Part shown: positions 1 through 64,000 of the stretch, in pieces
Layout of the letters: every line of letters begins with the position of its first letter
How positions within the stretch are numbered: position 1 is the first letter of the stretch
NCBI GenBank assembly: GCA_034521515.1
Contig: JAXHMH010000002.1
Location: forward strand, 437,761 to 501,760
DNA from: Candidatus Saccharimonadota bacterium
GTDB taxonomy: Bacteria > Patescibacteriota > Saccharimonadia > Saccharimonadales > JAXHMH01
Reading direction: 5' to 3'
DNA: 64,000 bases
Made by a program: the position numbers and the translations under genes
The notes under the pieces: generated by a model
What the model was told of the DNA's origin: nothing
What the model saw: the letters and a program-made list of their open reading frames with translations, nothing else
Database searches by the model: none

Positions 1-64
1 TATAAGACCAATATTGTTGTCACTGCGGCAGCAAATTTCAGACCAAAGCGAGGCTGAATAGATC

Positions 65-718
65 ATGGATCCAAATAAAGCACAGCCACCAAAACCCATG
101 GATGTAAAACCGCCAAATCAATCAGCAGGCAGTTCGCAACCAGCAGTCGATCAAAGTAAAGCTTTCTCTCCAGACATTAAGGCGCCAGCGCAACCGACGC
201 AATCGCCAGCTCAGCAACCAGCTGCTCCACAACCGCCTGAGCCGGTAAACCAACCAAATGCAACACCAGCTCAGCCTCAACCTACAAAGCAAGCGGCAAC
301 ACCGCCACAACCACAGCCTCAGTCAGATCAAGAACAGCCTGAAAACCAGCAAAGTTCGCCACAAGATCGAGATAATACCGAACCGAATAAAGCCGCCAAC
401 CAGCCAGAAAGTAAAGAGCAGCCAAAAAACAATAAACCTCATAAAAATAAAACCAAAAAGCCAGTCTTTATAGTAATTGCAGCTGTTATTGTTGCGCTGG
501 GTCTTTCAGCTGTAGCGGTGATGGTATACCTGAATGAGCAGCCGGCAGAAGAGGGTAGTTCTACTGTTATCAAGCAAGATACTACTGCGACATCTTCAAC
601 CGAGGCTGTAGACGAAATAGATTCACTGACCGAAGAAATCGATCAATCTGTTGAAGGTCTTGATGATGAATCAGACTTTCCGGAAGAAGAGCTAACCGAC
701 GAATCACTCGGCCTATAG
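65..718 (+). CDS. Pro/Gln-rich low-complexity protein with a single C-proximal TM helix (hypothetical, membrane-anchored)
   Basis: 217-aa ORF. It has GAGG about 10 nt upstream of the ATG. The N-terminal 140 residues are P/Q/A-rich, followed by a hydrophobic helix FIVIAAVIVALGLSAVAVMVY and an acidic tail. Confidence 0.5.
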   Translation: MDPNKAQPPKPMDVKPPNQSAGSSQPAVDQSKAFSPDIKAPAQPTQSPAQQPAAPQPPEPVNQPNATPAQPQPTKQAATPPQPQPQSDQEQPENQQSSPQDRDNTEPNKAANQPESKEQPKNNKPHKNKTKKPVFIVIAAVIVALGLSAVAVMVYLNEQPAEEGSSTVIKQDTTATSSTEAVDEIDSLTEEIDQSVEGLDDESDFPEEELTDESLGL

Positions 719-824
719 GAAAGCACGCATACTTTTATTATCGCGTAGGTAGATCCGATAAAAAATAATGTGTGACACGACAGTGAGAGTAACCACTGTC
801 GTCAGCTGAATGATATGTAAATAT

Positions 825-1670
825 CTAATCAGATGACTTTTTGGCGTTATGCATGACGCGTTGTGGGAACGGTATGGAAATACCGTTTTTATCAAATTCA
901 CGCTTGAGGCGCTTACGTAGCTCACCAGTCACTGCCCACTGCTGCATCGGTGCGGTTTTACCAACGATCTTGACGATAATCGCTGAGTCGGCAAAGTCCT
1001 CGACTCGTAGCATTTCAGGTGGTTCTACAATTTTGGATTTCCATGCCTCATCACCTGCAATATCTTTACCAACTGCATTGATGATTTTTTCAACCTTGTC
1101 TATGTCTGAGCTGTAATCAACACCAACATCTAGGTTCACGTTGGCGAACTCCATAGTCATATTAGTTGCAACCTCGATATTACCGTTAGGTACGTTGTGA
1201 ACCATACCATCAAGATCGCGCAGTACAGTTTGTCGAAGCGTTAAATGTTCTACAACACCGGCGACACCTTGATTAATTTGAACGACATCACCAACACGGT
1301 ATTGATTTTCGATGATAATAAAAAATCCAGCCAAAAAGTCCTTAACCATAGATTGGGCGCCAAAACCAAGAGCTACGCCGGCGATACCTGCACCGGCAAT
1401 AAGCGGTGCGATATCAACTCCAAACATTGAGAGAAGCAACATAGTAGCGACAACCCAGACCATCGCTCTTATTAACGCATCGACAATAGTAATAAGCGTA
1501 TCTTCGCGTTGTTTTTCGGCGGAGTGAGATTGATGGCTATCAGAACGTACAGCCTTACGAATCAGACGCTCAATGATAATCATGGCAAACTTACGTGCTA
1601 AGTAAGCCGAAGCAAGAATTAAGACAACTTGTAACCAGTGAGCGTGAAATAAATTCTCTAGCTTATCCAT
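825..1670 (-). CDS. mscS: Small-conductance mechanosensitive channel (MscS family)
   Basis: 281 aa. It has N-terminal TM helices followed by an MscS-type beta domain (GDVVQINQGVAGVVEHLTLRQTVLRDLDGMVHNVPN) and a C-terminal alpha/beta domain. Confidence 0.8.
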   Translation of the reverse strand: MDKLENLFHAHWLQVVLILASAYLARKFAMIIIERLIRKAVRSDSHQSHSAEKQREDTLITIVDALIRAMVWVVATMLLLSMFGVDIAPLIAGAGIAGVALGFGAQSMVKDFLAGFFIIIENQYRVGDVVQINQGVAGVVEHLTLRQTVLRDLDGMVHNVPNGNIEVATNMTMEFANVNLDVGVDYSSDIDKVEKIINAVGKDIAGDEAWKSKIVEPPEMLRVEDFADSAIIVKIVGKTAPMQQWAVTGELRKRLKREFDKNGISIPFPQRVMHNAKKSSD

Positions 1671-1727
1671 TGGCTTTTAGTATATCAATGATACCCCAGT
1701 ATGACCACAGTGATAAACTGATAGGTA

Positions 1728-2330
1728 ATGAAAACAGTTACCCGGGGAGAAGCGGCTCGTATTTTGATGAATCTAGGCAGAGTTGGAGTCATGCCTACCG
1801 ATACAGTGTATGGTCTGGTTTGCCGCGCACAAGATAAGCAGGCAGTATCTCGACTGTACTCACAAAAACAAAGAGAGAATAAGCCTGGTACCGTGATTGC
1901 CGCAAACGTTGCTCAACTAGTAGAGCTAGGGTTTAAATATCGCTACGTGAATGCCGGGGAGCAGTTTTGGCCGGGTCCAGTCAGTGTAGTGTTGCCACTT
2001 GGTCATGATTTAAAATATCTACACCTTGGTAAACATAGTCTGGCTGTTCGGATAACAGCTGACGGTGAATTAAAGGCTTTGCTTGAGCAAACAGGACCAC
2101 TGCTTACTAGTAGTGCTAATCATCCCGGTAAGCCTGAGTCTGAAACTATCGATGAAGCCAAAGCTTATTTTGGTGACAGTGTCGACTTTTATGTGGACGG
2201 CGGTGATTTGTCTGGCCGTAAGCCGTCAACAGTTATCAGGATTATCGACGATGCGGTAGAAGTTTTGCGCCAAGGAGCTGTTAAAATAGATGAAACTACT
2301 GGGAGGATTATAAAAAATGACATTCGATGA
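1728..2330 (+). CDS. tsaC: L-threonylcarbamoyladenylate synthase (TsaC/YrdC/Sua5 family)
   Basis: The YrdC-fold N-terminus is present (GVMPTDTVYGLVCRA...LYSQKQR...KPGTV). It is 200 aa and its 3' end overlaps the next gene. Confidence 0.75.
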   Translation: MKTVTRGEAARILMNLGRVGVMPTDTVYGLVCRAQDKQAVSRLYSQKQRENKPGTVIAANVAQLVELGFKYRYVNAGEQFWPGPVSVVLPLGHDLKYLHLGKHSLAVRITADGELKALLEQTGPLLTSSANHPGKPESETIDEAKAYFGDSVDFYVDGGDLSGRKPSTVIRIIDDAVEVLRQGAVKIDETTGRIIKNDIR

Positions 2331-2658
2331 ATACCAAGCGGCCGCTAAAAAAACCAATCTTACGCCGGCTGCTGATGAGGTTTTGAGTATTGGTTTTATG
2401 GATAAGGTACTTGGCCTAGTAGGCGAAAGTGCCGAGATAGCTGAAAAGGTCAAGAAAATCCTGCGCGACAAGCAGGGTGAGCTAAGCGAAGAAGACAAGC
2501 AGATGTTCGTCAAAGAACTTGGCGATGTTCTATGGTATATCGCGCTGATGGCCGATAATTTGGGCGTACCAATGGATGAAGTTGCCACACGTAATGTAGA
2601 AAAGCTAGCCTCACGCCAAAAACGCAATAAACTCACCGGTAGCGGAGATAACAGATGA
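2317..2658 (+). CDS. MazG-like nucleotide pyrophosphohydrolase (small all-alpha NTP-PPase)
   Basis: 113 aa carrying the MazG motif EELGDVLWYIALMADNLGV. It overlaps tsaC by 14 nt and nudix by 4 nt, so the three form an operon. Confidence 0.7.
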   Translation: MTFDEYQAAAKKTNLTPAADEVLSIGFMDKVLGLVGESAEIAEKVKKILRDKQGELSEEDKQMFVKELGDVLWYIALMADNLGVPMDEVATRNVEKLASRQKRNKLTGSGDNR

Positions 2659-3104
2659 GTTTAGATTCTTCACAACCGTACGCAGCAAGCTACGTTTTAC
2701 TTAACAAAAACGGGAAAAATGCCTTCGTTCTTCGGGGTGAAGGGTGTGGCTGGATGTCTGGATACTATGGCTTGCCCTCTGGAAAGATTGATAAAAATGA
2801 ATCAGCAACGGTAGCTGCAACCCGTGAAGTAGAGGAAGAAGTCGACGTAAAAATAAAGCAAGAAAAATTACGTCACGTGTTAACAATGCATCGTCATGAA
2901 AAAAATGATAAATACCCAGAGTGGGTGGACTTTTACTTTGAAGCAGACGAATGGGAGGGTGATGTTCGCAATTCCGAACCTCACATGCACGATGAACTCG
3001 CTTGGTTCTCATCTGATGAATTACCAGAAAATATTATCCCAAGTGTTCGTGCAGCACTTGAAGCCATCCAAAATGATGAGAACTTTACCGAGTACGGTTT
3101 TTAA
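2655..3104 (+). CDS. NUDIX hydrolase
   Basis: The Nudix box is present: GKIDKNESATVAATREVEEEVDV, matching GX5EX7REVXEEXGU. Confidence 0.75.
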   Translation: MSLDSSQPYAASYVLLNKNGKNAFVLRGEGCGWMSGYYGLPSGKIDKNESATVAATREVEEEVDVKIKQEKLRHVLTMHRHEKNDKYPEWVDFYFEADEWEGDVRNSEPHMHDELAWFSSDELPENIIPSVRAALEAIQNDENFTEYGF

Positions 3105-3135
3105 GCACCACTTGCCAACTACTTTTTGCCAACTA

Positions 3136-4431
3136 CTAACTACTGCGAACGAAGTTCTCTCTAAGCCATTCGTCTAAGCTATCGCCGCCGCCGCCAGCCA
3201 TGGCCACTACCATGTCGCCAGAATCTAGATGTTTTTGGATAACTTCTTTGAGCTTTTCGTCGCGCTCCAAGGGCTCTGCTATAGCTGGATTACTGAGGTG
3301 GGTAATCATTTCGGCAGGCGGAATAACGCGTTGATCAGGATCCTCGCGTGCTAAGTAGCTCGGAATCCAGTAGACTTTGTTGGCACCATCAAAACAATCT
3401 TTGTAGTCATCTATCATGTAGTGCTGGCGGCGATTGGTTAAAGGTTCGTATATCACGACAAGTTTGTTATCTCCGGACATCTCAAGCGCTACGCTCATGG
3501 CGCCACGGATTTTTTCTGGCGTGTGGGCGTAATCAGTGTAGAGATTAGGCACCAGCTCCTCCATGCGACGCTGGAGGCCAGGGAACTTGTTCATGTGTTC
3601 CACTAGGTCTGCAACCGGAGTTTTGGTTATTTTATGAGCTGATTGTATAGCCAGCCAAGCGTCTAGCCGGTTATACAAACCAGCCAGTTTAATATCATCA
3701 ATATGTTTGTGGCTGCTATCTAGGATTTCTAGTCCGTCACGTGGCGCTAGGCTTAGATAATCTGCATCTTCTTGCCATAAATAGGTGTGTTGGCTTTGAG
3801 AAATAAACTCCTGAAAGGCTTGTTGGTAATCCTCACGGGTGGGGAATATCTCATGATGATCCCATGTAACACCTGTAATTAGGCTAGTATGAGAGTTATA
3901 CGACAAAAAATTACGGTCAAACTCATCACATTCTAGAACAAAATATTTGGAACTTGCTTTATATTGACCCATATCGCCAAACGGTATTTTTGCCCCAACG
4001 GAATAACTCAGTGGGATGCCGAGCTGTTTGAATAGCCACACTGTCATAGCGGTGGTTGTTGTCTTGCCGTGGGTGCCAGCCACAGCAATTAGCTTGAGAT
4101 GTTTTTCGGAGATGATGTAATTAAGTAGCTCGTCACGCTTGCTCATCTTGATATTTTGCTCGCGGCAGTAAGTAAGCTCTGGAGCGTTTGGGTTTTCAAT
4201 TGCTACGGCTGAAGAATAAACGTACCAGTCAATTGGGTCTTCTTGGTGGACGTGTTCGATTTCGTCACGCTCTTGGCCGATGTGAATATTGACAATACCC
4301 TTACTTCGTAAGTAGTGGATATACTGAGAATCTTGCTTGTCGGAGCCAGATACTTCGTGCCCAGCTTGTTTGGCTATGAGGGCTAGGGGGCCGATGGCTG
4401 TCCCACCTATCCCACTAAAGAAAATATGCAT
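3136..4431 (-). CDS. Mur ligase family protein (UDP-N-acetylmuramate-L-alanine ligase MurC / Mpl-like)
   Basis: 431 aa. The N-terminal Rossmann motif is GIGGTAIGPLA and the Mur ligase P-loop is VAGTHGKTTTTAM. The C-terminal Mur ligase domain is also present. Confidence 0.75.
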   Translation of the reverse strand: MHIFFSGIGGTAIGPLALIAKQAGHEVSGSDKQDSQYIHYLRSKGIVNIHIGQERDEIEHVHQEDPIDWYVYSSAVAIENPNAPELTYCREQNIKMSKRDELLNYIISEKHLKLIAVAGTHGKTTTTAMTVWLFKQLGIPLSYSVGAKIPFGDMGQYKASSKYFVLECDEFDRNFLSYNSHTSLITGVTWDHHEIFPTREDYQQAFQEFISQSQHTYLWQEDADYLSLAPRDGLEILDSSHKHIDDIKLAGLYNRLDAWLAIQSAHKITKTPVADLVEHMNKFPGLQRRMEELVPNLYTDYAHTPEKIRGAMSVALEMSGDNKLVVIYEPLTNRRQHYMIDDYKDCFDGANKVYWIPSYLAREDPDQRVIPPAEMITHLSNPAIAEPLERDEKLKEVIQKHLDSGDMVVAMAGGGGDSLDEWLRENFVRSS

Positions 4432-4437
4432 GCTCTA

Positions 4438-4468
4438 AGTTTCGCATCACAGCGGTCTGCTGTCCAGC
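4438..4468. repeat. 31-bp direct repeat copy A1 (AGTTTCGCATCACAGCGGTCTGCTGTCCAGC)
   Basis: It is identical to 4703..4733. It lies 7 nt upstream of the Mur-ligase start codon, inside a GC-rich 515-bp intergenic region. Confidence 0.8.
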
Positions 4469-4702
4469 TGAAGCTGGCCACTCCACCGCTGTTCTTGGCA
4501 CATTGCGGCCGCTCATGCTCCAGTGCTCCTTCGGCGTATTGCATATACGCCTCTGTCCGCGCTTCGCTTGACCGACCACACTGCACTCAAGTGCGAAACT
4601 TAGGCTGGCTGCAGGTAAGTAGAAAGTATCAAGTGTTGCGACAACCATGTCCGTGTTTCATCGCTTCATCCGTCCTGCACTCAAGTGCGAACCTCGTGGC
4701 CG

Positions 4703-4733
4703 AGTTTCGCATCACAGCGGTCTGCTGTCCAGC
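4703..4733. repeat. 31-bp direct repeat copy A2
   Basis: It is an exact copy of 4438..4468. Partner repeats CTGCACTCAAGTGCGAAAC (4580..4598) and CTGCACTCAAGTGCGAACC (4675..4693) carry the reverse complement of the A 5' end. Confidence 0.8.
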
Positions 4734-4945
4734 GAGTTGGCAGTTGGTAGCTAGTAGATAGGAGTTGGGGGGTGCTGTGCGCTGGCAGGCTCCAGCATTA
4801 TTATCCAGTATCAAGTACTAAGTACTAGGTACTGAGCGCAGCTCCATCCTTTATCTATTACCTATCAACTATCACCTATCAATTTCCGTCTCCCGTCTCC
4901 AACACTGTGCTACACTTGACATGAGTAAAACTAAACATAAAAAGT

Positions 4946-6157
4946 ATGCTAAAAACACTAATTTCACGTATATTTCGCCGCCATCACTACTGGCGTAACA
5001 TTGGGTTTGATGAGCTCAGTGAGCTATATACGAGCATGATGTTTAGAAACCTGGCTCTAAGCTTGGTCGGTATATTTATACCGATATACCTATACGAACT
5101 TGGGTTTAGTCTGCCGATTATATTGTCGTTTTACGTGGTTATGTTTCTAACACGCATACCGGCAGATTTTATTACAGGTTATTGTGTAGCCAAATTTGGC
5201 CCTAAACACACTATGTTTTTAAGTTACATAGCCTATGTCATTGCGTTATCACTTTTTACAAGCTACGAACAATTCAATTGGCCAATTTACTTACTAGCAG
5301 TCGTGTGGGGTATTAGCGGCAGCCTGTTCTTCATTGCATTTCATGTTGATTTTTCTAAGGTGAAGCACAAAAAACACGGTGGTAAAGAGCTGGGGGTCTT
5401 AACTATAATGGAGCGACTTGGAGCTACGTTAGGGCCAATTACCGGTGGCGTTGTGGCCGCATTGTTTGGAGCACAGTACACCTTTTTAGCCGCCACATTG
5501 TTTTTTATGACCGCTTTAATCCCATTATTTTTTACTGCAGAGCCGGTCAAGACCAGGCAGCATCTAGACTACCGAGGGCTACCTATCAAGAAGCTTAAAC
5601 AGGATTTTATCTCGCACGCGTCACTTAGTGTCGAAAACAGTACCCATATTGCTATCTGGCCGTTGTTTCTAGCGCTATTTGTGTTTGTTGACAATATTTA
5701 TCTTCAGATTGGCGCCCTAACTTCATTTGCTGTTATTGTGTCGGTGATTCTTGCCCGAGTTATCGGTCAAACGGTTGATAATAAAAAAGGTAGGCGTTTA
5801 CTAAGAATTGGCTCACGGGCAAATATAATTCTACATGGACTACGGCCAATGGTCAGTTCGTTTGGGCTCGCGCTGTCAGTAAACTTTATTCACGAGATTT
5901 TGACTACATCTTTCCGCTTACCGTATATAAAAGGTATGTATGATCGAGCCGATGAGCTAGAGGGGCACAGAATTGTCTATATTGTTTCGCTAGAAGCTCT
6001 TAGCTGTATTGTTAGAGCAGCATTCTACGGGTTGCTGGCAATTTTGGCGCTTAGTTTCAGTTCATTTAGTGTGTTTGTTGCTGCTTTCGGGTTAGCGGCA
6101 ATTGCTTCATACGGTATCACGCTAGAAAAATTCCCAGCTTTGAATGTAAAAAAATAG
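4946..6157 (+). CDS. Polytopic membrane transporter, probably MFS-type
   Basis: 403 aa with about 12 predicted TM helices in a 6+6 layout and a central cytoplasmic loop. The family call rests on topology only. Confidence 0.5.
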   Translation: MLKTLISRIFRRHHYWRNIGFDELSELYTSMMFRNLALSLVGIFIPIYLYELGFSLPIILSFYVVMFLTRIPADFITGYCVAKFGPKHTMFLSYIAYVIALSLFTSYEQFNWPIYLLAVVWGISGSLFFIAFHVDFSKVKHKKHGGKELGVLTIMERLGATLGPITGGVVAALFGAQYTFLAATLFFMTALIPLFFTAEPVKTRQHLDYRGLPIKKLKQDFISHASLSVENSTHIAIWPLFLALFVFVDNIYLQIGALTSFAVIVSVILARVIGQTVDNKKGRRLLRIGSRANIILHGLRPMVSSFGLALSVNFIHEILTTSFRLPYIKGMYDRADELEGHRIVYIVSLEALSCIVRAAFYGLLAILALSFSSFSVFVAAFGLAAIASYGITLEKFPALNVKK

Positions 6158-6169
6158 TAAGCTACCTAT

Positions 6170-6796
6170 ATGGCAAATAAACGATTACTTCATCATTTGT
6201 GGATTAAACTCAAGCCAATTAATGCATGGTACTTTTTGATAGCCTGTTTACTGTTTACGGGTATTGCAGTTTGGGCTCTGCGTGAAAATAACCTAAAGAT
6301 GATTGAACTGCGTGATGAAGTTATTGCTGCTGATGAAGCAGGCGAAGGCGTAGATGAAGCACTCGCAGAACTGCGGCAACACGTCCACTCTCACATGAAC
6401 GCTGATTTGAGCGGCGATGACACGTCAATTTATCCACCACTCCAATTACGTCATACCTACGAACGTCTTAAAGATAAGAATGATAATGAGGAGGTTGCTC
6501 AGCACAATCGCCAAGTTGCCAAACGAGCAGCAACTGTTTGTGAAAATCGACATGGACCCGGCTCTTTGGATCAGCGGGTGCAGTGCGTAGAAACGTACAT
6601 TACCCAAAACAGCTTAGAAGAGAAGGAAGAGGTCAAAGTTCCAAAAGAGTTGTATCAATTTGCTTTTGTTTCACCGGTCTGGTCGCCAGATTTGGCAGGG
6701 TGGAGTATTGTTCTAGCAGTACTGTTTTTTACTCTGTTTACGGTTCGTTTCACACTTGAGCGATGGTTGCGGTACCAGCTGCACAATCACCTATAA
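6170..6796 (+). CDS. Hypothetical membrane protein (TM helices at N- and C-termini)
   Basis: 208-aa ORF. It lies in the same orientation directly downstream of the transporter gene. Confidence 0.45.
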   Translation: MANKRLLHHLWIKLKPINAWYFLIACLLFTGIAVWALRENNLKMIELRDEVIAADEAGEGVDEALAELRQHVHSHMNADLSGDDTSIYPPLQLRHTYERLKDKNDNEEVAQHNRQVAKRAATVCENRHGPGSLDQRVQCVETYITQNSLEEKEEVKVPKELYQFAFVSPVWSPDLAGWSIVLAVLFFTLFTVRFTLERWLRYQLHNHL

Positions 6797-6851
6797 GATT
6801 GTAGGGTCTCGTCTAAAACACAAGGTTAATCAAAGAGAGACGTCATAAACT

Positions 6852-6883
6852 AAAAACACCCGGGCATATTTCCGGGTGTTTTT
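6852..6883. terminator. Bidirectional intrinsic terminator
   Basis: The sequence is AAAAACACCCGGGCATATTTCCGGGTGTTTTT. It has a 7-bp GC stem flanked by an A-run and a T-run, between convergent genes. Confidence 0.7.
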
Positions 6884-6918
6884 AATCCTTAGTACCGATA
6901 ATCGGTGTTGGTTGTCAA

Positions 6919-7665
6919 CTACGGAGTGGTTTCGCCTTCTGTCTCAGGCAAGACCGGTGTTGTGTCTCCTTGAGTTGGATCTTGTACTGTCTCAGAACCA
7001 GCTGGTTCAGTCTCTTGGCTGTTGTTAGTGTTGCCATTTACTGATTGTTGAGAAGTTTCCTCTTCACAATCTTGTCCTTCTGGGAACTGTCTTACGTATT
7101 CTTTAACAGCACCGGGAACTGAGCTTGGGCTATCATCATCTTTTAGGTTCTCCCAAAATAGAATCTGATCGCGGTTAATGACCATCTCGTTGGTTGGTCT
7201 ATGTAACTCACAACCAAGCTTTACTAGGGATATATCATCACCTGCTGGCTGTTGCGTTTGGCCAGTTTGTTCTGGTTGCACCTGTTGGTTCACTCGTAGG
7301 TAGAAGATACTGCTAAGGCGCATATACTGCTTATTGATGTCGTCAATGGTACCAAAGTATACCTGGCCGCCATTGAGGAAGACGGCTTGCATCTGTTTGT
7401 CATTTACAAAGCGTGCTTCACCGCGTGATCCGCCGAAAACCATAAATCCAAGTACGGCAACAATCAGTACTGTCGAAGAAAACAGCAAAATAATAGATGC
7501 CAGCTGGAGACCTTTTGATGTAAAGATATTGCCTCTTCGTTTGCCGCCATCTTGGCTGTTTTGGTTATTGTCACTATGCATACTCCCGTTTCCGCTTTGT
7601 TGTTGAGCCGGATTTGGCGAGTGAGCTGATGGGTTTGGCCTATTGCCACGGTTCATAAAATCCAT
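6919..7665 (-). CDS. Hypothetical protein with Q/N-rich N-terminus, one TM helix and an acidic/Thr-rich C-terminus
   Basis: 248-aa ORF. The TM helix is LASIILLFSSTVLIVAVLGFMVF. Confidence 0.45.
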   Translation of the reverse strand: MDFMNRGNRPNPSAHSPNPAQQQSGNGSMHSDNNQNSQDGGKRRGNIFTSKGLQLASIILLFSSTVLIVAVLGFMVFGGSRGEARFVNDKQMQAVFLNGGQVYFGTIDDINKQYMRLSSIFYLRVNQQVQPEQTGQTQQPAGDDISLVKLGCELHRPTNEMVINRDQILFWENLKDDDSPSSVPGAVKEYVRQFPEGQDCEEETSQQSVNGNTNNSQETEPAGSETVQDPTQGDTTPVLPETEGETTP

Positions 7666-7905
7666 TTATAGAATCCACCTTCTTTATTTATTGCTTACTT
7701 ACAGAGCTTAGTGTAATACATAAGCGTATTACCGTGCAACTGTCTTATTGCCGTGGTCATACAGTTGTGTTAATAACTGCGATACTACCCCTGTTAGTCG
7801 TTCTTATGCACGTGGTTGCAAGGTGTAAAAGCTGTTGACAAGAGGAAACACCCAAGAGTATGGTAAAGATACCATTACTAAATAAGAGAGGGAGATGTTA
7901 TAGCA

Positions 7906-8100
7906 ATGGCATACAAGCACACAAACTCCAAGGGTGTAACGTACTACTTAAATTCTAAGGACGTAACACTACGCGGTGGAAAGCAGCAGAGAATTTACTA
8001 TTTCAGTAAAGATCAACGTCCAGAGGCAACAGATTTGCCTGATGGTTACACAGTAAACGAAAACCCACGCAACGGCTTCTTGACTGTTAAAAAGAGCTAG
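7906..8100 (+). CDS. Small hypothetical protein (64 aa)
   Basis: A TTGACA-N17-TATGGT-like promoter lies at about 7835. The gene is followed by its own terminator at 8131..8160. Confidence 0.4.
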   Translation: MAYKHTNSKGVTYYLNSKDVTLRGGKQQRIYYFSKDQRPEATDLPDGYTVNENPRNGFLTVKKS

Positions 8101-8130
8101 TTTGTTTTAAAACCAGATATAAAAATATTT

Positions 8131-8160
8131 AAACACCCAGGTATAGCTTGGGTGTTTTTA
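8131..8160 (+). terminator. Intrinsic terminator (AAACACCCAGG..CTTGGGTGTTTTT)
   Basis: Stem-loop followed by a U-tract. It belongs to the same sequence family as the terminators at 6852 and 35674. Confidence 0.65.
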
Positions 8161-8182
8161 TTTTGCTACACTAACCTTTGAG

Positions 8183-8941
8183 ATGAAAAACACTCTTGTA
8201 GAAGCTAAAAAACTTGTCAAACACTATAGTGGCTCAACCGTTGTTGATAAGGTAAGTTTTAGCGTAAAAAAGGGTGAAATATTTGGAATTCTTGGGCCAA
8301 ATGGTGCTGGTAAGACGACTACGCTTGAAATGCTAGAAGCGATGCGTCCGATTGACGAAGGCCAGGCAACCATCAACGGTATTGATGTTGCCAAAAATCC
8401 ATGGGAGATTAAAGAAATTATCGGCGTGCAACCTCAAACGCCGGCCTTTGAAGAAAAGACCAAATTAACAGAGTTGCTTGAGTTATTTGCTGCGACATAC
8501 GGCCGCAAGGTTGACGCTCGTAAGTTGTTAGACGATGTTCAGCTTTCAGATAAATACCACAGTTACGCCGAAAAACTTTCTGGTGGCCAGAAGCAACGTT
8601 TTTCTATTGCTACGGCTCTGGTTAATAATCCGAAAGTATTGTTTTTGGATGAACCGACTACCGGACTTGATCCACAAGCTCGACGAAATTTATGGGATTT
8701 AGTAGAAAGCATTCGTAAACAAGCTGTTACGGTTATTTTGACTACGCACTACATGGAAGAAGCAGAAGTGTTATGTGACCGAGTTGCAATTATGGACAAT
8801 GGCAAAATTATCGCACTTGATTCACCCAAACAGCTCGTAAAGAACTTGCTTAATAAAGGTTTCAAGAAAAAACAGCATGTCGAACAGGCAGATTTAGAAG
8901 ATGTGTTTATCGATTTGACTGGCCGGGAGCTAAGGGAATAA
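8183..8941 (+). CDS. ABC transporter ATP-binding protein
   Basis: Walker A is GPNGAGKTT, the signature motif is LSGGQKQR and Walker B is LFLDEPTTGLD. Confidence 0.9.
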   Translation: MKNTLVEAKKLVKHYSGSTVVDKVSFSVKKGEIFGILGPNGAGKTTTLEMLEAMRPIDEGQATINGIDVAKNPWEIKEIIGVQPQTPAFEEKTKLTELLELFAATYGRKVDARKLLDDVQLSDKYHSYAEKLSGGQKQRFSIATALVNNPKVLFLDEPTTGLDPQARRNLWDLVESIRKQAVTVILTTHYMEEAEVLCDRVAIMDNGKIIALDSPKQLVKNLLNKGFKKKQHVEQADLEDVFIDLTGRELRE

Positions 8942-8945
8942 CGCA

Positions 8946-10046
8946 GTGAAAAAACAACTACAGCCAATACTAACTTACGCCAAGATCGATATCCGTCGAT
9001 TGTTCCGCGATAAGGTAGCAATCTTTTTTATCTTTGTCTTCCCGCTGATATTCTTACTTGTTTTTGGTAGCTTGTTTGGGCGTGATGACGTTTCATTTAA
9101 TTTGGCGTTTATCAATAAATCAGATAGCCAGTTTGCGACGGAATTTGAACAACAAATTAGAGATAATGACATTTTTAGTATTGATGAAGATGTTGCTAAC
9201 ATTGGTGACGCCGAAGAGAGAATGAGCCGCGGTGAAGTAGACGCTACAATTATATTGCCGGATGATTTTGGTGATATATCAGAAGGCATACCGCGCGGTC
9301 AAGCACAGGTAGTTTATGACCGAGGTAACGAGCAAGGCGGTATTACGTTAGGCTCAATATTAGAGAGTATATTCGCTGATATTAACGCTGGTCTCGTTCC
9401 GGTAGATGAGCCGTTTACCTTACAAGTACAACCAACTGAAGCCGAGGGGTTATCCGGCTTAGATTTTCTATTTTCGGGCTTGCTGGGCTTTTCTATTCTT
9501 TCGCTCGGCGTATTTGGTCCGACCACAGTTTTTCCGCGCCTAAAAGAGCGCGGTATTCTACGGCGGTATCACACTACGCCAATACGGGTATGGCAGTACT
9601 TTGCTGGAAACGTAATATCAAACTCATTTGTCGGTATTTTGGCAGTGGCCTTTATGTTTATCGCAGCTATGCTGATCTTTGATGTTAGCATGCGCGGTGA
9701 TTACCTAAGTCTGGTATTGTTGACTGTTCTTGGAACCGTCGTGATGTTTGGAGTTGGTTTGGCGGCTGGGGGTTGGGCGAAAAACGAAAATCAAGCGGCT
9801 CCGTTGGCAAACCTTATTGCATTCCCGATGATGTTCTTGTCAGGGGTGTTCTTCCCGCGATTTTTGATGCCAGATTGGCTGGCTTCTATTACGCAATTTT
9901 TGCCACTGACGCCGTTTATTGACGGTTTACGACAAATTATTACCGAAGGTCAGACAATCTTGCAGATAGGTACAGAAGTTGGTTTGTTGGCGGCCTGGGT
10001 AGTAGTAATTTATGCTATAGCTTTTTGGGTGTTTCGGTGGGAGTAG
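8946..10046 (+). CDS. ABC-2 family transporter permease
   Basis: 366 aa. It has an N-terminal TM helix, a large extracytoplasmic loop and five C-terminal TM helices. It is adjacent to and co-directional with the ATPase gene. Confidence 0.8.
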   Translation: MKKQLQPILTYAKIDIRRLFRDKVAIFFIFVFPLIFLLVFGSLFGRDDVSFNLAFINKSDSQFATEFEQQIRDNDIFSIDEDVANIGDAEERMSRGEVDATIILPDDFGDISEGIPRGQAQVVYDRGNEQGGITLGSILESIFADINAGLVPVDEPFTLQVQPTEAEGLSGLDFLFSGLLGFSILSLGVFGPTTVFPRLKERGILRRYHTTPIRVWQYFAGNVISNSFVGILAVAFMFIAAMLIFDVSMRGDYLSLVLLTVLGTVVMFGVGLAAGGWAKNENQAAPLANLIAFPMMFLSGVFFPRFLMPDWLASITQFLPLTPFIDGLRQIITEGQTILQIGTEVGLLAAWVVVIYAIAFWVFRWE

Positions 10047-10427
10047 CCGCTTTGAGAGGAGGTGATTCCTCCTCTCAACGCGCGGGGCGCCGGAATGAAT
10101 CCGGGCGCTCCGGCTGCTCTCCTCCCGTTACTAACGCTACAAATCCGAAACAAGTTCGGACTTGTAGCGGATTTAATTAATGCAAGAAGTGGCTTCACAT
10201 AGCTGGACTCACTTTTATCCTAGGTTCTCGCTCGGCCGATGGGTTTTGTGTGCTCTTTGGCTCGGAAATCACTAAAGCCGATTTATCGGATAATGCTGCA
10301 ACCCACATTTTCAGCATAATTGCTCCAGTCATTTGTGCGCGTTACACGTCGGAAAAATGGAATTTTTAGGCCGGCGCCACGCCTTAACCGTTTTTACCTT
10401 AAGTTACCTTAAGTACCCACTTGTTTA

Positions 10428-10459
10428 TGTGTAAATATGATTTAAATCATATTTACACA
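10428..10459. promoter_or_regulatory. Perfect 32-bp palindrome TGTGTAAATATGATTT|AAATCATATTTACACA (candidate operator)
   Basis: Read directly from the sequence. It ends 4 nt before the ATG of the 10464 ORF. Its core AATATGATTTAAATCATAT is shared with 28285..28304. Confidence 0.6.
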
Positions 10460-10463
10460 AACC

Positions 10464-11144
10464 ATGTATTTTATATGCCCCATAATCTGGTTATTTGCGA
10501 TTAAGATGTATATGATACAGGGCATGAGTGAGAAGCAACTGCAGTTTTTTGCGTGGGGTATTAGTGTCGGGTCGGTTTTGCTGGCTATTTTGGCATGGGG
10601 GCAGGATTTTCGGTGGCAAATTAATGATATGACTCCGTATCAATGGTTCCCGCTTTTGGGTCTGATTGCTTTTAGCCTTATGTGGGCGCACTACGTAGCT
10701 AGTGTTGTCCGGCAACACAATAAAATCGAGCCTACTGTGCTCAAGCGTTACTTTGATAGTACCAGCGTAGTGGTGCTGATTGCTATTTTGTTACACCCGG
10801 GTCTCCTGGCGTACCAGTTAGTAGAAGATGGCCTAGGCAGACCGCCGGATAGTTTTTATGATTATGTTGGTCAGGCTATGGGGTTATCTATCACACTTGG
10901 CTACGTGGCGCTCGGTGCCTTTTTACTGTATGAATTTCGTCATTGGTTTGGTCAGAGGTCATGGTGGCGGTTTATAAGCTATGCGAGCGATGTGGCAATC
11001 CTTCTCATTTACTTGCATGCGTTACGGCTCGGTAGCCAGCTTGTCAGTGGCTGGTATCTCGGCGTTTGGTATTTTTACGGCGCGACTTTACTGGCGTCAC
11101 TTGTATATATTCACTCCAGACGTCTGCGCAAACCAAAAGTTTAG
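10464..11144 (+). CDS. Hypothetical polytopic membrane protein
   Basis: 226-aa ORF with at least 6 TM helices. The true start may be an internal Met at 10506, 10512 or 10524, because the palindrome abuts the first ATG. Confidence 0.5.
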   Translation: MYFICPIIWLFAIKMYMIQGMSEKQLQFFAWGISVGSVLLAILAWGQDFRWQINDMTPYQWFPLLGLIAFSLMWAHYVASVVRQHNKIEPTVLKRYFDSTSVVVLIAILLHPGLLAYQLVEDGLGRPPDSFYDYVGQAMGLSITLGYVALGAFLLYEFRHWFGQRSWWRFISYASDVAILLIYLHALRLGSQLVSGWYLGVWYFYGATLLASLVYIHSRRLRKPKV

Positions 11145-11824
11145 GTGTGGCTCTCGCGGCGTAACTGACGTTTTTCCAGAATGAGTACAATAAGCAATAC
11201 CAGGCTAGCCAATGCACCAACGCCGACAGGAATCCATTGATCGATACCGATGTTGACTCCCGTCCAAAATAGCAATACTGCCAAAACACTGTAAGCAATA
11301 GAGGCTTTTACTGCGTGATGCTTACCCCATAACAGGTGGAGTAACCAGCCGCCAATGAAACCTTTTATAAACCAACCGATATAATTGATAATCGGCACCC
11401 CGTAAAATGGGCCAGCGGTCTCCCATTGCCACAGCTGCAGTTTTACGTGCGCAGGGTCAAGTACTAGACTAATAACCGTAGCAAATATTGCAGCCAAGAT
11501 TACTCGGCCAAACCCTTTAGTAAACTTGCTGGCAAACCAAAACGCGCCGAGCAAGATCGGTGGGTATACAAATATAACCGTCCAGGGTGTAGTCTCAAGC
11601 AGTTTAGGGCCGAGGCCGTCTGCATAACTAAAAGTTCCTTGTGGTAAACCGGTTTTGAGCGCAAGCGTTTCATAAGCCAGCGTAAAACCAGCCAGTACAA
11701 GCAAGATTACTGTTCCGAGCAAAAAACCGCGCTGCTTTAAGACCCCAATAAAAGCCGGTAGAGCAAACAGGCTCATCACCACAATAGGAGCAATAGCGCT
11801 AATGGACTGGTAGGCTTCGTTCAT
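11141..11824 (-). CDS. Hypothetical polytopic membrane protein
   Basis: 227 aa with about 7 TM helices. It is convergent with the preceding gene and overlaps it by 4 nt. Confidence 0.5.
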   Translation of the reverse strand: MNEAYQSISAIAPIVVMSLFALPAFIGVLKQRGFLLGTVILLVLAGFTLAYETLALKTGLPQGTFSYADGLGPKLLETTPWTVIFVYPPILLGAFWFASKFTKGFGRVILAAIFATVISLVLDPAHVKLQLWQWETAGPFYGVPIINYIGWFIKGFIGGWLLHLLWGKHHAVKASIAYSVLAVLLFWTGVNIGIDQWIPVGVGALASLVLLIVLILEKRQLRRESHT

Positions 11825-11932
11825 TCGTATAATTATTACATGAGCCAGTCTGTTTAAAAAATCCTATTTGTTAAAACTCAAAAAATCTTTCGTAACATTG
11901 CAAATCTTGCATAAGCATGATATAATAATAGA

Positions 11933-12289
11933 ATGACAGAACAACTTAATCTACCGATGGATTCAGAACCGACACCGCCGGAATTTGATGCCGATGCGGT
12001 AGCTGAGCATATTGCTGAAAATGCAACTGAGTATGACCCGAATACTCGTGCTCAGCAGCGTCTAGATCGAAGTGGGGTTGGGGGCGGGATAAGGGCCGGC
12101 GTGGATGGAGACCTTTCTCGGGGAGAAGAGCCTGCAGTAGATGTGACTCAAGAGACTACAGTGCAGCCTCAGCGTGGAACGCATGAAGCACCTTCAGAGT
12201 GGCGTATGACTGATGAAGAGCGAGCTGCAGCACCCGCTGGTATTATTGCCGCCCGTGAAGCCTTAAGTAAAGGCGATGATAAATCATAG
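11933..12289 (+). CDS. Hypothetical acidic protein
   Basis: 118-aa ORF with no recognisable motifs. Confidence 0.4.
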   Translation: MTEQLNLPMDSEPTPPEFDADAVAEHIAENATEYDPNTRAQQRLDRSGVGGGIRAGVDGDLSRGEEPAVDVTQETTVQPQRGTHEAPSEWRMTDEERAAAPAGIIAAREALSKGDDKS

Positions 12290-12326
12290 CCGTTAATCTT
12301 TGACAGCTTAAGTGGAGGTTCGTTAG

Positions 12327-13043
12327 ATGCCCGACAGTATACCGTTGTCCGAACATGAGCAGTTACGGTTGCCAGAAATGGGCAACCAGCAAATTGACCG
12401 GTTTCAGCGCATAGAAGTGTTGAGTAATATTGAAGGCTTTCTGCCAACAACTAAAAGGGAACAAGTAGAAGCACTGAGTTTGCAAAGTTTTAGTTCAAAG
12501 CGTGGCGGTGCAGCCAAACACTTAGCCGAAATTGCAATACATCAAAATAAAACAAATATGGAAGATCCTTCTAGAACTACCAGAAGTGTAACGCGTGAAT
12601 ACGCTACATGGGCATTTGACGCCAAGGCAAGCTTTGATACTCTGCAAACCCTGGACGAAGCCATCAATGAAGAAATAAACCCAGAGTTACGACTCAACAG
12701 GGTATTTAAGCCTACGCAGGAGGGGCTGCTGTCATTTATGCGTTGGTATGATTTGTCGCAAATGCGACTTGATAAGGGATTTAATAATATTGGCTATGAC
12801 CCACAAAAAGTAGAGTATACAAATAGCAATGGCGGTATTATGTTCTATCTCGCCGAAGCTATGGAAAGCTGGCGTGTACAGCAAGTCCGTCGTAAAATCT
12901 CTCTAGCCCAGGAACATGAAACACAAAGATTTGAGTTTTGGATAGAACGATTGATAGAAATCGAGGAACACTACCCCTCTCTTAGGAATATAGCTCAGGA
13001 AGGTTTAAGCAAATTGTATGACAGTAGCTCGGATAAAAAATAG
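12327..13043 (+). CDS. Hypothetical protein
   Basis: 238-aa ORF with GGAGG 8 nt upstream. Its stop abuts the dus start. Confidence 0.45.
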   Translation: MPDSIPLSEHEQLRLPEMGNQQIDRFQRIEVLSNIEGFLPTTKREQVEALSLQSFSSKRGGAAKHLAEIAIHQNKTNMEDPSRTTRSVTREYATWAFDAKASFDTLQTLDEAINEEINPELRLNRVFKPTQEGLLSFMRWYDLSQMRLDKGFNNIGYDPQKVEYTNSNGGIMFYLAEAMESWRVQQVRRKISLAQEHETQRFEFWIERLIEIEEHYPSLRNIAQEGLSKLYDSSSDKK

Positions 13044-14078
13044 ATGTCTTTAACTGATTTACCCAAGCCATTTTTTGTGTTGGCGCCGATGGATGATGTG
13101 ACAGATACGGTATTTAGGCGAGTTGTTGATGAGTGTGCCGTCCCAGATATTTACTTTACAGAGTTCGTAAATGTCGATGGATTGCAAAGCTCGGGACGCA
13201 AAAACTTGCTTAAAAAACTGCAATTTACCGCTCAAGAACGGCCAATTATTGCACAAATTTGGGGTAAAAATCCTGAAAATTATTACAAAACTGCGCAGCA
13301 AATTGCTGATGGATCCCTCGCTCAAGAGGCAAACGCGCTTAATAATCATGACAAAAATACTAAACAAAAACCATTAAATTTTGCTGGAATTGACTTGAAT
13401 ATGGGCTGTCCGGACAAAAAAATTGTTAAAAACGGTTGCTGCGCTGCCTTTATTAATGATAGAAAACTGGCCGGTGAAGTAATTGAAGCTACACAAAAAG
13501 GAGCCAGCATAAATAAATCTAACGGCCGTCAGATTTTTTTACCGGTTAGCGTGAAAACGCGGCTTGGATTTAACGAAATTGATTACACATGGCACGAGTT
13601 TTTGCTTGGTTATAACCTAGATATGCTAACGGTTCATGGCAGGACTAAAAAGCAGATGAGCAAGGTACCGGCGAATTGGGATGCTCTCGGCCGTATCCGA
13701 AAACTACGCGACAACTTTGCTTCAGAAACACTAATTGTGGGTAATGGTGATGTTATGAGCCGTAGTCAAGGTGTTGAATTAACCCAACAGTATGGACTGG
13801 ACGGCATAATGATTGGGCGTGGTGTGTTTAGTGATCCGTACGTATTTTCAAAAAAATCACCGTGGCTCAATATGAGCAAACAGGATCGTATAGATTTATA
13901 CAAAAAACATGTTGAGCTATTCGCTAGCACTTGGAATAACAGAGAAAGACCTATCCAAACACTCAACAAATTCTGCAAAATTTATATTAATCATTTTGAT
14001 GGCGCCAAGGAACTCCGCGAAAAACTTATGAACGCCAAAACAACCCAAGAGTTACTAGGTTTATTAATAAAAGCCTAA
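13044..14078 (+). CDS. dus: tRNA-dihydrouridine synthase
   Basis: The Dus TIM-barrel motifs are present: LAPMDDVTDTVFR, GIDLNMGCP (catalytic Cys), KTRLG, HGRT and IGNGDV. Confidence 0.8.
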   Translation: MSLTDLPKPFFVLAPMDDVTDTVFRRVVDECAVPDIYFTEFVNVDGLQSSGRKNLLKKLQFTAQERPIIAQIWGKNPENYYKTAQQIADGSLAQEANALNNHDKNTKQKPLNFAGIDLNMGCPDKKIVKNGCCAAFINDRKLAGEVIEATQKGASINKSNGRQIFLPVSVKTRLGFNEIDYTWHEFLLGYNLDMLTVHGRTKKQMSKVPANWDALGRIRKLRDNFASETLIVGNGDVMSRSQGVELTQQYGLDGIMIGRGVFSDPYVFSKKSPWLNMSKQDRIDLYKKHVELFASTWNNRERPIQTLNKFCKIYINHFDGAKELREKLMNAKTTQELLGLLIKA

Positions 14079-14092
14079 CTCGACCTGTATGT

Positions 14093-14121
14093 TTGAAGTA
14101 GCAAGTATTGTGTCATAATAT
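14093..14121 (+). promoter_or_regulatory. Putative sigma-70-type promoter TTGAAG-N17-TAATAT
   Basis: The -10 element ends about 6 nt before the ATG at 14127. This implies a leaderless or near-leaderless transcript for the WhiB-like gene. Confidence 0.35.
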
Positions 14122-14126
14122 AGATT

Positions 14127-14396
14127 ATGAGTGAGTTCGTCACCGATGATCAAGCAACCTGGGTCTATTGGTATCAAGAAAGCCAGTGTGCTAAGGAGTT
14201 ACCTCAAGACTCCGATATTATGATAGAGCAAGATGCAGATTCAGTTACAATAGCTAAAGGTATCTGTAGTAGATGCGTTGTCATAGAACATTGCCGAGAT
14301 GATTTAGCCTCAACAAATATGTCTATGGCAATAGGCACAATAGCCGGTCTTTCAGAGTATGATCGTCGTTACGCAAGAAACCCGAATATTAGATAA
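14127..14396 (+). CDS. WhiB-like (Wbl) Fe-S transcriptional regulator candidate
   Basis: 89 aa with four Cys in the WhiB arrangement: C-x26-C-x2-C-x5-C, seen as CAKE...GICSRCVVIEHC. The C-terminal motif IGTIAGLSEYDRR resembles the Wbl G[VI]WGG..E.R turn. Confidence 0.55.
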   Translation: MSEFVTDDQATWVYWYQESQCAKELPQDSDIMIEQDADSVTIAKGICSRCVVIEHCRDDLASTNMSMAIGTIAGLSEYDRRYARNPNIR

Positions 14397-14423
14397 ACCA
14401 AAAATACTAGTTATAATAAAGTC

Positions 14424-14951
14424 ATGAAACGTAACCATGGCGATGTAGACCATATCCACATAGATGATGGAATTGAGGAGTCTCCACGGGAATACGCTAA
14501 GTTGTCCAGTGTTTTTGGCGGCGTGCTTATTCTTGTGCTGTTTTTAGCTTGGGCGCGCGGCTTTGAGTTGCAGCGGTTTATAGGTGATTTTATGGCGGTG
14601 TTTTTTATTACCTTTGCCGCCTTTAAGTTTGTGAACCTTGATGAGTTTGTATCTACTTATAGAGATTATGATGTGCTTGCCAAGAAGTTTCGTGTATGGG
14701 CGTTTGCATTGCCGTTTATTGAAGGTGTATTAGGTGTTGCTTATCTGTTGTATCACGATTACACACCGCTCAACCTGATAGTTATGACTTTAACCGGCTT
14801 GGCTGCGTACGGTGCCTGGCAAGAGTTACGCAACCAGTCAAACATAATGAGTGCATTTCTTGGTACGGTTATAAAGTTACCGTTGTCAAAAGTGAGTCTG
14901 ATAGAAAACCTATCAATGTTTTTGATGGCGACCATCATGATAGTCTTGTAG
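14424..14951 (+). CDS. Hypothetical membrane protein (4 TM; DoxX/MauE-like topology)
   Basis: 175-aa ORF. The call rests on hydrophobic helices only. Confidence 0.45.
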   Translation: MKRNHGDVDHIHIDDGIEESPREYAKLSSVFGGVLILVLFLAWARGFELQRFIGDFMAVFFITFAAFKFVNLDEFVSTYRDYDVLAKKFRVWAFALPFIEGVLGVAYLLYHDYTPLNLIVMTLTGLAAYGAWQELRNQSNIMSAFLGTVIKLPLSKVSLIENLSMFLMATIMIVL

Positions 14952-15050
14952 CGCTACAAGTTGAGCTAAGTAATTTATGCTAACAGGGTCGTATATGAGT
15001 TTAACGATATTCTGCTATAATCTCATCTGTTAGCCACGTATGTCACACTT

Positions 15051-15126
<76 letters not shown>

Positions 15127-15148
15127 AATGTATTTCCCTAGTTTTGCT

Positions 15149-15181
15149 AAACGCGCCAGTCGACTGGCGCGTTTATTTTTT
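15149..15181 (+). terminator. Intrinsic terminator AAACGCGCCAGTCGACTGGCGCGTTTATTTTTT
   Basis: 7-bp GC stem followed by a T-run. A near-identical palindrome recurs at 33626..33653. Confidence 0.75.
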
Positions 15182-15225
15182 AAGGTATTTTAGAAGTAAT
15201 ACAGGGTGCTTGCTACAATAAAGCT

Positions 15226-15702
15226 ATGCTAAATAAAGCAAGGCAATCAATCAATAACGCATCGGCGAAAATTTTGCCGATTATCAAACAGCTACGTGAT
15301 GTGCGGGTGGTAGGGTTGTTGGTGTTTGCTTTGGTCGCGCTGCTTGTAACCTGGAGCTCAGTAGGTGTTATCCAGAATAACTATGAACTACAGCAACGCA
15401 TTGCTCGCTTGCAGCAAGAAAATGATTTACGTCAACTAGAGAACGAGAATTTACGTCTACGTAACCAATATTACGAAACCGATCATTATCTGGAACTGCA
15501 GGCTCGCCGCCAGTTCAATCGGGCGGCACCGGGCGAGACACTACTTCTTGTACCGGAAGAAACCGCACTCGAATATGCGCCGAACTTACCAAACCAAGAT
15601 ACTGAGGAAATGCCACTATCGACACCAGCGAAACCTGTCTACCAAGAAAATTTTGAAGCCTGGATGGAATTCTTTTTCCGTCGTGATTTGGTCGATCAGT
15701 AA
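15226..15702 (+). CDS. Septum formation initiator family protein (FtsB/DivIC-like)
   Basis: N-terminal TM helix followed by a leucine-zipper-like coiled coil (LQQRIARLQQENDLRQLENENLRLRNQ). Confidence 0.6.
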   Translation: MLNKARQSINNASAKILPIIKQLRDVRVVGLLVFALVALLVTWSSVGVIQNNYELQQRIARLQQENDLRQLENENLRLRNQYYETDHYLELQARRQFNRAAPGETLLLVPEETALEYAPNLPNQDTEEMPLSTPAKPVYQENFEAWMEFFFRRDLVDQ

Positions 15703-15717
15703 GGGTTAAATCGGGGT

Positions 15718-16458
15718 CTAGCTTTTTTTAGATATGCGGGGTTTTGAACGCGAGATAATTCGGAGAGCATCATCTACATCGTCCGTGATATGAAATAAAT
15801 GTAAGTCCTTTGGGCTAATAGTGTGTGATTGATTGAGGAGCACTTTCTGGACGTACTCCATTAAAGGTTTCCAGAACTCACTACCAAATAAAATGATAGG
15901 AATCGGGTCTATGCGCTCGGTTTGTTTTAGGGTTAATATCTCAAAGAATTCGTCCATGGTACCAAAACCGCCAGGAAAGTAAACATAGGCACGAGCGGTG
16001 AATGATAAGGCGACCTTACGGCTGAAAAAGTAATAAAAATCTACCGAGTAACTGACATATTGATTGGTTATTTGCTCGTGTGGCAATTGAATTGTCATGC
16101 CTATAGATTTACCCTGGGCTTCGGCGGCGCCTCTATTAGCGGCCTCCATTATACCGCCTCCACCTCCGGTAACAACGGTAGAACCAATTTCTCGCACGAT
16201 GCGTCCGGCCAACTCTCGGGCTTGTTCGTAGTATTCGTTATCTTCTGTAAATCTTGCGGAGCCAAAAAAAGTAACTGTGTCAGGGTGGTTCATTAGCAGC
16301 TTGAAGCCTTTTTTGAACTCTTTGTTGACGCGCTTCATACGGGCGTTGACACTAGCTTCGGTAATCGTGCCCGCGGCATGGCGCCGCTCTTGGTGGGAGA
16401 TATAGCGTAGGCTGGAATGATTAAATCTTCTTATATACTTTTTGATTTTTTTAAACAT
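15718..16458 (-). CDS. LOG family protein (cytokinin riboside 5'-monophosphate phosphoribohydrolase-like; TIGR00730)
   Basis: Carries the GGGGGIMEAANRGA and PGGFGTMDEFFE motifs. Confidence 0.8.
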   Translation of the reverse strand: MFKKIKKYIRRFNHSSLRYISHQERRHAAGTITEASVNARMKRVNKEFKKGFKLLMNHPDTVTFFGSARFTEDNEYYEQARELAGRIVREIGSTVVTGGGGGIMEAANRGAAEAQGKSIGMTIQLPHEQITNQYVSYSVDFYYFFSRKVALSFTARAYVYFPGGFGTMDEFFEILTLKQTERIDPIPIILFGSEFWKPLMEYVQKVLLNQSHTISPKDLHLFHITDDVDDALRIISRSKPRISKKS

Positions 16459-16543
16459 AACTGGTTATAGAGTACCGTATTTTTACCAACAACCCAAGGA
16501 GGGGTGCTACAATAAGCAATAACAATATGAAGGAAGAGATAAT

Positions 16544-16597
16544 ATGTCAAAAGATAGACCCAAGCGCGAAGTAAAAAAGCCTAAAAAACAAAAGTAG
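16544..16597 (+). CDS. 17-codon Lys-rich micro-ORF MSKDRPKREVKKPKKQK (speculative)
   Basis: AAGGAAGAG sits 6-7 nt upstream of the ATG. It lies on the opposite strand between two minus-strand genes. There is no homology evidence. Confidence 0.2.
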   Translation: MSKDRPKREVKKPKKQK

Positions 16598-16636
16598 TTA
16601 GTTTACCTAGTATACAGTTGCTGATATACAGCAGGG

Positions 16637-17275
16637 TTACTGGAATAGAGTTCTGGCAAAAACCTCACCCGGTCTTCTAAGTAAGGTTGTATGGTTGCCT
16701 GGGATAATTTGCAGATCTACTATTCTTGGTAATATTTTTCGGGCTGCCGAAATGTAGCTAAGTGGCGCAAAAAACTCGTCGTCTTCTGCGGCCACCAGTT
16801 TAACGTTAAGCCCTGATTCAGCCATACGTGCGACTCTTCTGGTGCTTGAGAAATTTGCGACACCAGGGATATAGGACAAGTGCTCTAAGGGATGGCTGGC
16901 TAGTTGACCTAGTGTGTCGCGTGCTGTAGTGATGTTACGTGTGAAATTGGAGCCAATAATGGCATGTTGAGCGTGTTTAAGTGCAATCTGTCCAGCCGAT
17001 AAAAACAATGATCCGATTCGGTGGGGCTCCGGGCCATTAAACACCATAAGTAGCTCTGGATTAGCGGTCAGCGGAACCTTGCTTACCCCCAAGGAATGCG
17101 TGTTAACCGCTGCATCCTCAACCGCTTTTATTAATGCGTTTGGATTTTTATCGGCATTAACCAAAGTAAAAATAGCAGCATCATTGACGTTGAAAGCTTC
17201 ACAGGCAGCTTCGGCAATCGGTTCTAACTGGCACTCAGATTCACCGTATCCGCCGATAACGACTGCACGCTTCAT
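16637..17275 (-). CDS. Hypothetical protein, possible alpha/beta-fold hydrolase
   Basis: 212-aa ORF. VVIGGYG and IIPGNHTT near the C-terminus are weak motif evidence only. Confidence 0.4.
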   Translation of the reverse strand: MKRAVVIGGYGESECQLEPIAEAACEAFNVNDAAIFTLVNADKNPNALIKAVEDAAVNTHSLGVSKVPLTANPELLMVFNGPEPHRIGSLFLSAGQIALKHAQHAIIGSNFTRNITTARDTLGQLASHPLEHLSYIPGVANFSSTRRVARMAESGLNVKLVAAEDDEFFAPLSYISAARKILPRIVDLQIIPGNHTTLLRRPGEVFARTLFQ

Positions 17276-17406
17276 GTTTATGGTTATAGATAATTATTTT
17301 GAAACTGTCAATTACAGAACTGTTTTAGTAGCTGCTAAAAACGGTTATTACTCTGAATTTATCAAATATGCTTAGTTTCTTTGTGATACTTCAGTGATGA
17401 TCTGGT

Positions 17407-17748
17407 TTACTGTTCTTTATTTTGATCGCGGGAGTGAAGATCAGACAAATGCTTTTTGTGGCTTTCGACAATTCTTTTGCCGTGATGCCGTGCAAATACC
17501 TGGATGAATGAAGCAAGGATACCAACCCCTATAAACACAAAAACAGTAGTCATTATTTTACCGATGGTCGTTATAGGATAGATGTCACCATACCCAACAG
17601 TAGCTAGTGAAATAACGCTAAAATAGTAAGAATCTATCCAGCTCCAGCCTTCGACCGCCCGAAAAAATACCATGCCAAAACCGATGACTAAAACAGTTGC
17701 TAGCAATAGTAGTCGGTAAGTTGATTTTTCTGTTAGTCCTTGACGCAT
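17407..17748 (-). CDS. Two-TM potassium channel (KcsA-like pore only)
   Basis: The selectivity filter TVGYGD lies between two TM helices. The protein is 113 aa. Confidence 0.7.
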   Translation of the reverse strand: MRQGLTEKSTYRLLLLATVLVIGFGMVFFRAVEGWSWIDSYYFSVISLATVGYGDIYPITTIGKIMTTVFVFIGVGILASFIQVFARHHGKRIVESHKKHLSDLHSRDQNKEQ

Positions 17749-17800
17749 GTGGCTAAGTATAACAGTTATAGCATAGAAAGTGATACGGGGTTATAGATGT

Positions 17801-18361
17801 CTATGTTGCTTTATTGTGTACGGCGCGTCGATATCGAAAGTCGTCAATTGCTGAGTGCTCAAGACAACGTGATTCAATATAACTTACAAATTTACGGGCG
17901 CTGGTATCGTTCATAGTGCCAATGGTATAGTCTCCGATTCGAGTGTAGAGTGTAACATTGGCAAAAACTCCGGCTTTGCCGTAACTCACGCCACCAACAA
18001 TGTCGTAAGAGATCTCATCAGTCTTAATAAACAGTGGTTTTTTATCTAAGAAAAAGGCGCGCCTATCGGTGGCTATTAACATTGCAAATCCCTCCGCATG
18101 GCGACCGTAAACGACACCGGTTATATGTTCATAGTCATGAATAATATTTGGTAGAGCCTGAGCTTCGGCATGCGCCAGACCATACCATCCCATCCCAACG
18201 GATTTTAGTTCATCAAACACACGCTTCTTTTTGTCTTGCGGATTATTTTCATCGTGGGCGTGAGGTGGAGTCGTCGGCGTTTTGGAGTATTGCGGCAGCG
18301 GCACCCGGCGTATGGCAGATTGTTGACGGATGATGTTTTGTGCGACGAGTGATTGGTACAT
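17801..18361 (-). CDS. Hypothetical protein, bacterial PH-domain-like
   Basis: 186-aa ORF. It is divergent from the 18510 gene, and its promoter region carries two CRP-type boxes. Confidence 0.45.
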   Translation of the reverse strand: MYQSLVAQNIIRQQSAIRRVPLPQYSKTPTTPPHAHDENNPQDKKKRVFDELKSVGMGWYGLAHAEAQALPNIIHDYEHITGVVYGRHAEGFAMLIATDRRAFFLDKKPLFIKTDEISYDIVGGVSYGKAGVFANVTLYTRIGDYTIGTMNDTSARKFVSYIESRCLEHSAIDDFRYRRAVHNKAT

Positions 18362-18413
18362 GACCTTATTCCTCCCTCGAGTTATAGTTAACCAAACCTT
18401 GATGCAGTCAGTC

Positions 18414-18452
18414 TGTGAGTTGAATCACAAAATGGTCGTGATATGTGTCACC
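18414..18452. promoter_or_regulatory. Two tandem CRP-type boxes: TGTGAgttgaaTCACA (18414..18429) and cGTGAtatgtgTCACc (18437..18452)
   Basis: Both match the TGTGA-N6-TCACA consensus. They are centred 23 bp apart, in the divergent intergenic region between the 17801(-) and 18510(+) genes. Confidence 0.65.
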
Positions 18453-18509
18453 GACTATTTTGCGAACCTGGTAGAGACTAATTAGCGGAAACCAAGAAAG
18501 GAAATATCT

Positions 18510-18995
18510 ATGACTGCAACAACTTCAAAAACAAGGCCAGTAAACCAAAAGATTATAAACTTTTTAAGAGAGCACGAAACCGCTGTATTAGCAACTGTCG
18601 ACCCCAATAATCGTCCGCATGCCGTGGTTATTTATATCGCAGTCGCTGACGATTTATCGATTACTTTCCTTACCAAATACGACACCAAAAAAAGCGATAA
18701 CTTACGGCATAATAAACACGCGATGATGACTGTATTTGACCCGGCTACGCAAGCAGTCGTTCAGATTACCGGTCAAGCAGAAGAGTTATCTGATATGAAC
18801 GAAGCTCATCAAGCTTTTCGACACGCCCTTAGATCATCGCTTCACACTAGCAACATGGCTGTTCCTCCAATAGCTAAACTCAACGCGGGTGATTACACAG
18901 CTTTTCGCGTTACACCGTCTGATGTGCGTATGGCTACATTCACCGAAAAGCACAATGGTAAATATGAGCAAACATTTGAAGTAGCTGAGCTTTAA
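18510..18995 (+). CDS. Pyridoxamine 5'-phosphate oxidase family protein (FMN-binding split barrel)
   Basis: 161 aa. ETAVLATVDPNNRPHAVVIYIA gives a PNPOx-like N-terminal fold signature. Confidence 0.65.
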   Translation: MTATTSKTRPVNQKIINFLREHETAVLATVDPNNRPHAVVIYIAVADDLSITFLTKYDTKKSDNLRHNKHAMMTVFDPATQAVVQITGQAEELSDMNEAHQAFRHALRSSLHTSNMAVPPIAKLNAGDYTAFRVTPSDVRMATFTEKHNGKYEQTFEVAEL

Positions 18996-19010
18996 TAACG
19001 ATCGTGACGG

Positions 19011-19679
19011 CTAAATTGCTTGTAGGAGGTCTGCTTCAAGTTTTGCAAGATCGGTGACAACAATTTGGCTGCGCTGTTTACGGAGTAAGCCGGATTTTTG
19101 AGCTTTTTGCAGTTCGCGGCTAATCGTCTCACGTGTGAGACCTACGCGAGCTGCTAGTTCGTCCTCGTTGATTGTGATTGAACATGATTTATCTGCTTGT
19201 GGGCTGCCGAAGCGCCGACATTCTGTAGCAAGTTCGTATAACAGCCGATTCCTCGCACTTCCAGACATCAGTTGCACCATTCTCCCTAGTAAACCGTCTA
19301 CTCCAATGTATACACGCGATAGCAGGTTAAACATAACGTCGGTGTTATTTTTTAAAAACGAAACTACGTCACTACGTGGTGCTATGTAAACTTGAATATC
19401 TTCTACTGCATCAAAAAAGAACTTATTAGGTACATCGGTTATTGCCCATATCATCGGAAAAAATGAGCCGGGTTTAAATACGTTAACAACTACTTCGTCG
19501 CCGCGATAAGAGATATCATACTGCCGGACAGTTCCTTTTTCCAGGTAGAATACATGTTGAGGTTGGTCGCCGTTATGTATGAGAACTTGTTTTTTGCTAT
19601 ACGAACGCATAGGGTATTGCTTGAAAAACGCTGCAACTTTTGTGTCAATTTTATTTACCGGCATGTCGACTCCTGTCAC
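19011..19679 (-). CDS. Crp/Fnr family transcriptional regulator
   Basis: It has a cNMP-binding beta-roll followed by a C-terminal HTH (GLTRETISRELQKAQKSGLL). The R-E-x-x-S-R recognition helix is present. Confidence 0.8.
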   Translation of the reverse strand: MTGVDMPVNKIDTKVAAFFKQYPMRSYSKKQVLIHNGDQPQHVFYLEKGTVRQYDISYRGDEVVVNVFKPGSFFPMIWAITDVPNKFFFDAVEDIQVYIAPRSDVVSFLKNNTDVMFNLLSRVYIGVDGLLGRMVQLMSGSARNRLLYELATECRRFGSPQADKSCSITINEDELAARVGLTRETISRELQKAQKSGLLRKQRSQIVVTDLAKLEADLLQAI

Positions 19680-19749
19680 ACTACTTCCATAGTATAACTT
19701 GATTAGCTAAGGTACGACAGTCTGGCAGCCAAAAACTAATATCTACTAA

Positions 19750-20952
19750 CTAAAAAATATTTAGCAGACGCCACCAAAACGAAGGGGGTTCAATAGGGTC
19801 GGTTGTGGTTATTGGTACGCTCGTGGTATCCGAACCGTGATCGACACTCAGCGTTCCGACTTCAGTCTGTGCCTGTACGCCCGGTTCAACTCGCTCGGCT
19901 TCTACTTGTGGTTGATATGCTTCGCCAACCCATGCGCCGACCATAATACCACCGTTTGTGACGAGTTCTACTTCTTCTGCCCAGGGGACTTCATAGCGGC
20001 CAACAACGGTTTCAGGTTCGACTACTTCTATAAAGCCAAGTCCTTTTTGCCCGGATTGTAATATTGATCGTGATTGATTAATAACAGTCTGGCGGTCTGG
20101 CTGGCCGAGTACCATGCCGATGATTGTCGTCGAGGCGGTTTCGGTCAGCGGGAAGTCAGCTGCAAATATCAAGTTTGAGCCAGCTTCATCGGTTGTGCCG
20201 GTTTTTACACCGACTACGTACTGGTCTAGCAACAACGGATTGGTGTTATAAATTGTTCCGACGGCTGGGTCGATTACAGTTGATGGTTTGCTAACTATTT
20301 CTGATAACACAGGGTCTTGCAGAACTCGTTCGGCGACAACCATCAGCTCGCGGGGCGTGCTAACAGACTCGGGTGAAAACCCGCTGGTATCAGCTATGGT
20401 GGTGTTTTCTAGACCCATATCAGCCGCCATGTCATTTACGTAACGTAAGAAGTTTTCTTCCGAGCCAAACGCCCAACGTGACAGGCTATCGGCCAAATTA
20501 TTTGCGGACGGGATAAGTAGGGCATGCATTGCTTCGGCTTGGGTTAAGCTATCCCCAGCATTGATCGGATATGCAGAACCTTCTCGTGCAATATAGTCAG
20601 TGTATAGTTGTTGATCGGCCTGCCCAAAGGTAATAGTTTCGCCGTCTTGGCCTTGCTCAAACGGCTTTTGCTCCATTATGGCGAGAGCGGTAAACAGCTT
20701 TGTAATGCTGGCGATCGGAACAACTTCATCAGCATTGCCGGAATCATCGAGTAGACCATAGCCAACCGCGCCAATAGTTGCGACACCTTCATCTGGCCAT
20801 GGTACAGAAACCACGGCTGGCTCACTGGCTGGCAAGTTATTGTAGGTTGCCTCCAGGGTGGGCATTGATTGAAAAAACAATACATACACAACGGCCGTTG
20901 TTGGCAACAGTACAATAATGCTCAGTGCTACGCGTAGGGCAATTTTCTTCAT
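19750..20952 (-). CDS. dacA: D-alanyl-D-alanine carboxypeptidase (peptidase S11, PBP5/6-like) with C-terminal extension
   Basis: N-terminal signal/TM sequence. The catalytic motifs are SITK (SxxK), SAN (SxN) and KTG. Confidence 0.8.
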   Translation of the reverse strand: MKKIALRVALSIIVLLPTTAVVYVLFFQSMPTLEATYNNLPASEPAVVSVPWPDEGVATIGAVGYGLLDDSGNADEVVPIASITKLFTALAIMEQKPFEQGQDGETITFGQADQQLYTDYIAREGSAYPINAGDSLTQAEAMHALLIPSANNLADSLSRWAFGSEENFLRYVNDMAADMGLENTTIADTSGFSPESVSTPRELMVVAERVLQDPVLSEIVSKPSTVIDPAVGTIYNTNPLLLDQYVVGVKTGTTDEAGSNLIFAADFPLTETASTTIIGMVLGQPDRQTVINQSRSILQSGQKGLGFIEVVEPETVVGRYEVPWAEEVELVTNGGIMVGAWVGEAYQPQVEAERVEPGVQAQTEVGTLSVDHGSDTTSVPITTTDPIEPPSFWWRLLNIF

Positions 20953-21041
20953 TGCGCCACGGTTAAAAGTATCAAATCTATCATATGCTAGATAGCATGA
21001 TAGCGTAGTTGCTACCCGCTGTCTAACCTACTTTTAGTAAC

Positions 21042-21608
21042 CTATTTATCTTCGCGGCCTTTGATAGCTGACTCAATCACATCTTTTGGTAGAGCGGCTG
21101 TTGAGAGCAGTGCATCACGTACCGTATCTACGGCTCCACCGCCGACTTCAGTTGCTGCATCAAGTGCACCGCCTACTGCTGATTTTGCAGCTTCAGAAGT
21201 GTCTGCACCTACATCTCCAGCTGATTTTATGGCTCCCTGTACGGCTGATACGGCTGCAGAGCCGACATCACCACCGGTTTCGGCAGTTGCCTGAACAATT
21301 CCTTGCGCACCGCCACGAACAGCCTCGATAACATCGCCTCCAACTTGGCTAGCGCCATTTATGACACCACTCATGGTGTTAAATGCGGTATCGGTTAGCG
21401 AAGTTCCGACTTGTCCGGCACCCCGGACTGCACCGCTGGCTACCGAAGCGATTGCCTCGACGCCGCTACCGGCAACTTCTCCGGTTCCTTTTAATACGTT
21501 AACGACTTGATCTTTGACGGTTCCGGTAATTGCGTCAAGGATATTGTCTACACCCTTAACAGCAGCGGATACCGCGTCGGTTGTTTCGGTAATAATTTTT
21601 GATAACAT
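21042..21608 (-). CDS. Ala/Gly/Val-rich protein built from about fifteen 11-residue repeats (amphipathic-helix repeat protein)
   Basis: Tiling the 188-aa translation shows 11-mer periodicity (..VxxAxxGAxx.. with D/E/K). There is no TM helix. Confidence 0.45.
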   Translation of the reverse strand: MLSKIITETTDAVSAAVKGVDNILDAITGTVKDQVVNVLKGTGEVAGSGVEAIASVASGAVRGAGQVGTSLTDTAFNTMSGVINGASQVGGDVIEAVRGGAQGIVQATAETGGDVGSAAVSAVQGAIKSAGDVGADTSEAAKSAVGGALDAATEVGGGAVDTVRDALLSTAALPKDVIESAIKGREDK

Positions 21609-21705
21609 GAGCTCCTCCTTAATTAGTTTGCTCTGTATATAAGCTTAACATGTATTTTGATACTTGTTAAGCCGTAACCCCTGTCAGTTAGGAGCCCGGG
21701 GCGGA

Positions 21706-22299
21706 TTATTTAAGCGATTGCCATAAGTGTAAACTGGCAATCGTACGGTAGGGTGCCCAGTTTTCAGCGATTGCAGTAAGCTCTTTTTTGGGAGGTACTT
21801 TATCCCAACCGTAGAGCTTTTTCATGGCGTTTTGTAGCCCTAAGTCATCCGGTGCAAACACGTCCGCTCGACCAAGTGTAAATATTAAGAACATCTGTGC
21901 TGTCCAGACACCGATACCTTTAATTTCTGTCAGTTCAGTAATAACTTGTTCATCAGTTCGCTGACCTAGATGATTATATACATCTGGATTGTTGGCGAAG
22001 TGCGCGGCAAGGTCGCGTATGTAGCCAACTTTTTGTTTAGATAAACCTATGGCGCGAATCTCTTCATCGCTAAGCTGCAAGACTTTTGCGGGTTTTATGC
22101 CGGTGGCGGCCAACAGACGACCGAATATGGCTGTAGCTGCCGCTACAGAAACTTGCTGCCCAACAATGCTACGACAAAGTGAGGTAAAGTAGTCTTTTCT
22201 TGGTGCGCGCAAGTTTAAGGTCTGTGACTTGATGAGCTCGCCAAGCACAGGGTCTTGTTTAATCAAGATAGGTTCAGCCGTTTTTAGTAATTGTTCCAT
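21706..22299 (-). CDS. HhH-GPD DNA glycosylase (3-methyladenine DNA glycosylase II / AlkA-like)
   Basis: The helix-hairpin-helix motif is IKGIGVWTAQMFLIF and the conserved Asp sits in GRADVFAPDDLGL. Confidence 0.75.
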   Translation of the reverse strand: MEQLLKTAEPILIKQDPVLGELIKSQTLNLRAPRKDYFTSLCRSIVGQQVSVAAATAIFGRLLAATGIKPAKVLQLSDEEIRAIGLSKQKVGYIRDLAAHFANNPDVYNHLGQRTDEQVITELTEIKGIGVWTAQMFLIFTLGRADVFAPDDLGLQNAMKKLYGWDKVPPKKELTAIAENWAPYRTIASLHLWQSLK

Positions 22300-22326
22300 A
22301 CCAAATCATCATAACAGAAGTAGGTA

Positions 22327-24378
22327 CTACAGCTGGAGACGGCGGAGGAACTGCGCATTCACAGCGACAATAATTGTCGATAGTGACATTAGTACAGCTC
22401 CGATAGCCGGCGAAAGCACAAAACCGAGCGAGGCGGTTACGCCGGCTGCAAGCGGGATTGCTACGGCGTTGTAGCCTGTAGCCCAAACCAGGTTTTGTAC
22501 CATCTTGCGATAGGTGGCCTTAGATAAGGTAACGACTTTTGTTACACCGCGCGGATCGCTGCTGGCCAGCACGATTCCGGCTGATTCAATGGCAACATCC
22601 GTGCCTGCTCCAATCGCTATACCCACGTCTGCCTGTGTTAGAGCGGGCGCGTCATTGACACCATCACCAACCATAGCTACTTTATCGCCATTAGCCTGCA
22701 GCTTCTTGACGACGTCCGCTTTATGCTGAGGCAATACTTCGGCAAAGTACTCGTCGACACCCAGCTCATTAGACACCCAGGCCGCAACGCCGTCAGAATC
22801 TCCGGTTATAATTGCAACCCGTTTACCAGCGCGCTGTAAGTCAGCTACTGACTGTTTGGATTCCGGTCGGATGACATCGGCGAGTGTAATAGCTCCGATT
22901 ACTTTATTGTCGCGCAGTACGTACACGACGGTTTTCCCGTTTTTGGCGGCGGTAGCAGCAGCCTCTTTTAGGTAGTCGGGGATTGTAACACTTTGTTTGG
23001 TTAGCAGTTGTGAGCCGCCTACATGAACTGTCTTTCCGGCAATGCTGGCCTGGGCACCACGTCCCGCAAGAGCCTTGAAATTTTTGGCTGCTTTAATCTG
23101 TATGTTTTTGTCCTTGGCGTAGGTCACGATTGCCCGAGCAATCGGGTGTTCTGATTCATTTTCAACTGCCGCCGCGGTGGTAAGCAACGCAGTCTCGTCC
23201 TCTTTCGTTATAACGTCGATAACGCCCTGTTTACCGGTGGTAAGTGTGCCGGTTTTATCAAACAGCACGACGTCGAGGTTCCGAGCAGACTCTAGCGCCA
23301 GGCGCTCGCGGATAAGCAAGCCGCTGTTAGCAGCCTTGGTGGTTGAAATAGCTGTCACCAGTGGAATAGCCAAGCCAAGCGCGTGCGGACAGGCAATTAT
23401 AAGTACCGTTACGACCCGCTGGATGACAAATGCGCCTGATTGATCGCTAAACACCCCCCAGCCCATTGCAGTAAGCAGCGCTGCACCTAGTGCGACAAAA
23501 GTAAGATAAAAAGCGGCTTTATCTGCTAGAACCTGTGTTTTTGATTTACTGCTTTGTGCCTCGCTAACGAGCTTCATTATGCCCGCCAGTGCGGTGTCGT
23601 CGCCTAGTTTAGTTACTTTAATCGTGAGCGAGCCGCTGTCGTTGACAGTTCCGGCTATTACTCCAGACCCGATGTCCTTTTTGACTGGCTTTGACTCCCC
23701 AGTGAGCATTGCTTCATTCACGTCAGATTGTCCTTTTGTGACCGTACCATCGACTGGAACGTTTGATCCGGGGCGTACCAGTACTTTATCACCGACTCTC
23801 AGCTCGCTAATCGGTATAGTTTTCGTGCCTGCATTGGTGAGAACTTCGGCTTCATCTGGTAATAATTTTGCAAGTTCTTGCAGTGCGCCCTGAGCGTTCA
23901 TAACAGAGGCCATCTCTAACCAGTGACCTAGCAACATAATTGTTATAAGTGTTGCTAGTTCCCACCAGAAATCCACGCCCGCAAGTAGGTTCAAAGAAAC
24001 GGCCAAACTGTACGCAAAGGCTACAGTTATCGCAAGTGAAATAAGAGTCATCATGCCGGGCTGGCGGTTTTTTATTTCTGAGCGGGCACTTTTTAAAAAC
24101 ACTAAGCCACCGTAGAAAAATATAAAGGTGCCTATAACAGGCGATATCAAGGTACTGCCCGTAAACATCGGCAAGTTATAGCCAAGCCACTCCATAATAA
24201 ATGGGGAGTAGGCGACGACTATCAAGCTTAGCAGTAAACTCAACCAGAACTTTTTCTTGAACATATCGGGATTATGACCGGCATGCTTGTCGTGATCGTG
24301 TGAGTCGTTACCTTCTTGATGTGACGGTTTTTGTGGTTTTGGAGTGCTATTTGTATCGCAACAGCTGTGGTCTTGCAT
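22327..24378 (-). CDS. copB: Copper-translocating P1B-type ATPase, CopB-like (His-rich N-terminus, CPH motif)
   Basis: The motifs TGES, CPH in TM6, DKTGTLT and [10 protein letters not shown] are all present. The N-terminus is His-rich ([10 protein letters not shown]) and there is no HMA domain. Confidence 0.9.
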
Positions 24379-24379
24379 G

Positions 24380-24880
24380 TTAGGCTCCTCTGGACGTTTT
24401 ATGTTTTATGTATTGCTTGGGGTTCTTCTCGAAGGTGTGCTTACAGCCACTGGCGCAGAAAAAGTAAGTATCTTTACCGTGAGTTACTTGTTCTGAAGCC
24501 TCGGTCACACCCATGCGCATACCGCAGACCGGATCTTGCACCAGAGGATATAGCGATTCAAGATCAGTATCCTGGAAGCTAAGATTAGATAACTTGTTTT
24601 GGTTAGCCAAGAATTTACGGATGAGGCTGCAAGCTTCGGCTATGCGCTCATCTTTAAGGGAGTAGTATACGGAAGTTCCGGTTTTCCGTGTGGATACAAT
24701 GCCTACTTGTCTGAGCAAGCTCAGGTGCTGTGAAACGTTGGATTGGGATATACCAAGCATACTAACCATCTCAGATACTGACATTTCTTTGTGGGTAAGG
24801 AGTTGAATTATCTCTAGGCGCTTTTGATTGGCAATAACCTTAAAGACGTCCTCTTGGAGTTCAAACAATTTTTCGTACAT
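24380..24880 (-). CDS. ArsR/SmtB-family metalloregulator fused to a C-terminal YHS/TRASH metal-binding domain
   Basis: The winged HTH is MSVSEMVSMLGISQSNVSQHLSLLRQVGIV. The C-terminal domain CGMRMGV...YFFCASGCKHTFEKNP is YHS/TRASH-like. The stop lies 2 nt from the copB start. Confidence 0.75.
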   Translation of the reverse strand: MYEKLFELQEDVFKVIANQKRLEIIQLLTHKEMSVSEMVSMLGISQSNVSQHLSLLRQVGIVSTRKTGTSVYYSLKDERIAEACSLIRKFLANQNKLSNLSFQDTDLESLYPLVQDPVCGMRMGVTEASEQVTHGKDTYFFCASGCKHTFEKNPKQYIKHKTSRGA

Positions 24881-24895
24881 GGAAAAAGCTTAACA

Positions 24896-24929
24896 TATAT
24901 ATTCAAGTATTAGAATACTTGAATATATA
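24896..24929. promoter_or_regulatory. 34-bp perfect palindrome TATATATTCAAGTATT-AG-AATACTTGAATATATA (candidate ArsR-type operator)
   Basis: Read from the sequence. It lies 16 nt upstream of the metalloregulator start codon and has 16-bp arms with a 2-bp spacer. Confidence 0.65.
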
Positions 24930-24985
24930 GTATTCTATACTAACCTCTCTAAAGATAAGTTGCGAAACGAGTATGTTTGGTAGTT

Positions 24986-25372
24986 TTAGCCTAAGTAAGC
25001 GTCGGTTACGATGCCATCCACGATAGTAAAGTTTACTCGGCTGGGGTTGTAATCCATAGTAACCGGGAACCTTTCACCGTCCCGTGCAACAATACGATAA
25101 GTGTACCCATCTTGTTCGGCTCGCGATATAGCCTCTTCTTCACTAAGCCCAATGTAGGCATTGACTCTGTCTTGGTCTTCGCCGTTAGGCTCAGATGGAT
25201 TCGGTACTTCCTGGTTGGTGTCTGGCGATGACGTGTTATCATTTTCCGGTGCCTGCGCAGGTTTGGTAAGCAGAAACACGATTATTAAAGATAATATTAA
25301 TACCGTTACGCCAAGCAAAACAGACAGTAGCTTGTAGTTTTTGAGTTGTTTATGATGTTCCACGCGCTTCAT
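24986..25372 (-). CDS. Hypothetical protein with N-terminal TM anchor
   Basis: 128-aa ORF. Confidence 0.4.
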   Translation of the reverse strand: MKRVEHHKQLKNYKLLSVLLGVTVLILSLIIVFLLTKPAQAPENDNTSSPDTNQEVPNPSEPNGEDQDRVNAYIGLSEEEAISRAEQDGYTYRIVARDGERFPVTMDYNPSRVNFTIVDGIVTDAYLG

Positions 25373-25411
25373 TATTACACAAAAGCGTATATTTTCTGTA
25401 GTGAAATTAGG

Positions 25412-25786
25412 CTAGTCTCTTAGGCTTGCCGTCGGCCAAACAATTTCTTCAACCTCGCTTGATGTATAGGTTTTTTGCGTTGGATATTGTTTGTAGGCTG
25501 CTTGAACATCTATTGGGACTGTTTCGTCAGGCGTGTTGGGGTCACTGCCGCATTGTTCACTGTAGTGATTTTTAAACCTTACAATTCGGTCTCCTTCATT
25601 AGTAAGGTCTACAGCTGGATCAGGCTCTACCATTAAGAGGGCAAGCTTAGGTCCTTGGCACTTTTCCCGTGCCGTGTCTGGCCAGGCAACAATCTTAAGA
25701 GCAAGTCCGACAATGTTTCCAATGGCTTTTGATATTCCTCTACGGTTTGGGCAGTCCCAGCAAAGTCTTTCAGGGCTTCCGGGCAT
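25412..25786 (-). CDS. Hypothetical protein
   Basis: 124-aa ORF, Cys-containing. Confidence 0.4.
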   Translation of the reverse strand: MPGSPERLCWDCPNRRGISKAIGNIVGLALKIVAWPDTAREKCQGPKLALLMVEPDPAVDLTNEGDRIVRFKNHYSEQCGSDPNTPDETVPIDVQAAYKQYPTQKTYTSSEVEEIVWPTASLRD

Positions 25787-25873
25787 CTTGTTCTCCAGTT
25801 AACTTATTATATAAAAGCTTGTTTGGGCACAAAACTCAAGCTTGAGCGGCTTGTAAAGTTACGTAACAAACCA

Positions 25874-26878
25874 TCACGTAAATAATAAATTACTGGCAGC
25901 TGTTAGGGCAGCAAATTGCTCGGGGTCAGAGCGACGATGGCCGGCGTTTACCATCTGTAGGGTCATATTTTTACCGTATGCTTTTGCTAGTTTATGGGCG
26001 GTTACTGGTGGAGTGCAATTATCAAATCTACCTTGCACTACATATAGTGGCAGGTGTTTGATTTTATCTACGTTATCTAGGATGTAATTTTCTGGCATAA
26101 AACAGTCGTTCAAAAAATAGTGCGCCTCAATTTTAGCCAACGGCAGGTTGTTTTCGTCACCGAGTACATCTTGTTCTAACTTTTTAAGATTGTAGCCAAC
26201 ACTCATGTTGGAAAGTTCCCACAGTGTCCACTCGTCGGCGTATTTTTGAGCAGTTTTCTTATCCTTAGACTCGAATTGTTGAGCATAGTACTTGGTGATT
26301 GCTTCGCCATTTTTTCGCCATTTTTCTGGCACATGAGAAATAAAACGCTCCCAGGCCTCAGGATAGGTGTAGCGAGCGTGACCTTCGGAAATAAGACTCG
26401 TCTCAAATTTGCTGCCAAGATAAATCCCCCAAGCAAGCATGGCCTTAACTCGGCTTGGGTAGGCAATGGCGTAGGCTAGCACCATGGTTGAGCCCCAAGA
26501 GCCGCCGACGAGATGCATTTGCTCTATCCCAAGATGTTTTCGTAATTTTTCGGTATCTTCTACTAACTTTTGAGTGGTGTTTTGCTTTAGGCTTGCAAAC
26601 GGCGTACTTTTGCCCGACCCACGCTGGTCAAAAAATATCACCCGGTGCTTTTTTGGATCAAACATCAGTTTATTGCTATCGCTAAAGCCTCCGCCCGGCC
26701 CGCCATGGAAATGCATGACAGGGAAGCCGCTTGGGTTGCCCCAATCCTCCCAATACAACTTGTGCCCGTCGCCAACATCCAAGTGCCCAGACTTTCTTAC
26801 GTGCAGATCAATAGCTTTACTCACAGTTCCACACGCTTTCTGGATTGCTGCTTTTTCTTCCAGACTTCTTCTGGCCAC
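25874..26878 (-). CDS. pip: Proline iminopeptidase (prolyl aminopeptidase, S33 alpha/beta hydrolase)
   Basis: Carries HGGPGGG, the nucleophile elbow GGSWGSTMVLAYA and a C-terminal GHRRSD/His. The annotated start overlaps the upstream gene by 58 nt, so the real start is probably downstream or uses GTG. Confidence 0.8.
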   Translation of the reverse strand: MARRSLEEKAAIQKACGTVSKAIDLHVRKSGHLDVGDGHKLYWEDWGNPSGFPVMHFHGGPGGGFSDSNKLMFDPKKHRVIFFDQRGSGKSTPFASLKQNTTQKLVEDTEKLRKHLGIEQMHLVGGSWGSTMVLAYAIAYPSRVKAMLAWGIYLGSKFETSLISEGHARYTYPEAWERFISHVPEKWRKNGEAITKYYAQQFESKDKKTAQKYADEWTLWELSNMSVGYNLKKLEQDVLGDENNLPLAKIEAHYFLNDCFMPENYILDNVDKIKHLPLYVVQGRFDNCTPPVTAHKLAKAYGKNMTLQMVNAGHRRSDPEQFAALTAASNLLFT

Positions 26879-28218
26879 AGGGTAGAACCCGTATGATTTA
26901 CGGATTTAATCTTGTTATTATCGAAATTAAAGACAACAAGCTCGTCTTCCGAGCTGAAGCTACTAGCATTAGTAACTCTGAGTGTTTTACCGTCTACGTA
27001 CTCTAGCTCTTCTAGGCTTGAAAACGGTTGCCATGCACCCGGGTGTATAGAAACAAGCTTATCGCCAACAGCGACCATTTCGCTAACACCCCACAGTCCG
27101 GCAAATCGACCTTCAAACTTGGCAAGATCATGCTTTGGTTTAGAGCTAGTCATGTTGTCGTTGAAGTAATCAAAAATCCCGTATATACCTTTGGCGGTGT
27201 TCTCGGCAGGCCCACCAATGCAATTAGTTAGCACCACAACAACAAGCTCGTCTTTTGGATCGGCAACAGTCATAGTTATTTGACCCGGAAAACCGCCACC
27301 ATGACCGACGGTAGTGCGTTTTTTTAAATTCTCGATCACGAGTCCCAGACCATAATCTTCGTCATTTTCTTGGCCAGGCGTTTTGGCGTGGAAATGAACC
27401 CGCTGCATCTCTTTCTTGGATTCGTCATCTAAAAGTTGACCAGAACCGACGAAGTGGGCAGTAAAGTACGCACACAAATCATCAGCCGTGGCGTAAAAAC
27501 CGGTTGCTGGAGCCATGGCTTGAGTTTCAGTATGAGCGATGGGCAGCCGTTTCTTATCCGCTTCGCGGCGGCTGTATCCGGTAACGAGTCTGTCATCAAG
27601 CTCCGGAGTGTACTCCGGCCCAGTGTTTTTCAGACCGAGTGGCTTGACGATGTGTTTGGTAACGTATTTGTTATACGAAATACCGGCAACCGCCTCGATT
27701 AACAGGCCGAGTAGCGAGTAGCCGTAGTTGGAATACTTCATCTTAATGTTGTTGTCGATAACGAGACTAGCATCCATAATTTCCTTCTTAAGTTGTGCTT
27801 TATCTGGGAACGGACGTTCTAGCTGCCAATAATCAGCCTTATTGCCATCGCGGACTATTCCAGCACCATGCGACATAATTTGACGTATAGTTATCTTTTG
27901 CCATCGTTTGTCTTTGTGGCTCTTAAGCCACGGCAAGAAGTCAGTCACATAATCATCAATGCGTAGTTTCCCTTGCTCCTGGAGCTGCATAAGCGCTGTT
28001 GAGGTAAAAGACTTGGAGTGTGAAGCTATACGGAAAATGTGATTGCTGGTCATCTTGGTATTATTCTCTAGGTCGGCAAAACCATAGGCCTCGTTCATGA
28101 CAATTTTGCCTTTGTGCGATATGGCAACTACAAAGCCAGGAGTTTCCTCGTGCTCGTAGCGGTAGGCCAACCAGGACTTAATGAATGTAACCGATTTATC
28201 TAAGGCTTCTTGTTTCAT
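26821..28218 (-). CDS. Serine hydrolase of the beta-lactamase/PBP4* family (class-C-like fold) with C-terminal extension
   Basis: The catalytic motifs are SHSK (SxxK), YSN (YxN) and HGG. The protein is 465 aa. Confidence 0.75.
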   Translation of the reverse strand: MKQEALDKSVTFIKSWLAYRYEHEETPGFVVAISHKGKIVMNEAYGFADLENNTKMTSNHIFRIASHSKSFTSTALMQLQEQGKLRIDDYVTDFLPWLKSHKDKRWQKITIRQIMSHGAGIVRDGNKADYWQLERPFPDKAQLKKEIMDASLVIDNNIKMKYSNYGYSLLGLLIEAVAGISYNKYVTKHIVKPLGLKNTGPEYTPELDDRLVTGYSRREADKKRLPIAHTETQAMAPATGFYATADDLCAYFTAHFVGSGQLLDDESKKEMQRVHFHAKTPGQENDEDYGLGLVIENLKKRTTVGHGGGFPGQITMTVADPKDELVVVVLTNCIGGPAENTAKGIYGIFDYFNDNMTSSKPKHDLAKFEGRFAGLWGVSEMVAVGDKLVSIHPGAWQPFSSLEELEYVDGKTLRVTNASSFSSEDELVVFNFDNNKIKSVNHTGSTLWPEEVWKKKQQSRKRVEL

Positions 28219-28284
28219 TATATTTATAATAACAGATACGGAATATACATAGTATCTAACATAAGTATTGTTGAAATTATTAGA

Positions 28285-28304
28285 AATATGATTTAAATCA
28301 TATT
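28285..28304. promoter_or_regulatory. 20-bp perfect palindrome AATATGATTT|AAATCATATT (second copy of the 10428 motif)
   Basis: It lies in the divergent promoter region between the beta-lactamase-family gene (-) and the AbrB-like ORF (+). The sequence continues CATATCATATTTACA, as at locus 1. Confidence 0.6.
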
Positions 28305-28367
28305 CATATCATATTTACATTTGTTAATATGAAGATAGGGTAAATTAAATATAAAAAGGAAGTTTAT

Positions 28368-28544
28368 ATGGGTGTACGTACAAGTGAAGAGCAACATATC
28401 CGGAGCATCATGCAAAATAACAGCGGGTCGTATACGGTTTCCTTGCCAATCGCCATGGTTCGGAAATTGCGGTGGCAGCGGCGGCAAAAAGTCACCGTCA
28501 CCCTAAAAGGCGACAAACTGGTTATTGAAGACTGGAAAGATTGA
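28368..28544 (+). CDS. AbrB/MazE/SpoVT-family small DNA-binding protein (58 aa; absent from the ORF track because it is under 60 aa)
   Basis: AAAAGGAAG lies 8 nt upstream of the ATG. The translation MGVRTSEEQHIRSIMQNNSGSYTVSLPIAMVRKLRWQRRQKVTVTLKGDKLVIEDWKD has a looped-hinge swapped-hairpin signature (VSLPIAMVRKL...VTLKGDKLVIE). Confidence 0.5.
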   Translation: MGVRTSEEQHIRSIMQNNSGSYTVSLPIAMVRKLRWQRRQKVTVTLKGDKLVIEDWKD

Positions 28545-28545
28545 A

Positions 28546-29127
28546 TTAGGTTGGTATATTCGTTCGTGCAGCGAACGTAACCATTCCGTCATAGATATCT
28601 TTAGCCGAAAATTCAATTTCAGACGCATCAGATATGTGAGAGTATTGCGCACAATCCACGTTTCCGTTAGGAGTACCCACCATGTATGAATCATGGGAAA
28701 AGCCCCAGAAGTACATTAATGAGCCATGAGGGGTAAGAAGTACAGCGTGGTTTTTGTAGTACGCACTGTTATTCATGTTGTTTACAGCTGGTTCTTGATA
28801 CTGACTCTTATTCTTAGCGGCTACAAGCCAGCCACTAGCGACGACAACTTCCTTATTTTTAGCCCACATGCCAGGAATCTTTGGTCTTATCGTTTCTAGT
28901 CGGGTTAAGTGGTCGTATTCATTAAGGTGACGTGACGCAATCGGGCCTAAAGCTCTAGCTACTTTAAGTACATGGGTATTACGAGAAGCGCGCTCAATTT
29001 GCCTGTGTGTGTTTATTACTGCTTCTTGCCGGGCACGTTCATGCAACGCCTCGACTTCTTTAGAAAATTCTGATCCCAAGCCGCTCATAATAACTTTATA
29101 TTCCAACTCACGAAGTTTTGCAAGCAT
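28546..29127 (-). CDS. Hypothetical protein
   Basis: 193-aa ORF directly downstream of the HD-domain gene, so likely an operon. Confidence 0.45.
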   Translation of the reverse strand: MLAKLRELEYKVIMSGLGSEFSKEVEALHERARQEAVINTHRQIERASRNTHVLKVARALGPIASRHLNEYDHLTRLETIRPKIPGMWAKNKEVVVASGWLVAAKNKSQYQEPAVNNMNNSAYYKNHAVLLTPHGSLMYFWGFSHDSYMVGTPNGNVDCAQYSHISDASEIEFSAKDIYDGMVTFAARTNIPT

Positions 29128-29139
29128 GAGGGAAAAGGG

Positions 29140-29862
29140 TTAGGTGGCGAGGGCGAGGTTTTTGTAGACCGTAGTAGCAAGATAATCACGAGAGTTGTAG
29201 TCGTTGAAAACAAAGCAAATATGGTTCCAGACTGCCTCGAGCCGCTCCCCATATGATAAATGTTCGTTCCTGGTGTTCGTCCTAGTAAGCATGGCATCTG
29301 TGAAGTCAGCAGTTGTCAGGCAATCACGGGTAATTCTCTCGCTATCTGAAAGTTCTTCGTCTACACCATAAGCCAAGACACTGTCTTGTTTATGGTGATG
29401 TTCTTCTATGGCTCGGGCAATAGTATCAGATAAACCATACTGTCGAGCGATTTGGCCGCCTAGCCAGGCGTGCGGGATAATTTGGGTATGATCCTTAAGT
29501 CCCCAATCTGTTCCTTCGTTACTTTTGGCAATTAAGTCTTGGCTCACTTCTATTTTGCCAATATCGTGGAGTAGAGAAGATGACCAAATAGCGGCTAAAT
29601 CAACCTCAGCGTCTGGGAATACATCATGTATCGCCTGAGCTGTCTTGAGGGCTAATGGCAACGTTTGGAGACTTTCGCGTGCTGTTTGTTCATCAAATTG
29701 TCGTAGTTTTTCCAGAAGTTCAAACGTAGTAACGTAGGTATGTTGATCAACACCAATTTCAATAGCCAGTGATCTAGAATCATCCAGCAGCTCCGCATAG
29801 TTTTTTTCAGCTATTGTTTCATGGGTTTCTTGTGGGAACTCGCGAGTTTCTAGGACGGACAT
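29140..29862 (-). CDS. HD-domain phosphohydrolase
   Basis: The H..HDIGK motif is present (LLHDIGKI) and there are downstream His/Asp residues (EEHHHKQD). Confidence 0.7.
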   Translation of the reverse strand: MSVLETREFPQETHETIAEKNYAELLDDSRSLAIEIGVDQHTYVTTFELLEKLRQFDEQTARESLQTLPLALKTAQAIHDVFPDAEVDLAAIWSSSLLHDIGKIEVSQDLIAKSNEGTDWGLKDHTQIIPHAWLGGQIARQYGLSDTIARAIEEHHHKQDSVLAYGVDEELSDSERITRDCLTTADFTDAMLTRTNTRNEHLSYGERLEAVWNHICFVFNDYNSRDYLATTVYKNLALAT

Positions 29863-30053
29863 GTTGGTTTTTCTTTATATTTAAGTATCTCTGTTGTTAA
29901 TTATACTCCTGGGTGTCAATAGCACTAGGAAACAAAAAGTCATATGTATAAATAATTCACCAAGCAGTATTACATCGGCTAATAACCAAGGTGCGACAAA
30001 AAGCTTGGAGCTTCTTGCTACAATGATAGTAATAAATATAAAGGATATGACAG

Positions 30054-30302
30054 ATGGCAGAAAACAATCAAACAACTCCAAACCAAGCTCAACCTAAACA
30101 ACAACGTCAATGGCTGGCTGCGCTACTTTTATCAGTGCTCATAGGAGAGCTTGGCATCGATCGCTTTTATATGGGCTATATTGGGACGGGAATCTTAAAA
30201 CTCATTACACTTGGCGGTTGCGGCATATGGTGGTTGATTGATGTCATACTTATCGCAACAGATAATCTAAAAGATGCAGACGGCCAACCGCTTCAAAAGT
30301 AA
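30054..30302 (+). CDS. TM2 domain-containing membrane protein
   Basis: The TM2 signature is GELGIDRFYMGYIGTGILKLITLGGCGIWWLID. Confidence 0.7.
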   Translation: MAENNQTTPNQAQPKQQRQWLAALLLSVLIGELGIDRFYMGYIGTGILKLITLGGCGIWWLIDVILIATDNLKDADGQPLQK

Positions 30303-30603
30303 GCTACTTAATGTGGTGGGGTTACAAACGCCTGCTGGGCGTCTCGTGGCATTTGCGGCTGTAACTGCGTTTGTGTATGTCACCAGTGTTTTTAGGATCA
30401 CCTGGATCCCGAACTTGTCATTGTATAAGTACCTTGGGATTAATGCGCCATCTATAGGATTGACCCGAGCCTTTCGGTTGCTAATAAACGGTGATGTAAG
30501 TGGAGCCTGGCAGATGAACTGGCTTATTTTTCCGGTTGTCGCCATAGTGCTTGGGATAGTAATTATTGACATCACCAAGCTTATGCGCAAGAAGCAGATT
30601 TAG
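30274..30603 (+). CDS. Small membrane protein, DUF2752-like (Cys-less variant)
   Basis: SIGLTRAFRLL...AWQMNWLIFP resembles the DUF2752 CPxCGxTRA core. The annotated ATG overlaps the TM2 gene by 29 nt, so the real start may be the GTG at about 30307. Confidence 0.4.
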   Translation: MQTANRFKSKLLNVVGLQTPAGRLVAFAAVTAFVYVTSVFRITWIPNLSLYKYLGINAPSIGLTRAFRLLINGDVSGAWQMNWLIFPVVAIVLGIVIIDITKLMRKKQI

Positions 30604-30753
30604 TCGGTATAACAGATAAGTCAGGGGTGCTATGTATCAATGCACTTATCAAGAACTTCACCAATATTTAATGGTTTTGACTACAAGAAGAAATGATACA
30701 CCAGACTTGGAGCGGTATTTAAGCAGGGTACAGGGGCTATATGGGTAATAAAC

Positions 30754-31260
30754 TTACTGGCCGGTGGAATTGCCAGACCCCTGCGGATGCACGAATGTCT
30801 TGAACGTGAAAATATATATCCAAACTAGTCCGTATAGTAATCCAAGTACAACGCCCACATCTATAATTCCTTGCAATGGTTGAGGTAGTTGTTTTGTAGA
30901 AAAAACTAATACTAGTATCCCTGCAGTAAGTAACCAGCTGGTGATAATGCGCTTTCTGGCCGCATTGAAGTAGCTCATGCAATAAAGTGGTGCGAATATA
31001 ATATCTTTGGTCTGTCCGTAGTGTAGCAGATGCCGTAATCGATCAGCGACCCTGGGTGAAAACTTTTTTTGGAACCCATAGTACCCTTCACCAATAAGCA
31101 TAAAACTGCACCAAGCGATTAATATAAGCCACTCAACACCGTTAAAACTAAAACTAAGGGAGTTTATTACATGCACTGAAAGGCGTACTATTGCGGCGCC
31201 AATAATTAACGTAATTCCAGCCAGCCCCCAACTTGCGCCGATAATGTTAAGCGTCTTCAT
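30754..31260 (-). CDS. Hypothetical polytopic membrane protein
   Basis: 168-aa ORF with 4-5 TM helices. Confidence 0.45.
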   Translation of the reverse strand: MKTLNIIGASWGLAGITLIIGAAIVRLSVHVINSLSFSFNGVEWLILIAWCSFMLIGEGYYGFQKKFSPRVADRLRHLLHYGQTKDIIFAPLYCMSYFNAARKRIITSWLLTAGILVLVFSTKQLPQPLQGIIDVGVVLGLLYGLVWIYIFTFKTFVHPQGSGNSTGQ

Positions 31261-31573
31261 GTCTGTATGAGTACCAAGGACGTTCTCTTCAAATAAATGA
31301 ACGTGAGTACGCCCAAAAAGTTTTGATTAATTAACCTATTTTTTAAAAAAATGGTACACCCGGGCAGGTCAGGTAAAGGATATTTAGACCAGTTGCGGGG
31401 ATCGACTTTTCGAGCAAGTCCAACAGCAGTACCGTCAAAATCACTCCATAGTTTTGGCATGCGTTCGCTCATCCAAACGAGCATACTACAGCACGGCAGT
31501 TTTATGAAAAGAAAACACATTAGCTTAATGGCGTTGTTGTGGACTGAGGCCGGTGTAGAGTAACATAAGCAGT

Positions 31574-33322
31574 ATGACTAACAGAATCATCAGCCAGGAG
31601 AATGATGCGCCAATAGGTATTCAACTTAAAGTTGGCGAATATGAATCCGAGGCTGCATCCATTAATCAAGACATCGCCGACAATCCATTTTCCGCAGAAG
31701 CGGAAGATACGCCTGAATCTGTTCAATATTTTGATGAAGCCGCTGCAACTATACAAAAAGAAGGCGGGATTGAGGCTCACAAAAATCGTTACGGTGGCGA
31801 TCCATCTAAGTGTCCCTTTATCGGACCTATGGGAGCAGCGGGGTTGAAACTTGCCGAGAGCATACAAAATGAAGAACGAAACCCCGATAGGGGCAAAACT
31901 ATAGGCGAGATATTAGCCGAAAAACGGCAGGAACAGAAGCAAGCGAAGCCCGAAGAACCGTCTGCTTCTCAGGAGGCTAGCGAGGTAGATATAAGTGATG
32001 AAGTTGACAAAACACCTGCTAAAAAATCACAGCCAGAGCATGATAAAAAAGAAGTTTTGATGAACACTGAGGAAATAAATAAAACCAAAACACCTGTCAA
32101 ATCAACCGAATTACGAAACAACGCACTGGAAGCTGCGATACAGCAAGAACAGTTAGTCGAGAAGTTTTTGAGTCAACCTTATGAATCAAAAACTACTGAA
32201 GGCAGCCCAGCTAGAAAAGAGCCGGACGGCAAAGAACGGCAAAAAACAGCAGAGGGCGACCGCACAAGTCATCAGCAGAATAGGAAAAATCGTGGAGCCT
32301 TTAACAAGGAAACAGTCAAAGTAGACCCACCCTCTATGACAAACGACACAATTAGTGCCAATCACGAAAAACCCTCTCGCAATAAAGAGGCGCCGATAAC
32401 TACATTAACAGCCGTAGAGAGCTTAGAAGAATCAAACGAAACAGAGGAAGATGATCTCGATACCACCAGTAATACAGCCTCTGTATACAGCGAGCCGCGT
32501 ACCGAGCCGGCTCAAGAGTCTTCACTGAACCAGACTACCCAACCAGATATAGAGACACATGATGTTGCAACAGAAATAACTAACCTGGAAGAGGGGGGTG
32601 ACATATATGACGCATTTGGTCTGGGCGCAGAAAGATTTAATTTGGAGCAACAAGATCTAGAACAAATAGCTACCTTTGAAACTATGATTGAAGACTGGTT
32701 GAGCGCAGACAGTCACGGCTCTGAAGAGGCGTTTACAGACCTAGCTCTTTTTAATGCCTTAGATGGTGAAAACTCGGATAAAAGCGAGCATATAGATAAG
32801 GTTGATGAAGCCGGTGATAATTTGGCTGCGACTGCTGAAACTATGCCTTACGATGTTGAAAAAATTGAGTCAAAAATTAAAGTCACAAAAAAACTTGAAG
32901 AATTGTCGGAGTTTATTAAGTTGGTTAAGTCAAAGACTGAAACTCATATAGGTGAGGGTGCTGATAAGCAATTAGAGCTGTTATGTATAGAGCTTTTCGG
33001 GCTTATGGGCGTTGAATTAAGTGAGCCTCTTGCCAATGAAATAGCCCGTGATTTATTAGATGTTTCTATAAAAACGGGCGATCCTGAAACTGAGCATATT
33101 TCAATCGAAGAGCTAAATAATCGAGGAACAAATGAGTATAGGGTTGCAACAGCGTCTACCTTGTTGGCTCATTATTCACAAGCTTTACAGCAAAAAATTA
33201 AACGACTCAAGCAAATCAGTAGATATATTCTTGTTCGAATGAGTAGGCCACTAGTCTACGGAGCAAATGTCTCACCTAAGACCCAGGTTCAATTTGACCT
33301 TGCTGTTCCAGCTTGGACATAA
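31574..33322 (+). CDS. Large acidic (Glu/Asp-rich) hypothetical protein, predicted disordered with an ordered C-terminal segment
   Basis: 582-aa ORF. There is no TM helix and the composition is low-complexity acidic. Confidence 0.5.
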   Translation: MTNRIISQENDAPIGIQLKVGEYESEAASINQDIADNPFSAEAEDTPESVQYFDEAAATIQKEGGIEAHKNRYGGDPSKCPFIGPMGAAGLKLAESIQNEERNPDRGKTIGEILAEKRQEQKQAKPEEPSASQEASEVDISDEVDKTPAKKSQPEHDKKEVLMNTEEINKTKTPVKSTELRNNALEAAIQQEQLVEKFLSQPYESKTTEGSPARKEPDGKERQKTAEGDRTSHQQNRKNRGAFNKETVKVDPPSMTNDTISANHEKPSRNKEAPITTLTAVESLEESNETEEDDLDTTSNTASVYSEPRTEPAQESSLNQTTQPDIETHDVATEITNLEEGGDIYDAFGLGAERFNLEQQDLEQIATFETMIEDWLSADSHGSEEAFTDLALFNALDGENSDKSEHIDKVDEAGDNLAATAETMPYDVEKIESKIKVTKKLEELSEFIKLVKSKTETHIGEGADKQLELLCIELFGLMGVELSEPLANEIARDLLDVSIKTGDPETEHISIEELNNRGTNEYRVATASTLLAHYSQALQQKIKRLKQISRYILVRMSRPLVYGANVSPKTQVQFDLAVPAWT

Positions 33323-33524
33323 CCATTTCTTTTACTTCACTAGGCGTCATGTCAGCGAGATGGTGAGCGCATCGGCCAAGACCCCAAAAAACAGAACCTT
33401 TCTGACCGTCCCATTCCAGGCTTACGTCAGCAACTTCATCCAGCCCGCACACTTCAATCAGAACTGTGGCAGCTTCATTCTGATTGTCCGTTAGGGGTGG
33501 TCGTTCGTCTCTTTCAGGGTTCAT
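33276..33524 (-). CDS. Small hypothetical protein
   Basis: 82-aa ORF. It is convergent with the acidic protein gene and overlaps it by 47 nt. Coding status is uncertain. Confidence 0.3.
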   Translation of the reverse strand: MNPERDERPPLTDNQNEAATVLIEVCGLDEVADVSLEWDGQKGSVFWGLGRCAHHLADMTPSEVKEMVMSKLEQQGQIEPGS

Positions 33525-33625
33525 TAGGTACTTATTATATAGAATAAGTATAAATTAGAAAGGTACCCGTATAGTTTAGATAGTATATATAGACTTGTGC
33601 TGTCCACCGCAAGTCATAATTTATA

Positions 33626-33653
33626 AATGCGCCACTCGACTGGCGCGTTTAAA
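33626..33653. repeat. Palindromic repeat AAATGCGCCACTCGACTGGCGCGTTTAAA
   Basis: It differs at only 2 of 26 positions from the 15149 terminator, in the same orientation. Confidence 0.6.
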
Positions 33654-33850
33654 TTGTAGTAAAAGCTGGCTATTTATAGATGAAAAATGTGAATTAAGGG
33701 GGAGGGCGAACGCACGATTATTAACACGGTTTCACATTAACGAAATCGGGGATGACAAGCAGGGATATGAACAGGAAGGTAGCAAGGGTACGAGGCCCGA
33801 ACGTCCTATTTAACCCATCCATATCCTGCTCGCCATGTACCCGAAATGGT

Positions 33851-34417
33851 TCAATCTGAAGTGATGGCGAATAGGCCGATGAGTCCAATCATTGCTGCAA
33901 ATGCAATGAAAAAGATGTAAACAATGATCAACGCAATGGCGATGAGAAATACCGATGCAGCGACCGCTATCCAGCCAAGGCCTGCTATCGCAAGACTCCC
34001 GGGTCCGGCATGCCCAGATTGTTGAGCAATCCGCTCATCCACGTATACTTTTGTGATGCCGCCGACGGCGTACCCAGCTACGACTATTGCTAGAAGTAGA
34101 CCAAGCCCAATCACCGCCTCTATCCATTCTGGCCAAGCCTCGGTTTGAGCGTTAAAGCTCTTACCACTCTCATTAGAGGATAAAAACCAGACTGCAAGAT
34201 GCCCTCCAAGCATCAAAGTCGCAAAGCCAGTAGCGATCCCAGCCCCGGTTCCTGTCCCTGTAGAAATCGCCCTAGACATAGGTAACCCTTTCTCCTCACA
34301 GTGGCGAAGATGCCTCTCGCAAAGCGAGTATGTGTATCCTGTAACACACAAGATGAGGAGCAAAAGCACTAGTAAATGCGCTTGCTTCCCATCTTGTGGT
34401 GTACGCCTGCTTGTCAA
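33851..34417 (-). CDS. Hypothetical membrane protein
   Basis: 188-aa ORF with at least 4 TM helices. Confidence 0.45.
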   Translation of the reverse strand: MTSRRTPQDGKQAHLLVLLLLILCVTGYTYSLCERHLRHCEEKGLPMSRAISTGTGTGAGIATGFATLMLGGHLAVWFLSSNESGKSFNAQTEAWPEWIEAVIGLGLLLAIVVAGYAVGGITKVYVDERIAQQSGHAGPGSLAIAGLGWIAVAASVFLIAIALIIVYIFFIAFAAMIGLIGLFAITSD

Positions 34418-34537
34418 ATAACACCTCTGGAGTTAGCTCAACAGAGGATAGTTTCTTTATACCATGCATTTATAAATATATCAAATATGTCGTATTCCTC
34501 CACCGTCCTTGCATTATGAAGAACCCGACCCAGAATC

Positions 34538-34574
34538 AAGAAAAGAGTCCCACTTGAAGTGGGACTCTTTTCTT
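34538..34574 (-). terminator. 16-bp perfect hairpin abutting the tRNA-Met 3' end (AAGAAAAGAGTCCCAC-ttgaa-GTGGGACTCTTTTCTT)
   Basis: Read from the sequence. The stem begins at the tRNA CCA. Confidence 0.6.
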
Positions 34575-34650
34575 GGTAGCGGCGACAAGACTTGAACTTG
34601 TGACCTCCGGCTTATGAGTCCGGCGCTCTAACCAGCTGAGCTACGCCGCC
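34574..34650 (-). tRNA. tRNA-Met (CAU), elongator-like
   Basis: Manual cloverleaf: acceptor GGCGGCG/CGCCGCU with a G1.U72 wobble, D-loop AGCUGGUUA, anticodon loop CU-CAU-AA, variable loop AGGUC, T-loop UUCAAGU, discriminator A, and CCA encoded. Confidence 0.75.
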
Positions 34651-34819
34651 CCGTCAGAACCGACGGTCAGCTTCCACAAAAGTCGCTTATGACTTTTGTT
34701 TCACCTTCTAGTCGCTTCTTCCTGTCAAAATCCCAAACAGCAGACAAACTGCTTGGTTTGGTCTTTTGGGTTCTAGCATTGGAACAGAGGTCAATATATC
34801 ATATCCACTACATTAAGAA

Positions 34820-34846
34820 AAGCCGGGCGTGCACACCCGGCTTTTT
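34820..34846 (+). terminator. Intrinsic terminator AAGCCGGGCGTGCACACCCGGCTTTTT within the long leader upstream of the RRM gene
   Basis: 8-bp GC stem followed by T5. It has no upstream CDS on this strand. Confidence 0.5.
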
Positions 34847-35351
34847 GACTGACCGCTTAATTAATCAAAGTCGGTTTAGCAATTTGTCTACCTTGAGGAT
34901 GCCCGAATTTTTGGTTGGAGCAAACTCATACGCAAATTTAAGCGCCATACACCAGTCCTTTCAATGTTTATTTTGTGTTGTTTGTTTTAGTCGACTAACA
35001 CTACACATTATACATGCTTTTGCTTTTTTGTCAACTTCAGTACTACACACCTCTTGGCGGCTAGCTTTGTTGACAGCTGTAGTGCTCGTTCAACGTATTA
35101 GAATACGTCTCTCTGCGCGCTGCTCTGTCGCCGTGCTATCCATCCGAGTGAGTAGCCCTGAATACCTCATCTGTAAATATGCCTATTGTAGGATCCATAG
35201 ATTTGTGCTTTACTTGGCGTGCAGGTTCTTATCTGTTGTTCGCATGAGAAGGTCGTTTGTTTTTTGATTAAAGAACACCGTTTGACAGTTCAATGCCAGA
35301 GACAGAAAGGGGTCGTACCTCGCAACAAGTTCTTTAATTAGGAAACAACAC

Positions 35352-35654
35352 ATGTACAAATTATTCGTAGGTGGATTACCTTTTTCCACCACAGACGATG
35401 AGCTCGCACAATCATTTGGCGAGCACGGCACAGTAGCTTCTGCTGTTGTCATCAAAGACCGCGACACCGGCCGTAGCAAAGGCTTCGGTTTTGTCGAGTT
35501 CGAAAATGACGAAGAAGGTAAAGCTGCAGAGAAGGCTCTTAATGGGTCTGATATGGGTGGCCGCTCCATCACTGTTAACGAGGCTCGTCCTCGTGAAGAA
35601 CGTCCACGCCGCGATTTCAACAATCGCGACAACGGCGGCAACCGCGGCTGGTAG
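35352..35654 (+). CDS. RRM-type RNA-binding protein (glycine/arginine-rich tail)
   Basis: RNP-2 is LFVGGL and RNP-1 is KGFGFVEF. The tail RDNGGNRGW is RGG-like. Confidence 0.85.
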   Translation: MYKLFVGGLPFSTTDDELAQSFGEHGTVASAVVIKDRDTGRSKGFGFVEFENDEEGKAAEKALNGSDMGGRSITVNEARPREERPRRDFNNRDNGGNRGW

Positions 35655-35673
35655 TTAATACCACTGCGCAAGC

Positions 35674-35703
35674 AAACACCCCGGTAAAACGGGGTGTTTT
35701 TTA
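35674..35703. terminator. Bidirectional intrinsic terminator CAAACACCCCGGTAAAACGGGGTGTTTTTT
   Basis: 8-bp stem flanked by an A-run and a T-run, between the convergent RRM and sigma genes. Confidence 0.7.
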
Positions 35704-36378
35704 TACTTCTTCTATTGTTGACTCCTTGTCTGGGAATACAAGTTCACGTAACCGTCTTCTTGCCCTGTGCAATCGCACCTTAGATGCAGTCTCTGATATA
35801 CCAAGCTTTTGGGCAATAACATCATGCGGCAAATCATAGACATCTCGCAAAACTACCACAGACCTCATTATTGGCGATAATTGCTCTATCGCAGACCTCA
35901 GTTCATCTCGTAATTCGGCATTTTCTACACGATGCTCAACGTCATAGTCTGAATGTTTTGCCACGTATTCTTTAGTTTCATCCTCGTCCCTATTGATAGC
36001 TAATTTATCCTGAAGTTTCTTACGTTTTTCAATGTACGTATTGGCAGCATTAACAGTTATCCGGTGAAACCATGTCGTAAAGCTGGACTCGCCGCGAAAA
36101 CCAGGTAAACCACGCCACGCGCGAAGATAACTTTCCTGAACAACCTCGCTGGCACCTTCCGCGTCATGCGTAAAACGGCGGGCAGTACTGTAGGCGTGTC
36201 CGGACGTAAGCCTTACGATATCTTCAAATTTCCGTTGCGCGGCTATGTGATAAACAGATGATTCATCGTCTGCTAACTTTAGATCAGCTTGAACAGCATC
36301 CACTAACTTACTAACTCGAGCCTGATACTCTTCTTCTGGAGTTAACTCCACGTCTCCGTAGTTATAAGCTTCCGACAT
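35701..36378 (-). CDS. ECF-type RNA polymerase sigma factor (sigma-70 regions 2 and 4)
   Basis: Region 2 is YLRAWRGLPGFRGESSFTTWFHRITVN. Region 4 HTH is LPHDVIAQKLGISETASKVRLHRARRRL. Confidence 0.8.
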   Translation of the reverse strand: MSEAYNYGDVELTPEEEYQARVSKLVDAVQADLKLADDESSVYHIAAQRKFEDIVRLTSGHAYSTARRFTHDAEGASEVVQESYLRAWRGLPGFRGESSFTTWFHRITVNAANTYIEKRKKLQDKLAINRDEDETKEYVAKHSDYDVEHRVENAELRDELRSAIEQLSPIMRSVVVLRDVYDLPHDVIAQKLGISETASKVRLHRARRRLRELVFPDKESTIEEV

Positions 36379-36541
36379 AGTTACATATTATATAATTACC
36401 CGCATGCTATCGCAATTACTAGTTCTTGCATAACAGATACCAACCTGCTATAGTAACAACTTGCCAAACAGCCTACACTTTTCCCATCCTGGGTTAAGTG
36501 AGGACTAGCCAGAAAGTGGATGCTTCCCTTTCTGGCAATAA

Positions 36542-36616
36542 CGCGGGGTAGAGCAGCGGCAGCTCGTGTGGCTCATAACCACAAGGTCGGAGGTTCGAGT
36601 CCTCCCCCCGCTACCA
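36542..36616 (+). tRNA. Initiator tRNA-fMet (CAU)
   Basis: 5' CGCGGGG with an unpaired C1xU72, an A11:U24 pair in the D-stem, anticodon loop CU-CAU-AA, and CCA encoded. The 5' acceptor and D-arm closely match E. coli tRNA-fMet. Confidence 0.8.
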
Positions 36617-38183
36617 AGAAAGACTTTTCAGGTTCTGGAAGGTCTTTTTTATTTTCTATCACTCTGTAAAGCGAGCTAATTTCTTTGGTTCCAAACCTGC
36701 GGCTGTTGCTGTCATAGACCACACCCCTTGGGAACAATATGCTTTGGAACCTTTGCTTTGATTGAGGCGAAGCAACCGTCCATTGCTGGTCAATATTACG
36801 CATTACATCTAAAGCCAAGGTTATGTCAGACTCTCTAATGTTCTGTTGCTTTTCGAGCTTCTGGAGCTCTTCTGTGAGGGTGAGCTTTTCTTCATCTAGG
36901 GCTGCTATGAGATCAGTCTTTTCCTCTGCAGTAAGCTGATCCGCGTTGAACTTCCTGATAGCAGAAAGGCGGTCATCCGCTATTGAACTCAGTCTGTTGC
37001 GTTCTCTTTTTATCTTTCCGTTGAGCTTACCGAGTTGTGTAGCAGCCTCTGTAATTAATATCTCTTTGTAGAGCTCTATTAATCTATCTTCAGGCTTAAG
37101 TCTTTCGAGCATAGTAGTAAAGTCTTCGTGTATAACAGAAGCCTTCACAGACTTGCTCAAGCCCTTACAGGATGAACGAGAGCAGTGATAGCGGGGCGAC
37201 TTACCACCCGATCCAGTCCTAGGAGCAGAAGCGTACAGTGGCTTTGTACAGTGCGAACAAAGCACCAGGCCTTTCAAAGGATAATCTGGGTTAAGCGATT
37301 GGTGTACTTCTCCAAGACGAGTGTTCTTGCCATGTAATAGCGTTTGGTTGAGCTGGTATGTGTCCTTTGAGATTAATGCCTCATGCTGACCCTCTACGAG
37401 CTGCCAGTCAGTATGATTGTCGGCAACATAGCCCGCATACACGGGATGCTTAAGCATGCGATTGATACTATCTTCGCCTACTTTCTTTCCGTATCGACTA
37501 CGAAGCCCTATGGTGGCAGCATATCTTGCAAGCTCAGCTTTGCTTATATCGCCTTGAGAGAAGCGTTCTAGCATCTGTTTTACATACGGTGCCATTGTAT
37601 TCGGCTTTAGCGTTGGGCGGGGCTTACCCATGTCATTAGGTTTCTTGAAGGCATCATACCCAAGTATAGGTGGGTGCTGCCACCATCCTTGTAAAGCGAG
37701 GTTACGCATATTGTCTTTCGTGACATCAGACTTACCCTCATTGTCTAGTTGACCTAGTGCTACAAGCAGGGTCTCCATAAACCGCCCCTCTCTCGTATCA
37801 TCAACCGCTGGCTCGGTTGCGGAACGAACCGTAATGCCTAGTGCCTTTAATATTGTTCCTACGTGATTTGAATAGCTGTCTATGTCACGAGATGCACGCT
37901 TCATGTTATAGACAATCCAGTGCTGTATTTTCCCTTTATTCTTCGAACAGTACTTCAGTAAGTCTTGTAGGCCAGTTCTATTAGCGTTCTTGCCAGACCT
38001 TGCAATGTCCTCAAACCATTCGACTATCTCTATTCCTTGGGCATCGGCGTACGCTTGTATAGCCTGCCTCTGTGTCGCAGGGCTCTCATTATTAATCTGC
38101 CGCATGCTTGAGATACGAACGTATGCGACTGCTTTCTTCTGTGCTGGTGGTTGACCTAGACTATTCATCAGCTTTGGAACCAT
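36573..38183 (-). CDS. Large serine recombinase (resolvase catalytic domain + recombinase domain + zinc ribbon + coiled coil)
   Basis: The N-terminus carries AVAYVRISSMRQ with the catalytic Ser. The zinc ribbon is CSHCTKPLY...YHCSRSSC. The last 14 codons are the antisense of the tRNA-fMet 3' half. Confidence 0.85.
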   Translation of the reverse strand: MVPKLMNSLGQPPAQKKAVAYVRISSMRQINNESPATQRQAIQAYADAQGIEIVEWFEDIARSGKNANRTGLQDLLKYCSKNKGKIQHWIVYNMKRASRDIDSYSNHVGTILKALGITVRSATEPAVDDTREGRFMETLLVALGQLDNEGKSDVTKDNMRNLALQGWWQHPPILGYDAFKKPNDMGKPRPTLKPNTMAPYVKQMLERFSQGDISKAELARYAATIGLRSRYGKKVGEDSINRMLKHPVYAGYVADNHTDWQLVEGQHEALISKDTYQLNQTLLHGKNTRLGEVHQSLNPDYPLKGLVLCSHCTKPLYASAPRTGSGGKSPRYHCSRSSCKGLSKSVKASVIHEDFTTMLERLKPEDRLIELYKEILITEAATQLGKLNGKIKRERNRLSSIADDRLSAIRKFNADQLTAEEKTDLIAALDEEKLTLTEELQKLEKQQNIRESDITLALDVMRNIDQQWTVASPQSKQRFQSILFPRGVVYDSNSRRFGTKEISSLYRVIENKKDLPEPEKSFLVAGGGLEPPTLWL

Positions 38184-38651
38184 TATAGCACAGTTGTTCT
38201 TTTGCTAACAGATGTAATGTATGGATAAGTTTTTTTACTTGGTCATCAGAAAGTGAGCTTGCGGTTGACCCCAAGATACGTCTAGCTTTTGCAACGGATA
38301 CAATCTCGACCAAGACAAAGACCTCGTCCTATTAGTTGATAGATTTGGTCTATCAAGCCAAGGAAAAGCCTCAAATAAAAAAGGTGCAAAAAGGCTTTGC
38401 TTGGCTCAATAGAGCCCCTTTCTGCACCGTTGTGCTGACGTACATTATACCATACTTAACCCTAAAATGATACAATCACAGGGTCTAGGTTTACAGTTCA
38501 CGCAGCAAGTATTGCTTGCAATTACGGTTATGCCCAATAAGGGCAGCCGTAAGCAGTAGGCGTAACCGCGTTTGCTGTAGACCTAGACAGTCCAATTGCG
38601 GCTGTCCTTTTTGTTAACGGGGCATATGCATTAAGACAGAAAGGTGATCCT

Positions 38652-38978
38652 GTGAGCAGTAAAAAGCATAGTAAATCAGTCGATGAGAAGTTTGACGAGC
38701 TTAAGACAACTCTGAGTACTGAAGACATATTTAGTAGCGTTAAAGAAAACTATGAACCAGCTCAGCACAAGCGTCCCAGTAAAGCCATGAAGATTGCTAG
38801 GGAGGGTATTGATATTATCAAAGGTCTTTTACTGATAGCCGCTATTTGTGCAGGCGTAATTCTTGCAGGTTATTTACTAGCACGAAGCCAGCCAGAAATT
38901 ATATGTAAGCAGATACCTGTAGACGGTGAAACAGTATGTAAAGAAGGAGAAAACGGTGAGTGGTACTTCCCAAGATAA
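38652..38978 (+). CDS. Small hypothetical protein with C-terminal TM helix (island cargo)
   Basis: 108-aa ORF with GTG/ATG start ambiguity. Confidence 0.35.
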   Translation: MSSKKHSKSVDEKFDELKTTLSTEDIFSSVKENYEPAQHKRPSKAMKIAREGIDIIKGLLLIAAICAGVILAGYLLARSQPEIICKQIPVDGETVCKEGENGEWYFPR

Positions 38979-39297
38979 TCAAGCATCAAAGAAGCCCAAG
39001 CGTAGGATTGGTCTTTGGGTGGTGATAGGGCTACTGCTAGTCATAGGCATAAATGGCGGAATAAAAGGTGTGCAGCGTGGTAACCAGCGTGCGGCACAGT
39101 CAGCAGCTACACGTGCAGGCTTTATGCAGGATTGTGTGACTGACCCAGAATCAGCCGCTTTCTGTGTTTGTCTATACGACACCATGGGAGAGCAGGCGAT
39201 GCTAGAGGCATACGACCGCTACAAGGCTACCAATGAATACAACAACAAGTTTAAGGCTGTTGCTGCTGATTGCACAAGACTAGAGCAGGCTGACTAG
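38956..39297 (+). CDS. Small hypothetical membrane-anchored Cys-containing protein (island cargo)
   Basis: An AAGGAG SD lies 7 nt upstream of the GTG at 38956, in frame with the 38926 ORF. It has a TM helix and 4 Cys. Confidence 0.35.
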   Translation: MSGTSQDNQASKKPKRRIGLWVVIGLLLVIGINGGIKGVQRGNQRAAQSAATRAGFMQDCVTDPESAAFCVCLYDTMGEQAMLEAYDRYKATNEYNNKFKAVAADCTRLEQAD

Positions 39298-39678
39298 TTC
39301 TTTAAGCTGCTCCGGATTCTTGTGCAGATCAACCTCAATCCTGCTGGAAAGTTTGCTGTGCTGCCCTAAGGCTGTGCGTTCATCATCGTATAGGTCGTCA
39401 TCAAACCATAGGAATGGCTGGCTAAAGTCAATTGCATCCGTCTTTGCTTGCCCCCACTCAGTAGGCTTTATACAGCCAAGCAGGGCTTGGGTTTCAGGTT
39501 TTAGGTAAGGTGCTAGGGTTTGATCTATCATATTCTCGCCATTCCAAACATGAGTGGTTAGCCAATAAGTATTGTCTGGGTACTTGGTAAGCACTGTTTG
39601 TAGAAACTCATCTGCATGTTTTGCAGGTGTTGCCATATCTGCAAGAAGTACACCGTCAATGTCTAGGTAGATATTCAT
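39280..39678 (-). CDS. HAD-like small hydrolase (DxDGVL N-terminal motif)
   Basis: MNIYLDIDGVL matches HAD motif I. The protein is 132 aa. Confidence 0.45.
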   Translation of the reverse strand: MNIYLDIDGVLLADMATPAKHADEFLQTVLTKYPDNTYWLTTHVWNGENMIDQTLAPYLKPETQALLGCIKPTEWGQAKTDAIDFSQPFLWFDDDLYDDERTALGQHSKLSSRIEVDLHKNPEQLKELVSLL

Positions 39679-39690
39679 GGTAATTCTTAA

Positions 39691-40443
39691 TTAAAGTCGT
39701 GAATTGCCTTCAGTCTTCACATCAGCCTCTATGAACTTTATAAATTCTTTAGCAAAGTCTGTTAACGCCCACCCAGTAATCTGTCCAGCACTTGAAAATC
39801 CCCAACCACCATTAATAGCAGACACTCGCCTGACCAGGCCGAGAAACTCGAGTTCATTAAGTTGATCATTCATTTTACCGAGGTTACCAGTACTATCATA
39901 TTTAGAAAAGGGCTTGGAGTTAAGCTCTTTCTGATACCACCATTCAAACGGTTGCTCAGTGCCTAAGTTTTTTTGCTCAAGCTCTGATTTAATCCTAATC
40001 TCCATTTCTGGTAGTACGCTATTCTTCACAAATGCCAATGCCCTCAGGCTAACTGGTGATATTTTTCTAAGCGTGTCGTTGTACCTTTCTAGCGGGAACT
40101 CTACCTTATCATCGCAAGCCGCAAACTCCTCAAATGCTTTGAGTGCTACACGCCTCTTCAGGAAGTCTCTGAGCTTTATATAGTCTTCTAGTGCTACGAC
40201 AAAACCATCTTGGAATTCGTCAGAGTTAACAAGCCTCTCATTAAATATAGTGGGGTTGTTTGATATTGCTTCGACCCACTCCAACGCTCGCTGCTGTCTA
40301 AGTTGAAGTGCATTGCCAAACAGGGCTTTACTTAATGCCCATGCCTGAGCAAGTCCAGGTAAGACTGACGCAGTGCTGTCAATGAGTGCGAATCCCGAAC
40401 GCTTGAGCAGATTTTTATCAGACTTGCTGTTTGATTTTGCCAT
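39691..40443 (-). CDS. Hypothetical protein (island cargo, unknown function)
   Basis: 250-aa ORF directly upstream of the HAD-like gene, so the two may form an operon. No motifs were recognised. Confidence 0.4.
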   Translation of the reverse strand: MAKSNSKSDKNLLKRSGFALIDSTASVLPGLAQAWALSKALFGNALQLRQQRALEWVEAISNNPTIFNERLVNSDEFQDGFVVALEDYIKLRDFLKRRVALKAFEEFAACDDKVEFPLERYNDTLRKISPVSLRALAFVKNSVLPEMEIRIKSELEQKNLGTEQPFEWWYQKELNSKPFSKYDSTGNLGKMNDQLNELEFLGLVRRVSAINGGWGFSSAGQITGWALTDFAKEFIKFIEADVKTEGNSRL

Positions 40444-40726
40444 ATTTACATTATAAGGGATTGTTGGAATAGGAAGACACGCTAGGGTCTATACCCATCC
40501 ACAAAGATATATATACCGCATAGTATCTTTTAGAATTGGGGGGGTGGGGCTACTTTTGTACTGCTGACTGGATAGTATTTTCTTTTCATGCAGCCCCTAT
40601 ATAACGTCAACATGCGAAAGGCGGGATACTACCGCCGAACATAAGCCCTAGTCACCGAGAGAGATCCATGTAAAAAAACTATTCAGAAAACATAAGCCAA
40701 AGAACTTGTTTACTGGGTGAGATTGG

Positions 40727-41569
40727 CTACATATTTCTCATTGCTTTCAGCTGTAATATAATTGCCTCTAAAGCGGACGAGTAAGCCTGGTGACCATCGA
40801 TGTAATTTTTTACATATTCATATGCATCATCAGGACTGCCAGCACTAGGAAAATCTAAGAAATCTAGGTCTTTGTAGTTAACCTTTATTCTCATCCAATA
40901 AAAGAAATCGGTCAGGTTAAGCGTACTGGTCGCATAATAATTGTCCCTACTAGATCTGCTTGCGGCCGTGCTATAGGTCTTGATTTTTCTTCCTGCTTTC
41001 CAGTCTTGTTCCTGGTATTCCGATATTTTCTTACGAACCGAATGTACACAATCATCAGTGAGGTAATAAGTTGGCGAGAGGTTTGCTCCAGATGCAATCT
41101 TATGTGTACGAATCATTGCAATAGTCGACTGTGTAGAGATATTAACGTTTGAGAATGCTAGTTGATTATTATTTATGAGTATACTCAAAGCCCTGCGAAC
41201 CCCTTTATGGCCTCCTCTACCAAAGCCAATCGAATTACCATTCAATAGGTAGACCATAATGCTCTCAAGGTAGTAGATTCTGTAATAGCATTTAACTGGT
41301 ATCCAGCCGACTATTATTTGAGCATATTCGTGATCAATCGAACCAGCCTTTAACTCGATTTCAATGCTTTTTGAAGTAAGGTCAGCAAGCTTTTTGAATC
41401 TATTTATGTTTGTTGTAGATAGTGCAGAAGTGGGAGTAAGAGGCGTAGTAAGCGAGAGCCCCGCGTACTGCCCAGCAATACAACGTACATAATTTAGATG
41501 TGTCTTGAATATACTTTCACTAGAACTTGGCATATATAAAATAATTATAGTGTTATCACTGCATTTCAC
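40727..41569 (-). CDS. Hypothetical protein (island cargo, unknown function)
   Basis: 280-aa ORF. No motifs were recognised. Confidence 0.4.
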   Translation of the reverse strand: MKCSDNTIIILYMPSSSESIFKTHLNYVRCIAGQYAGLSLTTPLTPTSALSTTNINRFKKLADLTSKSIEIELKAGSIDHEYAQIIVGWIPVKCYYRIYYLESIMVYLLNGNSIGFGRGGHKGVRRALSILINNNQLAFSNVNISTQSTIAMIRTHKIASGANLSPTYYLTDDCVHSVRKKISEYQEQDWKAGRKIKTYSTAASRSSRDNYYATSTLNLTDFFYWMRIKVNYKDLDFLDFPSAGSPDDAYEYVKNYIDGHQAYSSALEAIILQLKAMRNM

Positions 41570-41592
41570 CGAATTCCTATATAATCTTTACT

Positions 41593-41997
41593 ATGGGATG
41601 GCCACGAAATAGCTACACTGGTTACGGTGAAGGATCCTGTCCGGCACGAAGCGGTATGTATAAGGCCAGGCAGAGGTGCATCCTGCCAGGCCCAGGCGGA
41701 GGTGCATCTGCGGGCAGGTTGGAAGCAGTATGTATACCAGGCCAGGGTGGTGGACTATCTACCGGCCCAGGTGGTGGACTATCTACCGGCCCAGGTGGTG
41801 GACTATCTACCGGCCCAGGTGGTGGACTATCTACCGGCCCAGGTGGTGGACTGTATACTGGTCCAGGTGGCGGATTATACGCAGGCCCTAGTCCTTACTA
41901 CAGCAATATCCCGCCTCGCCATTTATATCTCGAAGAACTAAAGAGACGTGGCTTGATGCAATACTATGACTTATTAAAGCGTGCTTGGAGACTTTAG
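41593..41997 (+). CDS. Gly/Pro-rich repeat protein (GPGGGLST)n
   Basis: The ORF spans the 24-bp tandem DNA repeat. Coding status is uncertain. Confidence 0.35.
   Translation: MGWPRNSYTGYGEGSCPARSGMYKARQRCILPGPGGGASAGRLEAVCIPGQGGGLSTGPGGGLSTGPGGGLSTGPGGGLSTGPGGGLYTGPGGGLYAGPSPYYSNIPPRHLYLEELKRRGLMQYYDLLKRAWRL
41740..41883. repeat. Tandem repeat of 6 copies x 24 bp (GGCCCAGGTGGTGGACTATCTACC)
   Basis: The three central copies are identical and the terminal copies are degenerate. Confidence 0.85.
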
Positions 41998-42221
41998 TGA
42001 TTAGCCCTAGTTAAGCTTAGGCTCTTTTGAGTATGGCGATGACTCCTACTGTTAAGGGAAGGGGGTTGCTGGGATAGAACACCTCGTTACACTCGGTTAG
42101 TTCTAGTCCCAGCTCATCTTTAGCTTGAAGGAGTTCTACCCCTAATACCTGCCCCCAGCGTAATATTTCTGAACAGATGTCGTTCCAATGTGAATGTACT
42201 TGGGCTACCAAGAAAAATGCT

Positions 42222-42881
42222 TCACTTTTTGGTGGAGCTTTTTTCTTGCTCAGGATTATGAAAATAGTTGGGGCTGTCTGTCCAGTCGAGTAGCATTTGA
42301 TAGTACGGCTTAAGGTGCTTAGAGACTAAAATGGTGCGTTTTTTATCATTATGCATCTGTTTGGTGATTTTGTGTTTGCGCCAGTAATCAGACTTCTCAC
42401 CAAGATTTATAAGGATCGGTGGCAAAATTTTATCAACCGCATATACGAACTTCGCTTCCTCGTCGCGCTTGTCTTTGTAACCCCTCGCGTAGTCTATGAG
42501 CTCTGGAAAATCTGGCCATTCTTTGGCAAGCTGTTTGAGTGCTTTATCTTCCCGGTCGTTTTTAGTGGATAGCTGATCCTCGGGTGCGAAAACAAATGTA
42601 TCGCCCGCATGGAGCTCGACAATATCGTGAGCCAGCGCATACTTTAACACCTTTTCTTGACTGAGTTCGGGCGCCAGCTTTGGTGCAAGAAACCAGACGG
42701 TTAGCGCAAGCCCGTAACTATGGTCAACATCATTCTCGGGACGATTTTTATCAGCGAGGTTGAGTACTCGCTCAATGCACGCAAAATCAGCGATAAGCTG
42801 TTGGAGTTCAGCAATACGGTCGATAGATGGACGTTGCTTGGGCATACCGTAATAGTAATTGATTTGCACTTTATATAGCAA
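42222..42881 (-). CDS. HD-domain 5'-deoxynucleotidase (YfbR-like, HD_3)
   Basis: Carries ENDVDHSYGLA and ALAHDIVELHAGD motifs typical of YfbR-type HD hydrolases. Confidence 0.65.
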   Translation of the reverse strand: MLYKVQINYYYGMPKQRPSIDRIAELQQLIADFACIERVLNLADKNRPENDVDHSYGLALTVWFLAPKLAPELSQEKVLKYALAHDIVELHAGDTFVFAPEDQLSTKNDREDKALKQLAKEWPDFPELIDYARGYKDKRDEEAKFVYAVDKILPPILINLGEKSDYWRKHKITKQMHNDKKRTILVSKHLKPYYQMLLDWTDSPNYFHNPEQEKSSTKK

Positions 42882-43200
42882 AAGAGCTACAATAAAACTC
42901 TAGTATGGCAATACTAGATAACTCACCAGAAACAGAACCAGGGGCGGCCGATAGGCCGTTTTTTAATGCAAAAAGGAGCACTTATGTTTATGGAGAATAA
43001 ACCAGACAGCGATCCGGAAGAAATGGCATACGTTTTAGGAGCTGACACGGTAGAAGCAGAGGCGGCATTATATAGGCGCGGTTGTGAAGATTATTCCAGT
43101 GGTAGGTTTGATACACCTGAAGCAGTATATTATGCGGCGTTTTGGGCGCAGCATGTTGCTCGAGAGGCTGTTAAGGCAGAAGTTACGAGCCCTAAAGATA

Positions 43201-43755
43201 TTATTGTTTGAGCCAGATGGCGACGTCGTTCCAGACGGTGTCGTGTTCTTTCACCAGTTGGTCTGGCGTAGTGTTACGAACTTCTGCCATGCTCCGCTTG
43301 TCTTTTGTGAGGGTGCAGATATTAGCCCAAGAAGGGCCTGGGTAATCAGTGGGTTTTAGCAAAATAGTGCCTGGAATTTGTTTGGTGAATATTTTTTGAA
43401 CTTCTTTGTCTTGGTATACGGTTACTTGAGTTAAGATTACGCCCCGGTCTTTTACACCTTGCATTAGGCGAATAAAATCTTCTGGTTTGAACCAATGAAT
43501 CACCGACTTCATATAAGCACCTGGGAATCCATTTAATGCTGTGATTGCCCAGCTATCGTCGTTTACTAGGACGGGGTGCTGCAGCTTACGATAAATTTTT
43601 TCAGCTTTATCACGCGTGATTATCAGCTCGTCCTCACCCTGTATTTCGTCTACCTCTACCGGTTTTTGTATCAGCTTAAAACCATGCGAATTAAGTACCG
43701 TTTTAGCAGCGTTAAACTTGTCTGTATTACCTGTCGCGAAAACCAATTCTTTCAT
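43201..43755 (-). CDS. rdgB: Non-canonical purine NTP pyrophosphatase (RdgB/HAM1 family)
   Basis: FATGNTDKFNAAK and FPGAYMK motifs are present. The start is moved to the internal Met (MKELV) to avoid a long N-terminal extension overlapping tilS. Confidence 0.7.
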   Translation of the reverse strand: MKELVFATGNTDKFNAAKTVLNSHGFKLIQKPVEVDEIQGEDELIITRDKAEKIYRKLQHPVLVNDDSWAITALNGFPGAYMKSVIHWFKPEDFIRLMQGVKDRGVILTQVTVYQDKEVQKIFTKQIPGTILLKPTDYPGPSWANICTLTKDKRSMAEVRNTTPDQLVKEHDTVWNDVAIWLKQ

Positions 43756-43772
43756 TAAGGTAGAATTATAGA

Positions 43773-44765
43773 GTGGATATTGAGTTAAAGCCAGGAACAT
43801 ATGTAGTGGCCGCCAGCGGCGGAGTCGACTCAATGGTGCTTTTGCATTTGCTGATGCAAAAGTATGTAAACAGGAAACAGGAAACAGGAACTAGTGAGCT
43901 TCAAGGTAGAAAGTTGAAAGTAGAAAGTACTTTAGAACTTGATAACTTTGAAACTTTCGACTCAATGAATCGTTATCGATTCATTGTTGCTCATTTTGAT
44001 CACGGTATTCGAGAGGACTCCCACTTAGATAGGCGGCTTGTGCAAGAGGCAGCATTACGCTACGGAATTCCTTTTGTTTATGATCGGGCGCAACTTGGCT
44101 CCGATGCTAGTGAGCAAACCGCAAGGCAGGCTCGTTATGACTTTTTGCGTCGTGTGCAAAAAGTTAGCCAAGCGCGAGCGGTTATCACAGCTCATCATCA
44201 GGATGATTGGCTAGAGACGGCGATTTATAACTTGATGCGAGGTACTAATCGCAAAGGTCTAACATCGCTGGCGAGCTCTGAGTTTCTAGAGCGGCCATTG
44301 CTTGATACACCTAAAAAACAGCTGATTGATTATGCTAAACAACACAATATTGCTTGGCGTGAAGACAGCACCAATGAAGATACTAGGTTTGCTCGTAATA
44401 ATATACGTCATAACGTTCTACCTAAGCTTGGACCAGCTGGAAAGGCCAGACTACTGACAATCTTAAAAGATATGCGCAGTATTAATCAGCAGATTGACGA
44501 ACAAGTCGAGGATCTATTAAGACAAATATTACTGCCCTCTGGCTTAAAACGGGGTGATTTTATAATGTTGCCGCATGTAATTGCTCGTGAAGTTGCTGCA
44601 GCTTGGCTTAGGCAAAACAACATTCGAGATTTTGGCCAACCTTTTTTAGAACGGATGGTTAGGGCAGTAAAGGTGTTGCCAGCTGGCAAGGTTTTTGACG
44701 TTAACGCCAGATGGCAGATTAAACTCACGCACAATAAAGCGACTTTTATACCGCGCTCACACTAG
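43773..44765 (+). CDS. tilS: tRNA(Ile)-lysidine synthetase
   Basis: The PP-loop AASGGVDSMVLL is present, with a roughly 30-aa insertion after it, followed by HFDHGIR. Confidence 0.8.
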   Translation: MDIELKPGTYVVAASGGVDSMVLLHLLMQKYVNRKQETGTSELQGRKLKVESTLELDNFETFDSMNRYRFIVAHFDHGIREDSHLDRRLVQEAALRYGIPFVYDRAQLGSDASEQTARQARYDFLRRVQKVSQARAVITAHHQDDWLETAIYNLMRGTNRKGLTSLASSEFLERPLLDTPKKQLIDYAKQHNIAWREDSTNEDTRFARNNIRHNVLPKLGPAGKARLLTILKDMRSINQQIDEQVEDLLRQILLPSGLKRGDFIMLPHVIAREVAAAWLRQNNIRDFGQPFLERMVRAVKVLPAGKVFDVNARWQIKLTHNKATFIPRSH

Positions 44766-44789
44766 TAATCAGGAAACTTCATCGCTATA

Positions 44790-46673
44790 ATGGCGGTTTG
44801 TATGGATAAAAAATCGTTTAGTAAAACACCCGGAGGTGGTTCGCCGAACAATCGGCGAAACATGAAAAACATTGGCTTTATTGCCCTAATAATCCTTTTT
44901 GGCTTGATTATTTTTTCTAGTTTTGGCCAGTCTGAGGAGTTAGATGAAGTTCCGCTATCGCAGGTTATTTCTGAAGCTAACGCTGGCGAATATGACAAGA
45001 TTGTTGTACGTGGCGATGAATTGGAAATTTTTGAGGAGGGTGAAGAAGAAGCAACCCTAAGTTCACGTAAAGATCCTCAGGCAAGTCTACGTGAAGAGGG
45101 TGTAGATTATGGACAAGTTGAAGTAGTTAACGAAGAAGCATCGACTGCCGGACAGACTTGGGGCATGATAGGACTCAACTTACTACCGGTATTGTTAATC
45201 GGTGGCTTTTTATTCTTTATGTTGCGAAGTGCTCAAGGTCAGGGTAATCAGGCGATGAGCTTTGGCAAGTCAAAAGCCAGGCTTTATGGAAACGAGAAAG
45301 AAAAGGTGATGTTTAAGGATATCGCTGGCTCCGATGAATCTAAACAAGATTTACAAGAAGTTGTTGAGTTTTTGAAGTATCCAAAGAAGTTTGAAAATAT
45401 AGGTGCTCGTATACCAAAAGGCGTATTGCTAGCCGGCCCTCCGGGAACCGGTAAAACTATGCTTGCTCGAGCGGTTGCCGGCGAGGCAGATGCGCCCTTC
45501 TTCAGTATTAGCGGTTCGGAGTTTGTGGAGATGTTTGTAGGTGTTGGTGCCTCACGAGTTCGAGATCTTTTTGCTAAAGCTAAGAAAAACGCTCCGTGCA
45601 TTATATTTATTGATGAAATTGATGCAGTTGGTCGGCGCCGTGGAAGCGGCATGGGCGGCGGGCATGATGAACGTGAACAAACTTTAAACCAGATATTAGT
45701 GGAGATGGACGGGTTTGAACAGGGTACGAACGTCATTGTTCTGGCGGCAACAAACCGCGGTGACGTACTTGATCCGGCGCTACTGCGACCTGGGCGGTTT
45801 GATCGCCGCGTTAATATTTCATTACCGGATAGAAAAGATCGCGAAGCCATTTTGAAAGTACATTTTGATAAAAAGCCCCTTGCTAAAAACGTTGACCTAG
45901 ATGCACTAGCGGCTAAGACAGCTGGTAGTAGCGGTGCAGATCTGCAGAATATTGCAAATGAGTCGGCAATTGTTGCAGCGCGAAAGAGCCGCAAAGAAAT
46001 CAACCAAGACGATGTAACTGAAGCTTTTGAAAAGGTCGCTATTGGGCCGGAGCGCAAGAACAAGATTATGAGCGAAAAAGAAAAGGAGCTGACCGCCTAC
46101 CACGAGGCTGGCCATGCTATTGTTGGACACGTACTGCCTGATAGCGATATGGTACACAAAGTAACGATTATTCCACGTGGCGGTACGGGTGGAGTCACCT
46201 GGTTTATACCGCCAGAGGACAAAAGTTATCATAGCATTATTGAGTATAAAGATGTGCTGGCTCGTATGCTTGGTGGCCGTATAGCCGAGGAAGTTATTTA
46301 TGGGTTAGATAGAGTAACGACTGGCGCTGGGTCTGATTTACAGAAAGCAGCCGAACTGGCTAGAGACATGATTGTCAATCAAGGTATGGGCAAAAAGCTG
46401 CGCGATCAAGTATTTCATGTCGAAGAAGGCATGATGATTGAACGCATGGTACACGAAAAGCAATACTCAGATGAAACCGCAAAAATTATTGATGATGAAG
46501 TCGAGGATCTGATAAGCGAAGCAGCCAAACGTGCTCGGGCGGTTATTAAGGCAAATCGCGATAAACTTGAAACACTGAAGCAGTCTTTGATCGAGCAGGA
46601 GACTGTCGAGGCGGAGGTCGTCAAAGACTTGCTTAAAGACGCCAAGATGCCAAAAGAGGCCGCATTATATTAA
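44790..46673 (+). CDS. ftsH: ATP-dependent zinc metalloprotease FtsH
   Basis: Two N-terminal TM helices, AAA Walker A GPPGTGKT, the SRH motif, and the zinc site HEAGHA. Confidence 0.9.
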
Positions 46674-46839
46674 GCGCGTAGACTATTAAAAGTACAATTT
46701 TCATAAAACTATAAAAAACGTTCTAAGTTCTCACGTTCATCCTCTATAATCTAAAGCAAATGAATTGCTACAGATTATCAATAAACTGTATTTCTAAGTA
46801 CGTGCGCATAAAGGGTACGTTGTCTGCTGGGAGTCTGGT

Positions 46840-48426
46840 GTGGTAAATAGGCTATTTAGCTCCACCCCAAAACGAGCCTCCCTTGGCGGTGCTGCAGCAC
46901 TATTAATTGGTGTGGCGCTGATGGGGCAGGCACTGGGGTTCTTGCGTAACAGGCTTATTAGCACGAACTTTACCGTAGTTGATCCAGGGAGTTCTGATGC
47001 CTTTTTTGCCGCGTTTCAGATACCGGACTTTTTCTTTTATACCATTTCTGCGGGTGCGCTTGGCGTCGCATTTATACCTTTTTTATCTGACCGTTTAGCA
47101 AATGGCGACAAAAAAGGCGTCTGGCAACTGGCAAGTAGTCTACTCAACGTGCTGCTGCTGGTTATGGGTGCCGTTAGTATTATTATTTTGTTATTTGCTG
47201 AGCCGCTAATGGGTGCGCTTGCGCCGGATCTACCACAAGAGAATTTTAACCAAGCGGTGACGATTATGAGAATTATCGCTTTTAACCCATTATTGTTCGC
47301 CTTGTCCGGCATATTAACCAGTGTCCAGCAAACATTTGGACGATTTTTCTTCTACGCTATGGCACCGCTGTTTTACAACGTGTCGATTATTATCAGTGTG
47401 TATGTGTTTAGAGATAATATTGGGATAATCGGGCTTGGAATCGGAGCTTTATTTGGCGGTATATTACAGTTATCTGTTGCCTGTTTAGGTTTAATTGGGC
47501 TTGGGTTTAGGTATAAACCAACAATTGCCTGGAAGAACGCCAATTTTCGGCACATGGTTCGCCAGCTACCGCCTAGATCACTTGATCAAGGGATTGACCA
47601 AGTCAATAGTATTGTAGAGGTGAATCGTGCTCAGGCACTTGGAGTAGGTCCGGTAAGTTTTTATAATTTTGCGCTGACGCTGCAGAATGTACCGATTATG
47701 CTGGTTGGTAATGCGATTGCTATTGCTGCGTTTCCTCGCCTGACGGAGCGTTTAAGCCAGGGCAGGCCTGATTTATTCAGAAAAGACTTCCTGCAGATAT
47801 TACGAGCAATGATTTGGATGACCATGCCGGTTGTTGTGGTTGGATATTTCTCAAGAGGTTATCTTGCACGTCTTATTTTCGGTGACGTAGCACCTGAAGT
47901 TGCTTTAATATTTGGTTACCTGACTGCCTCGATATTTTTCCGAATTATTTACAGCATGCTATCGCGCTACTTTTATGCGCATAAAGACACCAAGACACCA
48001 CTGTTTGTATCGGTGTTTGCAATCGGACTTAATATATATTTGGCATTTACCTTGGCACGAGCTGATGCATACGGGATTGCTGGTTTGGCAATGGCGCAAT
48101 CAATTACTGCGGCCACAGAAGTAGGTATTTTATTCTTGATAATACTTTCTCGCGACTTTAAGTTGTTTGATGCTAAATTCTGGGGCGGTATCGTTAAAAT
48201 ATTGTCTGTTACCGGGTTTAGTATAGTGACAGCTTACGTTATGGTATCGTTCTTTCCGCTTACCACTGCAGACAGAGGTATCGTCACACTCGGCTCCAAG
48301 CTAGGGCTTATAGGTCTCTCAACCCTACTTGTGCATACCTCAATTTCAGCGTTGTTTGGACTTGAAGAGGCAAAAAATGTGTTAACCAAAGCCAAACAGT
48401 TTATATGGCGCCCGGTTAAAGTCTAG
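46840..48426 (+). CDS. murJ: Lipid II flippase MurJ (MviN family)
   Basis: 528 aa with about 14 TM helices and a MurJ-type N-terminus (LGFLRNRLIS). Confidence 0.8.
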   Translation: MVNRLFSSTPKRASLGGAAALLIGVALMGQALGFLRNRLISTNFTVVDPGSSDAFFAAFQIPDFFFYTISAGALGVAFIPFLSDRLANGDKKGVWQLASSLLNVLLLVMGAVSIIILLFAEPLMGALAPDLPQENFNQAVTIMRIIAFNPLLFALSGILTSVQQTFGRFFFYAMAPLFYNVSIIISVYVFRDNIGIIGLGIGALFGGILQLSVACLGLIGLGFRYKPTIAWKNANFRHMVRQLPPRSLDQGIDQVNSIVEVNRAQALGVGPVSFYNFALTLQNVPIMLVGNAIAIAAFPRLTERLSQGRPDLFRKDFLQILRAMIWMTMPVVVVGYFSRGYLARLIFGDVAPEVALIFGYLTASIFFRIIYSMLSRYFYAHKDTKTPLFVSVFAIGLNIYLAFTLARADAYGIAGLAMAQSITAATEVGILFLIILSRDFKLFDAKFWGGIVKILSVTGFSIVTAYVMVSFFPLTTADRGIVTLGSKLGLIGLSTLLVHTSISALFGLEEAKNVLTKAKQFIWRPVKV

Positions 48427-48465
48427 TTCGAAAACCTGCGTCACCTCTGTTATACTCTGTAGACG

Positions 48466-50286
48466 ATGGAATTACATAGCAAACAAGCAGCTGATGGCTC
48501 CGGTAAGGAGCAGGCCTCTATTAGAAATTTTTGCATCATTGCTCACATTGATCACGGTAAGTCGACTCTGGCCGACCGTTTTTTGGAAATCACCAGCACG
48601 GTAGAAAAGCGCCAGATGAAAGAACAGCTTTTGGACAAAATGGAGCTGGAGCGAGAAAAAGGTATTACCATCAAGCTAGCACCGGTGCGTATGACCTATA
48701 AGGGTGTTGAGTTAAATCTTATCGATACACCTGGTCACGTTGATTTTAGCTACGAGGTGAGCCGTAGCCTAGAAGCTTGCGAGGGAGCGGTGCTGGTCGT
48801 TGATGCCTCGCAAGGCATTCAAGCACAAACTCTCGCTAACGTTTATCTGGCTATGGAGGCGGAGTTAGAAATTATCCCAGTGCTTAATAAGATTGACTTA
48901 CCGGCAGCTGACACCGAACGAGTAAGCGCCGAAATTATTAGTTTATTGGGTTGTAAAAAAGAAGATATTTTGCATATTTCTGCTAAGACTGGTCAAGGTG
49001 TCGAAGCAGTTCTTGATAAGGTGGTTAACCAAATACCGCCGCCATCAGGAACTCCAAACCATGCTCCACGAGCGCTTATTTTTGACAGTTACTACGATGA
49101 TTATCGCGGGGTTATATTGTATGTGCGAGTTGTTGACGGTCTAATTAAGAAGAATTCTCGCATACGCACTGTTGCTGCAGACGGAGAAGGAATCGCCTTA
49201 GAGGTTGGTTCGTTGCGCCCTGATATGTCACCAGCTAGTGAATTAACTTCAGGAGAAATTGGTTACATCGTGACGAATTTACGAAGTACGCGTGAGGCGA
49301 AAGTTGGCGATACTATTACTGATAAAGATAGGACAGCGACTAAAGCACTACCTGGTTATCGCGATGTTCGGCCATTTGTCTATGCCGGATTTTTCCCGGA
49401 CAGCAACGAAAACTACCAGCCGCTAAAAGATGCTATAGAAAAATTATCGCTCAGTGATTCCGCAATACAGTTTACTCCAGAAAATTCGCCAGTCTTAGGG
49501 TTTGGTATGCGGATTGGGTTTCTGGGGTTGCTCCACATGGATATTGTGCGGGAACGATTAGAAAGGGAGTATAACCTAGATTTAGTAGTTACTAACCCTT
49601 CAACTGATTACAAAGTAGCATTGATAAGTGGTGAAGAAATTGCGATAAAATCAGCCGCCGAGCTGCCGGATCCGGCGAAAATTGCCGAAATCAGGGAACC
49701 TTGGATTAAAGGAGAGGTGGTTGTACCAAAAGAATATGTAGGTGCTGTAGTGCAACTTATAGCCGGTAAACGGGGCTTGCATAAGAATATATCCTTTGTC
49801 GATGCTCGTATTGCGGTGATTACGTTTGATGCGCCATTGGCAAACCTACTTACAGATTTTTATGATCAGTTAAAGAGCCTGACCAGCGGCTACGGATCGT
49901 TTAATTATGAGCTGGCTGATTATCGGGTAGAAGATCTGGTGCGGCTTGATTTTTATGTTGCTGGGGAGTGTATTGAAGCGTTGAGTCTTATGGTGCACCG
50001 TAGTGAAGCGCAATCACTTGGGCGTGAGACTGTTAATAAACTCAAAGACGTTATACCGCGTCAGAATTTTCAGGTTTCATTGCAGGCCGCCATCGGTGGT
50101 AAGTTTATAGCTCGCGAAGATATATCAGCGTACCGAAAGGACGTTACGACTGGACTATATGGCGGCGATGTAAGCCGTAAAAAGAAAGTTCTAGCCAAAC
50201 AAGCCAAAGGTAAAAAACGACTGAAACGTTTTGGAAAGGTCGATATTCCCAACGAGGCCTTTACTGTGCTTATAAAACGCGATTAA
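48466..50286 (+). CDS. lepA: Translation elongation factor 4 (LepA)
   Basis: The G-domain motifs are AHIDHGKST, DTPGH and NKID. The LepA-specific C-terminal domain is present. Confidence 0.9.
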   Translation: MELHSKQAADGSGKEQASIRNFCIIAHIDHGKSTLADRFLEITSTVEKRQMKEQLLDKMELEREKGITIKLAPVRMTYKGVELNLIDTPGHVDFSYEVSRSLEACEGAVLVVDASQGIQAQTLANVYLAMEAELEIIPVLNKIDLPAADTERVSAEIISLLGCKKEDILHISAKTGQGVEAVLDKVVNQIPPPSGTPNHAPRALIFDSYYDDYRGVILYVRVVDGLIKKNSRIRTVAADGEGIALEVGSLRPDMSPASELTSGEIGYIVTNLRSTREAKVGDTITDKDRTATKALPGYRDVRPFVYAGFFPDSNENYQPLKDAIEKLSLSDSAIQFTPENSPVLGFGMRIGFLGLLHMDIVRERLEREYNLDLVVTNPSTDYKVALISGEEIAIKSAAELPDPAKIAEIREPWIKGEVVVPKEYVGAVVQLIAGKRGLHKNISFVDARIAVITFDAPLANLLTDFYDQLKSLTSGYGSFNYELADYRVEDLVRLDFYVAGECIEALSLMVHRSEAQSLGRETVNKLKDVIPRQNFQVSLQAAIGGKFIAREDISAYRKDVTTGLYGGDVSRKKKVLAKQAKGKKRLKRFGKVDIPNEAFTVLIKRD

Positions 50287-50324
50287 AACTGGTAATTACC
50301 CCTGTTTTCTGCTATAAATATGCT

Positions 50325-51059
50325 ATGAATAAACTGCGTCACTTAGACGAATTTAAAAAAATACTGGCTGACTACTCTATGTCACCAGAAAGCAAACAAA
50401 TATTACGAGAGACCAACTTAGTGCTGTTGGTTGCACCAACTTCAGCTGGACGCAACACTATTATCAGAGAGCTGATTAAGACCGGTGATTATCATTTTAT
50501 TGTTTCCGATACGACACGTCGCCCTCGTACCAATGATGGCGTTGCGGAAAAAAACGGCGTTGAGTACTGGTTTAAAAGCGAAGAAGATGTCTTATTGGAC
50601 TTAAAAGCAGGTAAATATCTAGAGGCGGCAGTTATTCATAGTCAACAAGTTTCGGGTATAAGTATGCGTGAACTTTCTCGAGCATCCCGGGAGAATAAAA
50701 TTGCAATTACCGATATCGAGGTAGAAGGGGTTAAGCATATCATGTCTATACCGAGTAACACCTACCCGATTTTTGTGTTGCCGCCAAGTTTTGAGGAATG
50801 GCAACACAGGCTCAGGCATCGTGGCGAAATGAGCTCCGAAGAAGTGCGGCGGCGTTTGCAGAGCGCGTGTGATGAGTTGAGTGAGGCAATAAAACAGCCG
50901 TATTATACATTCGTGATTAACGATACTGTCGAAGAAGCAATATCTCAGATTCATCAGTTAGCCAAAATGGGTGTGACTGACCCGGCAACACAAAAAAGCG
51001 GCCGCAACTTAGCTGAACAGCTATACATCCAAACCAAAGCTTACCTAGATTTCCAGTAA
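50325..51059 (+). CDS. gmk: Guanylate kinase homologue with atypical P-loop (APTSAGRNT)
   Basis: VSDTTRRPR, IFVLPPS and RLRHRG align with Gmk. The P-loop Lys is replaced by Arg. Confidence 0.6.
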   Translation: MNKLRHLDEFKKILADYSMSPESKQILRETNLVLLVAPTSAGRNTIIRELIKTGDYHFIVSDTTRRPRTNDGVAEKNGVEYWFKSEEDVLLDLKAGKYLEAAVIHSQQVSGISMRELSRASRENKIAITDIEVEGVKHIMSIPSNTYPIFVLPPSFEEWQHRLRHRGEMSSEEVRRRLQSACDELSEAIKQPYYTFVINDTVEEAISQIHQLAKMGVTDPATQKSGRNLAEQLYIQTKAYLDFQ

Positions 51060-51109
51060 AGTTTCAATTACCTCTGATCGCTTGCATTATTACACCACAT
51101 TCTCTTCTA

Positions 51110-51130
51110 TTCCAAGACCAGGTCTTGGAA
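51110..51130. repeat. REP-like palindrome TTCCAAGAC-CAG-GTCTTGGAA (solo copy, with outer inverted arms about 51088..51150)
   Basis: The same 21-bp core flanks the RAYT gene at 62361 and 63063. Confidence 0.7.
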
Positions 51131-51197
51131 ATCGGAGAAATGTGGTATAGATGTTATTTTTGGCGTGCTATTAGCGGCGTAGTTAAGGCTACGCTTT

Positions 51198-51280
51198 GCT
51201 TTAGTCCTCGAAGAGAACTTACACTCTGCACATGCTCAGTCAACTCTGGACAACAAAGTCAGTTGGCACTCTTGACCATG
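51198..51280. repeat. Imperfect direct repeat copy 1 (about 80 bp) upstream of hrcA
   Basis: It shares ...AAAGTCAGTTGGCACTCTTGAC... with 51388..51465. Confidence 0.55.
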
Positions 51281-51448
51281 CCAAGACTACCAACATAACG
51301 TTCACTACCAGCACCGCCTGTTGCACGCCTATCTTGCCAGTTTCTTTTCCAGTCCAGCTACGCTGTAGCAACAACTACACCTTGCTCTGGTCTTCAAAGA
51401 GAACTACCAAGCTAGGCATGCCCAGTCGGTGCCGGACAATAAAGTCAG

Positions 51449-51475
51449 TTGGCACTCTTGACATGAGACTGCTAA
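51449..51475. promoter_or_regulatory. CIRCE-like HrcA operator TTGGCACTC-N9-GACTGCTAA with overlapping TTGACA -35 hexamer
   Basis: It has 2 mismatches to TTAGCACTC-N9-GAGTGCTAA and lies 26 nt upstream of the hrcA start. Confidence 0.6.
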
Positions 51476-51500
51476 ATTTATAAACTGGCAGTGTTACGCT

Positions 51501-52214
51501 ATGAGTGCTATGACATCACGACAAGAAGGAATATTACGAGCGATCGTTGAGCAATATGCAGAGGTCGCTAGCCCGGTTGGGTCTAGTTTGCTCGCGAAAC
51601 TTTTTGACGTGTCATCAGCTACCATTCGTGCCGATATGGCCGAGCTTGAACAGCTAGGCTACATAAGCCAGCCCCATACCAGTGCGGGGCGCGTACCAAC
51701 TGATATAGGGTATCGTTTTTACGTTAACAATTTAAGTATCGGTGAAGAATCCGCCGCCGAAAAACGTGCCGAAAAGGCATTGAGCGTAAGGGTTGGTCAC
51801 GGTGGTGTGCCGGATCGCATGATTCGCAATGCCGTCGATACGTTAGTAGAACTGACTCACAATCTCGGTATGGCGACACTTGGCGACCAACTATATATGA
51901 GCGGTTTATCTAACCTTTTTGGTCAACCAGAGTTCATGCACAAAGGGCAAGTCCAGCAAGTTGCGAGGTTGCTGGACAATCTTGAACCATGGCTCAAAGA
52001 GGTGGCACCTAATGAGCCGCTGAATGTTTATATTGGCGCCGAGAATCCCATTGGGCGGACTGCAGGATGCAGCTTAATTATCAGCAAATTCCGCAGCCCG
52101 TATAGTGATCAAAGCTATATCGGTGTACTTGGCCCAACCCGTCAAAGTTACCGTGACGTTATAGGGTTGGTACGCCACGCCGGACAATCACTAGAGGAAT
52201 CGCTATACGCGTAA
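51501..52214 (+). CDS. hrcA: Heat-inducible transcription repressor HrcA (short form)
   Basis: The N-terminal winged helix is ILRAIVEQYAEVASPVGSSLLA. It is the first gene of the grpE-dnaK operon. Confidence 0.8.
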   Translation: MSAMTSRQEGILRAIVEQYAEVASPVGSSLLAKLFDVSSATIRADMAELEQLGYISQPHTSAGRVPTDIGYRFYVNNLSIGEESAAEKRAEKALSVRVGHGGVPDRMIRNAVDTLVELTHNLGMATLGDQLYMSGLSNLFGQPEFMHKGQVQQVARLLDNLEPWLKEVAPNEPLNVYIGAENPIGRTAGCSLIISKFRSPYSDQSYIGVLGPTRQSYRDVIGLVRHAGQSLEESLYA

Positions 52215-52233
52215 GAGTAAGGAGTATTGAGTT

Positions 52234-52806
52234 ATGAGTCATGATAAAAAAGACAAGAATGCAAAGAAGCAAACTACCAAAGATTTAGAGCAGCAAGTCT
52301 CGCAGCTCGCCGCTCAAGTCTATGAGCTTACTGAAGCATTACAACGCGAACGGGCAGATGCTGATAACATTAGGCGTCATCATGCTGACGAACTTTCTAA
52401 TCTAAAGAATGTGGTGAAAGCTGGTGTGGTACGGGATTTATTGCCGATTATCGATAATTTTGACCGTTCACTGAGGCATGTTCCAAAAGAGCTCCAAAAC
52501 AACGATTATGTAAAAGGAGTTCAGGGTATAGTTAAGCAGTTTGAAAAGACGCTGGGCGATATCGGTGTAACGCGCATCAAAACCGTGGGTGAAGTTTTTG
52601 ACCCCCGGTTACATGAGGCGATAAGCGTGGAAGACGGCGACCCTTCGACAAGCTCAGGGCAAGTGGTTGAAGTTATTTGCGAGGAACTTCAGTCAGGTTA
52701 CGCACTTGGTAACGAAGTTATCCGCCACGCCATGGTGAAAGTGCGGATGGAATCCGCACCGGAAGATGCAAAAAGCAATAAGCAAAAGGAGGGCGAAGCG
52801 ACATGA
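52234..52806 (+). CDS. grpE: Nucleotide exchange factor GrpE
   Basis: Coiled-coil N-terminus and a GrpE C-terminal beta-domain (GDPSTSSGQVVEVICEELQSGYALGNEVIRHAMVKV). Confidence 0.85.
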   Translation: MSHDKKDKNAKKQTTKDLEQQVSQLAAQVYELTEALQRERADADNIRRHHADELSNLKNVVKAGVVRDLLPIIDNFDRSLRHVPKELQNNDYVKGVQGIVKQFEKTLGDIGVTRIKTVGEVFDPRLHEAISVEDGDPSTSSGQVVEVICEELQSGYALGNEVIRHAMVKVRMESAPEDAKSNKQKEGEAT

Positions 52807-52868
52807 TTTTGGTAAACAACAATTGTAAATTGAGCATTGAAAATTAGGCAACTGAAAGGAGTAAAGCA

Positions 52869-54806
52869 ATGGGAAAGATAATAGGAATAGATTTAGGAAC
52901 AACTAACAGCGCGATGGCGGTAATGCAGGCTGGTAAGCCAGAAATTATTGCCAACAGCGAAGGTAACCGCACCACACCAAGTGTAGTGGCGGTGAATAAG
53001 AATAAAGAGCGTTTGGTTGGCCAGGTGGCTCGTCGTCAACAGGTCACTAACTCTAAAAACACAATTTATGAAGTCAAGCGTCTGATTGGTCGCCGCTGGG
53101 AAGACAAAGAAGTCCAGCGAGACATCAAGCTTATGGGTTACGAAATTGTTAAGAGTGGTAACGGCGTTAAAGTCAAAATGGGCGATAAAGAGTACAGTCC
53201 AGAAGAGGTCAGTGCTATGGTGCTCGGAAAACTTAAGGCCGACGCCGAGAGTTTTTTGGGTGACAAAGTAACCGAAGCAGTCATTACCGTGCCGGCTTAT
53301 TTTGATGATTCTCAGAGGCAAGCTACTAAAGATGCTGGTAAGATTGCCGGCCTTGAGGTTAAGCGCATTATCAATGAACCAACAGCTGCAGCACTTGCTT
53401 ACGGTCTTGATAAAGAAGCTAAAAAAGATGAGAAGATTGCCGTATATGACCTTGGCGGCGGTACGTTTGACGTATCTATTCTAGAACTGGGTGATGGCGT
53501 GTTTGAGGTTAAAGCAACCAACGGTGACACACACCTAGGTGGCGCTGATTTTGACCGCATCGTCGTCAACTACTTTGCTGATGAGTTCAAGAAGGAACAC
53601 GGCATTGATATTGGCGATGACAGAGCTGCTATGCAGCGTCTGCGCGATGAGGCAGAAAAGGCTAAGATTGAGCTATCTACTACTAATGAAGTGGATATTA
53701 ACCTGCCGTTTTTGACCGCTGATGCCGATGGTCCAAAACACTTTGAGCACAAGCTGACACGCGCCAAACTTGAAAGTTTGGTTAGTGAGCTAATTGAAAA
53801 GACAGCTGCACCGTGTGATAAAGCACTCAAAGACGCCGGTGTCAAAGCCAGCGACATTGATGCTGTTGTATTGGTTGGCGGTATGACCCGAATGCCAGCA
53901 GTACAGGAGAAAGTCAAAAAGATCTTTAACAAGGATCCGATGAAAGGTGTAAACCCAGACGAGGTTGTAGCCATCGGTGCTGCTATTCAAGGAGGCGTGC
54001 TGCAGGGCGACGTTAAAGATGTGCTACTGCTGGATGTTACGCCATTAAGCCTTGGCATCGAGACGCTTGGCGGCGTGGCTACCAAGTTGATTGAACGCAA
54101 TACTACTATTCCGACCAGTAAGAGCGAAACATTCTCTACCGCCGCCGACAACCAGCCACAAGTAGAAATCCATGTGGTACAGGGTGAGCGCGAAATGGTG
54201 GCTGATAATAAATCACTTGGCCGTTTTATCTTAGATGGCATTCCGCCGGCACCGCGTGGCGTACCTCAAGTTGAGGTAACATTTAATCTGGATGCCAACG
54301 GTATCTTAAACGTCAGCGCTAAGGACAAAGGTTCCGGTAAAGAGCAAAGCATTACTATCCAAAACAGTTCCGGTTTGTCTAAAGAAGAAGTCGATAAGAT
54401 GGCTAAAGATGCTGAGGCTCACGCTGATGAAGATAAGAAAAAGCGCGAAGCAATAGATGCGCGCAACGTGCTAGATAGCACGATCTACCAGGCAGAGAAG
54501 CTAAAAGGCGATAACGAAGAGAAACTGTCAGATGATGACAAGAAAACCCTCGATGAAGCGGTTGAAACAGCTAAGAAAGTTGTGGCAGATGAAAAGGCCG
54601 ATAAAGACGCACTTGAAGCAGCTGCCAAGGAGTTGAACGATAAAATCATGCCGATTGGAGCGAAACTTTATGAGGAGGCCGGAAAGGCCGACGAATCCTC
54701 CGAAGCTTCAGCGAAGGACGGAGAGAAAGCGAAAGAAGAACCCGAAGAAGCTGAAGTTGTTGACGAAGACTCCGAAGAAGACGGGAAAAAAGACAAGAAG
54801 AATTAA
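52869..54806 (+). CDS. dnaK: Chaperone DnaK (Hsp70)
   Basis: Carries [18 protein letters not shown] and the other Hsp70 signatures over its full length. Confidence 0.95.
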
Positions 54807-54918
54807 TATAGGGTAATATGACGGGCGAATGTTCGTAAACTTTTAGGTAATTATTGAACAGCTCGTCCGTCACCCGTACCAATAGAATGTAAGCAGTAGC
54901 AAATCGAGGAGGCACAAA

Positions 54919-55044
54919 ATGCAGGAACTTATTGAAGATTTACGGGCGGCTTTGGATCAAATGAACCGCAGCTTGAACACAATTGCTGAAAATACCGAAA
55001 AAACCAACCAACTCCTCGAAACTCTAGCCAAGGACAAAGAGTAA
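54919..55044 (+). CDS. 41-aa coiled-coil micro-protein (MQELIEDLRAALDQMNRSLNTIAENTEKTNQLLETLAKDKE)
   Basis: A strong GAGGAGG SD lies 8 nt upstream of the ATG. It is below the ORF-track cutoff. It sits between dnaK and dnaJ. Confidence 0.4.
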   Translation: MQELIEDLRAALDQMNRSLNTIAENTEKTNQLLETLAKDKE

Positions 55045-55047
55045 GTC

Positions 55048-55305
55048 GTGACAGACCGTGGTACCGAAGCTGCTTTCCAGGAGATTGCCATACACGAAGC
55101 CGCACAAGATAGACGTCTTCGAGGATCCCTAGAATGGCTACTATTGGGTGATACGTACGAAGTATCCCAACACTTCTTAGAAGATGTTGATCACGACGAT
55201 ATACTAGAAGATGTCGCTGAACGGTATCAGATTGGGCGTGAAGGTGCGCTCCGAGCTCATGAATTGTGTGAGCAGGAAATAGAGGAGAGAATGAATAATG
55301 GCTAA
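55048..55305 (+). CDS. Small acidic hypothetical protein (GTG start)
   Basis: 85-aa ORF that starts 3 nt after the micro-protein stop. Confidence 0.35.
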   Translation: MTDRGTEAAFQEIAIHEAAQDRRLRGSLEWLLLGDTYEVSQHFLEDVDHDDILEDVAERYQIGREGALRAHELCEQEIEERMNNG

Positions 55306-55410
55306 GCGAGATTACTACCTCAGTATCAAAATCTTGAAGCGTCATAATCTGATTGCAGGCTGCTTTGCTCAGGATTTGATGTGGGGTAAGCAAAATACTA
55401 GGATGGGTAT

Positions 55411-56520
55411 ATGAGTAAGAGAGATTACTACGAGGTTTTGGGTGTTTCAAAAAACGCTTCTGCTGATGAGATTAAAAAGGCTTATCGAAAGAAGGCCGTT
55501 GAGTTTCATCCAGATAAAGAAGGTGGTGATGAAGCCAAATTCAAAGAAGTCAATGAAGCTTATGAAGTTCTAAAAGATTCATCCAAAAAACAGCGCTATG
55601 ATCAGTTTGGCCATGCTGGTGTTGGAGGTAATGGCGGCGGTGGCGGCGATCCATTTGCTGGTTTTGGTGGGTTCGGCGGTCAAGGTCAGAATGTTAACTT
55701 TGATTTTGGTGAGGGCGATTTAGGCGATATTTTTGGCAGCTTCTTTGGTGGCGGACAACAACGACGCCGGCGTAAAAATCGCGGTCGTGACGTGGAGACA
55801 TCTCTTGAAATTAGCTTTGAAGACGCTGTTTTTGGCACTGAAGTAGATTTGAGCGTAACCCTTGATGACACCTGTGATCATTGCAAGGGCGACACAGTTG
55901 AACCGGGGCACGAACTAAAAACATGCGATGAATGTAAGGGTTCCGGTCAAACAGTCCGGGTAATGCGCACCGTGTTTGGTAACATCCAACAAGCAACGGT
56001 ATGCCCGAAATGTGAGGGACGGGGCAAAGTTCCCGAAAAAGTTTGCTCGGTATGTCGCGGTAAAGGTACACAGGAAAAGAAGCAATCTATCGGGCTTAAA
56101 ATACCGGCCGGCGTAGATGATGGTGCTACGATTCGTTTGCGTGAACATGGCGAGGCGGTAGCTAATGGTCCAAAAGGTGATTTATACGTAAATGTAAGGG
56201 TTAAGCCACACAAGAAGTTCATTAGGGAAGGTGATCTAATTTTGAGTGATGAGACGGTTAGTATGGCTGATGCGGCGCTCGGTACAACTATTGAGGTCGA
56301 TACTATTGATGGCCCGGTGAAAATGAAGATACCAGCCGGCACACAAAGCGGCACGGACTTCAAGTTATCAAATCACGGCGTACCGCATCTAAAGCGTGAT
56401 ACTCGCGGCGCACATATCGTCACCATCCACGTAGAAACCCCAACCAAGCTCACCAAAAAACAAAAAGAGCTACTAGAACAACTTAAAGAGGAATCTGGTA
56501 AACGTCCTTTCTTTGCATAG
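55411..56520 (+). CDS. dnaJ: Chaperone DnaJ
   Basis: J-domain with HPD, a G/F-rich linker, four CxxCxGxG zinc-finger repeats, and the C-terminal domain. Confidence 0.9.
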
Positions 56521-56939
56521 CAAGCATGAGCATTTCTAAATTTGCAAAATCATGGCAATCAATATGATTAACTAGGATTGTTATTGCTTTACGGCGGGGA
56601 ACAGAGTGGCTTTTGAGGATTTTAAACGTAGTTTAGGTATAGAAACTTTCGAACAAAGAAAAAGTCTGCGAGAAATAGACCTTGAGGTAAGGCAGACTCT
56701 TGCAGCAACTGCTGACGAGGACATGTACGAAGAAAAGACCCAATCTAAAAACAGATAAATACTCTGTACAAAACACTAGAGTTAATGCCATAATTGCGCA
56801 TAGATGAAGCTCAAACAAAACCAGAACGGGTTTATTACGATGGTCGTCGTCATGCTAGTGATTCTAGTCGCGGCGTTTATTCTCGCTTTCATGCGTGTTT
56901 ATAACGCCCAGCTTTAGGTGCAAAATAGGGAACGAAAGA

Positions 56940-56968
56940 TTGACAGAGTAAATCGTAAGTGCTATAAT
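56940..56968 (+). promoter_or_regulatory. Consensus sigma-70 promoter TTGACA-N17-TATAAT
   Basis: Both hexamers are perfect with 17-bp spacing. It lies about 95 nt upstream of the RimK-cluster first gene. A 30-codon uORF (56975..57070) overlaps the start of the 57063 gene. Confidence 0.55.
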
Positions 56969-57062
56969 ATACAAATGTCATTAGAAGCCTTATCTCCTAT
57001 TGAAAAAATCCAATATATCGAAGCTATTGTAGACTCTGAGCCAGAGATCGCAAGGTACCAAA

Positions 57063-57479
57063 ATGCCTAAAGATAAGCGCAAGGTAGTTGGTTCATTTGA
57101 GACCATCTTATTTACTGAATTTAATAATTATACTGCATGCGCAAAAATCGACACTGGCGCTTACACCGGCGCGCTGCATTGCACTAAAGTCTTTGAGGAG
57201 AAAGACAGTAAAGGGAGAGCTGTACTTAAATTCTCACCATTTGACCATCCGGAAATAGTTATGGAGACACGAAAGTTTAGTGCAAAGGACGTCAAAAGTA
57301 GCAATGGCAGTAAACAGGAACGCTATTTTATTAAAACTAAGATTAAGTTACAGGGTGTGATATACCCGATTACCATCAGTTTAGCCGATAGAGCCGAGAT
57401 GAGATATGAGGTCTTGATTGGTCGTAGGTTTTTACAGAAGTATAATTTCTTAGTTGACGTTAATAGAGGAAAAAAGTAA
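57063..57479 (+). CDS. RimK-associated retropepsin-like protein (putative ATP-dependent zinc protease family, PF05618-like)
   Basis: AKIDTGAYTGALH is an aspartic-protease-like D-T-G-A motif. The gene sits immediately upstream of rimK and overlaps it, as is typical for this pairing. Confidence 0.55.
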   Translation: MPKDKRKVVGSFETILFTEFNNYTACAKIDTGAYTGALHCTKVFEEKDSKGRAVLKFSPFDHPEIVMETRKFSAKDVKSSNGSKQERYFIKTKIKLQGVIYPITISLADRAEMRYEVLIGRRFLQKYNFLVDVNRGKK

Positions 57480-58404
57480 GGTCAATCCTATGAAGATAGC
57501 AATATTATCACGAGGCCCGGGTAACTACTCAGTCAAACGGTTTATGCAAGAGTCTGTTGATCGAGGTCATGAAGTTTTAGTAGTTGATTATACCAAGTGT
57601 TTCGCGACGATCGAAAAGAGCAATCCAATCGTTAGCTATGAGGGGTTAGATCTCAATGACTTGGACGTAATCATCCCACGAATTGGGTCGTCTTATACGC
57701 GTTATGGTAGTGCAATTGTACGTCAGTTTGAGATGCGCAACGTGTTTACTACTACTAGTTCTATTGCGCTTACTCGTTCACGTGATAAATTGCGAAGTAT
57801 GCAGGTGTTAGCGCGTGCTGGTGTGGGAATACCTAAAACAGTCTTCTCGCGCGGTGTAACTACAGACATTGATGAGTTAATCGATGATATTGGTGGAACA
57901 CCTGTGATTATTAAGTTAGCTCGTGGTACTCACGGCAATGGTGTTGTTCTCGCGGAAACCAAAAAGGCTGCTAAGTCTGTACTGCAGGCCTTTTACGTTA
58001 TGGATGATGATGGCACTAATATTTTACTGCAAGAATTTATCGCTGAATCTGCTGGTACTGACATCCGAGCGTTTATTGTTGGTGGCAAAGTTGTTGCTAG
58101 TATGCAGAGACAAAGTTTGGACGATGATTTTAGATCGAACCTACACCAAGGGGGTGAAGGTAAACCCGTTAAGTTGACTGACGAAGAAAAGAAAACCGCT
58201 CAGAAAGCGGCTAAATCTCTCGGGTTATCTATATGTGGCGTTGATATGATGCGTTCCGATAAAGGGCCGTTAATATTGGAGGTTAATCCAAGCCCCGGTC
58301 TTGGCATAGAACACGTAACTGGTCGCAATGTTGCCGGTAAAATTATTGACTATGTTGAACAAAATGCTCGCGGTAAACGCAAACGAGACCGCGTAGGTGC
58401 TTAG
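57454..58404 (+). CDS. rimK: RimK-family alpha-L-glutamate ligase (ATP-grasp)
   Basis: MKIAILSRGPGNYSVKRF...ARGTHGNGVVL, with the ATP-grasp motifs. Confidence 0.85.
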   Translation: MTLIEEKSKVNPMKIAILSRGPGNYSVKRFMQESVDRGHEVLVVDYTKCFATIEKSNPIVSYEGLDLNDLDVIIPRIGSSYTRYGSAIVRQFEMRNVFTTTSSIALTRSRDKLRSMQVLARAGVGIPKTVFSRGVTTDIDELIDDIGGTPVIIKLARGTHGNGVVLAETKKAAKSVLQAFYVMDDDGTNILLQEFIAESAGTDIRAFIVGGKVVASMQRQSLDDDFRSNLHQGGEGKPVKLTDEEKKTAQKAAKSLGLSICGVDMMRSDKGPLILEVNPSPGLGIEHVTGRNVAGKIIDYVEQNARGKRKRDRVGA

Positions 58405-58449
58405 CCTTTAAATCTAGCTGTACTCGGCTACTGTTACAATAAGCGTTAT

Positions 58450-58917
58450 ATGAAACGCTATTATAAATGGTTTATTATTGTTGGAGCTATACTTTTAGCG
58501 TGTCTGTTGGCTTTTGCTCTAGACGATGTTGTGCGCACTCTAAATGATGAAATGCGAATCGTTCGCGGACAATTAGAAGGTGCGTCGTTTGATTTGCTGG
58601 TGGCAGATACAAACGAGTTAAGACTCCAAGGTTTGGGTGGCAGGCCGCAACTTGAACCGGGTGAAGGTATGTTATTTGTGTTTGATAAGCCTGATTTTGA
58701 GTGCTTTTGGATGAAGGATGTAGATTACGCAATTGATATATTGTGGTTCGATGCCGATAAGCGTTTAGTGCACGTAGAGGACTCGGTTGCTCCAGATACG
58801 TATCCGGCCTCATTTTGCCCTTCAGAGCCCGCACAATACGCTGTAGAGCTGCTTGAAGGCCAAGCTGAGGCACTGGGCGTCTCTGGCGAAACGGTGCTTG
58901 ATGTACCCAATCTTTAG
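58450..58917 (+). CDS. DUF192-family protein (COG1430) with N-terminal signal/TM
   Basis: GMLFVFDKP...FWMKDVDYAIDILWFD matches the DUF192 core. Confidence 0.6.
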   Translation: MKRYYKWFIIVGAILLACLLAFALDDVVRTLNDEMRIVRGQLEGASFDLLVADTNELRLQGLGGRPQLEPGEGMLFVFDKPDFECFWMKDVDYAIDILWFDADKRLVHVEDSVAPDTYPASFCPSEPAQYAVELLEGQAEALGVSGETVLDVPNL

Positions 58918-58940
58918 CAGTTTGATATGATAGGCAGGTA

Positions 58941-59423
58941 ATGTCAGCTTATATATTGCTTATAGCCATGCTTGTTGCGCCGCTTCTGCTGGGGGTATTT
59001 TCCCGCGTAGCGACGCCTCACCTGTTTTTATCGCTGCTAGCGGGCGAGTTATTAGAACGCTATTTTAAAGAAGACGCCGAGCTCGCACTTAGTACGGTAG
59101 TTCGCAACGAAAGCGTTTTGCAATGGCTCGGCTTCGCTATCTTGGTCATACCTATGGTGCTGACTGCAATCTTTTTGCGCCGGACGATCGGTAAAAACAA
59201 GACGCTACTACACATGCTGCCGCTAGTTATTACGGGCGTGGTGTTCGCGGCCTTTGCTTTACCGCTATTACCCGAGTCGGTTCAAGCTCAAGTTACTTCA
59301 ACTCATTATGGCAACATGTTAAACGATAGTATTAACTTCATTGTCGGTGTAATGATATTTCTGCAGTTGGTTGCACTATGGTTGTTTAACCGTGGCTCAG
59401 ATAAACACGGCAAGAAGAAGTAG
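58941..59423 (+). CDS. Hypothetical membrane protein (4 TM)
   Basis: 160-aa ORF co-directional with the rimK cluster. Confidence 0.45.
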   Translation: MSAYILLIAMLVAPLLLGVFSRVATPHLFLSLLAGELLERYFKEDAELALSTVVRNESVLQWLGFAILVIPMVLTAIFLRRTIGKNKTLLHMLPLVITGVVFAAFALPLLPESVQAQVTSTHYGNMLNDSINFIVGVMIFLQLVALWLFNRGSDKHGKKK

Positions 59424-59462
59424 CTCAGTAGACTGGTCTAAGCTAACAGTTTATTCCTGGCC

Positions 59463-60065
59463 TTAAAGTACGTCTTTTTCCTTTAAATAAAGTACCAGCT
59501 GCTGATACGAGTCAAATAAAATAGGAGTGTAGCCGCAGACATTGGCTGTACTCAAGCTTTTTTCTGAATCATCAATAAATATCAGCTCTTTTAACTCGAC
59601 CCCCAGATCTTTAGCAAAAATATTAAACGCTTCTGGTTCGGGTTTCACAAAACCTGTTTCGGCGGATATGTGAAAAACATCAAAGTGCTTATCAAGACCT
59701 TTTTGCCGCATCATGTCGGCTTTTTCTTGAGAATTATTACTAAGTAGACCTACTTTGTAGCCTTTAGTGCGGAGTTGGTCTGCTAGCTTTAGGACATGAT
59801 AATTTGGATTATAATCCCCAAAGTCCAAACTTAGCTTCATAACGGCATCAACCTTATCAAGTTTGTTTAAATCGGCGAGAATCAACGGCCACAACTCTTC
59901 ACGCGTAATATCTCCGCGATTGAATTTTTTATTATGGGTGTAGTATGCCTCCAGATAGCTGTCGGCGCTAATACCCAACAGCCTAGAAATTTCTTGACCT
60001 AAATGTTTACCCGGCTTTCCGTTTAATACTCCACCCCAATCAAATCCGATAGCTTTGTAGATCAT
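59463..60065 (-). CDS. HAD-superfamily hydrolase (subfamily IA-like)
   Basis: Motif I is IGFDWGGVL, and the motif IV acidic pair is FIDDSEKS. Confidence 0.7.
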   Translation of the reverse strand: MIYKAIGFDWGGVLNGKPGKHLGQEISRLLGISADSYLEAYYTHNKKFNRGDITREELWPLILADLNKLDKVDAVMKLSLDFGDYNPNYHVLKLADQLRTKGYKVGLLSNNSQEKADMMRQKGLDKHFDVFHISAETGFVKPEPEAFNIFAKDLGVELKELIFIDDSEKSLSTANVCGYTPILFDSYQQLVLYLKEKDVL

Positions 60066-60179
60066 GCAATGACTATAACAAACTGCTGGGCTTGAAATCT
60101 CAGAATGAGATTCTCAAAGTAATGATTCACTGGGACAGCGCTTCCCCTCAGTTCGTTCGGTCGCTTCTCCGCACAATAA

Positions 60180-60416
60180 CTAAATCAAACGCTTATTGCG
60201 AAAAGCTTGCCCTGATTCGGTTTTCAGATATTTTTCAAATTCCAAAGCCTTTGACTTTGCCACAAAAGAACAATAATAAATTAGCTCGACCGGTCTTTTA
60301 CCTTTCGTGGCAAGAACGTCACCCTTAGAGTGTTTGCTTACACGTTTTTGTAAGTCATTTGTTGAGCCCGTATATATAGAGCCATCACCGAGCTTTAATA
60401 GATATACATAATACAT
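60180..60416 (-). CDS. GIY-YIG nuclease-domain protein (stand-alone, 78 aa)
   Basis: YYVYLLKLGDGSIYTGSTNDLQKRVSKH matches the GIY-YIG motif. Confidence 0.7.
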   Translation of the reverse strand: MYYVYLLKLGDGSIYTGSTNDLQKRVSKHSKGDVLATKGKRPVELIYYCSFVAKSKALEFEKYLKTESGQAFRNKRLI

Positions 60417-60701
60417 AGATTAATTTTAGCCCCACTACGTTAAAGCTACGAGGGGCACACATCGCAAATAAAAAGTGTGACAGACCAACTTGGCCTGCCA
60501 CACGAAGCTTTATGCGAAGTGTGGAGGGCCATCCTGCCTGTCTGTTAGACAGAACGGGCAGGCTGGGACAGCGGACTTCGTCCTCTTCCGCTCGCTCGCC
60601 AGAGAAAATGCCTACGACGCTTTCTCTGGGCTTCACTCGCTGCACCGAACCCACTTTTGCTTTTGGGCAAAAGACCTGGGTTCTCGTGCCCGGAGGGCAT
60701 C
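60417..60701. other. GC-rich highly structured intergenic block (candidate ncRNA, family unassigned)
   Basis: Multiple perfect local hairpins: CCTGCCTGTCTGTTAGACAGAACGGGCAGG, CCAGAGAAA-n13-TTTCTCTGG and CTTTTGC-n6-GCAAAAG. GC content is clearly above that of the flanking genes. The overlapping ORFs look spurious. Confidence 0.35.
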
Positions 60702-60742
60702 AAAGAAAAAACCCCACCACTAAAGGGTAGGGTCTTTTCTTT
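60702..60742 (-). terminator. Imperfect long hairpin directly abutting the tRNA-Lys 3' end
   Basis: The sequence is AAAGAAAAGACCCTACCC...GGTGGGGTTTTTTCTTTG on the minus strand, with a U-tract after the stem. Confidence 0.55.
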
Positions 60743-60818
60743 GGAGGGCCCACTGGGACTCGAACCCAGGACACCCTGCTTAAAAGGCAGGTGCTCTAAC
60801 CGGCTGAGCTATGGGCCC
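60742..60818 (-). tRNA. tRNA-Lys (UUU)
   Basis: Manual cloverleaf: acceptor GGGCCCA/UGGGCCC, anticodon loop CU-UUU-AA, T-loop UUCGAGU, and CCA encoded. Confidence 0.85.
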
Positions 60819-61130
60819 CCAGATCTTTGCACCGTGTTGTCACTGCTTCTGGCAAAGCCAGAACTCCGCCGACACTCTTGGCGAACTGCTGTGTTGCCTG
60901 GCTTGTGGTGCGTCCTCAACGTAGCTAAACTACGTCTCCGGTCGCTCCTCACCGGCGCCGTGCACTTCATACAAGTGCAAAAATCTGGAGGTCCGTGATT
61001 TAACCCTAACAGGGAAATAACTTCTAACATTATGCTGATTTTACATAAAAAGTCAATCTGATGTGCATCTGTTAGCGGTACAATCCCGTGTTACAATAAC
61101 AGATGAAAATGAGTTAGCAGAGGAGTAATT

Positions 61131-61862
61131 GTGTCTGGACATAGTAAATGGTCAACCATCAAACGGCAAAAAGGTGCAAATGATGCTAAGCGTGGCGCCA
61201 TTTTTACCAAGCTAGGAAACGCCATTGCCGTAGCCGCAAAAAGTGGTACTGATCCGGATATGAACTTTGCTTTGCGCCTGGCGATAGACCGCGCCAAGGC
61301 GGCCAATATGCCTTCAGTAAACATACAGCGCTCTATTGACCGTGGCTCTGGAAAACTCGGTGGCGAACAAATCCAAGAAGTTTTATACGAAGGGTACGGT
61401 CCAGGTGGCGTGGCGGTGCTTGTAGAAGCGGCGACGGATAACTTAAACCGGACTTATCCGGAGGTTCGATTAGCGTTTTCTAAACACGGCGGTAATATTG
61501 CAGAAAAAGGCGCCGTAGCCTTTCAGTTCGAACAAAAAGGGATGATTCGTGTCAAAGGAACGGGCGATGACCTCATGATGAAGTTGTTAGAGGCAGGAGC
61601 TGAAGACGTGCAGGAAGAGGATAACGAATCGATTGTTTATACTGCCCCAAAAGAGTTTGCAAAAGTTCGTGACACACTCAAAGATGTCGGGCTAGAGGTC
61701 ACTGAGGCGGAGTTAACTTTTGTCCCAAACAATACGGTAGAGGTTACAGATGAGTCTACGGCTGGTAAAATCATGCGCATGATGAACGCGCTAGAGGAGC
61801 TTGATGACGTTACGACGACGCATACAAACTTTGATATAGCGGAGGAACTTCTTGCGAACTGA
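61131..61862 (+). CDS. yebC: YebC/PmpR-family transcriptional regulatory protein
   Basis: MSGHSKWSTIKRQKGANDAKRG is the canonical N-terminus. The protein is 243 aa. Confidence 0.9.
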   Translation: MSGHSKWSTIKRQKGANDAKRGAIFTKLGNAIAVAAKSGTDPDMNFALRLAIDRAKAANMPSVNIQRSIDRGSGKLGGEQIQEVLYEGYGPGGVAVLVEAATDNLNRTYPEVRLAFSKHGGNIAEKGAVAFQFEQKGMIRVKGTGDDLMMKLLEAGAEDVQEEDNESIVYTAPKEFAKVRDTLKDVGLEVTEAELTFVPNNTVEVTDESTAGKIMRMMNALEELDDVTTTHTNFDIAEELLAN

Positions 61863-62343
61863 TCGTATCTTGGGTATTGATCCCGGCACCGGCATACTCG
61901 GTTTCGGGCTTATTGATATAGACAGTCGAGGTAAGGCAAGTTTGGTTGACGCCGGCGTCATAAGAACTAAACCCAATCAGCCTGATAGTGAGCGATTGCT
62001 AATTATTTATGATGAATTATCAGAAATCATAGCTCAGACTAATCCTACATGCATGGCGGTAGAGAAGCTCTTTTTTGCACAAAATGTGACTACGGCAATG
62101 ACGGTGGCTCAGGCTAGGGGAGTTGTACTTTTAGCGGGTGAAAAAAGTGAACTTCCTCTGAGTGAGTACACTCCCCTGCAAATCAAACAGGCGCTAACAG
62201 GATACGGCCGCGCTGATAAGAAACAAATCCAAGAAATGGTGCGCGTACTTCTCAGCCTAAAAGATGTACCAAAGCCTGATGACTGTGCTGATGCATTGGC
62301 TACCGCCCTTTGCCACACCATGCACCGCAAACTAAACCTATAA
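61852..62343 (+). CDS. ruvC: Holliday junction resolvase RuvC
   Basis: ILGIDPGTGILGFGLI, with the catalytic acidic residues. It overlaps yebC by 11 nt. Confidence 0.85.
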   Translation: MRTDRILGIDPGTGILGFGLIDIDSRGKASLVDAGVIRTKPNQPDSERLLIIYDELSEIIAQTNPTCMAVEKLFFAQNVTTAMTVAQARGVVLLAGEKSELPLSEYTPLQIKQALTGYGRADKKQIQEMVRVLLSLKDVPKPDDCADALATALCHTMHRKLNL

Positions 62344-62360
62344 GACCACATTTCCTCGGT

Positions 62361-62381
62361 TTCCAAGACCAGGTCTTGGAA
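62361..62381. repeat. REP-like palindrome TTCCAAGACCAGGTCTTGGAA (left flank of RAYT)
   Basis: Identical core to the copies at 51110 and 63063. Confidence 0.75.
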
Positions 62382-62422
62382 TAGCAGGAATTATGGTATA
62401 CATACAAAAATAAATCATAGGT

Positions 62423-63040
62423 TTAGCTTGCTAGCGAGTGCTCGATCTCCGTTAACATATCCTTGTGTTCCTTATAGTCTTCAACAAATTTCAGATAATC
62501 GTGAGCATCCGTAAACAGTTCCAAAATTCGGGTTGGCTGTATCCACTCGACAGACTTATACCCAAGATAGTGGGGAAGACTTGAATACGGCCACTCTTTG
62601 TAAGCAACCGGATTGAGGTGTATATAACGAGAAATATGGTGTAAATACTCATCAGAAGTGATCATACTGGCCTTAAACCTATCTTGAAAAAGAGGACCGA
62701 CACGTTTATGTTTTTTATTAAAATACGAGGTGTAGCTACCACAAACATTTTTTATCAGATTTTTCAGGGCATTCTCCTCTAGCTGGTAAACAAGCAGGTG
62801 GAAATGGTTTGGCATAAGGCAAAAAGCCAATAGTTCAATATCGTTATAAAGCCACGGATATTGTCGACCCTTTGTATCTTTTGCTGGTTCCCTCGAAAGA
62901 TAACGTTTGAGTAGATTTAAAAAAACTGAGTAGTCTTCGTCGTCTAAAAATATCTTCCGCTTATCAACCCCTCTGTTATAAACATGGTAATGCGTATTTT
63001 CTATGTAGATTTTTCGAGAATTCCGGCTAGCCATTAACAC
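62423..63040 (-). CDS. REP-associated tyrosine transposase (RAYT; IS200/IS605-like HUH Y1 transposase)
   Basis: The HUH motif is MPNHFHLLV, the N-terminal motif is THYHVYNRG, and a Tyr-containing C-terminal helix is present (SDEYLHHISRYIHLNP). The gene is flanked by identical palindromes. Confidence 0.75.
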   Translation of the reverse strand: MLMASRNSRKIYIENTHYHVYNRGVDKRKIFLDDEDYSVFLNLLKRYLSREPAKDTKGRQYPWLYNDIELLAFCLMPNHFHLLVYQLEENALKNLIKNVCGSYTSYFNKKHKRVGPLFQDRFKASMITSDEYLHHISRYIHLNPVAYKEWPYSSLPHYLGYKSVEWIQPTRILELFTDAHDYLKFVEDYKEHKDMLTEIEHSLAS

Positions 63041-63056
63041 AATTATACAATAAAAA

Positions 63057-63089
63057 CCCCAATTCCAAGACCAGGTCTTGGAATTGGGG
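63057..63089. repeat. REP-like palindrome CCCCAATTCCAAGAC-CAG-GTCTTGGAATTGGGG (right flank of RAYT)
   Basis: Perfect 15-bp stem with a 3-nt loop. Confidence 0.75.
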
Positions 63090-63110
63090 AAAAGATGAGA
63101 TAATGAAATT

Positions 63111-63692
63111 ATGATTGCGACACTTAGAGGAAAGATTACAGAAAAATTTTCGGATAAAATAGTAATAGACGTTTCTGGTGTAGGCTATGGGGTTCTGGTT
63201 GCGCTAGAAGATTACGCTAAGCTTAACAAGGGTGACGAGATAAAGGTTTATATTTATGAGCATATTCGTGAAGCCGCTCATGATTTGTTCGGTTTTACAA
63301 GTATGGACACCATGCGGCTGTTTGAGCAGCTTTTGGGTGTGAACGGTGTAGGCCCCAAAATGGCTCTAGGAATTATGGGCATTGGCTCGGCTGATGACGT
63401 TAGGCAAGCAATTGCTGCTGGAGATACTAAGTTTATTACAACGGCACAAGGGGTAGGTAAGCGAGTTGCAGAACGGATTGTAATTGAGTTAAAAAACAAG
63501 GTTGGTCTACTTAGTACGGCTAATGAAGACAGTTTGTTTATCGGCACGGCAACAGCGGAACAGGACGAGGCGGTGCAAGCCTTAATGGCACTTGGCTACG
63601 ACGTGCAGGACGCAGTCGCTGCGCTTAAAGGAGTTGACAGTTCCCTGCCGACCGAAGACAAGGTTAAACAGGCATTGAAAGGTCAAAAATGA
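63111..63692 (+). CDS. ruvA: Holliday junction branch-migration protein RuvA
   Basis: MIATLRGKI...[10 protein letters not shown], with the HhH domain ([10 protein letters not shown]). Confidence 0.85.
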
Positions 63693-64000
63693 TCGAGAGA
63701 ATTACCAATACTACGGCGGATACAAGTGATGCAGAGCAGCAGGAGCTAGAGAATAATCTGAGGCCGCGAGACTTTGCTAGTTACGTAGGTCAAGAAAGAC
63801 TTAAGCAAAATCTACAGCTGGCAATTGATGCTGCTAAAAAGCGCAGCGAACCGCTCGATCACGTGTTGCTTTATGGCCCGCCAGGCCTTGGTAAAACGAC
63901 TATGGCAACAGTGATCGCTAACGAGATGGGGGCTAATTTACGGGTGACTAGCGGTCCGGCAATTGAGCGGGCAGGCGATCTGGCGAGCTTGCTGACCAAT
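63689..64000 (+). CDS. ruvB: Holliday junction helicase RuvB (5' fragment, runs off the window)
   Basis: The ATG overlaps the ruvA stop (ATGA). The translation ...[17 protein letters not shown] is Walker A. Confidence 0.85.

Follow-up and report, generated by a model that had tools for sequence, protein, structure and literature searches.

A Y-shaped structured repeat upstream of murC in Candidatus Saccharibacteria, probably mobile and resembling RPEs and MITEs

The spacer between murC and a divergent MFS transporter gene in the 64-kb window (i.e., the whole stretch of DNA analysed here) contains nested direct and inverted repeats, which raises the question of what these repeats represent. 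The initial annotation offered an uncharacterised structured RNA, a small MITE or foldback element, and a duplicated regulatory leader. Both genes are confirmed as the neighbours it had named (Table 1), and the GC content is indeed elevated, with 0.55 over positions 4401-4800 vs. about 0.38-0.49 for the flanking genes. The 31-mer AGTTTCGCATCACAGCGGTCTGCTGTCCAGC is found identically at 4438-4468 and 4703-4733, as claimed, and beyond chance (no such match in 100 shuffles). A shorter repeat, CTGCACTCAAGTGCGAA, is situated at 4581-4597 and 4675-4691, exhibits 95% identity when extended to 20 nt, and compares with a mean of 0.01 matches in shuffled sequences; here, the pair itself and the position 4675 had been given correctly, whereas the other position, 4580, was off by one (4581). 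The stem of about 10 bp that had been proposed to form over a long range corresponds to a perfect inverted repeat of 12 bp (4435-4446 and 4592-4603), which likewise exceeds chance expectation, and the CTATCA-type low-complexity tail is present as a 14-nt tandem at 4855-4882. The entire 514-nt region folds better than shuffled sequences on both strands (z = -4.1 and -3.9), and a core of 179 nt reaches -88.2 kcal/mol (z = -6.9) on the minus strand and -70.2 kcal/mol (z = -4.0) on the plus strand.

Both repeat pairs are the ends of separate copies of an element of about 170 nt, rather than parts of one large structure, and the locus holds one intact copy (termed Z) and two broken ones. Copy Z ends 4 nt before the ATG of murC (4431); its minus strand folds 18 kcal/mol better than its plus strand, its minimum-free-energy fold agrees with the consensus fold of the family, and minus is the functional strand of the element at this locus. 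The 5' fragment of a second copy opens with the second 20-mer (B', 4675-4694), which agrees with Z without any difference over GUUCGCACUUGAGUGCAG; beyond B' it exhibits patchy similarity only, with the apex of arm P2, the junction and hairpin P3 absent, and it was not called as a copy in the covariance model (CM) search of the window. A third copy is represented by its solo 3' arm; on the minus strand, this arm is situated upstream of B' at a distance of 8-10 nt, in an arrangement resembling a head-to-tail junction. Three tandem or nested copies may formerly have been situated upstream of murC, two of which would have decayed and left over the second 20-mer and the second 31-mer. Similar solo 3' arms adjoin the start codons of murC in L002 and of a HIT gene in L097 and L061. 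The CTATCA-type tail forms the 3' arm of a separate foldback (-61.8 kcal/mol, z = -4.8), which is outside the repeat family: blastn with this foldback matched only itself and the identical contig L001, with no other copy. Its outer arm is homologous to L002 1505-1535, and the upstream region of the MFS gene with its first codons is kept in L002 (1500-1453) at 92% identity (blastn), though the MFS gene itself is missing there.

Table 1. Features of the murC upstream locus and further copies of the element in the window.
Feature	Position	Strand	Remarks
MurC gene	3136-4431	minus	three Mur ligase domains
Intact copy Z of the ~170-nt element	4436..4606	minus	CM 169 bits (R1), 150 bits (R2), full length 1-169
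P1 5' strand CUAAGUUUCGCA	4592..4603	minus	perfect 12-bp inverted repeat with 4435-4446
P2 apical hairpin GGCGUAU-AUGCA-AUACGCC	4533..4551	minus	flanked by conserved GA-rich internal loops
P2-P3 junction GCCAAGAA	4492..4499	minus	near-invariant, nearly all copies
Hairpin P3	4449..4491	minus	inverted repeat; conserved internal loop GGYRGWGU opposite AGCAGRC
31-mer A, 3' arm of copy Z	4438..4468	minus	GC-TGGACA-17 nt-(TG-C)GAAACT
-35-like hexamer	4461-4466	minus	TGGACA, 5/6 consensus
TG of extended -10	4445-4446	minus	aligned start regions
-10-like hexamer	4438-4443	minus	GAAACT, 3/6 consensus, with A2 and T6
Decayed 5' fragment, second copy	4604..4697	minus	pairwise alignment with 5' half of Z
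Solo 3' arm, third copy	4703..4745	minus	second 31-mer A' (4703-4733, identical to A) and ~12 nt of degenerate P3
Separate imperfect foldback with CTATCA-type tail	4735..4877	.	26-nt inverted repeat, 77% complementarity, inner palindromes
MFS upstream region and first codons	4907..4954	plus	TTGACA at 4915-4920
MFS transporter gene	4946-6157	plus	divergent from murC
Third copy in window, without hairpin P3	35039..35163	minus	CM 60 and 82 bits; 43-position deletion
Second full copy in window	60821..60990	minus	CM 110 and 135 bits

The element exhibits a Y-shaped fold bounded by a terminal helix (P1) of 9-15 bp, the strands of which behave like terminal inverted repeats. The 5' strand of P1 is followed by the near-invariant CUUGAGUGCAG, which corresponds to the 17-20-mer at 4581-4600. 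A near-invariant CUUG/CAAG helix is found inside the element, and many copies end with CAAG...CTTG. P2 is a long irregular arm with GA-rich internal loops and a CGUA...UACG apex, whose CGUA/UACG core is nearly invariant and whose closing pair covaries (CG:14 vs. UA:12). The junction GCCAAGAA, which served as search anchor, leads to hairpin P3 with its internal loop of the AGAG/GCAG type. All nine pairs of P1 covary across the family (9/9), and double changes are found in 13 of the 14 pairs of the P3 helices.

The covariance model finds three copies in the window, Z included, such that the 64 kb contain three copies and two remnants. The second full copy lies upstream of tRNA-Lys (60742-60818, minus strand), from which its end is separated by 2 nt, and is situated between a promoter-like TTGACT-16-CATAAT (61056-61029) and a terminator-like site (60728-60711); the copy without P3 is directly followed by a perfect TTGACA-16-TATAAT (35034-35007; 12/12 in the promoter scan). 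A fourth match (51306-51441) was not accepted, being weak (E = 0.0015, many mismatches). In Saccharibacteria genomes and metagenomes, the CM search yielded about 30 distinct copies, and the alignment used below (A5) comprises 35 matches, 28 of them distinct, to which five more inside tsaD are added. As found, the repeat is confined to one group of Candidatus Saccharibacteria and is apparently undescribed: no prior description was met with in the literature on structured RNAs, MITEs and leaderless transcription of Saccharibacteria/Patescibacteria. By eye, the initial annotation had recognised no known RNA class (RNase P, SRP, tmRNA or riboswitch); the Rfam check that it proposed likewise gave no relevant match, neither for the element nor elsewhere in the window (Rfam 15, gathering threshold), and a search with four copies up to E = 10 produced only chance eukaryotic lncRNA, miRNA and snoRNA matches and one weak bacterial sRNA (SorX).

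Several known classes were compared and rejected. ARAGORN finds the expected tRNAs only, which excludes a tRNA or tmRNA, and the core motifs of RNase P, SRP, 6S, T-box, twister and hammerhead fail in a comparison by eye. Integron attC sites are simple hairpins, whereas the element is a Y. The P2 apex (GAGCCGUA...UACGG) is superficially similar to domain V of group II introns, but the bulge and the upper helix are absent and no intron model matches; against self-splicing introns in general stand the in-gene copies, all in frame and free of stops (6/6), the lack of a group I or II model match, and the intergenic position of most copies. Concerning a coding role, the overlapping ORFs 4415-4648 (minus), 4426-4761 (plus) and 4629-4814 (minus) have no Pfam matches, and no reading frame is open across all copies; a profile of six in-frame peptides found no match at the protein level, in a search that also missed the source proteins themselves. 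Outside the elements, GCGAAACTT occurs in the window at chance level and was discarded as a general leader motif. A phage or plasmid origin was rejected as well, with no blastn match of the element to 50,697 phage and 72,556 plasmid records, and with four pattern matches on viral contigs that proved to be non-members. The first genome-wide pattern scan gave 31 loci, 4 of them from the Candidate Phyla Radiation (CPR), with 27 chance matches vs. about 15 estimated; it missed real copies because the pattern demanded a gap of at least 4 nt.

There is very strong support for the Y-shaped fold, which is kept by compensatory change. In alignment A5, 95.1% of the cells are paired and double (compensatory) changes are found in 43 of the 51 pairs; the covariation score is 0.628 as compared to 0.217 in shuffled alignments (none of 500 reached 0.628) and at most 0.10 with the partners slid. 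An independent run of MAFFT and RNAalifold on 29 copies arrived at the same fold, in which compensation is seen for 49 of the 54 pairs. Among the paired cells, 102 are G-U or U-G and 21 A-C or C-A, a ratio which picks out the strand co-oriented with the neighbouring genes as the folding strand. Copies at the same locus in different genomes differ mainly by compensatory changes (at obg, 9 pairs compensated and 2 broken), and the in-gene copies in tsaD are 93.7% paired, with double changes in 33 of the 51 pairs. This compensation in place, at obg and tsaD, indicates purifying selection on the fold where the element sits; a purely selfish, decaying insert would not keep its fold in situ, which implies some function. 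Within one genome, copies are only about 60% alike, the complex fold being preserved nonetheless (16 pairs compensated and 2 broken between Z and the copy at 60821). P1 sequences vary and covary even within one genome, and such variable ends are unlike terminal repeats recognised by a transposase, which counts against reading the element as a mobile repeat.

Concerning genomic context, copies fill entire intergenic spacers. In 16 copies, the 3' end is situated about -15 to +7 nt from a start codon or tRNA on the same strand, in one more at 31 nt, and in 6 copies it overlaps the stop codon of a convergent gene; upstream genes on the same strand end 8-46 nt before the element. The adjoining start codons are validated by Pfam domains that begin at residues 1-5. 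Downstream of the copies lie murC, metG, obg, rnhB, ruvA, rpmA, rnpA, tsaD, HIT and NUDIX genes and a tRNA, without a consistent promoter or terminator around the copies. A Shine-Dalgarno sequence (GAGG or GGAG) is contained in the 3' strand of P1 in the rpmA and metG copies, and the L010 copy has the ATG inside P1. The element strand is co-oriented with the neighbouring genes; in some copies (L024a, L044a), both neighbours are on the opposite strand. Gene orientation is confounded with replication direction.

Orthologous sites are occupied in some genomes and empty in others. The murC upstream site is filled in the window, contains a remnant in L002 and is empty in L003 and L004; the HIT upstream site is filled in L065, contains a remnant in L097 and L061, and is empty in L105, L106 and L108; and the murE-tsaD spacer, filled in L042, measures merely 22-35 nt in L104, L105 and L108. 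Furthermore, in-frame inserts of about 57 amino acids with related peptides are found at one tsaD site in five orthologues and at another site in P0217, i.e., tsaD, an essential gene, has received two or more insertions independently. The six in-gene copies examined, at these two sites, are all in frame and stop-free and have kept the fold. In an AlphaFold model, the TsaD core remains confident and the insert is predicted to be disordered (pLDDT below 50 at residues 331-359). The element is short, non-coding and multi-copy in the genome, with terminal inverted repeats and insertion polymorphism as in MITEs, and its in-frame, stop-free insertion with a recurrent element frame, at positions tolerated by the protein fold, is like that of Rickettsia palindromic elements (RPEs). 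Copy Z is flanked by AGC on either side, which has a chance probability of 1 in 64; no target-site duplication is consistent across copies or tsaD sites, the filled and empty tsaD alleles being too diverged for comparison. No transposase, reverse transcriptase or REP-associated tyrosine transposase (RAYT) linked to the element was seen in the sequence covered, which comprised the 64 kb of the window out of a 706-kb contig and pieces of 8-14 kb from other genomes.

The 3' arm of copy Z is probably an outward promoter for a leaderless murC, a candidacy that derives from its sequence layout. Its promoter-likeness is 9/13, as compared to about 4.4-4.5 for shuffled sequences; its -10-like hexamer is weak (3/6), and a stricter consensus scan (at least 4/6 required) did not call it. 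Six nucleotides separate its -10-like hexamer from the murC ATG, and in 17 of the 54 long ORFs of the window such hexamers lie 6-8 nt before the ATG (the modal gap), such that the geometry TGGACA-17 nt-TGnGAAACT-6 nt-ATG is that of the leaderless-type promoters of this genome. Empty murC sites possess TATACT or TAGACT exactly where the element has GAAACT. Copies of the GAAACT/GATACT subfamily before seven genes (murC, obg, rnhB, ruvA, rnpA, tsaD and HIT) score 8-10/13, convergent and in-gene copies 4-8/13; the high-scoring copies all belong to one sequence subfamily, so that their shared layout may partly reflect common ancestry. In the subfamily of copy Z, the 3' arm may at the same time serve as an outward-facing promoter of the extended -10 type that stops 6 nt short of the start codon, which would allow the element to sit directly before leaderless genes such as murC without silencing them. 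A promoter in this arm would also explain why solo 3' arms survive beside start codons after deletion of the element, and the solo arm upstream of B' would, to judge from its sequence, constitute another promoter-like unit, directed into B', copy Z and murC. The duplicated regulatory leader of the initial annotation is thereby retained only as a duplicated 31-mer, probably a duplicated promoter arm, and does not hold otherwise.

Taken together, the element is probably a mobile structured repeat that resembles RPEs and MITEs and carries an outward promoter. It would be, or would once have been, mobile in the manner of non-autonomous repeats such as RPEs, ERIC sequences or Correia elements; it would be co-transcribed with its neighbours, and its fold would be selected at the RNA level. 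Two of the original suggestions are hence well founded, the structured RNA by a multi-copy family with a strongly covarying fold absent from Rfam, the small MITE or foldback element by insertions within genes and by presence/absence polymorphism. A reading as a meaningless duplication, confined to this single intergenic region and suggested by the local and exact nature of both repeat pairs, had been reserved for the case of no Rfam match, no transcription and no other copies; an Rfam match is indeed lacking, but the check for dispersal revealed about 35 further copies with covarying structure in the window and in other genomes, which refute this reading and leave it with virtually no probability. 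It is conceivable, if somewhat unlikely, that the element belongs to a novel class of functional structured RNAs that spread in the manner of mobile elements as well, e.g., as a ribozyme or a protein-recruiting module marking transcript boundaries in leaderless-gene-rich CPR bacteria; host-level selection would then keep the fold in every context, even during translation inside an essential gene. The element might also act as host RNA 'punctuation': transcribed within an intercistronic RNA or a 5' leader, it would undergo cleavage at the 3' base of P1, either autocatalytically or through a host RNase that recognises the fold. Cleavage would free mRNAs with a leader of 0-6 nt and a tRNA-Lys with a near-mature 5' end, and the processed ends would be translatable, since the organism apparently relies heavily on leaderless initiation. 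P1 reaches the start codon in many copies, and its outer pairs covary with the 4-6 nt before the ATG; the copy 2 nt before tRNA-Lys must be contained in the tRNA precursor, as it lies downstream of a good promoter; many copies lie between co-directional genes, where the downstream leaderless cistron is otherwise without a 5' end; the fold is selected in situ; and the conserved unpaired nucleotides resemble a catalytic or protein-binding core. However, cleavage would be pointless or harmful in the six copies abutting convergent stop codons and in the two independent ones in frame in tsaD, L002 and L097 evidently still express murC and HIT with the 3' arm only, models of known self-cleaving ribozymes and of RNase P/Z substrates do not match, and an ordinary Shine-Dalgarno sequence lies inside P1 of the rpmA and metG copies, such that we regard processing as unlikely. 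Mitochondrial tRNA 'punctuation', where folded RNA likewise abuts coding sequence with 0-6 nt between in a system rich in leaderless mRNAs, is an analogy for this processing only; the element is not a tRNA, and its processing is only hypothesised.

Instead of RNA, single-stranded DNA might be the folded molecule, serving as substrate of an HUH-type enzyme in transposition of the REPIN/RAYT or IS200/IS605 type, with transcription incidental. A strand-specific fold would equally fit a single strand of DNA, the element occurs in multiple non-coding copies without an open frame common to them, and it clusters in tandem, as upstream of murC. REPIN populations likewise keep their hairpins by compensatory change and persist vertically. 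Nevertheless, no HUH substrate is known that would be comparable to a branched Y with conserved internal loops, the 102 G-U cells would be weak G-T pairs in DNA, and the 5' flank exhibits no conserved short target motif; with no HUH-type enzyme seen within the window and an element orientation that follows the neighbouring genes (though confounded with replication direction), this appears quite unlikely. Very unlikely, too, are multi-copy genes for a trans-acting ncRNA (an RNP scaffold, guide RNA or ribozyme) packed into a compact genome: copies in frame inside tsaD, others entirely without P3, presence/absence at orthologous sites, inconsistent promoters and terminators, and the lack of a variable, guide-like single-stranded segment outweigh the very strong covariation with conserved loops, the fold kept by diverged paralogues in one genome (Z and the 60821 copy), and the opposite-strand neighbours in L024a and L044a, where a sense RNA would need its own promoter. 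A leader of riboswitch-like or protein-binding type, in which P1 would hide the RBS/start region in response to a global signal, could draw on the Shine-Dalgarno sequences covered by P1 (rpmA, metG), on P1 reaching the start codon elsewhere (with the ATG within P1 in L010), and on junction nucleotides conserved like an aptamer core; it is highly improbable, as the genes downstream belong to no common pathway, the element also occurs facing convergent genes (six copies) and within an ORF, and relatives lack the element at the same genes.

The mobile structured repeat favoured here is most similar to RPEs, which are palindromic, non-coding and about 100-170 bp long, lack a known transposase, and occur in intergenic DNA, beside or within RNA genes and in frame in unrelated or essential protein genes, where in-gene copies add a peptide segment tolerated by the protein fold (PMC10969869); in both cases, the host is a reduced, host-dependent bacterium. 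MITEs in general carry sigma-70 promoters, cluster, insert into one another and make in-frame fusions, RPEs most often (PMC10969869). Despite this similarity, the Saccharibacteria element occurs in an unrelated phylum (CPR) and is, given that its host phylum differs from that of Rickettsia, regarded as an RPE analogue by its features rather than as a member of the RPEs. Furthermore, it is a branched Y with conserved internal loops, whereas RPEs are simple hairpins; most of its copies are intergenic and flush with gene starts, it has no family-wide open reading frame, and its fold is demonstrably kept by compensatory change, even in orthologous in-gene copies.

With the Correia elements of Neisseria (CREE/NEMIS) and promoter-bearing MITEs, it shares short inverted repeats directly upstream of genes, RNA hairpins of the terminal repeats, and clusters, and probably also co-transcription and outward sigma-70-like promoters (PMC10969869). 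Correia elements possess conserved terminal repeats of 26 bp as well as an IHF-binding site, they duplicate a TA target, and their copies are nearly identical, whereas in the Saccharibacteria element the terminal helix varies and covaries, a consistent duplication was not found, and copies within a genome are only about 60% alike. ERIC/IRU and REP/BIME/REPIN sequences of proteobacteria are also imperfect palindromes in transcribed intergenic or intercistronic regions that form orientation-dependent RNA hairpins; however, they consist of one simple hairpin or a pair of hairpins (35-127 nt), a RAYT gene is required by REPINs, and none of these repeats is known to lie flush against leaderless start codons or to contain a three-helix junction.

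In practical terms, the repeats interrupt assemblies (the Logan contig L001 terminates within the murC upstream region), lengthen ORF calls, several listed ORFs starting within the element, and account for the puzzling TsaD insertions of about 57 amino acids. The fold is among the best covariation-supported of uncatalogued bacterial RNA-like motifs, undescribed in Rfam 15 or the searchable literature. The element constitutes an independent second case of 'protein-coding palindromes', best known so far from Rickettsia, and in its orthologous in-gene copies a nucleic-acid fold is under selection besides the reading frame. Saccharibacteria and other CPR genomes are tiny, with almost no spare DNA; this lineage nevertheless carries dozens of 170-nt copies. 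If the 3' arm is a promoter, the element would show how a repeat can colonise the space before leaderless genes, where an insertion otherwise destroys the promoter, and it would provide a handle on the transcription signals of an uncultivated phylum.

The region between the divergent genes murC (3136-4431, minus strand) and MFS transporter (4946-6157, plus strand) is situated as the initial annotation described it, and its GC content is indeed higher than that of its neighbours (0.55 vs. 0.38-0.49 in the flanking genes). The pair of 31-mers at 4438 and 4703 is real, zero such pairs being produced by shuffles. Two copies of CTGCACTCAAGTGCGAA exist as well, the second at 4675 as reported, whereas the first starts at 4581 and not at 4580; the complementarity noticed between the ends of both repeat types extends over 12 bp without a mismatch, as an inverted repeat of 4435-4446 and 4592-4603. 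Both strands of the region fold better than shuffled sequence, and the Rfam check yielded zero family matches. The MurC protein is 100% identical to one from a MAG of a 'Candidatus Saccharibacteria bacterium' (706-kb contig).

The repeats belong to an element of about 170 nt with a Y-shaped fold (terminal helix P1, long arm P2, junction, hairpin P3), of which one intact copy, named Z, and remnants of two others precede murC (see table). The decayed 5' fragment is identical to Z over 19 nt and patchy thereafter, with apex, junction and P3 missing; the solo 3' arm lies 8-10 nt upstream of it, as it would in a head-to-tail junction. Bacterial MITE-like repeats typically cluster and nest in this way (PMC10969869). 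Between these remnants and the MFS promoter sits an unrelated foldback, imperfect and about 140 nt long (z = -4.8), with nested AGTACT palindromes. No second copy of it was found, and its outer arm duplicates, in inverted orientation, a sequence present once in the closest relative, L002. Concerning the MFS gene, its upstream region and first codons are retained in L002 (1453-1500, 92% identity) without the gene itself, so that the gene was either lost or acquired recently. In an independent assembly from this organism (L001, Logan contig SRR26473340_354319), position 1 of which corresponds to window position 4813, the contig breaks within this intergenic region, presumably because of the repeats.

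Positions of element copies and neighbouring features
Feature	Sequence	Position	Strand	Remark
Copy Z, intact	window	4436-4606	minus	5' end, first 20-mer; 3' end, first 31-mer
Decayed 5' fragment of another copy	window	4604-4697	minus	begins with second 20-mer (4675-4694)
Solo 3' arm of third copy	window	4703-4733	minus	second 31-mer, plus about 12 degenerate nt
Foldback with CTATCA tail	window	4735-4877		distinct from element, unique
MFS upstream region	window	4907-4954		conserved in L002
Element copy without P3	window	35039-35163	minus	R1 match
Element copy	window	60821-60990	minus	R1 match
Weak model match	window	51306-51441	minus	19 bits, E = 0.0015
Candidate small gene	window	34880-35034	minus	unannotated
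tRNA gene, CAU	window	15051-15126
tRNA gene, CAU	window	34574-34650
tRNA gene, CAU	window	36542-36616
Example ORF	window	14424
Example ORF	window	15226
Example ORF	window	35701-36378	minus
Example ORF	window	39691-40443	minus
Example ORF	window	50325
Example ORF	window	62423-63034	minus
Example ORF	window	63111
Element copy	L010	6306-6478		113-125 bits
Element copy	L004	2205-2455		extra hairpin
tsaD copy	L042	6601-6772		142 bits
tsaD copy	L104	6927-7095
tsaD copy	L105	2831-3002
tsaD copy	L106	4848-5016
tsaD copy	L107	6918-7086
tsaD copy	L108	6642-6810

The hairpin at 4443-4502 has two resembling sequences in the relative L004, elsewhere in that locus (blastn). In the orientation of the window's minus strand, these sequences have in common the conserved blocks UUCGCACUUGRRUGCAG, a CCGUA...UACGG hairpin, GCCAAGAA and a hairpin with a GGCAGAGU/AGCAGGC internal loop, linked by stems in which the sequence diverges and complementarity is kept. 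Four full copies (window, L004, and L007 and L024, which a pattern search in GTDB genomes had brought up), for which RNAalifold gave a Y-shaped structure with 26 of 51 pairs compensated, served for a first covariance model (R1), which matched two further copies in the window and more in CPR loci. A metagenome pattern scan followed by the model added 25 matches; the sequences from other phyla and from viral contigs that fitted the pattern by chance contributed none. The copy in L010 (JAHWKM010000001.1, labelled Candidatus Parcubacteria), whose P1 3' strand contains the ATG of a NUDIX gene, is a clear member; either the family extends beyond Saccharibacteria or this label is loose. The weak match in the window has many mismatches; it may have arisen by chance or represent a copy in advanced decay. 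The L004 copy listed in the table carries an additional 108-nt hairpin in the P2 apex and adjoins an assembly gap (N) that is flanked by a duplicated 50-nt sequence.

In a model-fitted alignment of 35 sequences (28 distinct), standard pairs occupy 95.1% of the cells and both sides are changed in 43 of 51 pairs; the covariation score is 0.628 as compared to a shuffle mean of 0.217 (reached by 0 of 500 shuffles) and at most 0.10 for structures with slid partners. Since this alignment had been fitted to the model, the test was repeated by plain MAFFT and RNAalifold on 29 copies, which gave the same fold with 49 of 54 pairs compensated. G-U/U-G cells outnumber A-C/C-A cells (102 vs. 21), and copy Z folds better on the minus strand (-88.2 kcal/mol, z = -6.9) than on the plus strand (-70.2 kcal/mol); the structure is thus a property of a single strand, termed sense.

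The 3' end of the element lies about -15 to +7 nt from the start of a same-strand gene in 16 distinct copies, and 31 nt from it in one further copy. Downstream are murC, metG, obg (2 copies), rnhB (3 copies), ruvA, rpmA (2 copies), rnpA, tsaD, a HIT gene, a NUDIX gene, two unnamed ORFs and a tRNA-Lys (2 nt away); Pfam domains of the downstream proteins begin at residues 1-5, so the start codons are right. Six copies share 2-5 nt with a convergent gene at its stop codon, and same-strand upstream genes end 8-46 nt ahead of the element. It usually constitutes the whole intergenic spacer, leftover spacer (41-339 nt) being found only where a divergent gene requires an upstream region for itself. 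According to consensus scans, the copy at 60821-60990 is part of a unit of promoter (TTGACT-16-CATAAT), element, tRNA-Lys and terminator, and would be transcribed in sense orientation. Immediately after the P3-less copy come a perfect TTGACA-16-TATAAT, a short leader, an ORF of 27 codons (MALKFAYEFAPTKNSGILKVDKLLNRL) and a hairpin with a short T run, the last of which resembles an intrinsic terminator by eye and was not called by the scan tool; this stretch is a candidate for a small gene. The three CAU-anticodon tRNA genes within 22 kb are presumably those for initiator tRNA, elongator tRNA-Met and tRNA-Ile2.

Three orthologous sites differ in state among related genomes. Upstream of murC, where the window is filled and three relatives were compared, L002 (MurC 82% identical) possesses a single 31-mer with 2 substitutions directly before the gene, and L003 and L004 have a spacer of 40-100 nt with none of the intergenic sequence of the window. 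The HIT site is filled in L065, contains a remnant in L097/L061 and is empty in L105, L106 and L108; the murE-tsaD spacer is filled in L042 and empty (22-35 nt) in L104, L105 and L108, without any remnant. Both remnants are 3' arms, still flush with the start codon.

One copy in L042 is situated inside tsaD, and the ORF reads through it; aligned to solved TsaD structures, the protein carries an insert of about 57 aa between residues 279 and 291 of 6nak_B. TsaD usually has 353 aa in Saccharibacteria, and 405-421 aa in several. Five orthologues (66-70% identity) possess the insert at the same site, and the TsaD protein P0217 contains a related peptide at a different one. The five newly fetched DNA copies score 106-156 bits each, with 93.7% of positions paired and 33 of 51 pairs double-changed (n = 5 sequences); all in-gene copies (6/6) are in frame and stop-free. 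In an AlphaFold model of the TsaD protein P0122, the core has high confidence and insert residues 331-359 have pLDDT < 50, which fits an insert predicted to be a tolerated excursion from the fold.

Concerning transcription, 17 of 54 long ORFs in the window (examples in the table) exhibit a TATAAT-like hexamer without a Shine-Dalgarno sequence, such -10-like hexamers clustering 6-8 nt before the ATG, as against about 1-2 per position in the background, so that many genes are inferred to be leaderless; this suggests that leaderless transcription may be common in this Saccharibacterium. At empty murC sites, TATACT or TAGACT stands 6 nt ahead of the ATG, and GAAACT occupies the same position in the window and L002. 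The minus strand of the 31-mer reads GC-TGGACA-(17 nt)-TG-C-GAAACT and would span an extended -10 preceded, at canonical spacing, by a -35-like hexamer, a putative promoter in which GAAACT matches 3 of 6 consensus positions and at which the promoter scan tool made no call. This arrangement, 6 or 7 nt ahead of the start codon, recurs before murC, obg, rnhB, ruvA, rnpA, tsaD and the HIT gene; copies before these genes reach a promoter-likeness of 8-10 out of 13 (convergent and in-gene copies 4-8, shuffles about 4.5), the high scorers all belonging to one subfamily. Their P3 3' strand keeps CUGGAC even at the cost of a mismatch with its partner. A promoter in the 3' arm would explain how this subfamily can precede leaderless genes, the constant spacing and the survival of solo 3' arms. 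The rpmA and metG copies contain an ordinary Shine-Dalgarno sequence inside P1 instead.

Copies at the same locus differ among genomes mainly by compensatory changes (obg: 9 compensated pairs, 2 wobble changes and 2 broken pairs; rpmA: 5, 2 and 3; 3' of a histidine kinase gene: 18, 3 and 2), as do the orthologous in-gene tsaD copies. Selection thus acts on the fold in place, and the element is not decaying as a purely selfish insert should. This maintenance could be caused by a host function, e.g., transcript-end protection, processing or protein binding, or else by conversion that active copies still bring about. Both the AGAG/GCAG loop and the conserved GA-rich loops are reminiscent of protein- or tertiary-contact motifs. 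An attractive rival is that the element serves leaderless messages as a 'punctuation' signal for processing, but this is weakened by the convergent copies, the in-gene copies and the remnants.

Among known systems, Rickettsia palindromic elements are closest in behaviour, with in-frame insertions, a reduced host genome and no known transposase in common, and promoter-bearing MITEs such as Correia elements are also similar. The element is a member of neither: it has variable, covarying ends and a branched fold on which selection continues to act, and a duplicated target site was not found. Neither a match in Rfam 15, phage or plasmid collections nor a prior description in the searchable literature was found; that it constitutes a new functional RNA class is a less likely yet serious possibility. 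In-frame insertion in genes has been described for the Rickettsia elements (PMC10969869), and here an in-frame translated element, at two sites, explains the puzzling insertions in the essential tRNA-modification enzyme TsaD.

Follow-up and report, generated by a model that had tools for sequence, protein, structure and literature searches.

Two phased palindromic sites as probable operators of an orphan AbrB/MazE-fold protein in a Saccharibacterium

A perfect palindrome of 32 bp in the genome of a Candidatus Saccharimonadota bacterium raises the question of which protein reads it, if any. The palindrome, TGTGTAAATATGATTTAAATCATATTTACACA (site 1), consists of two arms of 16 nt and lies in a window of 64,000 nt, by which we mean the whole stretch of DNA analysed here. 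No longer perfect palindrome is present in this window, and the longest arms obtained when the window was simulated (200 runs of a first-order Markov model) had a mean length of only 8.1 and a maximum of 11 nt. A 21-bp core of site 1, AAATATGATTTAAATCATATT, has an exact second copy (site 2), which according to the ORF coordinates is located between two divergent genes, one encoding a protein of the beta-lactamase family and the other a small AbrB-like protein (Table 1). A preliminary description of the sequence had already reported the palindrome, the recurrence of its core at a second promoter and the placement of this second copy, and all three were borne out. Downstream of the core, site 2 contains CATATTTACA at 28310-28319. 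The element TCATATTTACA of site 1 is also found at 28309-28319, where it forms an extra arm with its inverted partner TGTTAATATGA at 28322-28332. The sequence of site 2 is identical in an independent Logan assembly (L121).

How unusual is such a pair? With a 14-mer and up to 2 mismatches, 3 matches were found in the window where 0.37 were expected. A search of the 64-kb window with the 18-mer ATATGATTTAAATCATAT and up to 3 mismatches retrieved sites 1 and 2 only, that is 2 matches versus 0.04 expected, and a further copy of the 21-bp core was not found in the 64 kb. Beyond the 20 bases that they share, the two sites have flanks that do not align and, therefore, neither a segmental duplication nor a mobile element accounts for the pair. 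The preliminary description had postulated a promoter-region operator common to two loci, an idea to be given up if the sequence turned out to be a dispersed multi-copy repeat. Two copies in 64 kb with unrelated flanks support the postulate. As outlined below, the two sites are probably phased-box operators of an orphan protein of 58 amino acids with an AbrB/MazE fold that would regulate its own gene.

Table 1 Position of the sites, their boxes and the neighbouring genes (window coordinates unless a locus is named).
Feature	Sequence	Position	Strand	Remark
Non-coding spacer, ABC-2 permease gene to membrane-protein gene		10047-10523		477 bp; site 1 at its 3' end
Site 1	TGTGTAAATATGATTTAAATCATATTTACACA	10428-10459		perfect palindrome
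Site 1, box 1	GTGTAAAT	10429-10436		6/8
Site 1, box 2	ATTTAAAT	10440-10447		8/8
Site 1, box 3	ATTTACAC	10451-10458		6/8
Gene of 206-aa multi-pass membrane protein (hypothetical protein U5K77_02280)		10524-11144	+	annotated start 10524
Perfect CRP-type box	TGTGAGTTGAATCACA	18414-18429		TGTGA-N6-TCACA; divergent intergenic region adjoining the Crp/Fnr gene
Crp/Fnr-family regulator gene		19011-19679	-	recognition helix RETISR
Beta-lactamase-family gene		26821-28218	-	PF00144, SxxK serine hydrolase; divergent from the AbrB-like gene
Site 2, operator array		28280-28332		boxes in strict 11-bp phase
Site 2, box 1	TTAGAAAT	28280-28287		5/8
Site 2, copy of the 21-bp core	AAATATGATTTAAATCATATT	28284-28304		exact
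Site 2, box 2	ATTTAAAT	28291-28298		8/8, perfect
Site 2, box 3	ATTCATAT	28302-28309		6/8
Site 2, box 4	ATTTACAT	28313-28320		7/8
58-aa AbrB/MazE/SpoVT-fold gene		28368-28544	+	proposed regulator
Gene 3' of the 58-aa gene		28546-29127	-	convergent
Extra array near glmS, locus L158		3215-3243
Extra array near glmS, locus L162		3217-3247
Extra arrays near glmS, locus L164		2797-2831 and 4813-4839

The core had been read as a pair of half-sites, ATGA-N6-TCAT, with the spacing of a CRP/FNR box but a different sequence. This reading is better replaced by another one. Across all TTTAAA-centred sites listed around the genes of the clade, the invariant element is an 8-bp palindrome, ATTTAAAT, that repeats every 11 bp, whereas the 3-nt linkers between the boxes vary (ATG, CAT, CAG or CTG) and are found in inverted, everted and direct orientation with the dyads 11 bp apart. 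An invariant centre and flanking ATG and CAT that vary in all orientations are the reverse of a CRP/FNR site, in which the flanks are conserved and the centre is free. Site 1 has three boxes connected by the linkers ATG and CAT, site 2 has four, and one box of each site is perfect. A search for the two-box phased pattern with up to 3 mismatches gave 5 matches in the window versus 0.95 expected, all of them within sites 1 and 2. Since the centre is conserved, the flanks are variable and the dyads are spaced by 11 bp, a small dimer on each box fits the sites but the 22-bp footprint of a CRP/FNR protein does not. For mutational work we propose ATTGCAAT as a mutant form of the box; this is a designed and not a natural sequence.

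The dyad of site 2 is 73.5 bp away from the ATG of the 58-aa gene, which is preceded by a Shine-Dalgarno-like AAAGGAAG, and 76.5 bp from the ATG of the divergent hydrolase gene. A promoter scan revealed no consensus sigma-70 promoter at site 1 or site 2. Elements placed by hand, TTTACA-16-TAGGGT as −35 and −10 at site 2 and TATATT on the right half-site in three relatives (L035, L045, L221), were mutually inconsistent and a promoter is not claimed.

The product of the 58-aa gene is predicted to be a swapped-hairpin DNA-binding protein. An identical protein from a Candidatus Saccharibacteria MAG is named 'AbrB/MazE/SpoVT family DNA-binding domain-containing protein' at NCBI. The match of the window protein itself to PF04014 is weak (21.9 bits, E 1.7e-4) and under the cut-off of 24.7 bits; of the 62 family members, 60 matched PF04014 at E<=0.01, the best with 1.6e-8. 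A profile of the family searched against the PDB gave only MazE, AbrB and PemI among the top six, again weakly (E 0.2-0.7). In an AlphaFold2 model (pLDDT 76.7) based on 70 homologues from databases, the predicted topology is beta-beta-alpha-beta-beta, with strands at residues 13-16, 22-25, 42-47 and 50-55 and a helix at 28-33. Foldseek ranks 1 to 33 of this predicted model were all MazE, AbrB, AbrB-type VapB, SpoVT, Sso7c4 or C56, with TMq values of up to 0.68, probabilities of up to 1.00 and E-values of 0.13 or higher, and the topology of the predicted monomer superposes on known members of the swapped-hairpin group. From the dyad symmetry of the operators and from their co-variation with the protein (see below) we infer that the protein homodimerises via interleaved hairpins and binds DNA. 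The family is large, with at least 790 clusters at 90% and at least 560 clusters at 50% identity, and its source names include Saccharibacteria, Pacebacteria, Vogelbacteria and Gracilibacteria.

A type II toxin-antitoxin module was considered and rejected because there is neither a conserved partner gene nor a toxin-binding tail. The 58-aa protein ends directly after its last strand and lacks a toxin-binding C-terminal extension, and the gene 3' of its own gene is convergent. In the relatives a conserved downstream partner was not found either: a co-directional neighbour is lacking in 29 of 51 loci, and those in the remainder are mutually unrelated.

The strongest argument for the AbrB-like protein comes from its relatives. 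A scan with the 18-mer ATATGATTTAAATCATAT of 185,579 genomes, one per bacterial or archaeal species, gave at least 120 loci. Among the matches listed only two are from Saccharibacteria (L035 and L045); in both, the 18-mer is 34 bp upstream of the orthologue of the 58-aa gene and the operator extends to TCATA-TTTAAA-TATGA-TTTAAA-TCATA. The 58-aa protein family is absent from the remaining 118 loci among the matches listed. A scan of viral contigs gave 11 AT-rich matches, none of them adjoining an AbrB-like gene, which were taken as chance. Altogether, nine or more other loci, from Saccharibacteria or metagenomes, have the same core upstream of an AbrB-like gene, and their proteins are 38-64% identical.

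Four orthologues were then aligned and used to search metagenomes, which gave 80 loci encoding relatives, with 60 distinct upstream regions. A perfect palindrome of 16 bp or more was found in 50% of these regions, whereas 1,791 control windows taken from these loci had one in 0.8%. Directly upstream of the AbrB-like gene nearly all relatives have palindromic boxes, two to four in number, that are in tandem or overlap. The sequence of the boxes varies from lineage to lineage: TGAATTAATTCA and GTAATTAATTAC are each present twice, CTACGTAG and TTACGTAA each three times, and CTCCGAGTTAACTCGGAG and TTCGGAATTAATTCCGAA are further examples. Where the boxes form direct repeats, they have a period of 12 bp (nine loci) or 11 bp (one locus); a comparable periodicity was not found in control regions.

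Relatives often have extra operator copies at neighbouring genes, so a second site in the window fits in with the family. In three loci (L158, L162, L164) an extra copy is present between the regulator gene and glmS, and L164 has a third copy after glmS. This suggests a control of cell-wall precursor synthesis in that sister lineage. In L190, a short contig, the extra copy is directly downstream of the regulator gene, and L145 has two operator copies in a divergent intergenic region. In the latter locus a (GTAGTAA)n heptamer tandem repeat (2870-2960) is found between operator and AbrB-like gene, and the operators are pushed to −151 and −260.

Does the operator change with the protein? Shared 12-mers compared with overall identity were a crude and uninformative measure of this due to AT-rich words. 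A loop-motif table was more telling: the operator type goes with the loop between beta1 and beta2 and not with overall identity. The loop Q(K/N)xN(T/S)G(T/S)YT(V/I)S is present in the window protein (as NNSGSYTVS) and in those of L035, L045, L135, L145 and L158, and all six loci contain the exact core AATATGATTTAAATCATATT or its 18-bp part ATATGATTTAAATCATAT, although these relatives are only 38-64% identical; L124 has a close variant of the AATATGATTTAAATCATATT core. The protein of L122, 53% identical to the window protein, has the loop NKTGTYQIS (motif TGTYQIS) and its gene has the operator CTCCGAGTTAACTCGGAG instead. Proteins with a TYT(V/I)T loop (L162, L164, L190) go with the operator ACATCAGATTTAAATCTGATGT. 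In a blind test, a further protein (P0002) was chosen by its loop motif before its DNA was looked at; TCATATTTAAGTATGATTTAAATCATAT was found upstream, centred at −42.5, and the prediction held. The position of this operator equals that in L035 and L045.

The case for site 1 is of a different kind. Its dyad is 80.5 bp and its edge 64 nt upstream of the start of the gene for the 206-aa membrane protein, some homologues of which match PF09900. In the relatives the spacer between the permease gene and the membrane-protein gene has only 3-276 bp compared with 477 bp in the window, and the palindrome is absent before the membrane-protein orthologues of five relatives (L202-L205, L208, L209). Spacer and site 1 are thus lineage-specific, and the argument for a function of site 1 is one of sequence identity, as the palindrome is not conserved before these orthologues. 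No homologue of the spacer was found in any locus examined, and no second AbrB-like gene, pseudogene or coding remnant was found in it. The part of the spacer preceding the palindrome (10047-10427) has GC-rich inverted repeats, such as GAGAGGAGGTGATTCCTCCTCTC at ~10055-10077, that have no Rfam match; a small RNA on either strand is possible.

It is therefore conceivable, though rather unlikely, that only site 2 is a real autoregulatory operator and that site 1 is non-functional or a very recent by-product that regulates nothing, having arisen for example by hairpin-templated palindromisation inside the newly inserted spacer. The location in a spacer missing from the relatives agrees with such an origin, as does the lack of a clear predicted promoter. 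In addition, the outer boxes of site 1 deviate from ATTTAAAT in a mirror-symmetric way, which suggests a templated origin and not an independent selection of each arm. On the other hand, a perfect central box and two boxes with 6 of 8 matches in exact 11-bp phase are just what bona fide sites have, the site is on the correct side of the gene at a short distance from its start, and extra operators at other genes are common in the relatives. We therefore regard site 1 as a candidate second target.

The principal competitor of the AbrB-like protein is the Crp/Fnr-family regulator, whose gene is also present in the window. The preliminary description had named both proteins as candidates; the AbrB-like protein gained from the conserved linkage and the co-variation of operator and protein in about 60 relatives, and the Crp/Fnr protein lost ground. 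A helix-turn-helix dimer could read the sites as (A)TGA-N6-TCA(T) or TGAT-N4-ATCA. The CRP consensus of E. coli is AAATGTGATCTAGATCACATTT and that of FNR is TTGAT-N4-ATCAA. The core is 18/22 identical to the former and 8/10 to the latter, and dyad symmetry and the TGA-N6-TCA spacing are likewise shared with CRP/FNR boxes. Furthermore, the same 18-mer is found in Nitrospirota MAGs upstream of genes for cytochrome c/FixO-like, 4Fe-4S and multihaem cytochrome proteins, as would be expected of FNR-type sites.

However, the recognition helix of the Crp/Fnr protein in the window keeps the Arg-Glu...Arg triad of CRP, and the only perfect CRP box of the window adjoins its gene. This box is probably the real operator class of the regulator and makes sites 1 and 2 unlikely targets. 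In both half-sites of the core (TATGA, TCATA) the G5 of TGTGA is missing. The relatives have an invariant TTTAAA centre with variable flanks and with dyads that overlap at offsets of 11 bp; in the more distant ones this position is taken by palindromes of quite another sequence, which track the adjoining AbrB-like protein. The sites differ from CRP/FNR boxes, then, in being centre-heavy, in overlapping at 11-bp offsets and in being linked to an AbrB-like and not to a Crp/Fnr gene; in every Saccharibacteria or metagenome locus examined (L035, L045, P0002 and the loci of the loop table) the site tracks the AbrB-like gene. The DNA word alone is ambiguous as to its regulator, given its likeness to the CRP consensus and the FNR-like regulon in Nitrospirota. 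The AbrB-like protein is preferred because of linkage, co-variation and the centre-heavy conservation, and a Crp/Fnr protein as the reader of sites 1 and 2 is quite unlikely.

It should be added that the 18-mer ATATGATTTAAATCATAT occurs without an AbrB-like gene in Nitrospirota/Thermodesulfovibrionia MAGs (L005-L088) and in about ten Flavobacterium loci. The latter (for example L048, L052, L061, L079, L119) represent one orthologous intergenic region. Of the Nitrospirota matches listed, 18 of 19 are intergenic; they are sometimes in tandem and several genomes have two. Judged by sequence, the Nitrospirota 18-mer is probably an FNR-type box.

That the palindromes are nucleic-acid structures or element ends (an RNA hairpin, terminator, cruciform, recombination site or MITE/REP end) is most improbable: site 1 does fold as a 14-bp RNA hairpin (−17.4 kcal/mol, z-score −5.1) and a genuine REP/IS200-like palindrome family is present elsewhere in the window, but site 2 folds weakly (z −2.0 and −3.0), the stems are AT-rich where an intrinsic terminator has a GC-rich hairpin and a U-tract, neither site has a U-tract or a terminator call, Rfam, whether at the gathering or at a permissive threshold, yielded nothing but tRNAs and a spurious miRNA-hairpin match on the palindrome, and the two copies in 64 kb, with flanks that are not homologous, correspond in the relatives to arrays that are always upstream of the AbrB-like gene and change in sequence with its protein.

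The window contains several other repeats. Imperfect palindromic repeats of ~65 nt with the core TTCCAAGACCAGGTCTTGGAA (62339-62403 and 63041-63105) are present on either side of an IS200/IS605-type Y1 transposase-like ORF (62423-63040, minus strand, PF01797), and a third such repeat is found at 51088-51152 upstream of hrcA; they resemble a family of the REP/RAYT-like or IS200-end type. Two 88-nt direct repeats, 77% identical and each ending in GTCAGTTGGCACTCTTGAC (51189-51276 and 51375-51462), shortly precede hrcA (51501-52214) and are possibly HrcA operators of a CIRCE-like type. A 28-bp perfect GC-rich palindrome, TAAACGCGCCAGTCGACTGGCGCGTTTA (15148-15175), follows tRNA-Met and is itself followed by a T-run; a 93%-complementary copy is present 18 kb away (33623-33651), and the two look like shared intrinsic terminators. 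At least six tandem 24-nt repeats GGCCCAGGTGGTGGACTATCTACC (41716-41907) are inside an ORF (41593-41997) encoding a Gly/Pro-rich repetitive protein. Finally, AGTTTCGCATCACAGCGGTCTGCTGTCCAGC is a direct repeat of 31 nt whose two copies (4438-4468 and 4703-4733) are identical and spaced by 265 bp.

How would the AbrB-like protein act? It would consist of a single swapped-hairpin DNA-binding domain, presumably as a homodimer, with one dimer on each palindromic ATTTAAAT box. As the repeat of 11 bp is about one helical turn, two to four dimers would be lined up across the promoter along the same face of the DNA. Bound to the array upstream of its own gene, the protein may occlude the promoter, which would amount to negative autoregulation, that is repression rather than activation, and the divergent beta-lactamase-family gene would possibly be co-regulated from the same site. 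Site 1 would be a lineage-specific second target in front of the membrane-protein gene.

Autoregulation by swapped-hairpin proteins at palindromic operators is well known from MazE, VapB and AbrB (PMC4333400, PMC3025583). MazE, PemI and the AbrB-type VapB antitoxins are the best sequence and structure matches of the 58-aa protein (PF04014; PDB 1ub4_C, 1mvf, 2mrn, 3zvk, 5l6l), and they act as repressors of their own promoter through operators that are palindromic or repeated (PMC4333400). Unlike these, the 58-aa protein has no toxin-binding tail at its C terminus and its gene has no conserved downstream gene. With AbrB of Bacillus subtilis, Abh and SpoVT it shares the predicted beta-beta-alpha-beta-beta swapped-hairpin fold, and with AbrB also the proposed autoregulation from sites upstream of its own gene together with a small set of further targets. 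AbrB, however, has 94 amino acids, is a tetramer with a C-terminal multimerisation domain and occupies hundreds of sites that have no clear consensus (PMC3025583, PMC4022651), whereas the 58-aa protein is the domain alone and its proposed sites are sharp palindromic boxes, kept base for base in relatives with 38-64% identity. Archaea and their viruses have swapped-hairpin dimers of a single domain as well, with 56-68 amino acids (Sso7c4, C56 of pSSVi and C68 of pSSVx; PMC3159460). Proteins of this type are among the Foldseek matches (2l66, 7xi6, 3o27), weakly, with TM values of 0.44-0.52; they are described as chromatin-like or of unknown specificity, whereas the 58-aa protein would have a specific, co-evolving operator. 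Another regulator of the swapped-hairpin superfamily, MraZ, binds short boxes, spaced by about one helical turn, that precede its own gene and the dcw operon. MraZ differs in having two fused domains, large oligomers and direct TGGGN repeats, compared with a single domain and palindromic boxes here.

A full-text search of the literature gave nothing on the 58-aa family, nor on AbrB-type regulators in Saccharibacteria or Patescibacteria. To our knowledge, gene regulation in the CPR bacteria (Patescibacteria) is almost unstudied; very few regulators can be recognised in them, and operators have hardly been mapped at all. It is tempting, if speculative, to view the family as a hitherto undescribed class of orphan repressors, 57-63 amino acids long and spread across the CPR, represented by its at least 560 clusters at 50% identity, that consist of a single swapped-hairpin domain and in which the loop and the boxes, phased at 11-12 bp, co-vary such that the specificity could be read from the protein. 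Should this be true, the family would be a natural 'recognition code' data set for a fold in which the sequence specificity of AbrB has long been unclear, and the circuit would be the first defined cis-regulatory circuit in Saccharibacteria. It would reach glmS in sister lineages and a PBP-like serine hydrolase and a membrane protein here, which hints at a control of the cell envelope.

The locus also holds a lesson on method: since the same 18-mer is FNR/CRP-like in other phyla, an assignment of the regulator from motif resemblance alone would have been misleading. The locus offers a directly testable pair of regulator and operator, and the relatives add dozens of natural specificity variants; loop-swap experiments could reveal how a swapped-hairpin dimer reads DNA. 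The locus also illustrates how a new target may be added to the circuitry of a streamlined genome, in this case through the emergence of a perfect operator within a newly inserted spacer.

Follow-up and report, generated by a model that had tools for sequence, protein, structure and literature searches.

A predicted copper-efflux operon with an ArsR-YHS fusion regulator and a CopB-type ATPase in a Saccharimonadota genome

Two minus-strand genes and an adjoining palindrome in the window (the whole 64-kb stretch of DNA that was analysed) probably constitute an autoregulated, copper-inducible two-gene efflux operon under an ArsR-YHS repressor. The regulator, the ATPase and the palindrome were all found where a preliminary description of this DNA had placed them. 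The domain architecture, the sequence motifs, the conservation of operator sequence and position across orthologous loci and the linkage to copper ATPases were observed, and we infer repression and copper sensing by the regulator.

ATPase and gene layout

The downstream gene (22327-24378, minus strand) encodes a protein of 683 residues that was identified from its profiles and motifs. The copper-translocating P-type ATPase model TIGR01511 was matched at 589 bits against a cut-off of 397, and TIGR01525 was a further family model. CPH is present in the metal-binding transmembrane helix and the GYN(x)4P and MSxST motifs are present in the next two transmembrane helices, together with MSLST(x5)N and DKTGT. 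Six His residues occur among residues 1-35, there is no CxxC in the first 150 residues, and Pfam returned no HMA match. These features were compared with the defining motifs of P1B-3 pumps, namely CPH, GYN(x)4P, MSxST and a His-rich N-terminus (PMC5552934). Judged by its sequence, the ATPase carries all P1B-3/CopB signatures, in agreement with the type to which it had been assigned from CPH and the His-rich N-terminus. P1B-3 pumps were first assigned to Cu2+ and later reassigned to Cu+, according to the account of Purohit 2018 given in PMC7830388.

The CopB proteins of Enterococcus hirae, Archaeoglobus fulgidus and Sphaerobacter thermophilus likewise combine CPH, GYN(x4)P and MSxST with a His-rich N-terminus without HMA. 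The window ATPase differs from them in its short N-terminal tail (about 40 residues), in which two additional Cys stand side by side (residues 6-7), and in its partner, which is an ArsR-YHS regulator here and CopY in the E. hirae cop operon, where CopY exerts control.

The regulator and ATPase genes are separated by 1 nt, read as TAA-C-ATG (stop codon at 24380-24382, ATPase ATG at 24378), and not by the 2 nt given previously. A Shine-Dalgarno sequence for the ATPase, GAGGAG (24385-24390, minus strand, by sequence reading), lies 6 nt before its ATG and within the 3' end of the regulator gene.

Regulator fold and family

The regulator gene (24380-24880, minus strand) encodes a protein of 166 residues recognized as an ArsR/SmtB-YHS fusion by profile matches, and a protein 100% identical to it was found in a Candidatus Saccharibacteria MAG (P0001). 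The winged-helix DNA-binding core (24692-24826, minus strand; residues 19-63) matches the Pfam model HTH_5 (PF01022) at 52.4 bits with a cut-off of 22, and the protein also matches NF033788 (ArsR/SmtB metalloregulator) at 93.8 bits with a cut-off of 55; both models are shared with the ArsR/SmtB metalloregulators. In the AlphaFold2 model, the full ArsR fold comprises residues 1-95, enclosing the HTH_5 core, and residues 1-90 have pLDDT values of 88-97. Helices at 2-16, 19-27, 35-42, 46-58 and 78-94 and strands at 62-67 and 70-75 give the ArsR/SmtB order alpha1-alpha2-alpha3-alphaR-beta1-beta2-alpha5. Foldseek comparison of the model with SmtB, CzrA and HlyU gave TM-scores of 0.82-0.86 relative to the target. 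By sequence profile and predicted fold, the regulator is thus assigned to the ArsR/SmtB family. The nearest DNA-binding domains by sequence are those of HlyU, SqrR and BigR, which are non-metal sensors, and this counts against a copper-responsive repressor. The pTM of the model is 0.60 and the linker has a pLDDT of about 50, which makes the inter-domain geometry uncertain, so the allosteric route is not readable from the model.

Loss of the usual metal sites and the YHS domain

The regulator lacks the canonical metal sites formed by Cys of alpha3/alpha3N and by Asp/His of alpha5, as had been proposed for the usual alpha3/alpha5 site. S-V-S occupies the position of the ArsR C-V-C, residues 1-83 contain no Cys and residues 53-133 contain no His (sequence reading), and Cys84 is not conserved in alignment A1. 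The alpha3/alpha3N and alpha5 sites mark metal-sensing subgroups and not the whole ArsR/SmtB family. Without Cys ligands in alpha3 or His ligands in alpha5, the regulator has its only conserved thiolate cluster in the YHS domain.

This domain, the proposed Cu(I) sensor site, covers residues 114-160 (24401-24541, minus strand) and matches PF04945 at 44.1 bits against a gathering cut-off of 30.3, over profile positions 1-46 of 47. Cys119, Met121, Arg122, Phe141, Cys142, Gly145 and Cys146 are unchanged across the 35 homologues of alignment A1, down to 51% identity, giving the pattern C-x-M-R ... F-C-x-x-G-C. The region was modelled by AlphaFold2 as a beta-hairpin and a helix (pLDDT 76-89). The C-terminus had been described as YHS/TRASH, of which the YHS part is borne out by the domain search and by the invariant residues, and the TRASH part is not. 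The TRASH motif, as Ettema reportedly defined it in 2003, is C-x2-C-x19-22-C-x3-C. The strict four-Cys motif is not present in the regulator, which has three Cys spaced C119-x22-C142-x3-C146 and the invariant Arg122 at the second TRASH Cys position, and the sole TRASH-named Pfam model matched (PF24273) scored 16.7 bits, under its threshold of 27.

YHS domains occur in copper ATPases, according to their Pfam family description, and their function is poorly defined. It is unlikely that the domain is instead a structural Zn site or a sensor of Zn, Cd, Hg, thiol oxidation or persulfide, with the ATPase linkage reflecting a broader metal or redox response. Three Cys are able to bind many soft metals, and the N-terminal domain resembles those of the persulfide/redox sensors SqrR and BigR. 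In addition, the only solved relative of the YHS profile is the C-terminal region of phenol hydroxylase (PHN), which is not a copper sensor and counts against a copper role, and no solved structure containing both ArsR-type and YHS domains was found. The Cys pair of SqrR and BigR is however impossible in the regulator because residues 1-83 have no Cys, and all linked transporters examined are of the copper type (CPC or CPH with YN(x4)P and MxxSS or MSxST), Zn/Cd-type motifs occurring in none of them. The presence of DUF411 and DUF305 genes at the locus of close relatives and the YHS domains of copper ATPases also argue for copper.

Palindrome and promoter in the window

The perfect 16-2-16 palindrome (24896-24929; minus strand TATATATTCAAGTATT CT AATACTTGAATATATA) is 100% complementary, as had been described, and reaches from -49 to -16 counted from the regulator ATG, with a spacer of 15 nt (24881-24895), and not 16 nt, between the two. 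The longest perfect arm in 20 block-shuffles of the window was only 8-11 nt, and no further occurrence of the 16-mer arm was found in the 64-kb window when up to 2 mismatches were allowed. A weight matrix was trained on 19 orthologous operators, not including that of the window. Its best sites in the 64-kb window, at 26.2 and 20.8 bits, both lie within the palindrome, and the next best site scores 8.1 bits, so the palindrome is not a generic repeat.

The palindrome consists of two overlapping copies of a 20-bp operator on opposite strands, 8 bp apart, and is unusually long for this reason. The distal copy, ATATTCAAGTATTCTAATAC (24907-24926, minus strand, 26.2 bits), has its end 26 nt before the ATG, like its counterparts in orthologues, and its core positions 12-17 (TTCTAA) fall where a -35 hexamer is expected, 17 nt upstream of the -10 box. 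The second copy, ATATTCAAGTATTAGAATAC (24899-24918, plus strand, 20.8 bits), has the opposite orientation and is shifted 8 bp toward the -10 box, occupying the promoter spacer. Copies offset by 8 bp share 12 bp, which makes joint occupancy by two dimers uncertain. The palindrome had been called an operator of unusual length; the 34 bp stand, but they arise from the overlap of two 20-bp copies, and only the distal 20 bp are conserved across the family.

An extended -10 element is predicted at 24887-24895 (minus strand; TGTTAAGCT) and contains the hexamer TAAGCT (24892-24887), and the six nucleotides TTTTCC stand between this hexamer and the regulator ATG. The short distance from the -10 box to the start, together with the absence of a Shine-Dalgarno sequence ahead of the regulator ATG, predicts a leaderless regulator mRNA. 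Many other genes in the window show the same close arrangement. Both predicted hexamers, TTCTAA at -35 and TAAGCT at -10, are weak, which counts against the proposed promoter control. Comparison by eye with the canonical 12-2-12 consensus AATAxxTGAACA-xx-TGTTCAxxTATT indicated that the arms resemble its halves in swapped order; neither flank completes a site, and no match is therefore claimed.

Operator and neighbours across orthologues

The 20-bp family operator, ATAT[T/G]CAA[G/A][T/C]AT[T/G]C[T/G]AATAT, was found upstream of the regulator in 24 of 28 orthologous loci, and in 20 of the 28 its end is 25-28 nt from the ATG. An extended -10 box (TGnTAnnnT) occurs at the matching position in 20 loci, with only 6-7 nt left before the start codon, an interval that implies leaderless mRNAs there. 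Second sites at +8 comparable to that of the window are present at L001, L002, L005, L009, L018, L126, L128, L129 and L130. The regulators adjoin ATPases of the CPH/His-rich or CPC type with the copper signature YN(x4)P. In all six close relatives, the left half of the operator, read as its reverse complement, is a TTG(A/C)AT hexamer, with a TAnnnT box 17 nt away that points toward a divergent DUF411 operon. On this reading of the sequence, the operator of the close relatives also carries the putative -35 hexamer of the DUF411 operon, and with two -35 hexamers back to back a single bound repressor would control both transcripts.

Operator position also bears on the direction of regulation. At the Collierbacteria locus L013, the regulator and a CPH ATPase belong to one operon, whose first ATG is preceded by a TTGACA-17-TAAGAT promoter with an independent site of 29.6 bits in between. 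At L004, L015 and L018, from other CPR lineages, the site abuts the ATG and overlaps the -10 box or the transcription start, not the -35 region, which fits repression and not activation. A copper-dependent activator or dual regulator that stays on the DNA and aids RNA polymerase at a poor -35 element would be in keeping with the weak TTCTAA hexamer, with an operator centre near -36.5 (close to the class II activator position), and with HlyU, named an activator in its PDB entries, having the most similar DNA-binding domain. Good -35 elements are not needed at extended -10 promoters, which work without them, and the motif at L004, L013, L015 and L018 covers the -10 box or lies beyond it, directly against the ATG, where an activator could not act. 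A similar mode has been proposed for archaeal CopR, and the CopR of P. furiosus (HTH and TRASH) activates transcription (PMC7830388), but the ArsR/SmtB repressors treated in PMC8790569 bind inverted repeats overlapping the promoters that they repress. Activation or dual regulation is accordingly considered improbable, slightly more so than a non-copper role of the YHS domain.

It is very improbable that the palindrome is mainly structural, serving as a hairpin in RNA that stops or insulates transcription from the same-strand gene upstream (24986-25372) or as a mobile or REP-like repeat: its RNA would form a hairpin of 15 bp (-19.7 kcal/mol, z-score -2.6), five consecutive T are found 8 nt downstream and true repeated palindromes do exist in the window, but the hairpin is poor in G-C pairs, the T-run is not adjacent, the palindrome is missing from the terminator scan output and has no second copy in the 64-kb window, an Rfam scan of 24300-25100 gave no matches, the sequence itself is conserved beyond pairing ability (in most orthologues for the distal 20 bp only), and the operator is kept where the upstream gene is divergent and there is nothing to terminate.

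Proposed mechanism

What we infer for the proposed copper-inducible operon takes in DNA binding, which way regulation runs, which metal is sensed and through which ligands, and where transcription starts. The repressor, an ArsR-type winged-helix dimer, would bind the 20-bp imperfect inverted repeat, within which the -35 region of its own promoter lies, and in this genome the overlapping mirror-image second site would extend the contact over the promoter spacer. With the apo-repressor on the DNA, the promoter would be closed to RNA polymerase. The YHS domain would bind cytoplasmic Cu(I), and probably also Ag(I), through Cys119, Cys142 and Cys146, possibly with Met121. Copper binding would lower the affinity for DNA and allow synthesis of a leaderless bicistronic mRNA, from which the ATPase, with its own Shine-Dalgarno sequence and a start 1 nt past the regulator stop, would be translated to export copper. 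Precedents for the two halves of this scheme are the promoter-overlapping inverted repeats of ArsR/SmtB repressors, which have a 2-nt centre and are sometimes bound by multimers (PMC8790569), and archaeal CopR, in which copper is sensed by the C-terminal TRASH domain (PMC7830388).

Comparison with known regulators

SmtB, CzrA, CadC and ArsR share the winged-helix fold with the regulator (TM-score 0.82-0.86, 28-39% identity), and the regulator gene heads an operon shared with a P1B ATPase, as in ArsR/SmtB systems. These sensors keep metal sites in the fold, whereas the window regulator is without them and has its thiolate cluster in a separate 47-residue YHS domain behind a low-confidence linker. 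BxmR, an ArsR-family Cu/Ag sensor, senses metal inside the ArsR fold, unlike the appended domain found here. CueR, CsoR, CopY and BxmR play the role proposed here for the regulator, in that they derepress or activate a copper-exporting P1B ATPase in response to copper, but the MerR, CsoR and CopY families have no sequence relationship to the regulator and are absent from its Pfam matches. As in ArsR/SmtB systems (PMC8790569), the operator overlaps the promoter and is an A/T-rich inverted repeat centred on 2 nt; the ArsR/SmtB operator is an imperfect 12-2-12 repeat, while in the window a 20-bp core is duplicated in overlap.

Similar logic is found in the archaeal CopR/CopT proteins of Sulfolobus, Pyrococcus and Thermococcus and in Halobacterium VNG1179C, in which the DNA-binding domain is followed by a fused Cys-rich, TRASH/YHS-type domain at the C-terminus. 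Archaeal CopR/CopT and the window regulator are both encoded beside a copper ATPase, and the archaeal proteins also use a semi-palindromic site in a shared or divergent promoter region (PMC7830388, PMC3600143). The archaeal regulators have an Lrp/AsnC-type HTH, form octamers and are activators in at least some cases, whereas the window regulator is bacterial and has an ArsR-type dimer fold, and its YHS domain has three Cys (C-x22-C-x3-C) in place of the four of TRASH. From its sequence and model, it is best described as a likely functional analogue of CopR/CopT and not as a member of that family.

Significance and distribution

A wider reading, held with somewhat less confidence than the copper-inducible operon itself but still favoured, is that ArsR-YHS proteins form a separate class of bacterial Cu(I) sensor that had not been studied before, and that they may be the main means of copper sensing in Patescibacteria/CPR. 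The internal metal sites would have been lost and the fused YHS domain would read copper, in convergence with archaeal CopR. One repressor, acting at an operator with two back-to-back -35 hexamers, would switch both the leaderless regulator-ATPase mRNA and the divergent DUF411 operon, and the 34-bp palindrome would offer the operator in two registers and so bring in a second dimer. Copper sensors rank among the best-studied metalloregulators, and to our knowledge all known ArsR/SmtB sensors have the sensing site within the fold or the dimer interface. Sensing delegated to a YHS domain, if true, would be a new allosteric design within the ArsR/SmtB family and would give the YHS domain a testable role. 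Transcription factors are very scarce in CPR bacteria, and hardly any of their regulation has been characterised. With an operator that is defined, a promoter that is predicted and ligand residues that do not vary, the system could be tested directly in vitro without culturing the organism.

A literature search found no paper naming both ArsR and the YHS domain; papers retrieved for ArsR with YHS or TRASH concerned only archaeal stand-alone TRASH proteins or Lrp-TRASH regulators, and the first 300,000 characters of a 2024 review of bacterial metal sensing contain neither 'YHS' nor 'TRASH'. Plasmid matches from Streptomyces and Dietzia (tblastn, 91-92% query cover) proved to be plain ArsR proteins without the YHS motif, and there was no homologue from a cultured organism among the plasmid tblastn matches. 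A metagenome scan with the regulator protein returned four full-length relatives only, at 49-55% identity. The named family members are CPR bacteria in every case. The ArsR-YHS sensor design is widespread in candidate-phyla bacteria, and many CPR bacteria appear to rely on this family for copper regulation.

Locus organization

The regulator ORF (24380-24880, minus strand) encodes a 166-aa ArsR/SmtB-YHS fusion protein and is followed on the same strand by the 683-aa ORF of the ATPase (22327-24378). The gap between the two had been put at 2 nt in the preliminary description; the junction reads TAA-C-ATG and is 1 nt. A Shine-Dalgarno sequence for the ATPase, GAGGAG, was located within the end of the regulator gene (24385-24390, minus strand), 6 nt before the ATPase start. 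The 34-bp perfect palindrome reported upstream of the regulator was found at 24896-24929 as TATATATTCAAGTATT-CT-AATACTTGAATATATA (minus strand), with 16-nt arms that were 100% complementary, at a distance of 15 nt from the regulator ATG. The longest perfect palindrome arm in block-shuffled windows was at most 11 nt. The observation of this module was confirmed, and its interpretation as a copper-efflux unit under an ArsR-YHS repressor was supported. A protein 100% identical to the regulator is encoded in a Candidatus Saccharibacteria metagenome-assembled genome (MAG), on a contig of 706 kb.

A gene for an HhH-GPD base-excision glycosylase (21706-22299, minus strand) starts 27 nt past the ATPase stop. 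Its ATG is preceded, at 8 nt, by a TAnnnT box, and terminator prediction gave none between it and the ATPase gene. It may be expressed from a leaderless promoter of its own or be co-transcribed in part with the cop genes.

Regulator and ATPase

Two Pfam profiles matched the regulator: HTH_5 (PF01022) over residues 19-63 with 52.4 bits, and YHS (PF04945) over residues 114-160 with 44.1 bits, above its gathering score of 30.3. The second match bore out the C-terminal YHS domain proposed in the preliminary description. The NCBIfam ArsR/SmtB metalloregulator model matched as well (93.8 bits, cut-off 55). An AlphaFold2 model, built with 35 homologues as input (mean pLDDT 83.7), contained a complete ArsR fold (residues 1-95), a low-confidence linker (100-112), and a small domain of a beta-hairpin and a helix (113-157). 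Superposition of the N-terminal part on SmtB, CzrA, HlyU, Rv0081, and NolR gave target-normalized TM-scores of 0.82-0.86. No Protein Data Bank entry combining ArsR and YHS was found, and the sole YHS-like match there was the C-terminal region of the phenol hydroxylase PHN.

The canonical alpha3/alpha3N and alpha5 metal sites cannot exist in the regulator, because direct reading of the sequence gave Ser-Val-Ser in place of the Cys-Val-Cys of ArsR, no Cys within residues 1-83, and no His within residues 53-133. In the alignment of the 35 homologues (identity down to 51%), Cys119, Met121, Arg122, Phe141, Cys142, Gly145, and Cys146 were invariant, and Cys84, the lone Cys of the ArsR domain, was not conserved. 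The TRASH label given earlier holds only in the loose, superfamily sense; the strict four-Cys pattern is absent, its second Cys being replaced by the invariant Arg122. Fold and sequence place the regulator in the ArsR/SmtB family, but without the sensing sites known for that family, and sensing, if any, would occur via the fused domain. A predicted functional parallel is provided by archaeal CopR/CopT and Halobacterium VNG1179C, in which an HTH with a C-terminal TRASH domain is encoded beside a copper ATPase (PMC7830388, PMC3600143). The regulator does not belong to the CopR/CopT family, since its HTH is of the ArsR type and not the Lrp type.

The ATPase matched TIGR01511 (copper-translocating P-type ATPase) with 589 bits. 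It contains CPH, GYN(x)4P, and MSxST motifs, and its N-terminus is His-rich, with 6 His among the first 35 residues and no CxxC/HMA domain; these are all of the P1B-3 signatures given in PMC5552934, in agreement with the earlier P1B-3/CopB assignment. The protein is an ordinary P1B-3 member and a predicted copper pump. P1B-3 pumps were at first assigned to Cu2+, and newer work, as relayed in PMC7830388, favors Cu+ (Purohit 2018).

Operator

For 28 loci with full-length ArsR-YHS genes, the 110-nt stretches preceding the start codons were compared, and a core was called where at least 14 of 20 consensus positions matched. A 20-bp core, ATAT[T/G]CAA[G/A][T/C]AT[T/G]C[T/G]AATAT, was present in 24 of the 28 and ended 25-28 nt before the ATG in 20. 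It is an imperfect inverted repeat, ATATTC-N8-GAATAT, with a self-complementarity of 16-18/20 for the G15 and TTTGAA variants and of 12-14/20 for the type found in the window. When the window was scanned with a weight matrix derived from 19 distinct cores, its own excluded, the best site (26.2 bits; 24907-24926, minus strand) lay at the position seen in orthologues, a second (20.8 bits) lay at 24899-24918 on the plus strand, and no further site in the 64 kb exceeded 8.1 bits. The 34-bp palindrome, within which both sites fall, therefore consists of two overlapping copies of the predicted family operator in opposite orientation, shifted by 8 bp. About ten further loci, among them the nearest relatives (L001, L128, L129, and L130), have a weaker second site at the +8 offset; the long palindrome in these loci was imperfect (11-12 of 13-14 positions paired). 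Because of this, and because most loci hold the distal 20 bp alone, the perfect symmetry is a local elaboration, not the unit that is conserved.

The motif was confirmed independently at L013, a Collierbacteria locus outside the training set. A 29.6-bit site there is flanked on one side by a TTGACA-17-TAAGAT promoter and on the other by the first ATG of an operon with the regulator and a CPH ATPase. Just distal to the window palindrome, a GTATTC/GAATAC unit (24930-24943), inside the 6-3-6 palindrome TAGTAT-TCT-ATACTA (24928-24942), could be an extra weak half-site.

Predicted promoter context

An extended -10 element, TGnTAnnnT, was present in 20 of the 28 loci, with its hexamer beginning 12-13 nt ahead of the ATG and no Shine-Dalgarno sequence; in the window the predicted element is TGTTAAGCT (24895-24887, minus strand), followed by TTTTCC and the ATG. 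This placement implies a leaderless regulator mRNA whose start is presumably the A of the ATG or a position close to it. The same arrangement recurred at many other first-in-operon genes of the window, in which a TAnnnT box, often TGnTAnnnT, stands 6-9 nt before a start codon without a Shine-Dalgarno sequence (for example, gene starts at 11933, 14424, 15226, 17748, 48466, and 57454, and genes 59463-60065 and 62423-63040). Operon-internal genes had GGAG-type sites. This suggests that leaderless mRNAs are a common feature of the Saccharibacteria genome.

If the spacer is 17 nt long, core positions 12-17 (TTCTAA, TTCGAA, or TTTGAA) form the predicted -35 hexamer, and the window palindrome, at -49 to -16, takes in the predicted -35 region together with the entire spacer. 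Six close relatives have a divergent DUF411 gene. In each of the six, core positions 3-8 read TTG(A/C)AT as the reverse complement, and a TAnnnT box facing the DUF411 operon followed exactly 17 nt later; one 20-bp operator would thus hold two back-to-back -35 hexamers. In the window there is no divergent gene at this place, nor any DUF411 homologue.

Probable regulatory mechanism

The regulator is probably a copper-released repressor of a leaderless, bicistronic regulator-ATPase mRNA. The apo-dimer on the operator would block RNA polymerase, and binding of Cu(I) by the YHS thiolates would lower its affinity for DNA, freeing the operator so that the mRNA could be made. It is unlikely that the YHS domain is instead a structural Zn site or the sensor of another signal: the linked transporters are purely of copper type, and the Cys pair on which SqrR and BigR rely is absent. 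ATPases adjoin most ArsR-YHS genes, both CPH/His-rich (the window and loci L001, L011, L013, L124, L126-L128, and L083) and CPC-type (L002, L005-L010, L014, L018, and L019), and the copper-type motif YN(x4)P is present in most of those scored. Copper-dependent activation, as proposed for archaeal CopR, seems quite improbable. The operator always overlaps the predicted core promoter at a position that varies, and in other lineages (L004, L015, and L018) it lies close to the ATG, at 6 nt, where the core overlaps the -10 box or transcription start; this points to the pattern of a repressor and not of an activator. There is very little chance that the palindrome is a terminator or a generic repeat, the latter named in the preliminary description as grounds for rejection, as its 16-mer arm was single-copy in the 64 kb window at up to 2 mismatches, its sequence was conserved where the upstream gene is divergent, and it gave no Rfam match or terminator call.

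Family distribution and gene neighborhoods

A word-indexed search returned 559 homologues of the regulator, and a precomputed YHS hit was present in 113 of the best 120. In an exhaustive search of 50%-identity cluster representatives, 36 of the best 150 were full-length, single-stretch matches of about 140-200 aa. All named members among the matches listed came from uncultivated candidate phyla radiation (CPR)/Patescibacteria genomes (Saccharibacteria/Saccharimonadales, Collierbacteria, Parcubacteria/Paceibacterota, and Chisholmbacteria); a few bins with other taxon labels may be mis-assignments. Automated annotations already show the architecture, one example being JGI's 'ArsR family regulator/YHS domain-containing protein'. 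The literature search found no paper naming both 'ArsR' and 'YHS domain', and related searches returned archaeal systems only. We infer an uncharacterised, CPR-centred family of putative copper regulators with a well-defined operator, each functional step being a prediction.

DUF411 and DUF305 genes are added at the loci of close relatives. A divergent operon upstream of the regulator (L124 1441-2908, L127, L128, and L129-L132) encodes DUF411 (PF04214, E = 4.4e-18) and a pair of conserved ORFs, about 178 and 145 aa long and without a Pfam match, which are candidates for new copper-handling proteins; DUF305 genes are often nearby. None of these is present in the window. Between regulator and ATPase, several relatives have a small ORF of 86-91 aa (L124 3502-3762, L126 826-1086, L127 3499-3774, and L129 1120-1389), which gave a weak SHOCT-like match only (E = 3.6e-4); the 1-nt gap in the window holds no such ORF. 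The Collierbacteria locus (L013 2700-8495) is a long operon headed by the operator and encoding three small membrane proteins, the ArsR-YHS regulator, ORFs of 163, 321, and 280 aa, and a CPH ATPase whose N-terminus contains a CxxC; the copper-associated gene set of the window is smaller.

Other palindromes in the window

A G+C-rich palindrome, TTCCAAGACC-A-GGTCTTGGAA, occurs in three copies (62361-62381, 63057-63089, and 51110-51130), of which that at 63057-63089 is extended to 16-1-16. Two copies flank an ORF (62423-63040, minus strand) whose product has a Y1/IS200-like transposase domain (PF01797, E = 3.9e-10), and the whole looks like a REP-type repeat with a REP-associated tyrosine transposase (RAYT). 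It exemplifies a generic repeated palindrome of this genome, in contrast to the single-copy cop operator. Further long perfect palindromes were found in intergenic DNA at 34537-34575 (19-1-19, in a divergent intergenic region), at 10428-10459 (16-0-16, TGTGTAAATATGATTTAAATCATATTTACACA, 4 nt before ORF 10464-11144, with a second copy of its 20-bp core at 28285-28304), and at 15148-15175 (14-0-14, upstream of a DivIC-like gene). Long perfect palindromes are therefore not unique to the cop locus, and these three are possible operators of other regulators.
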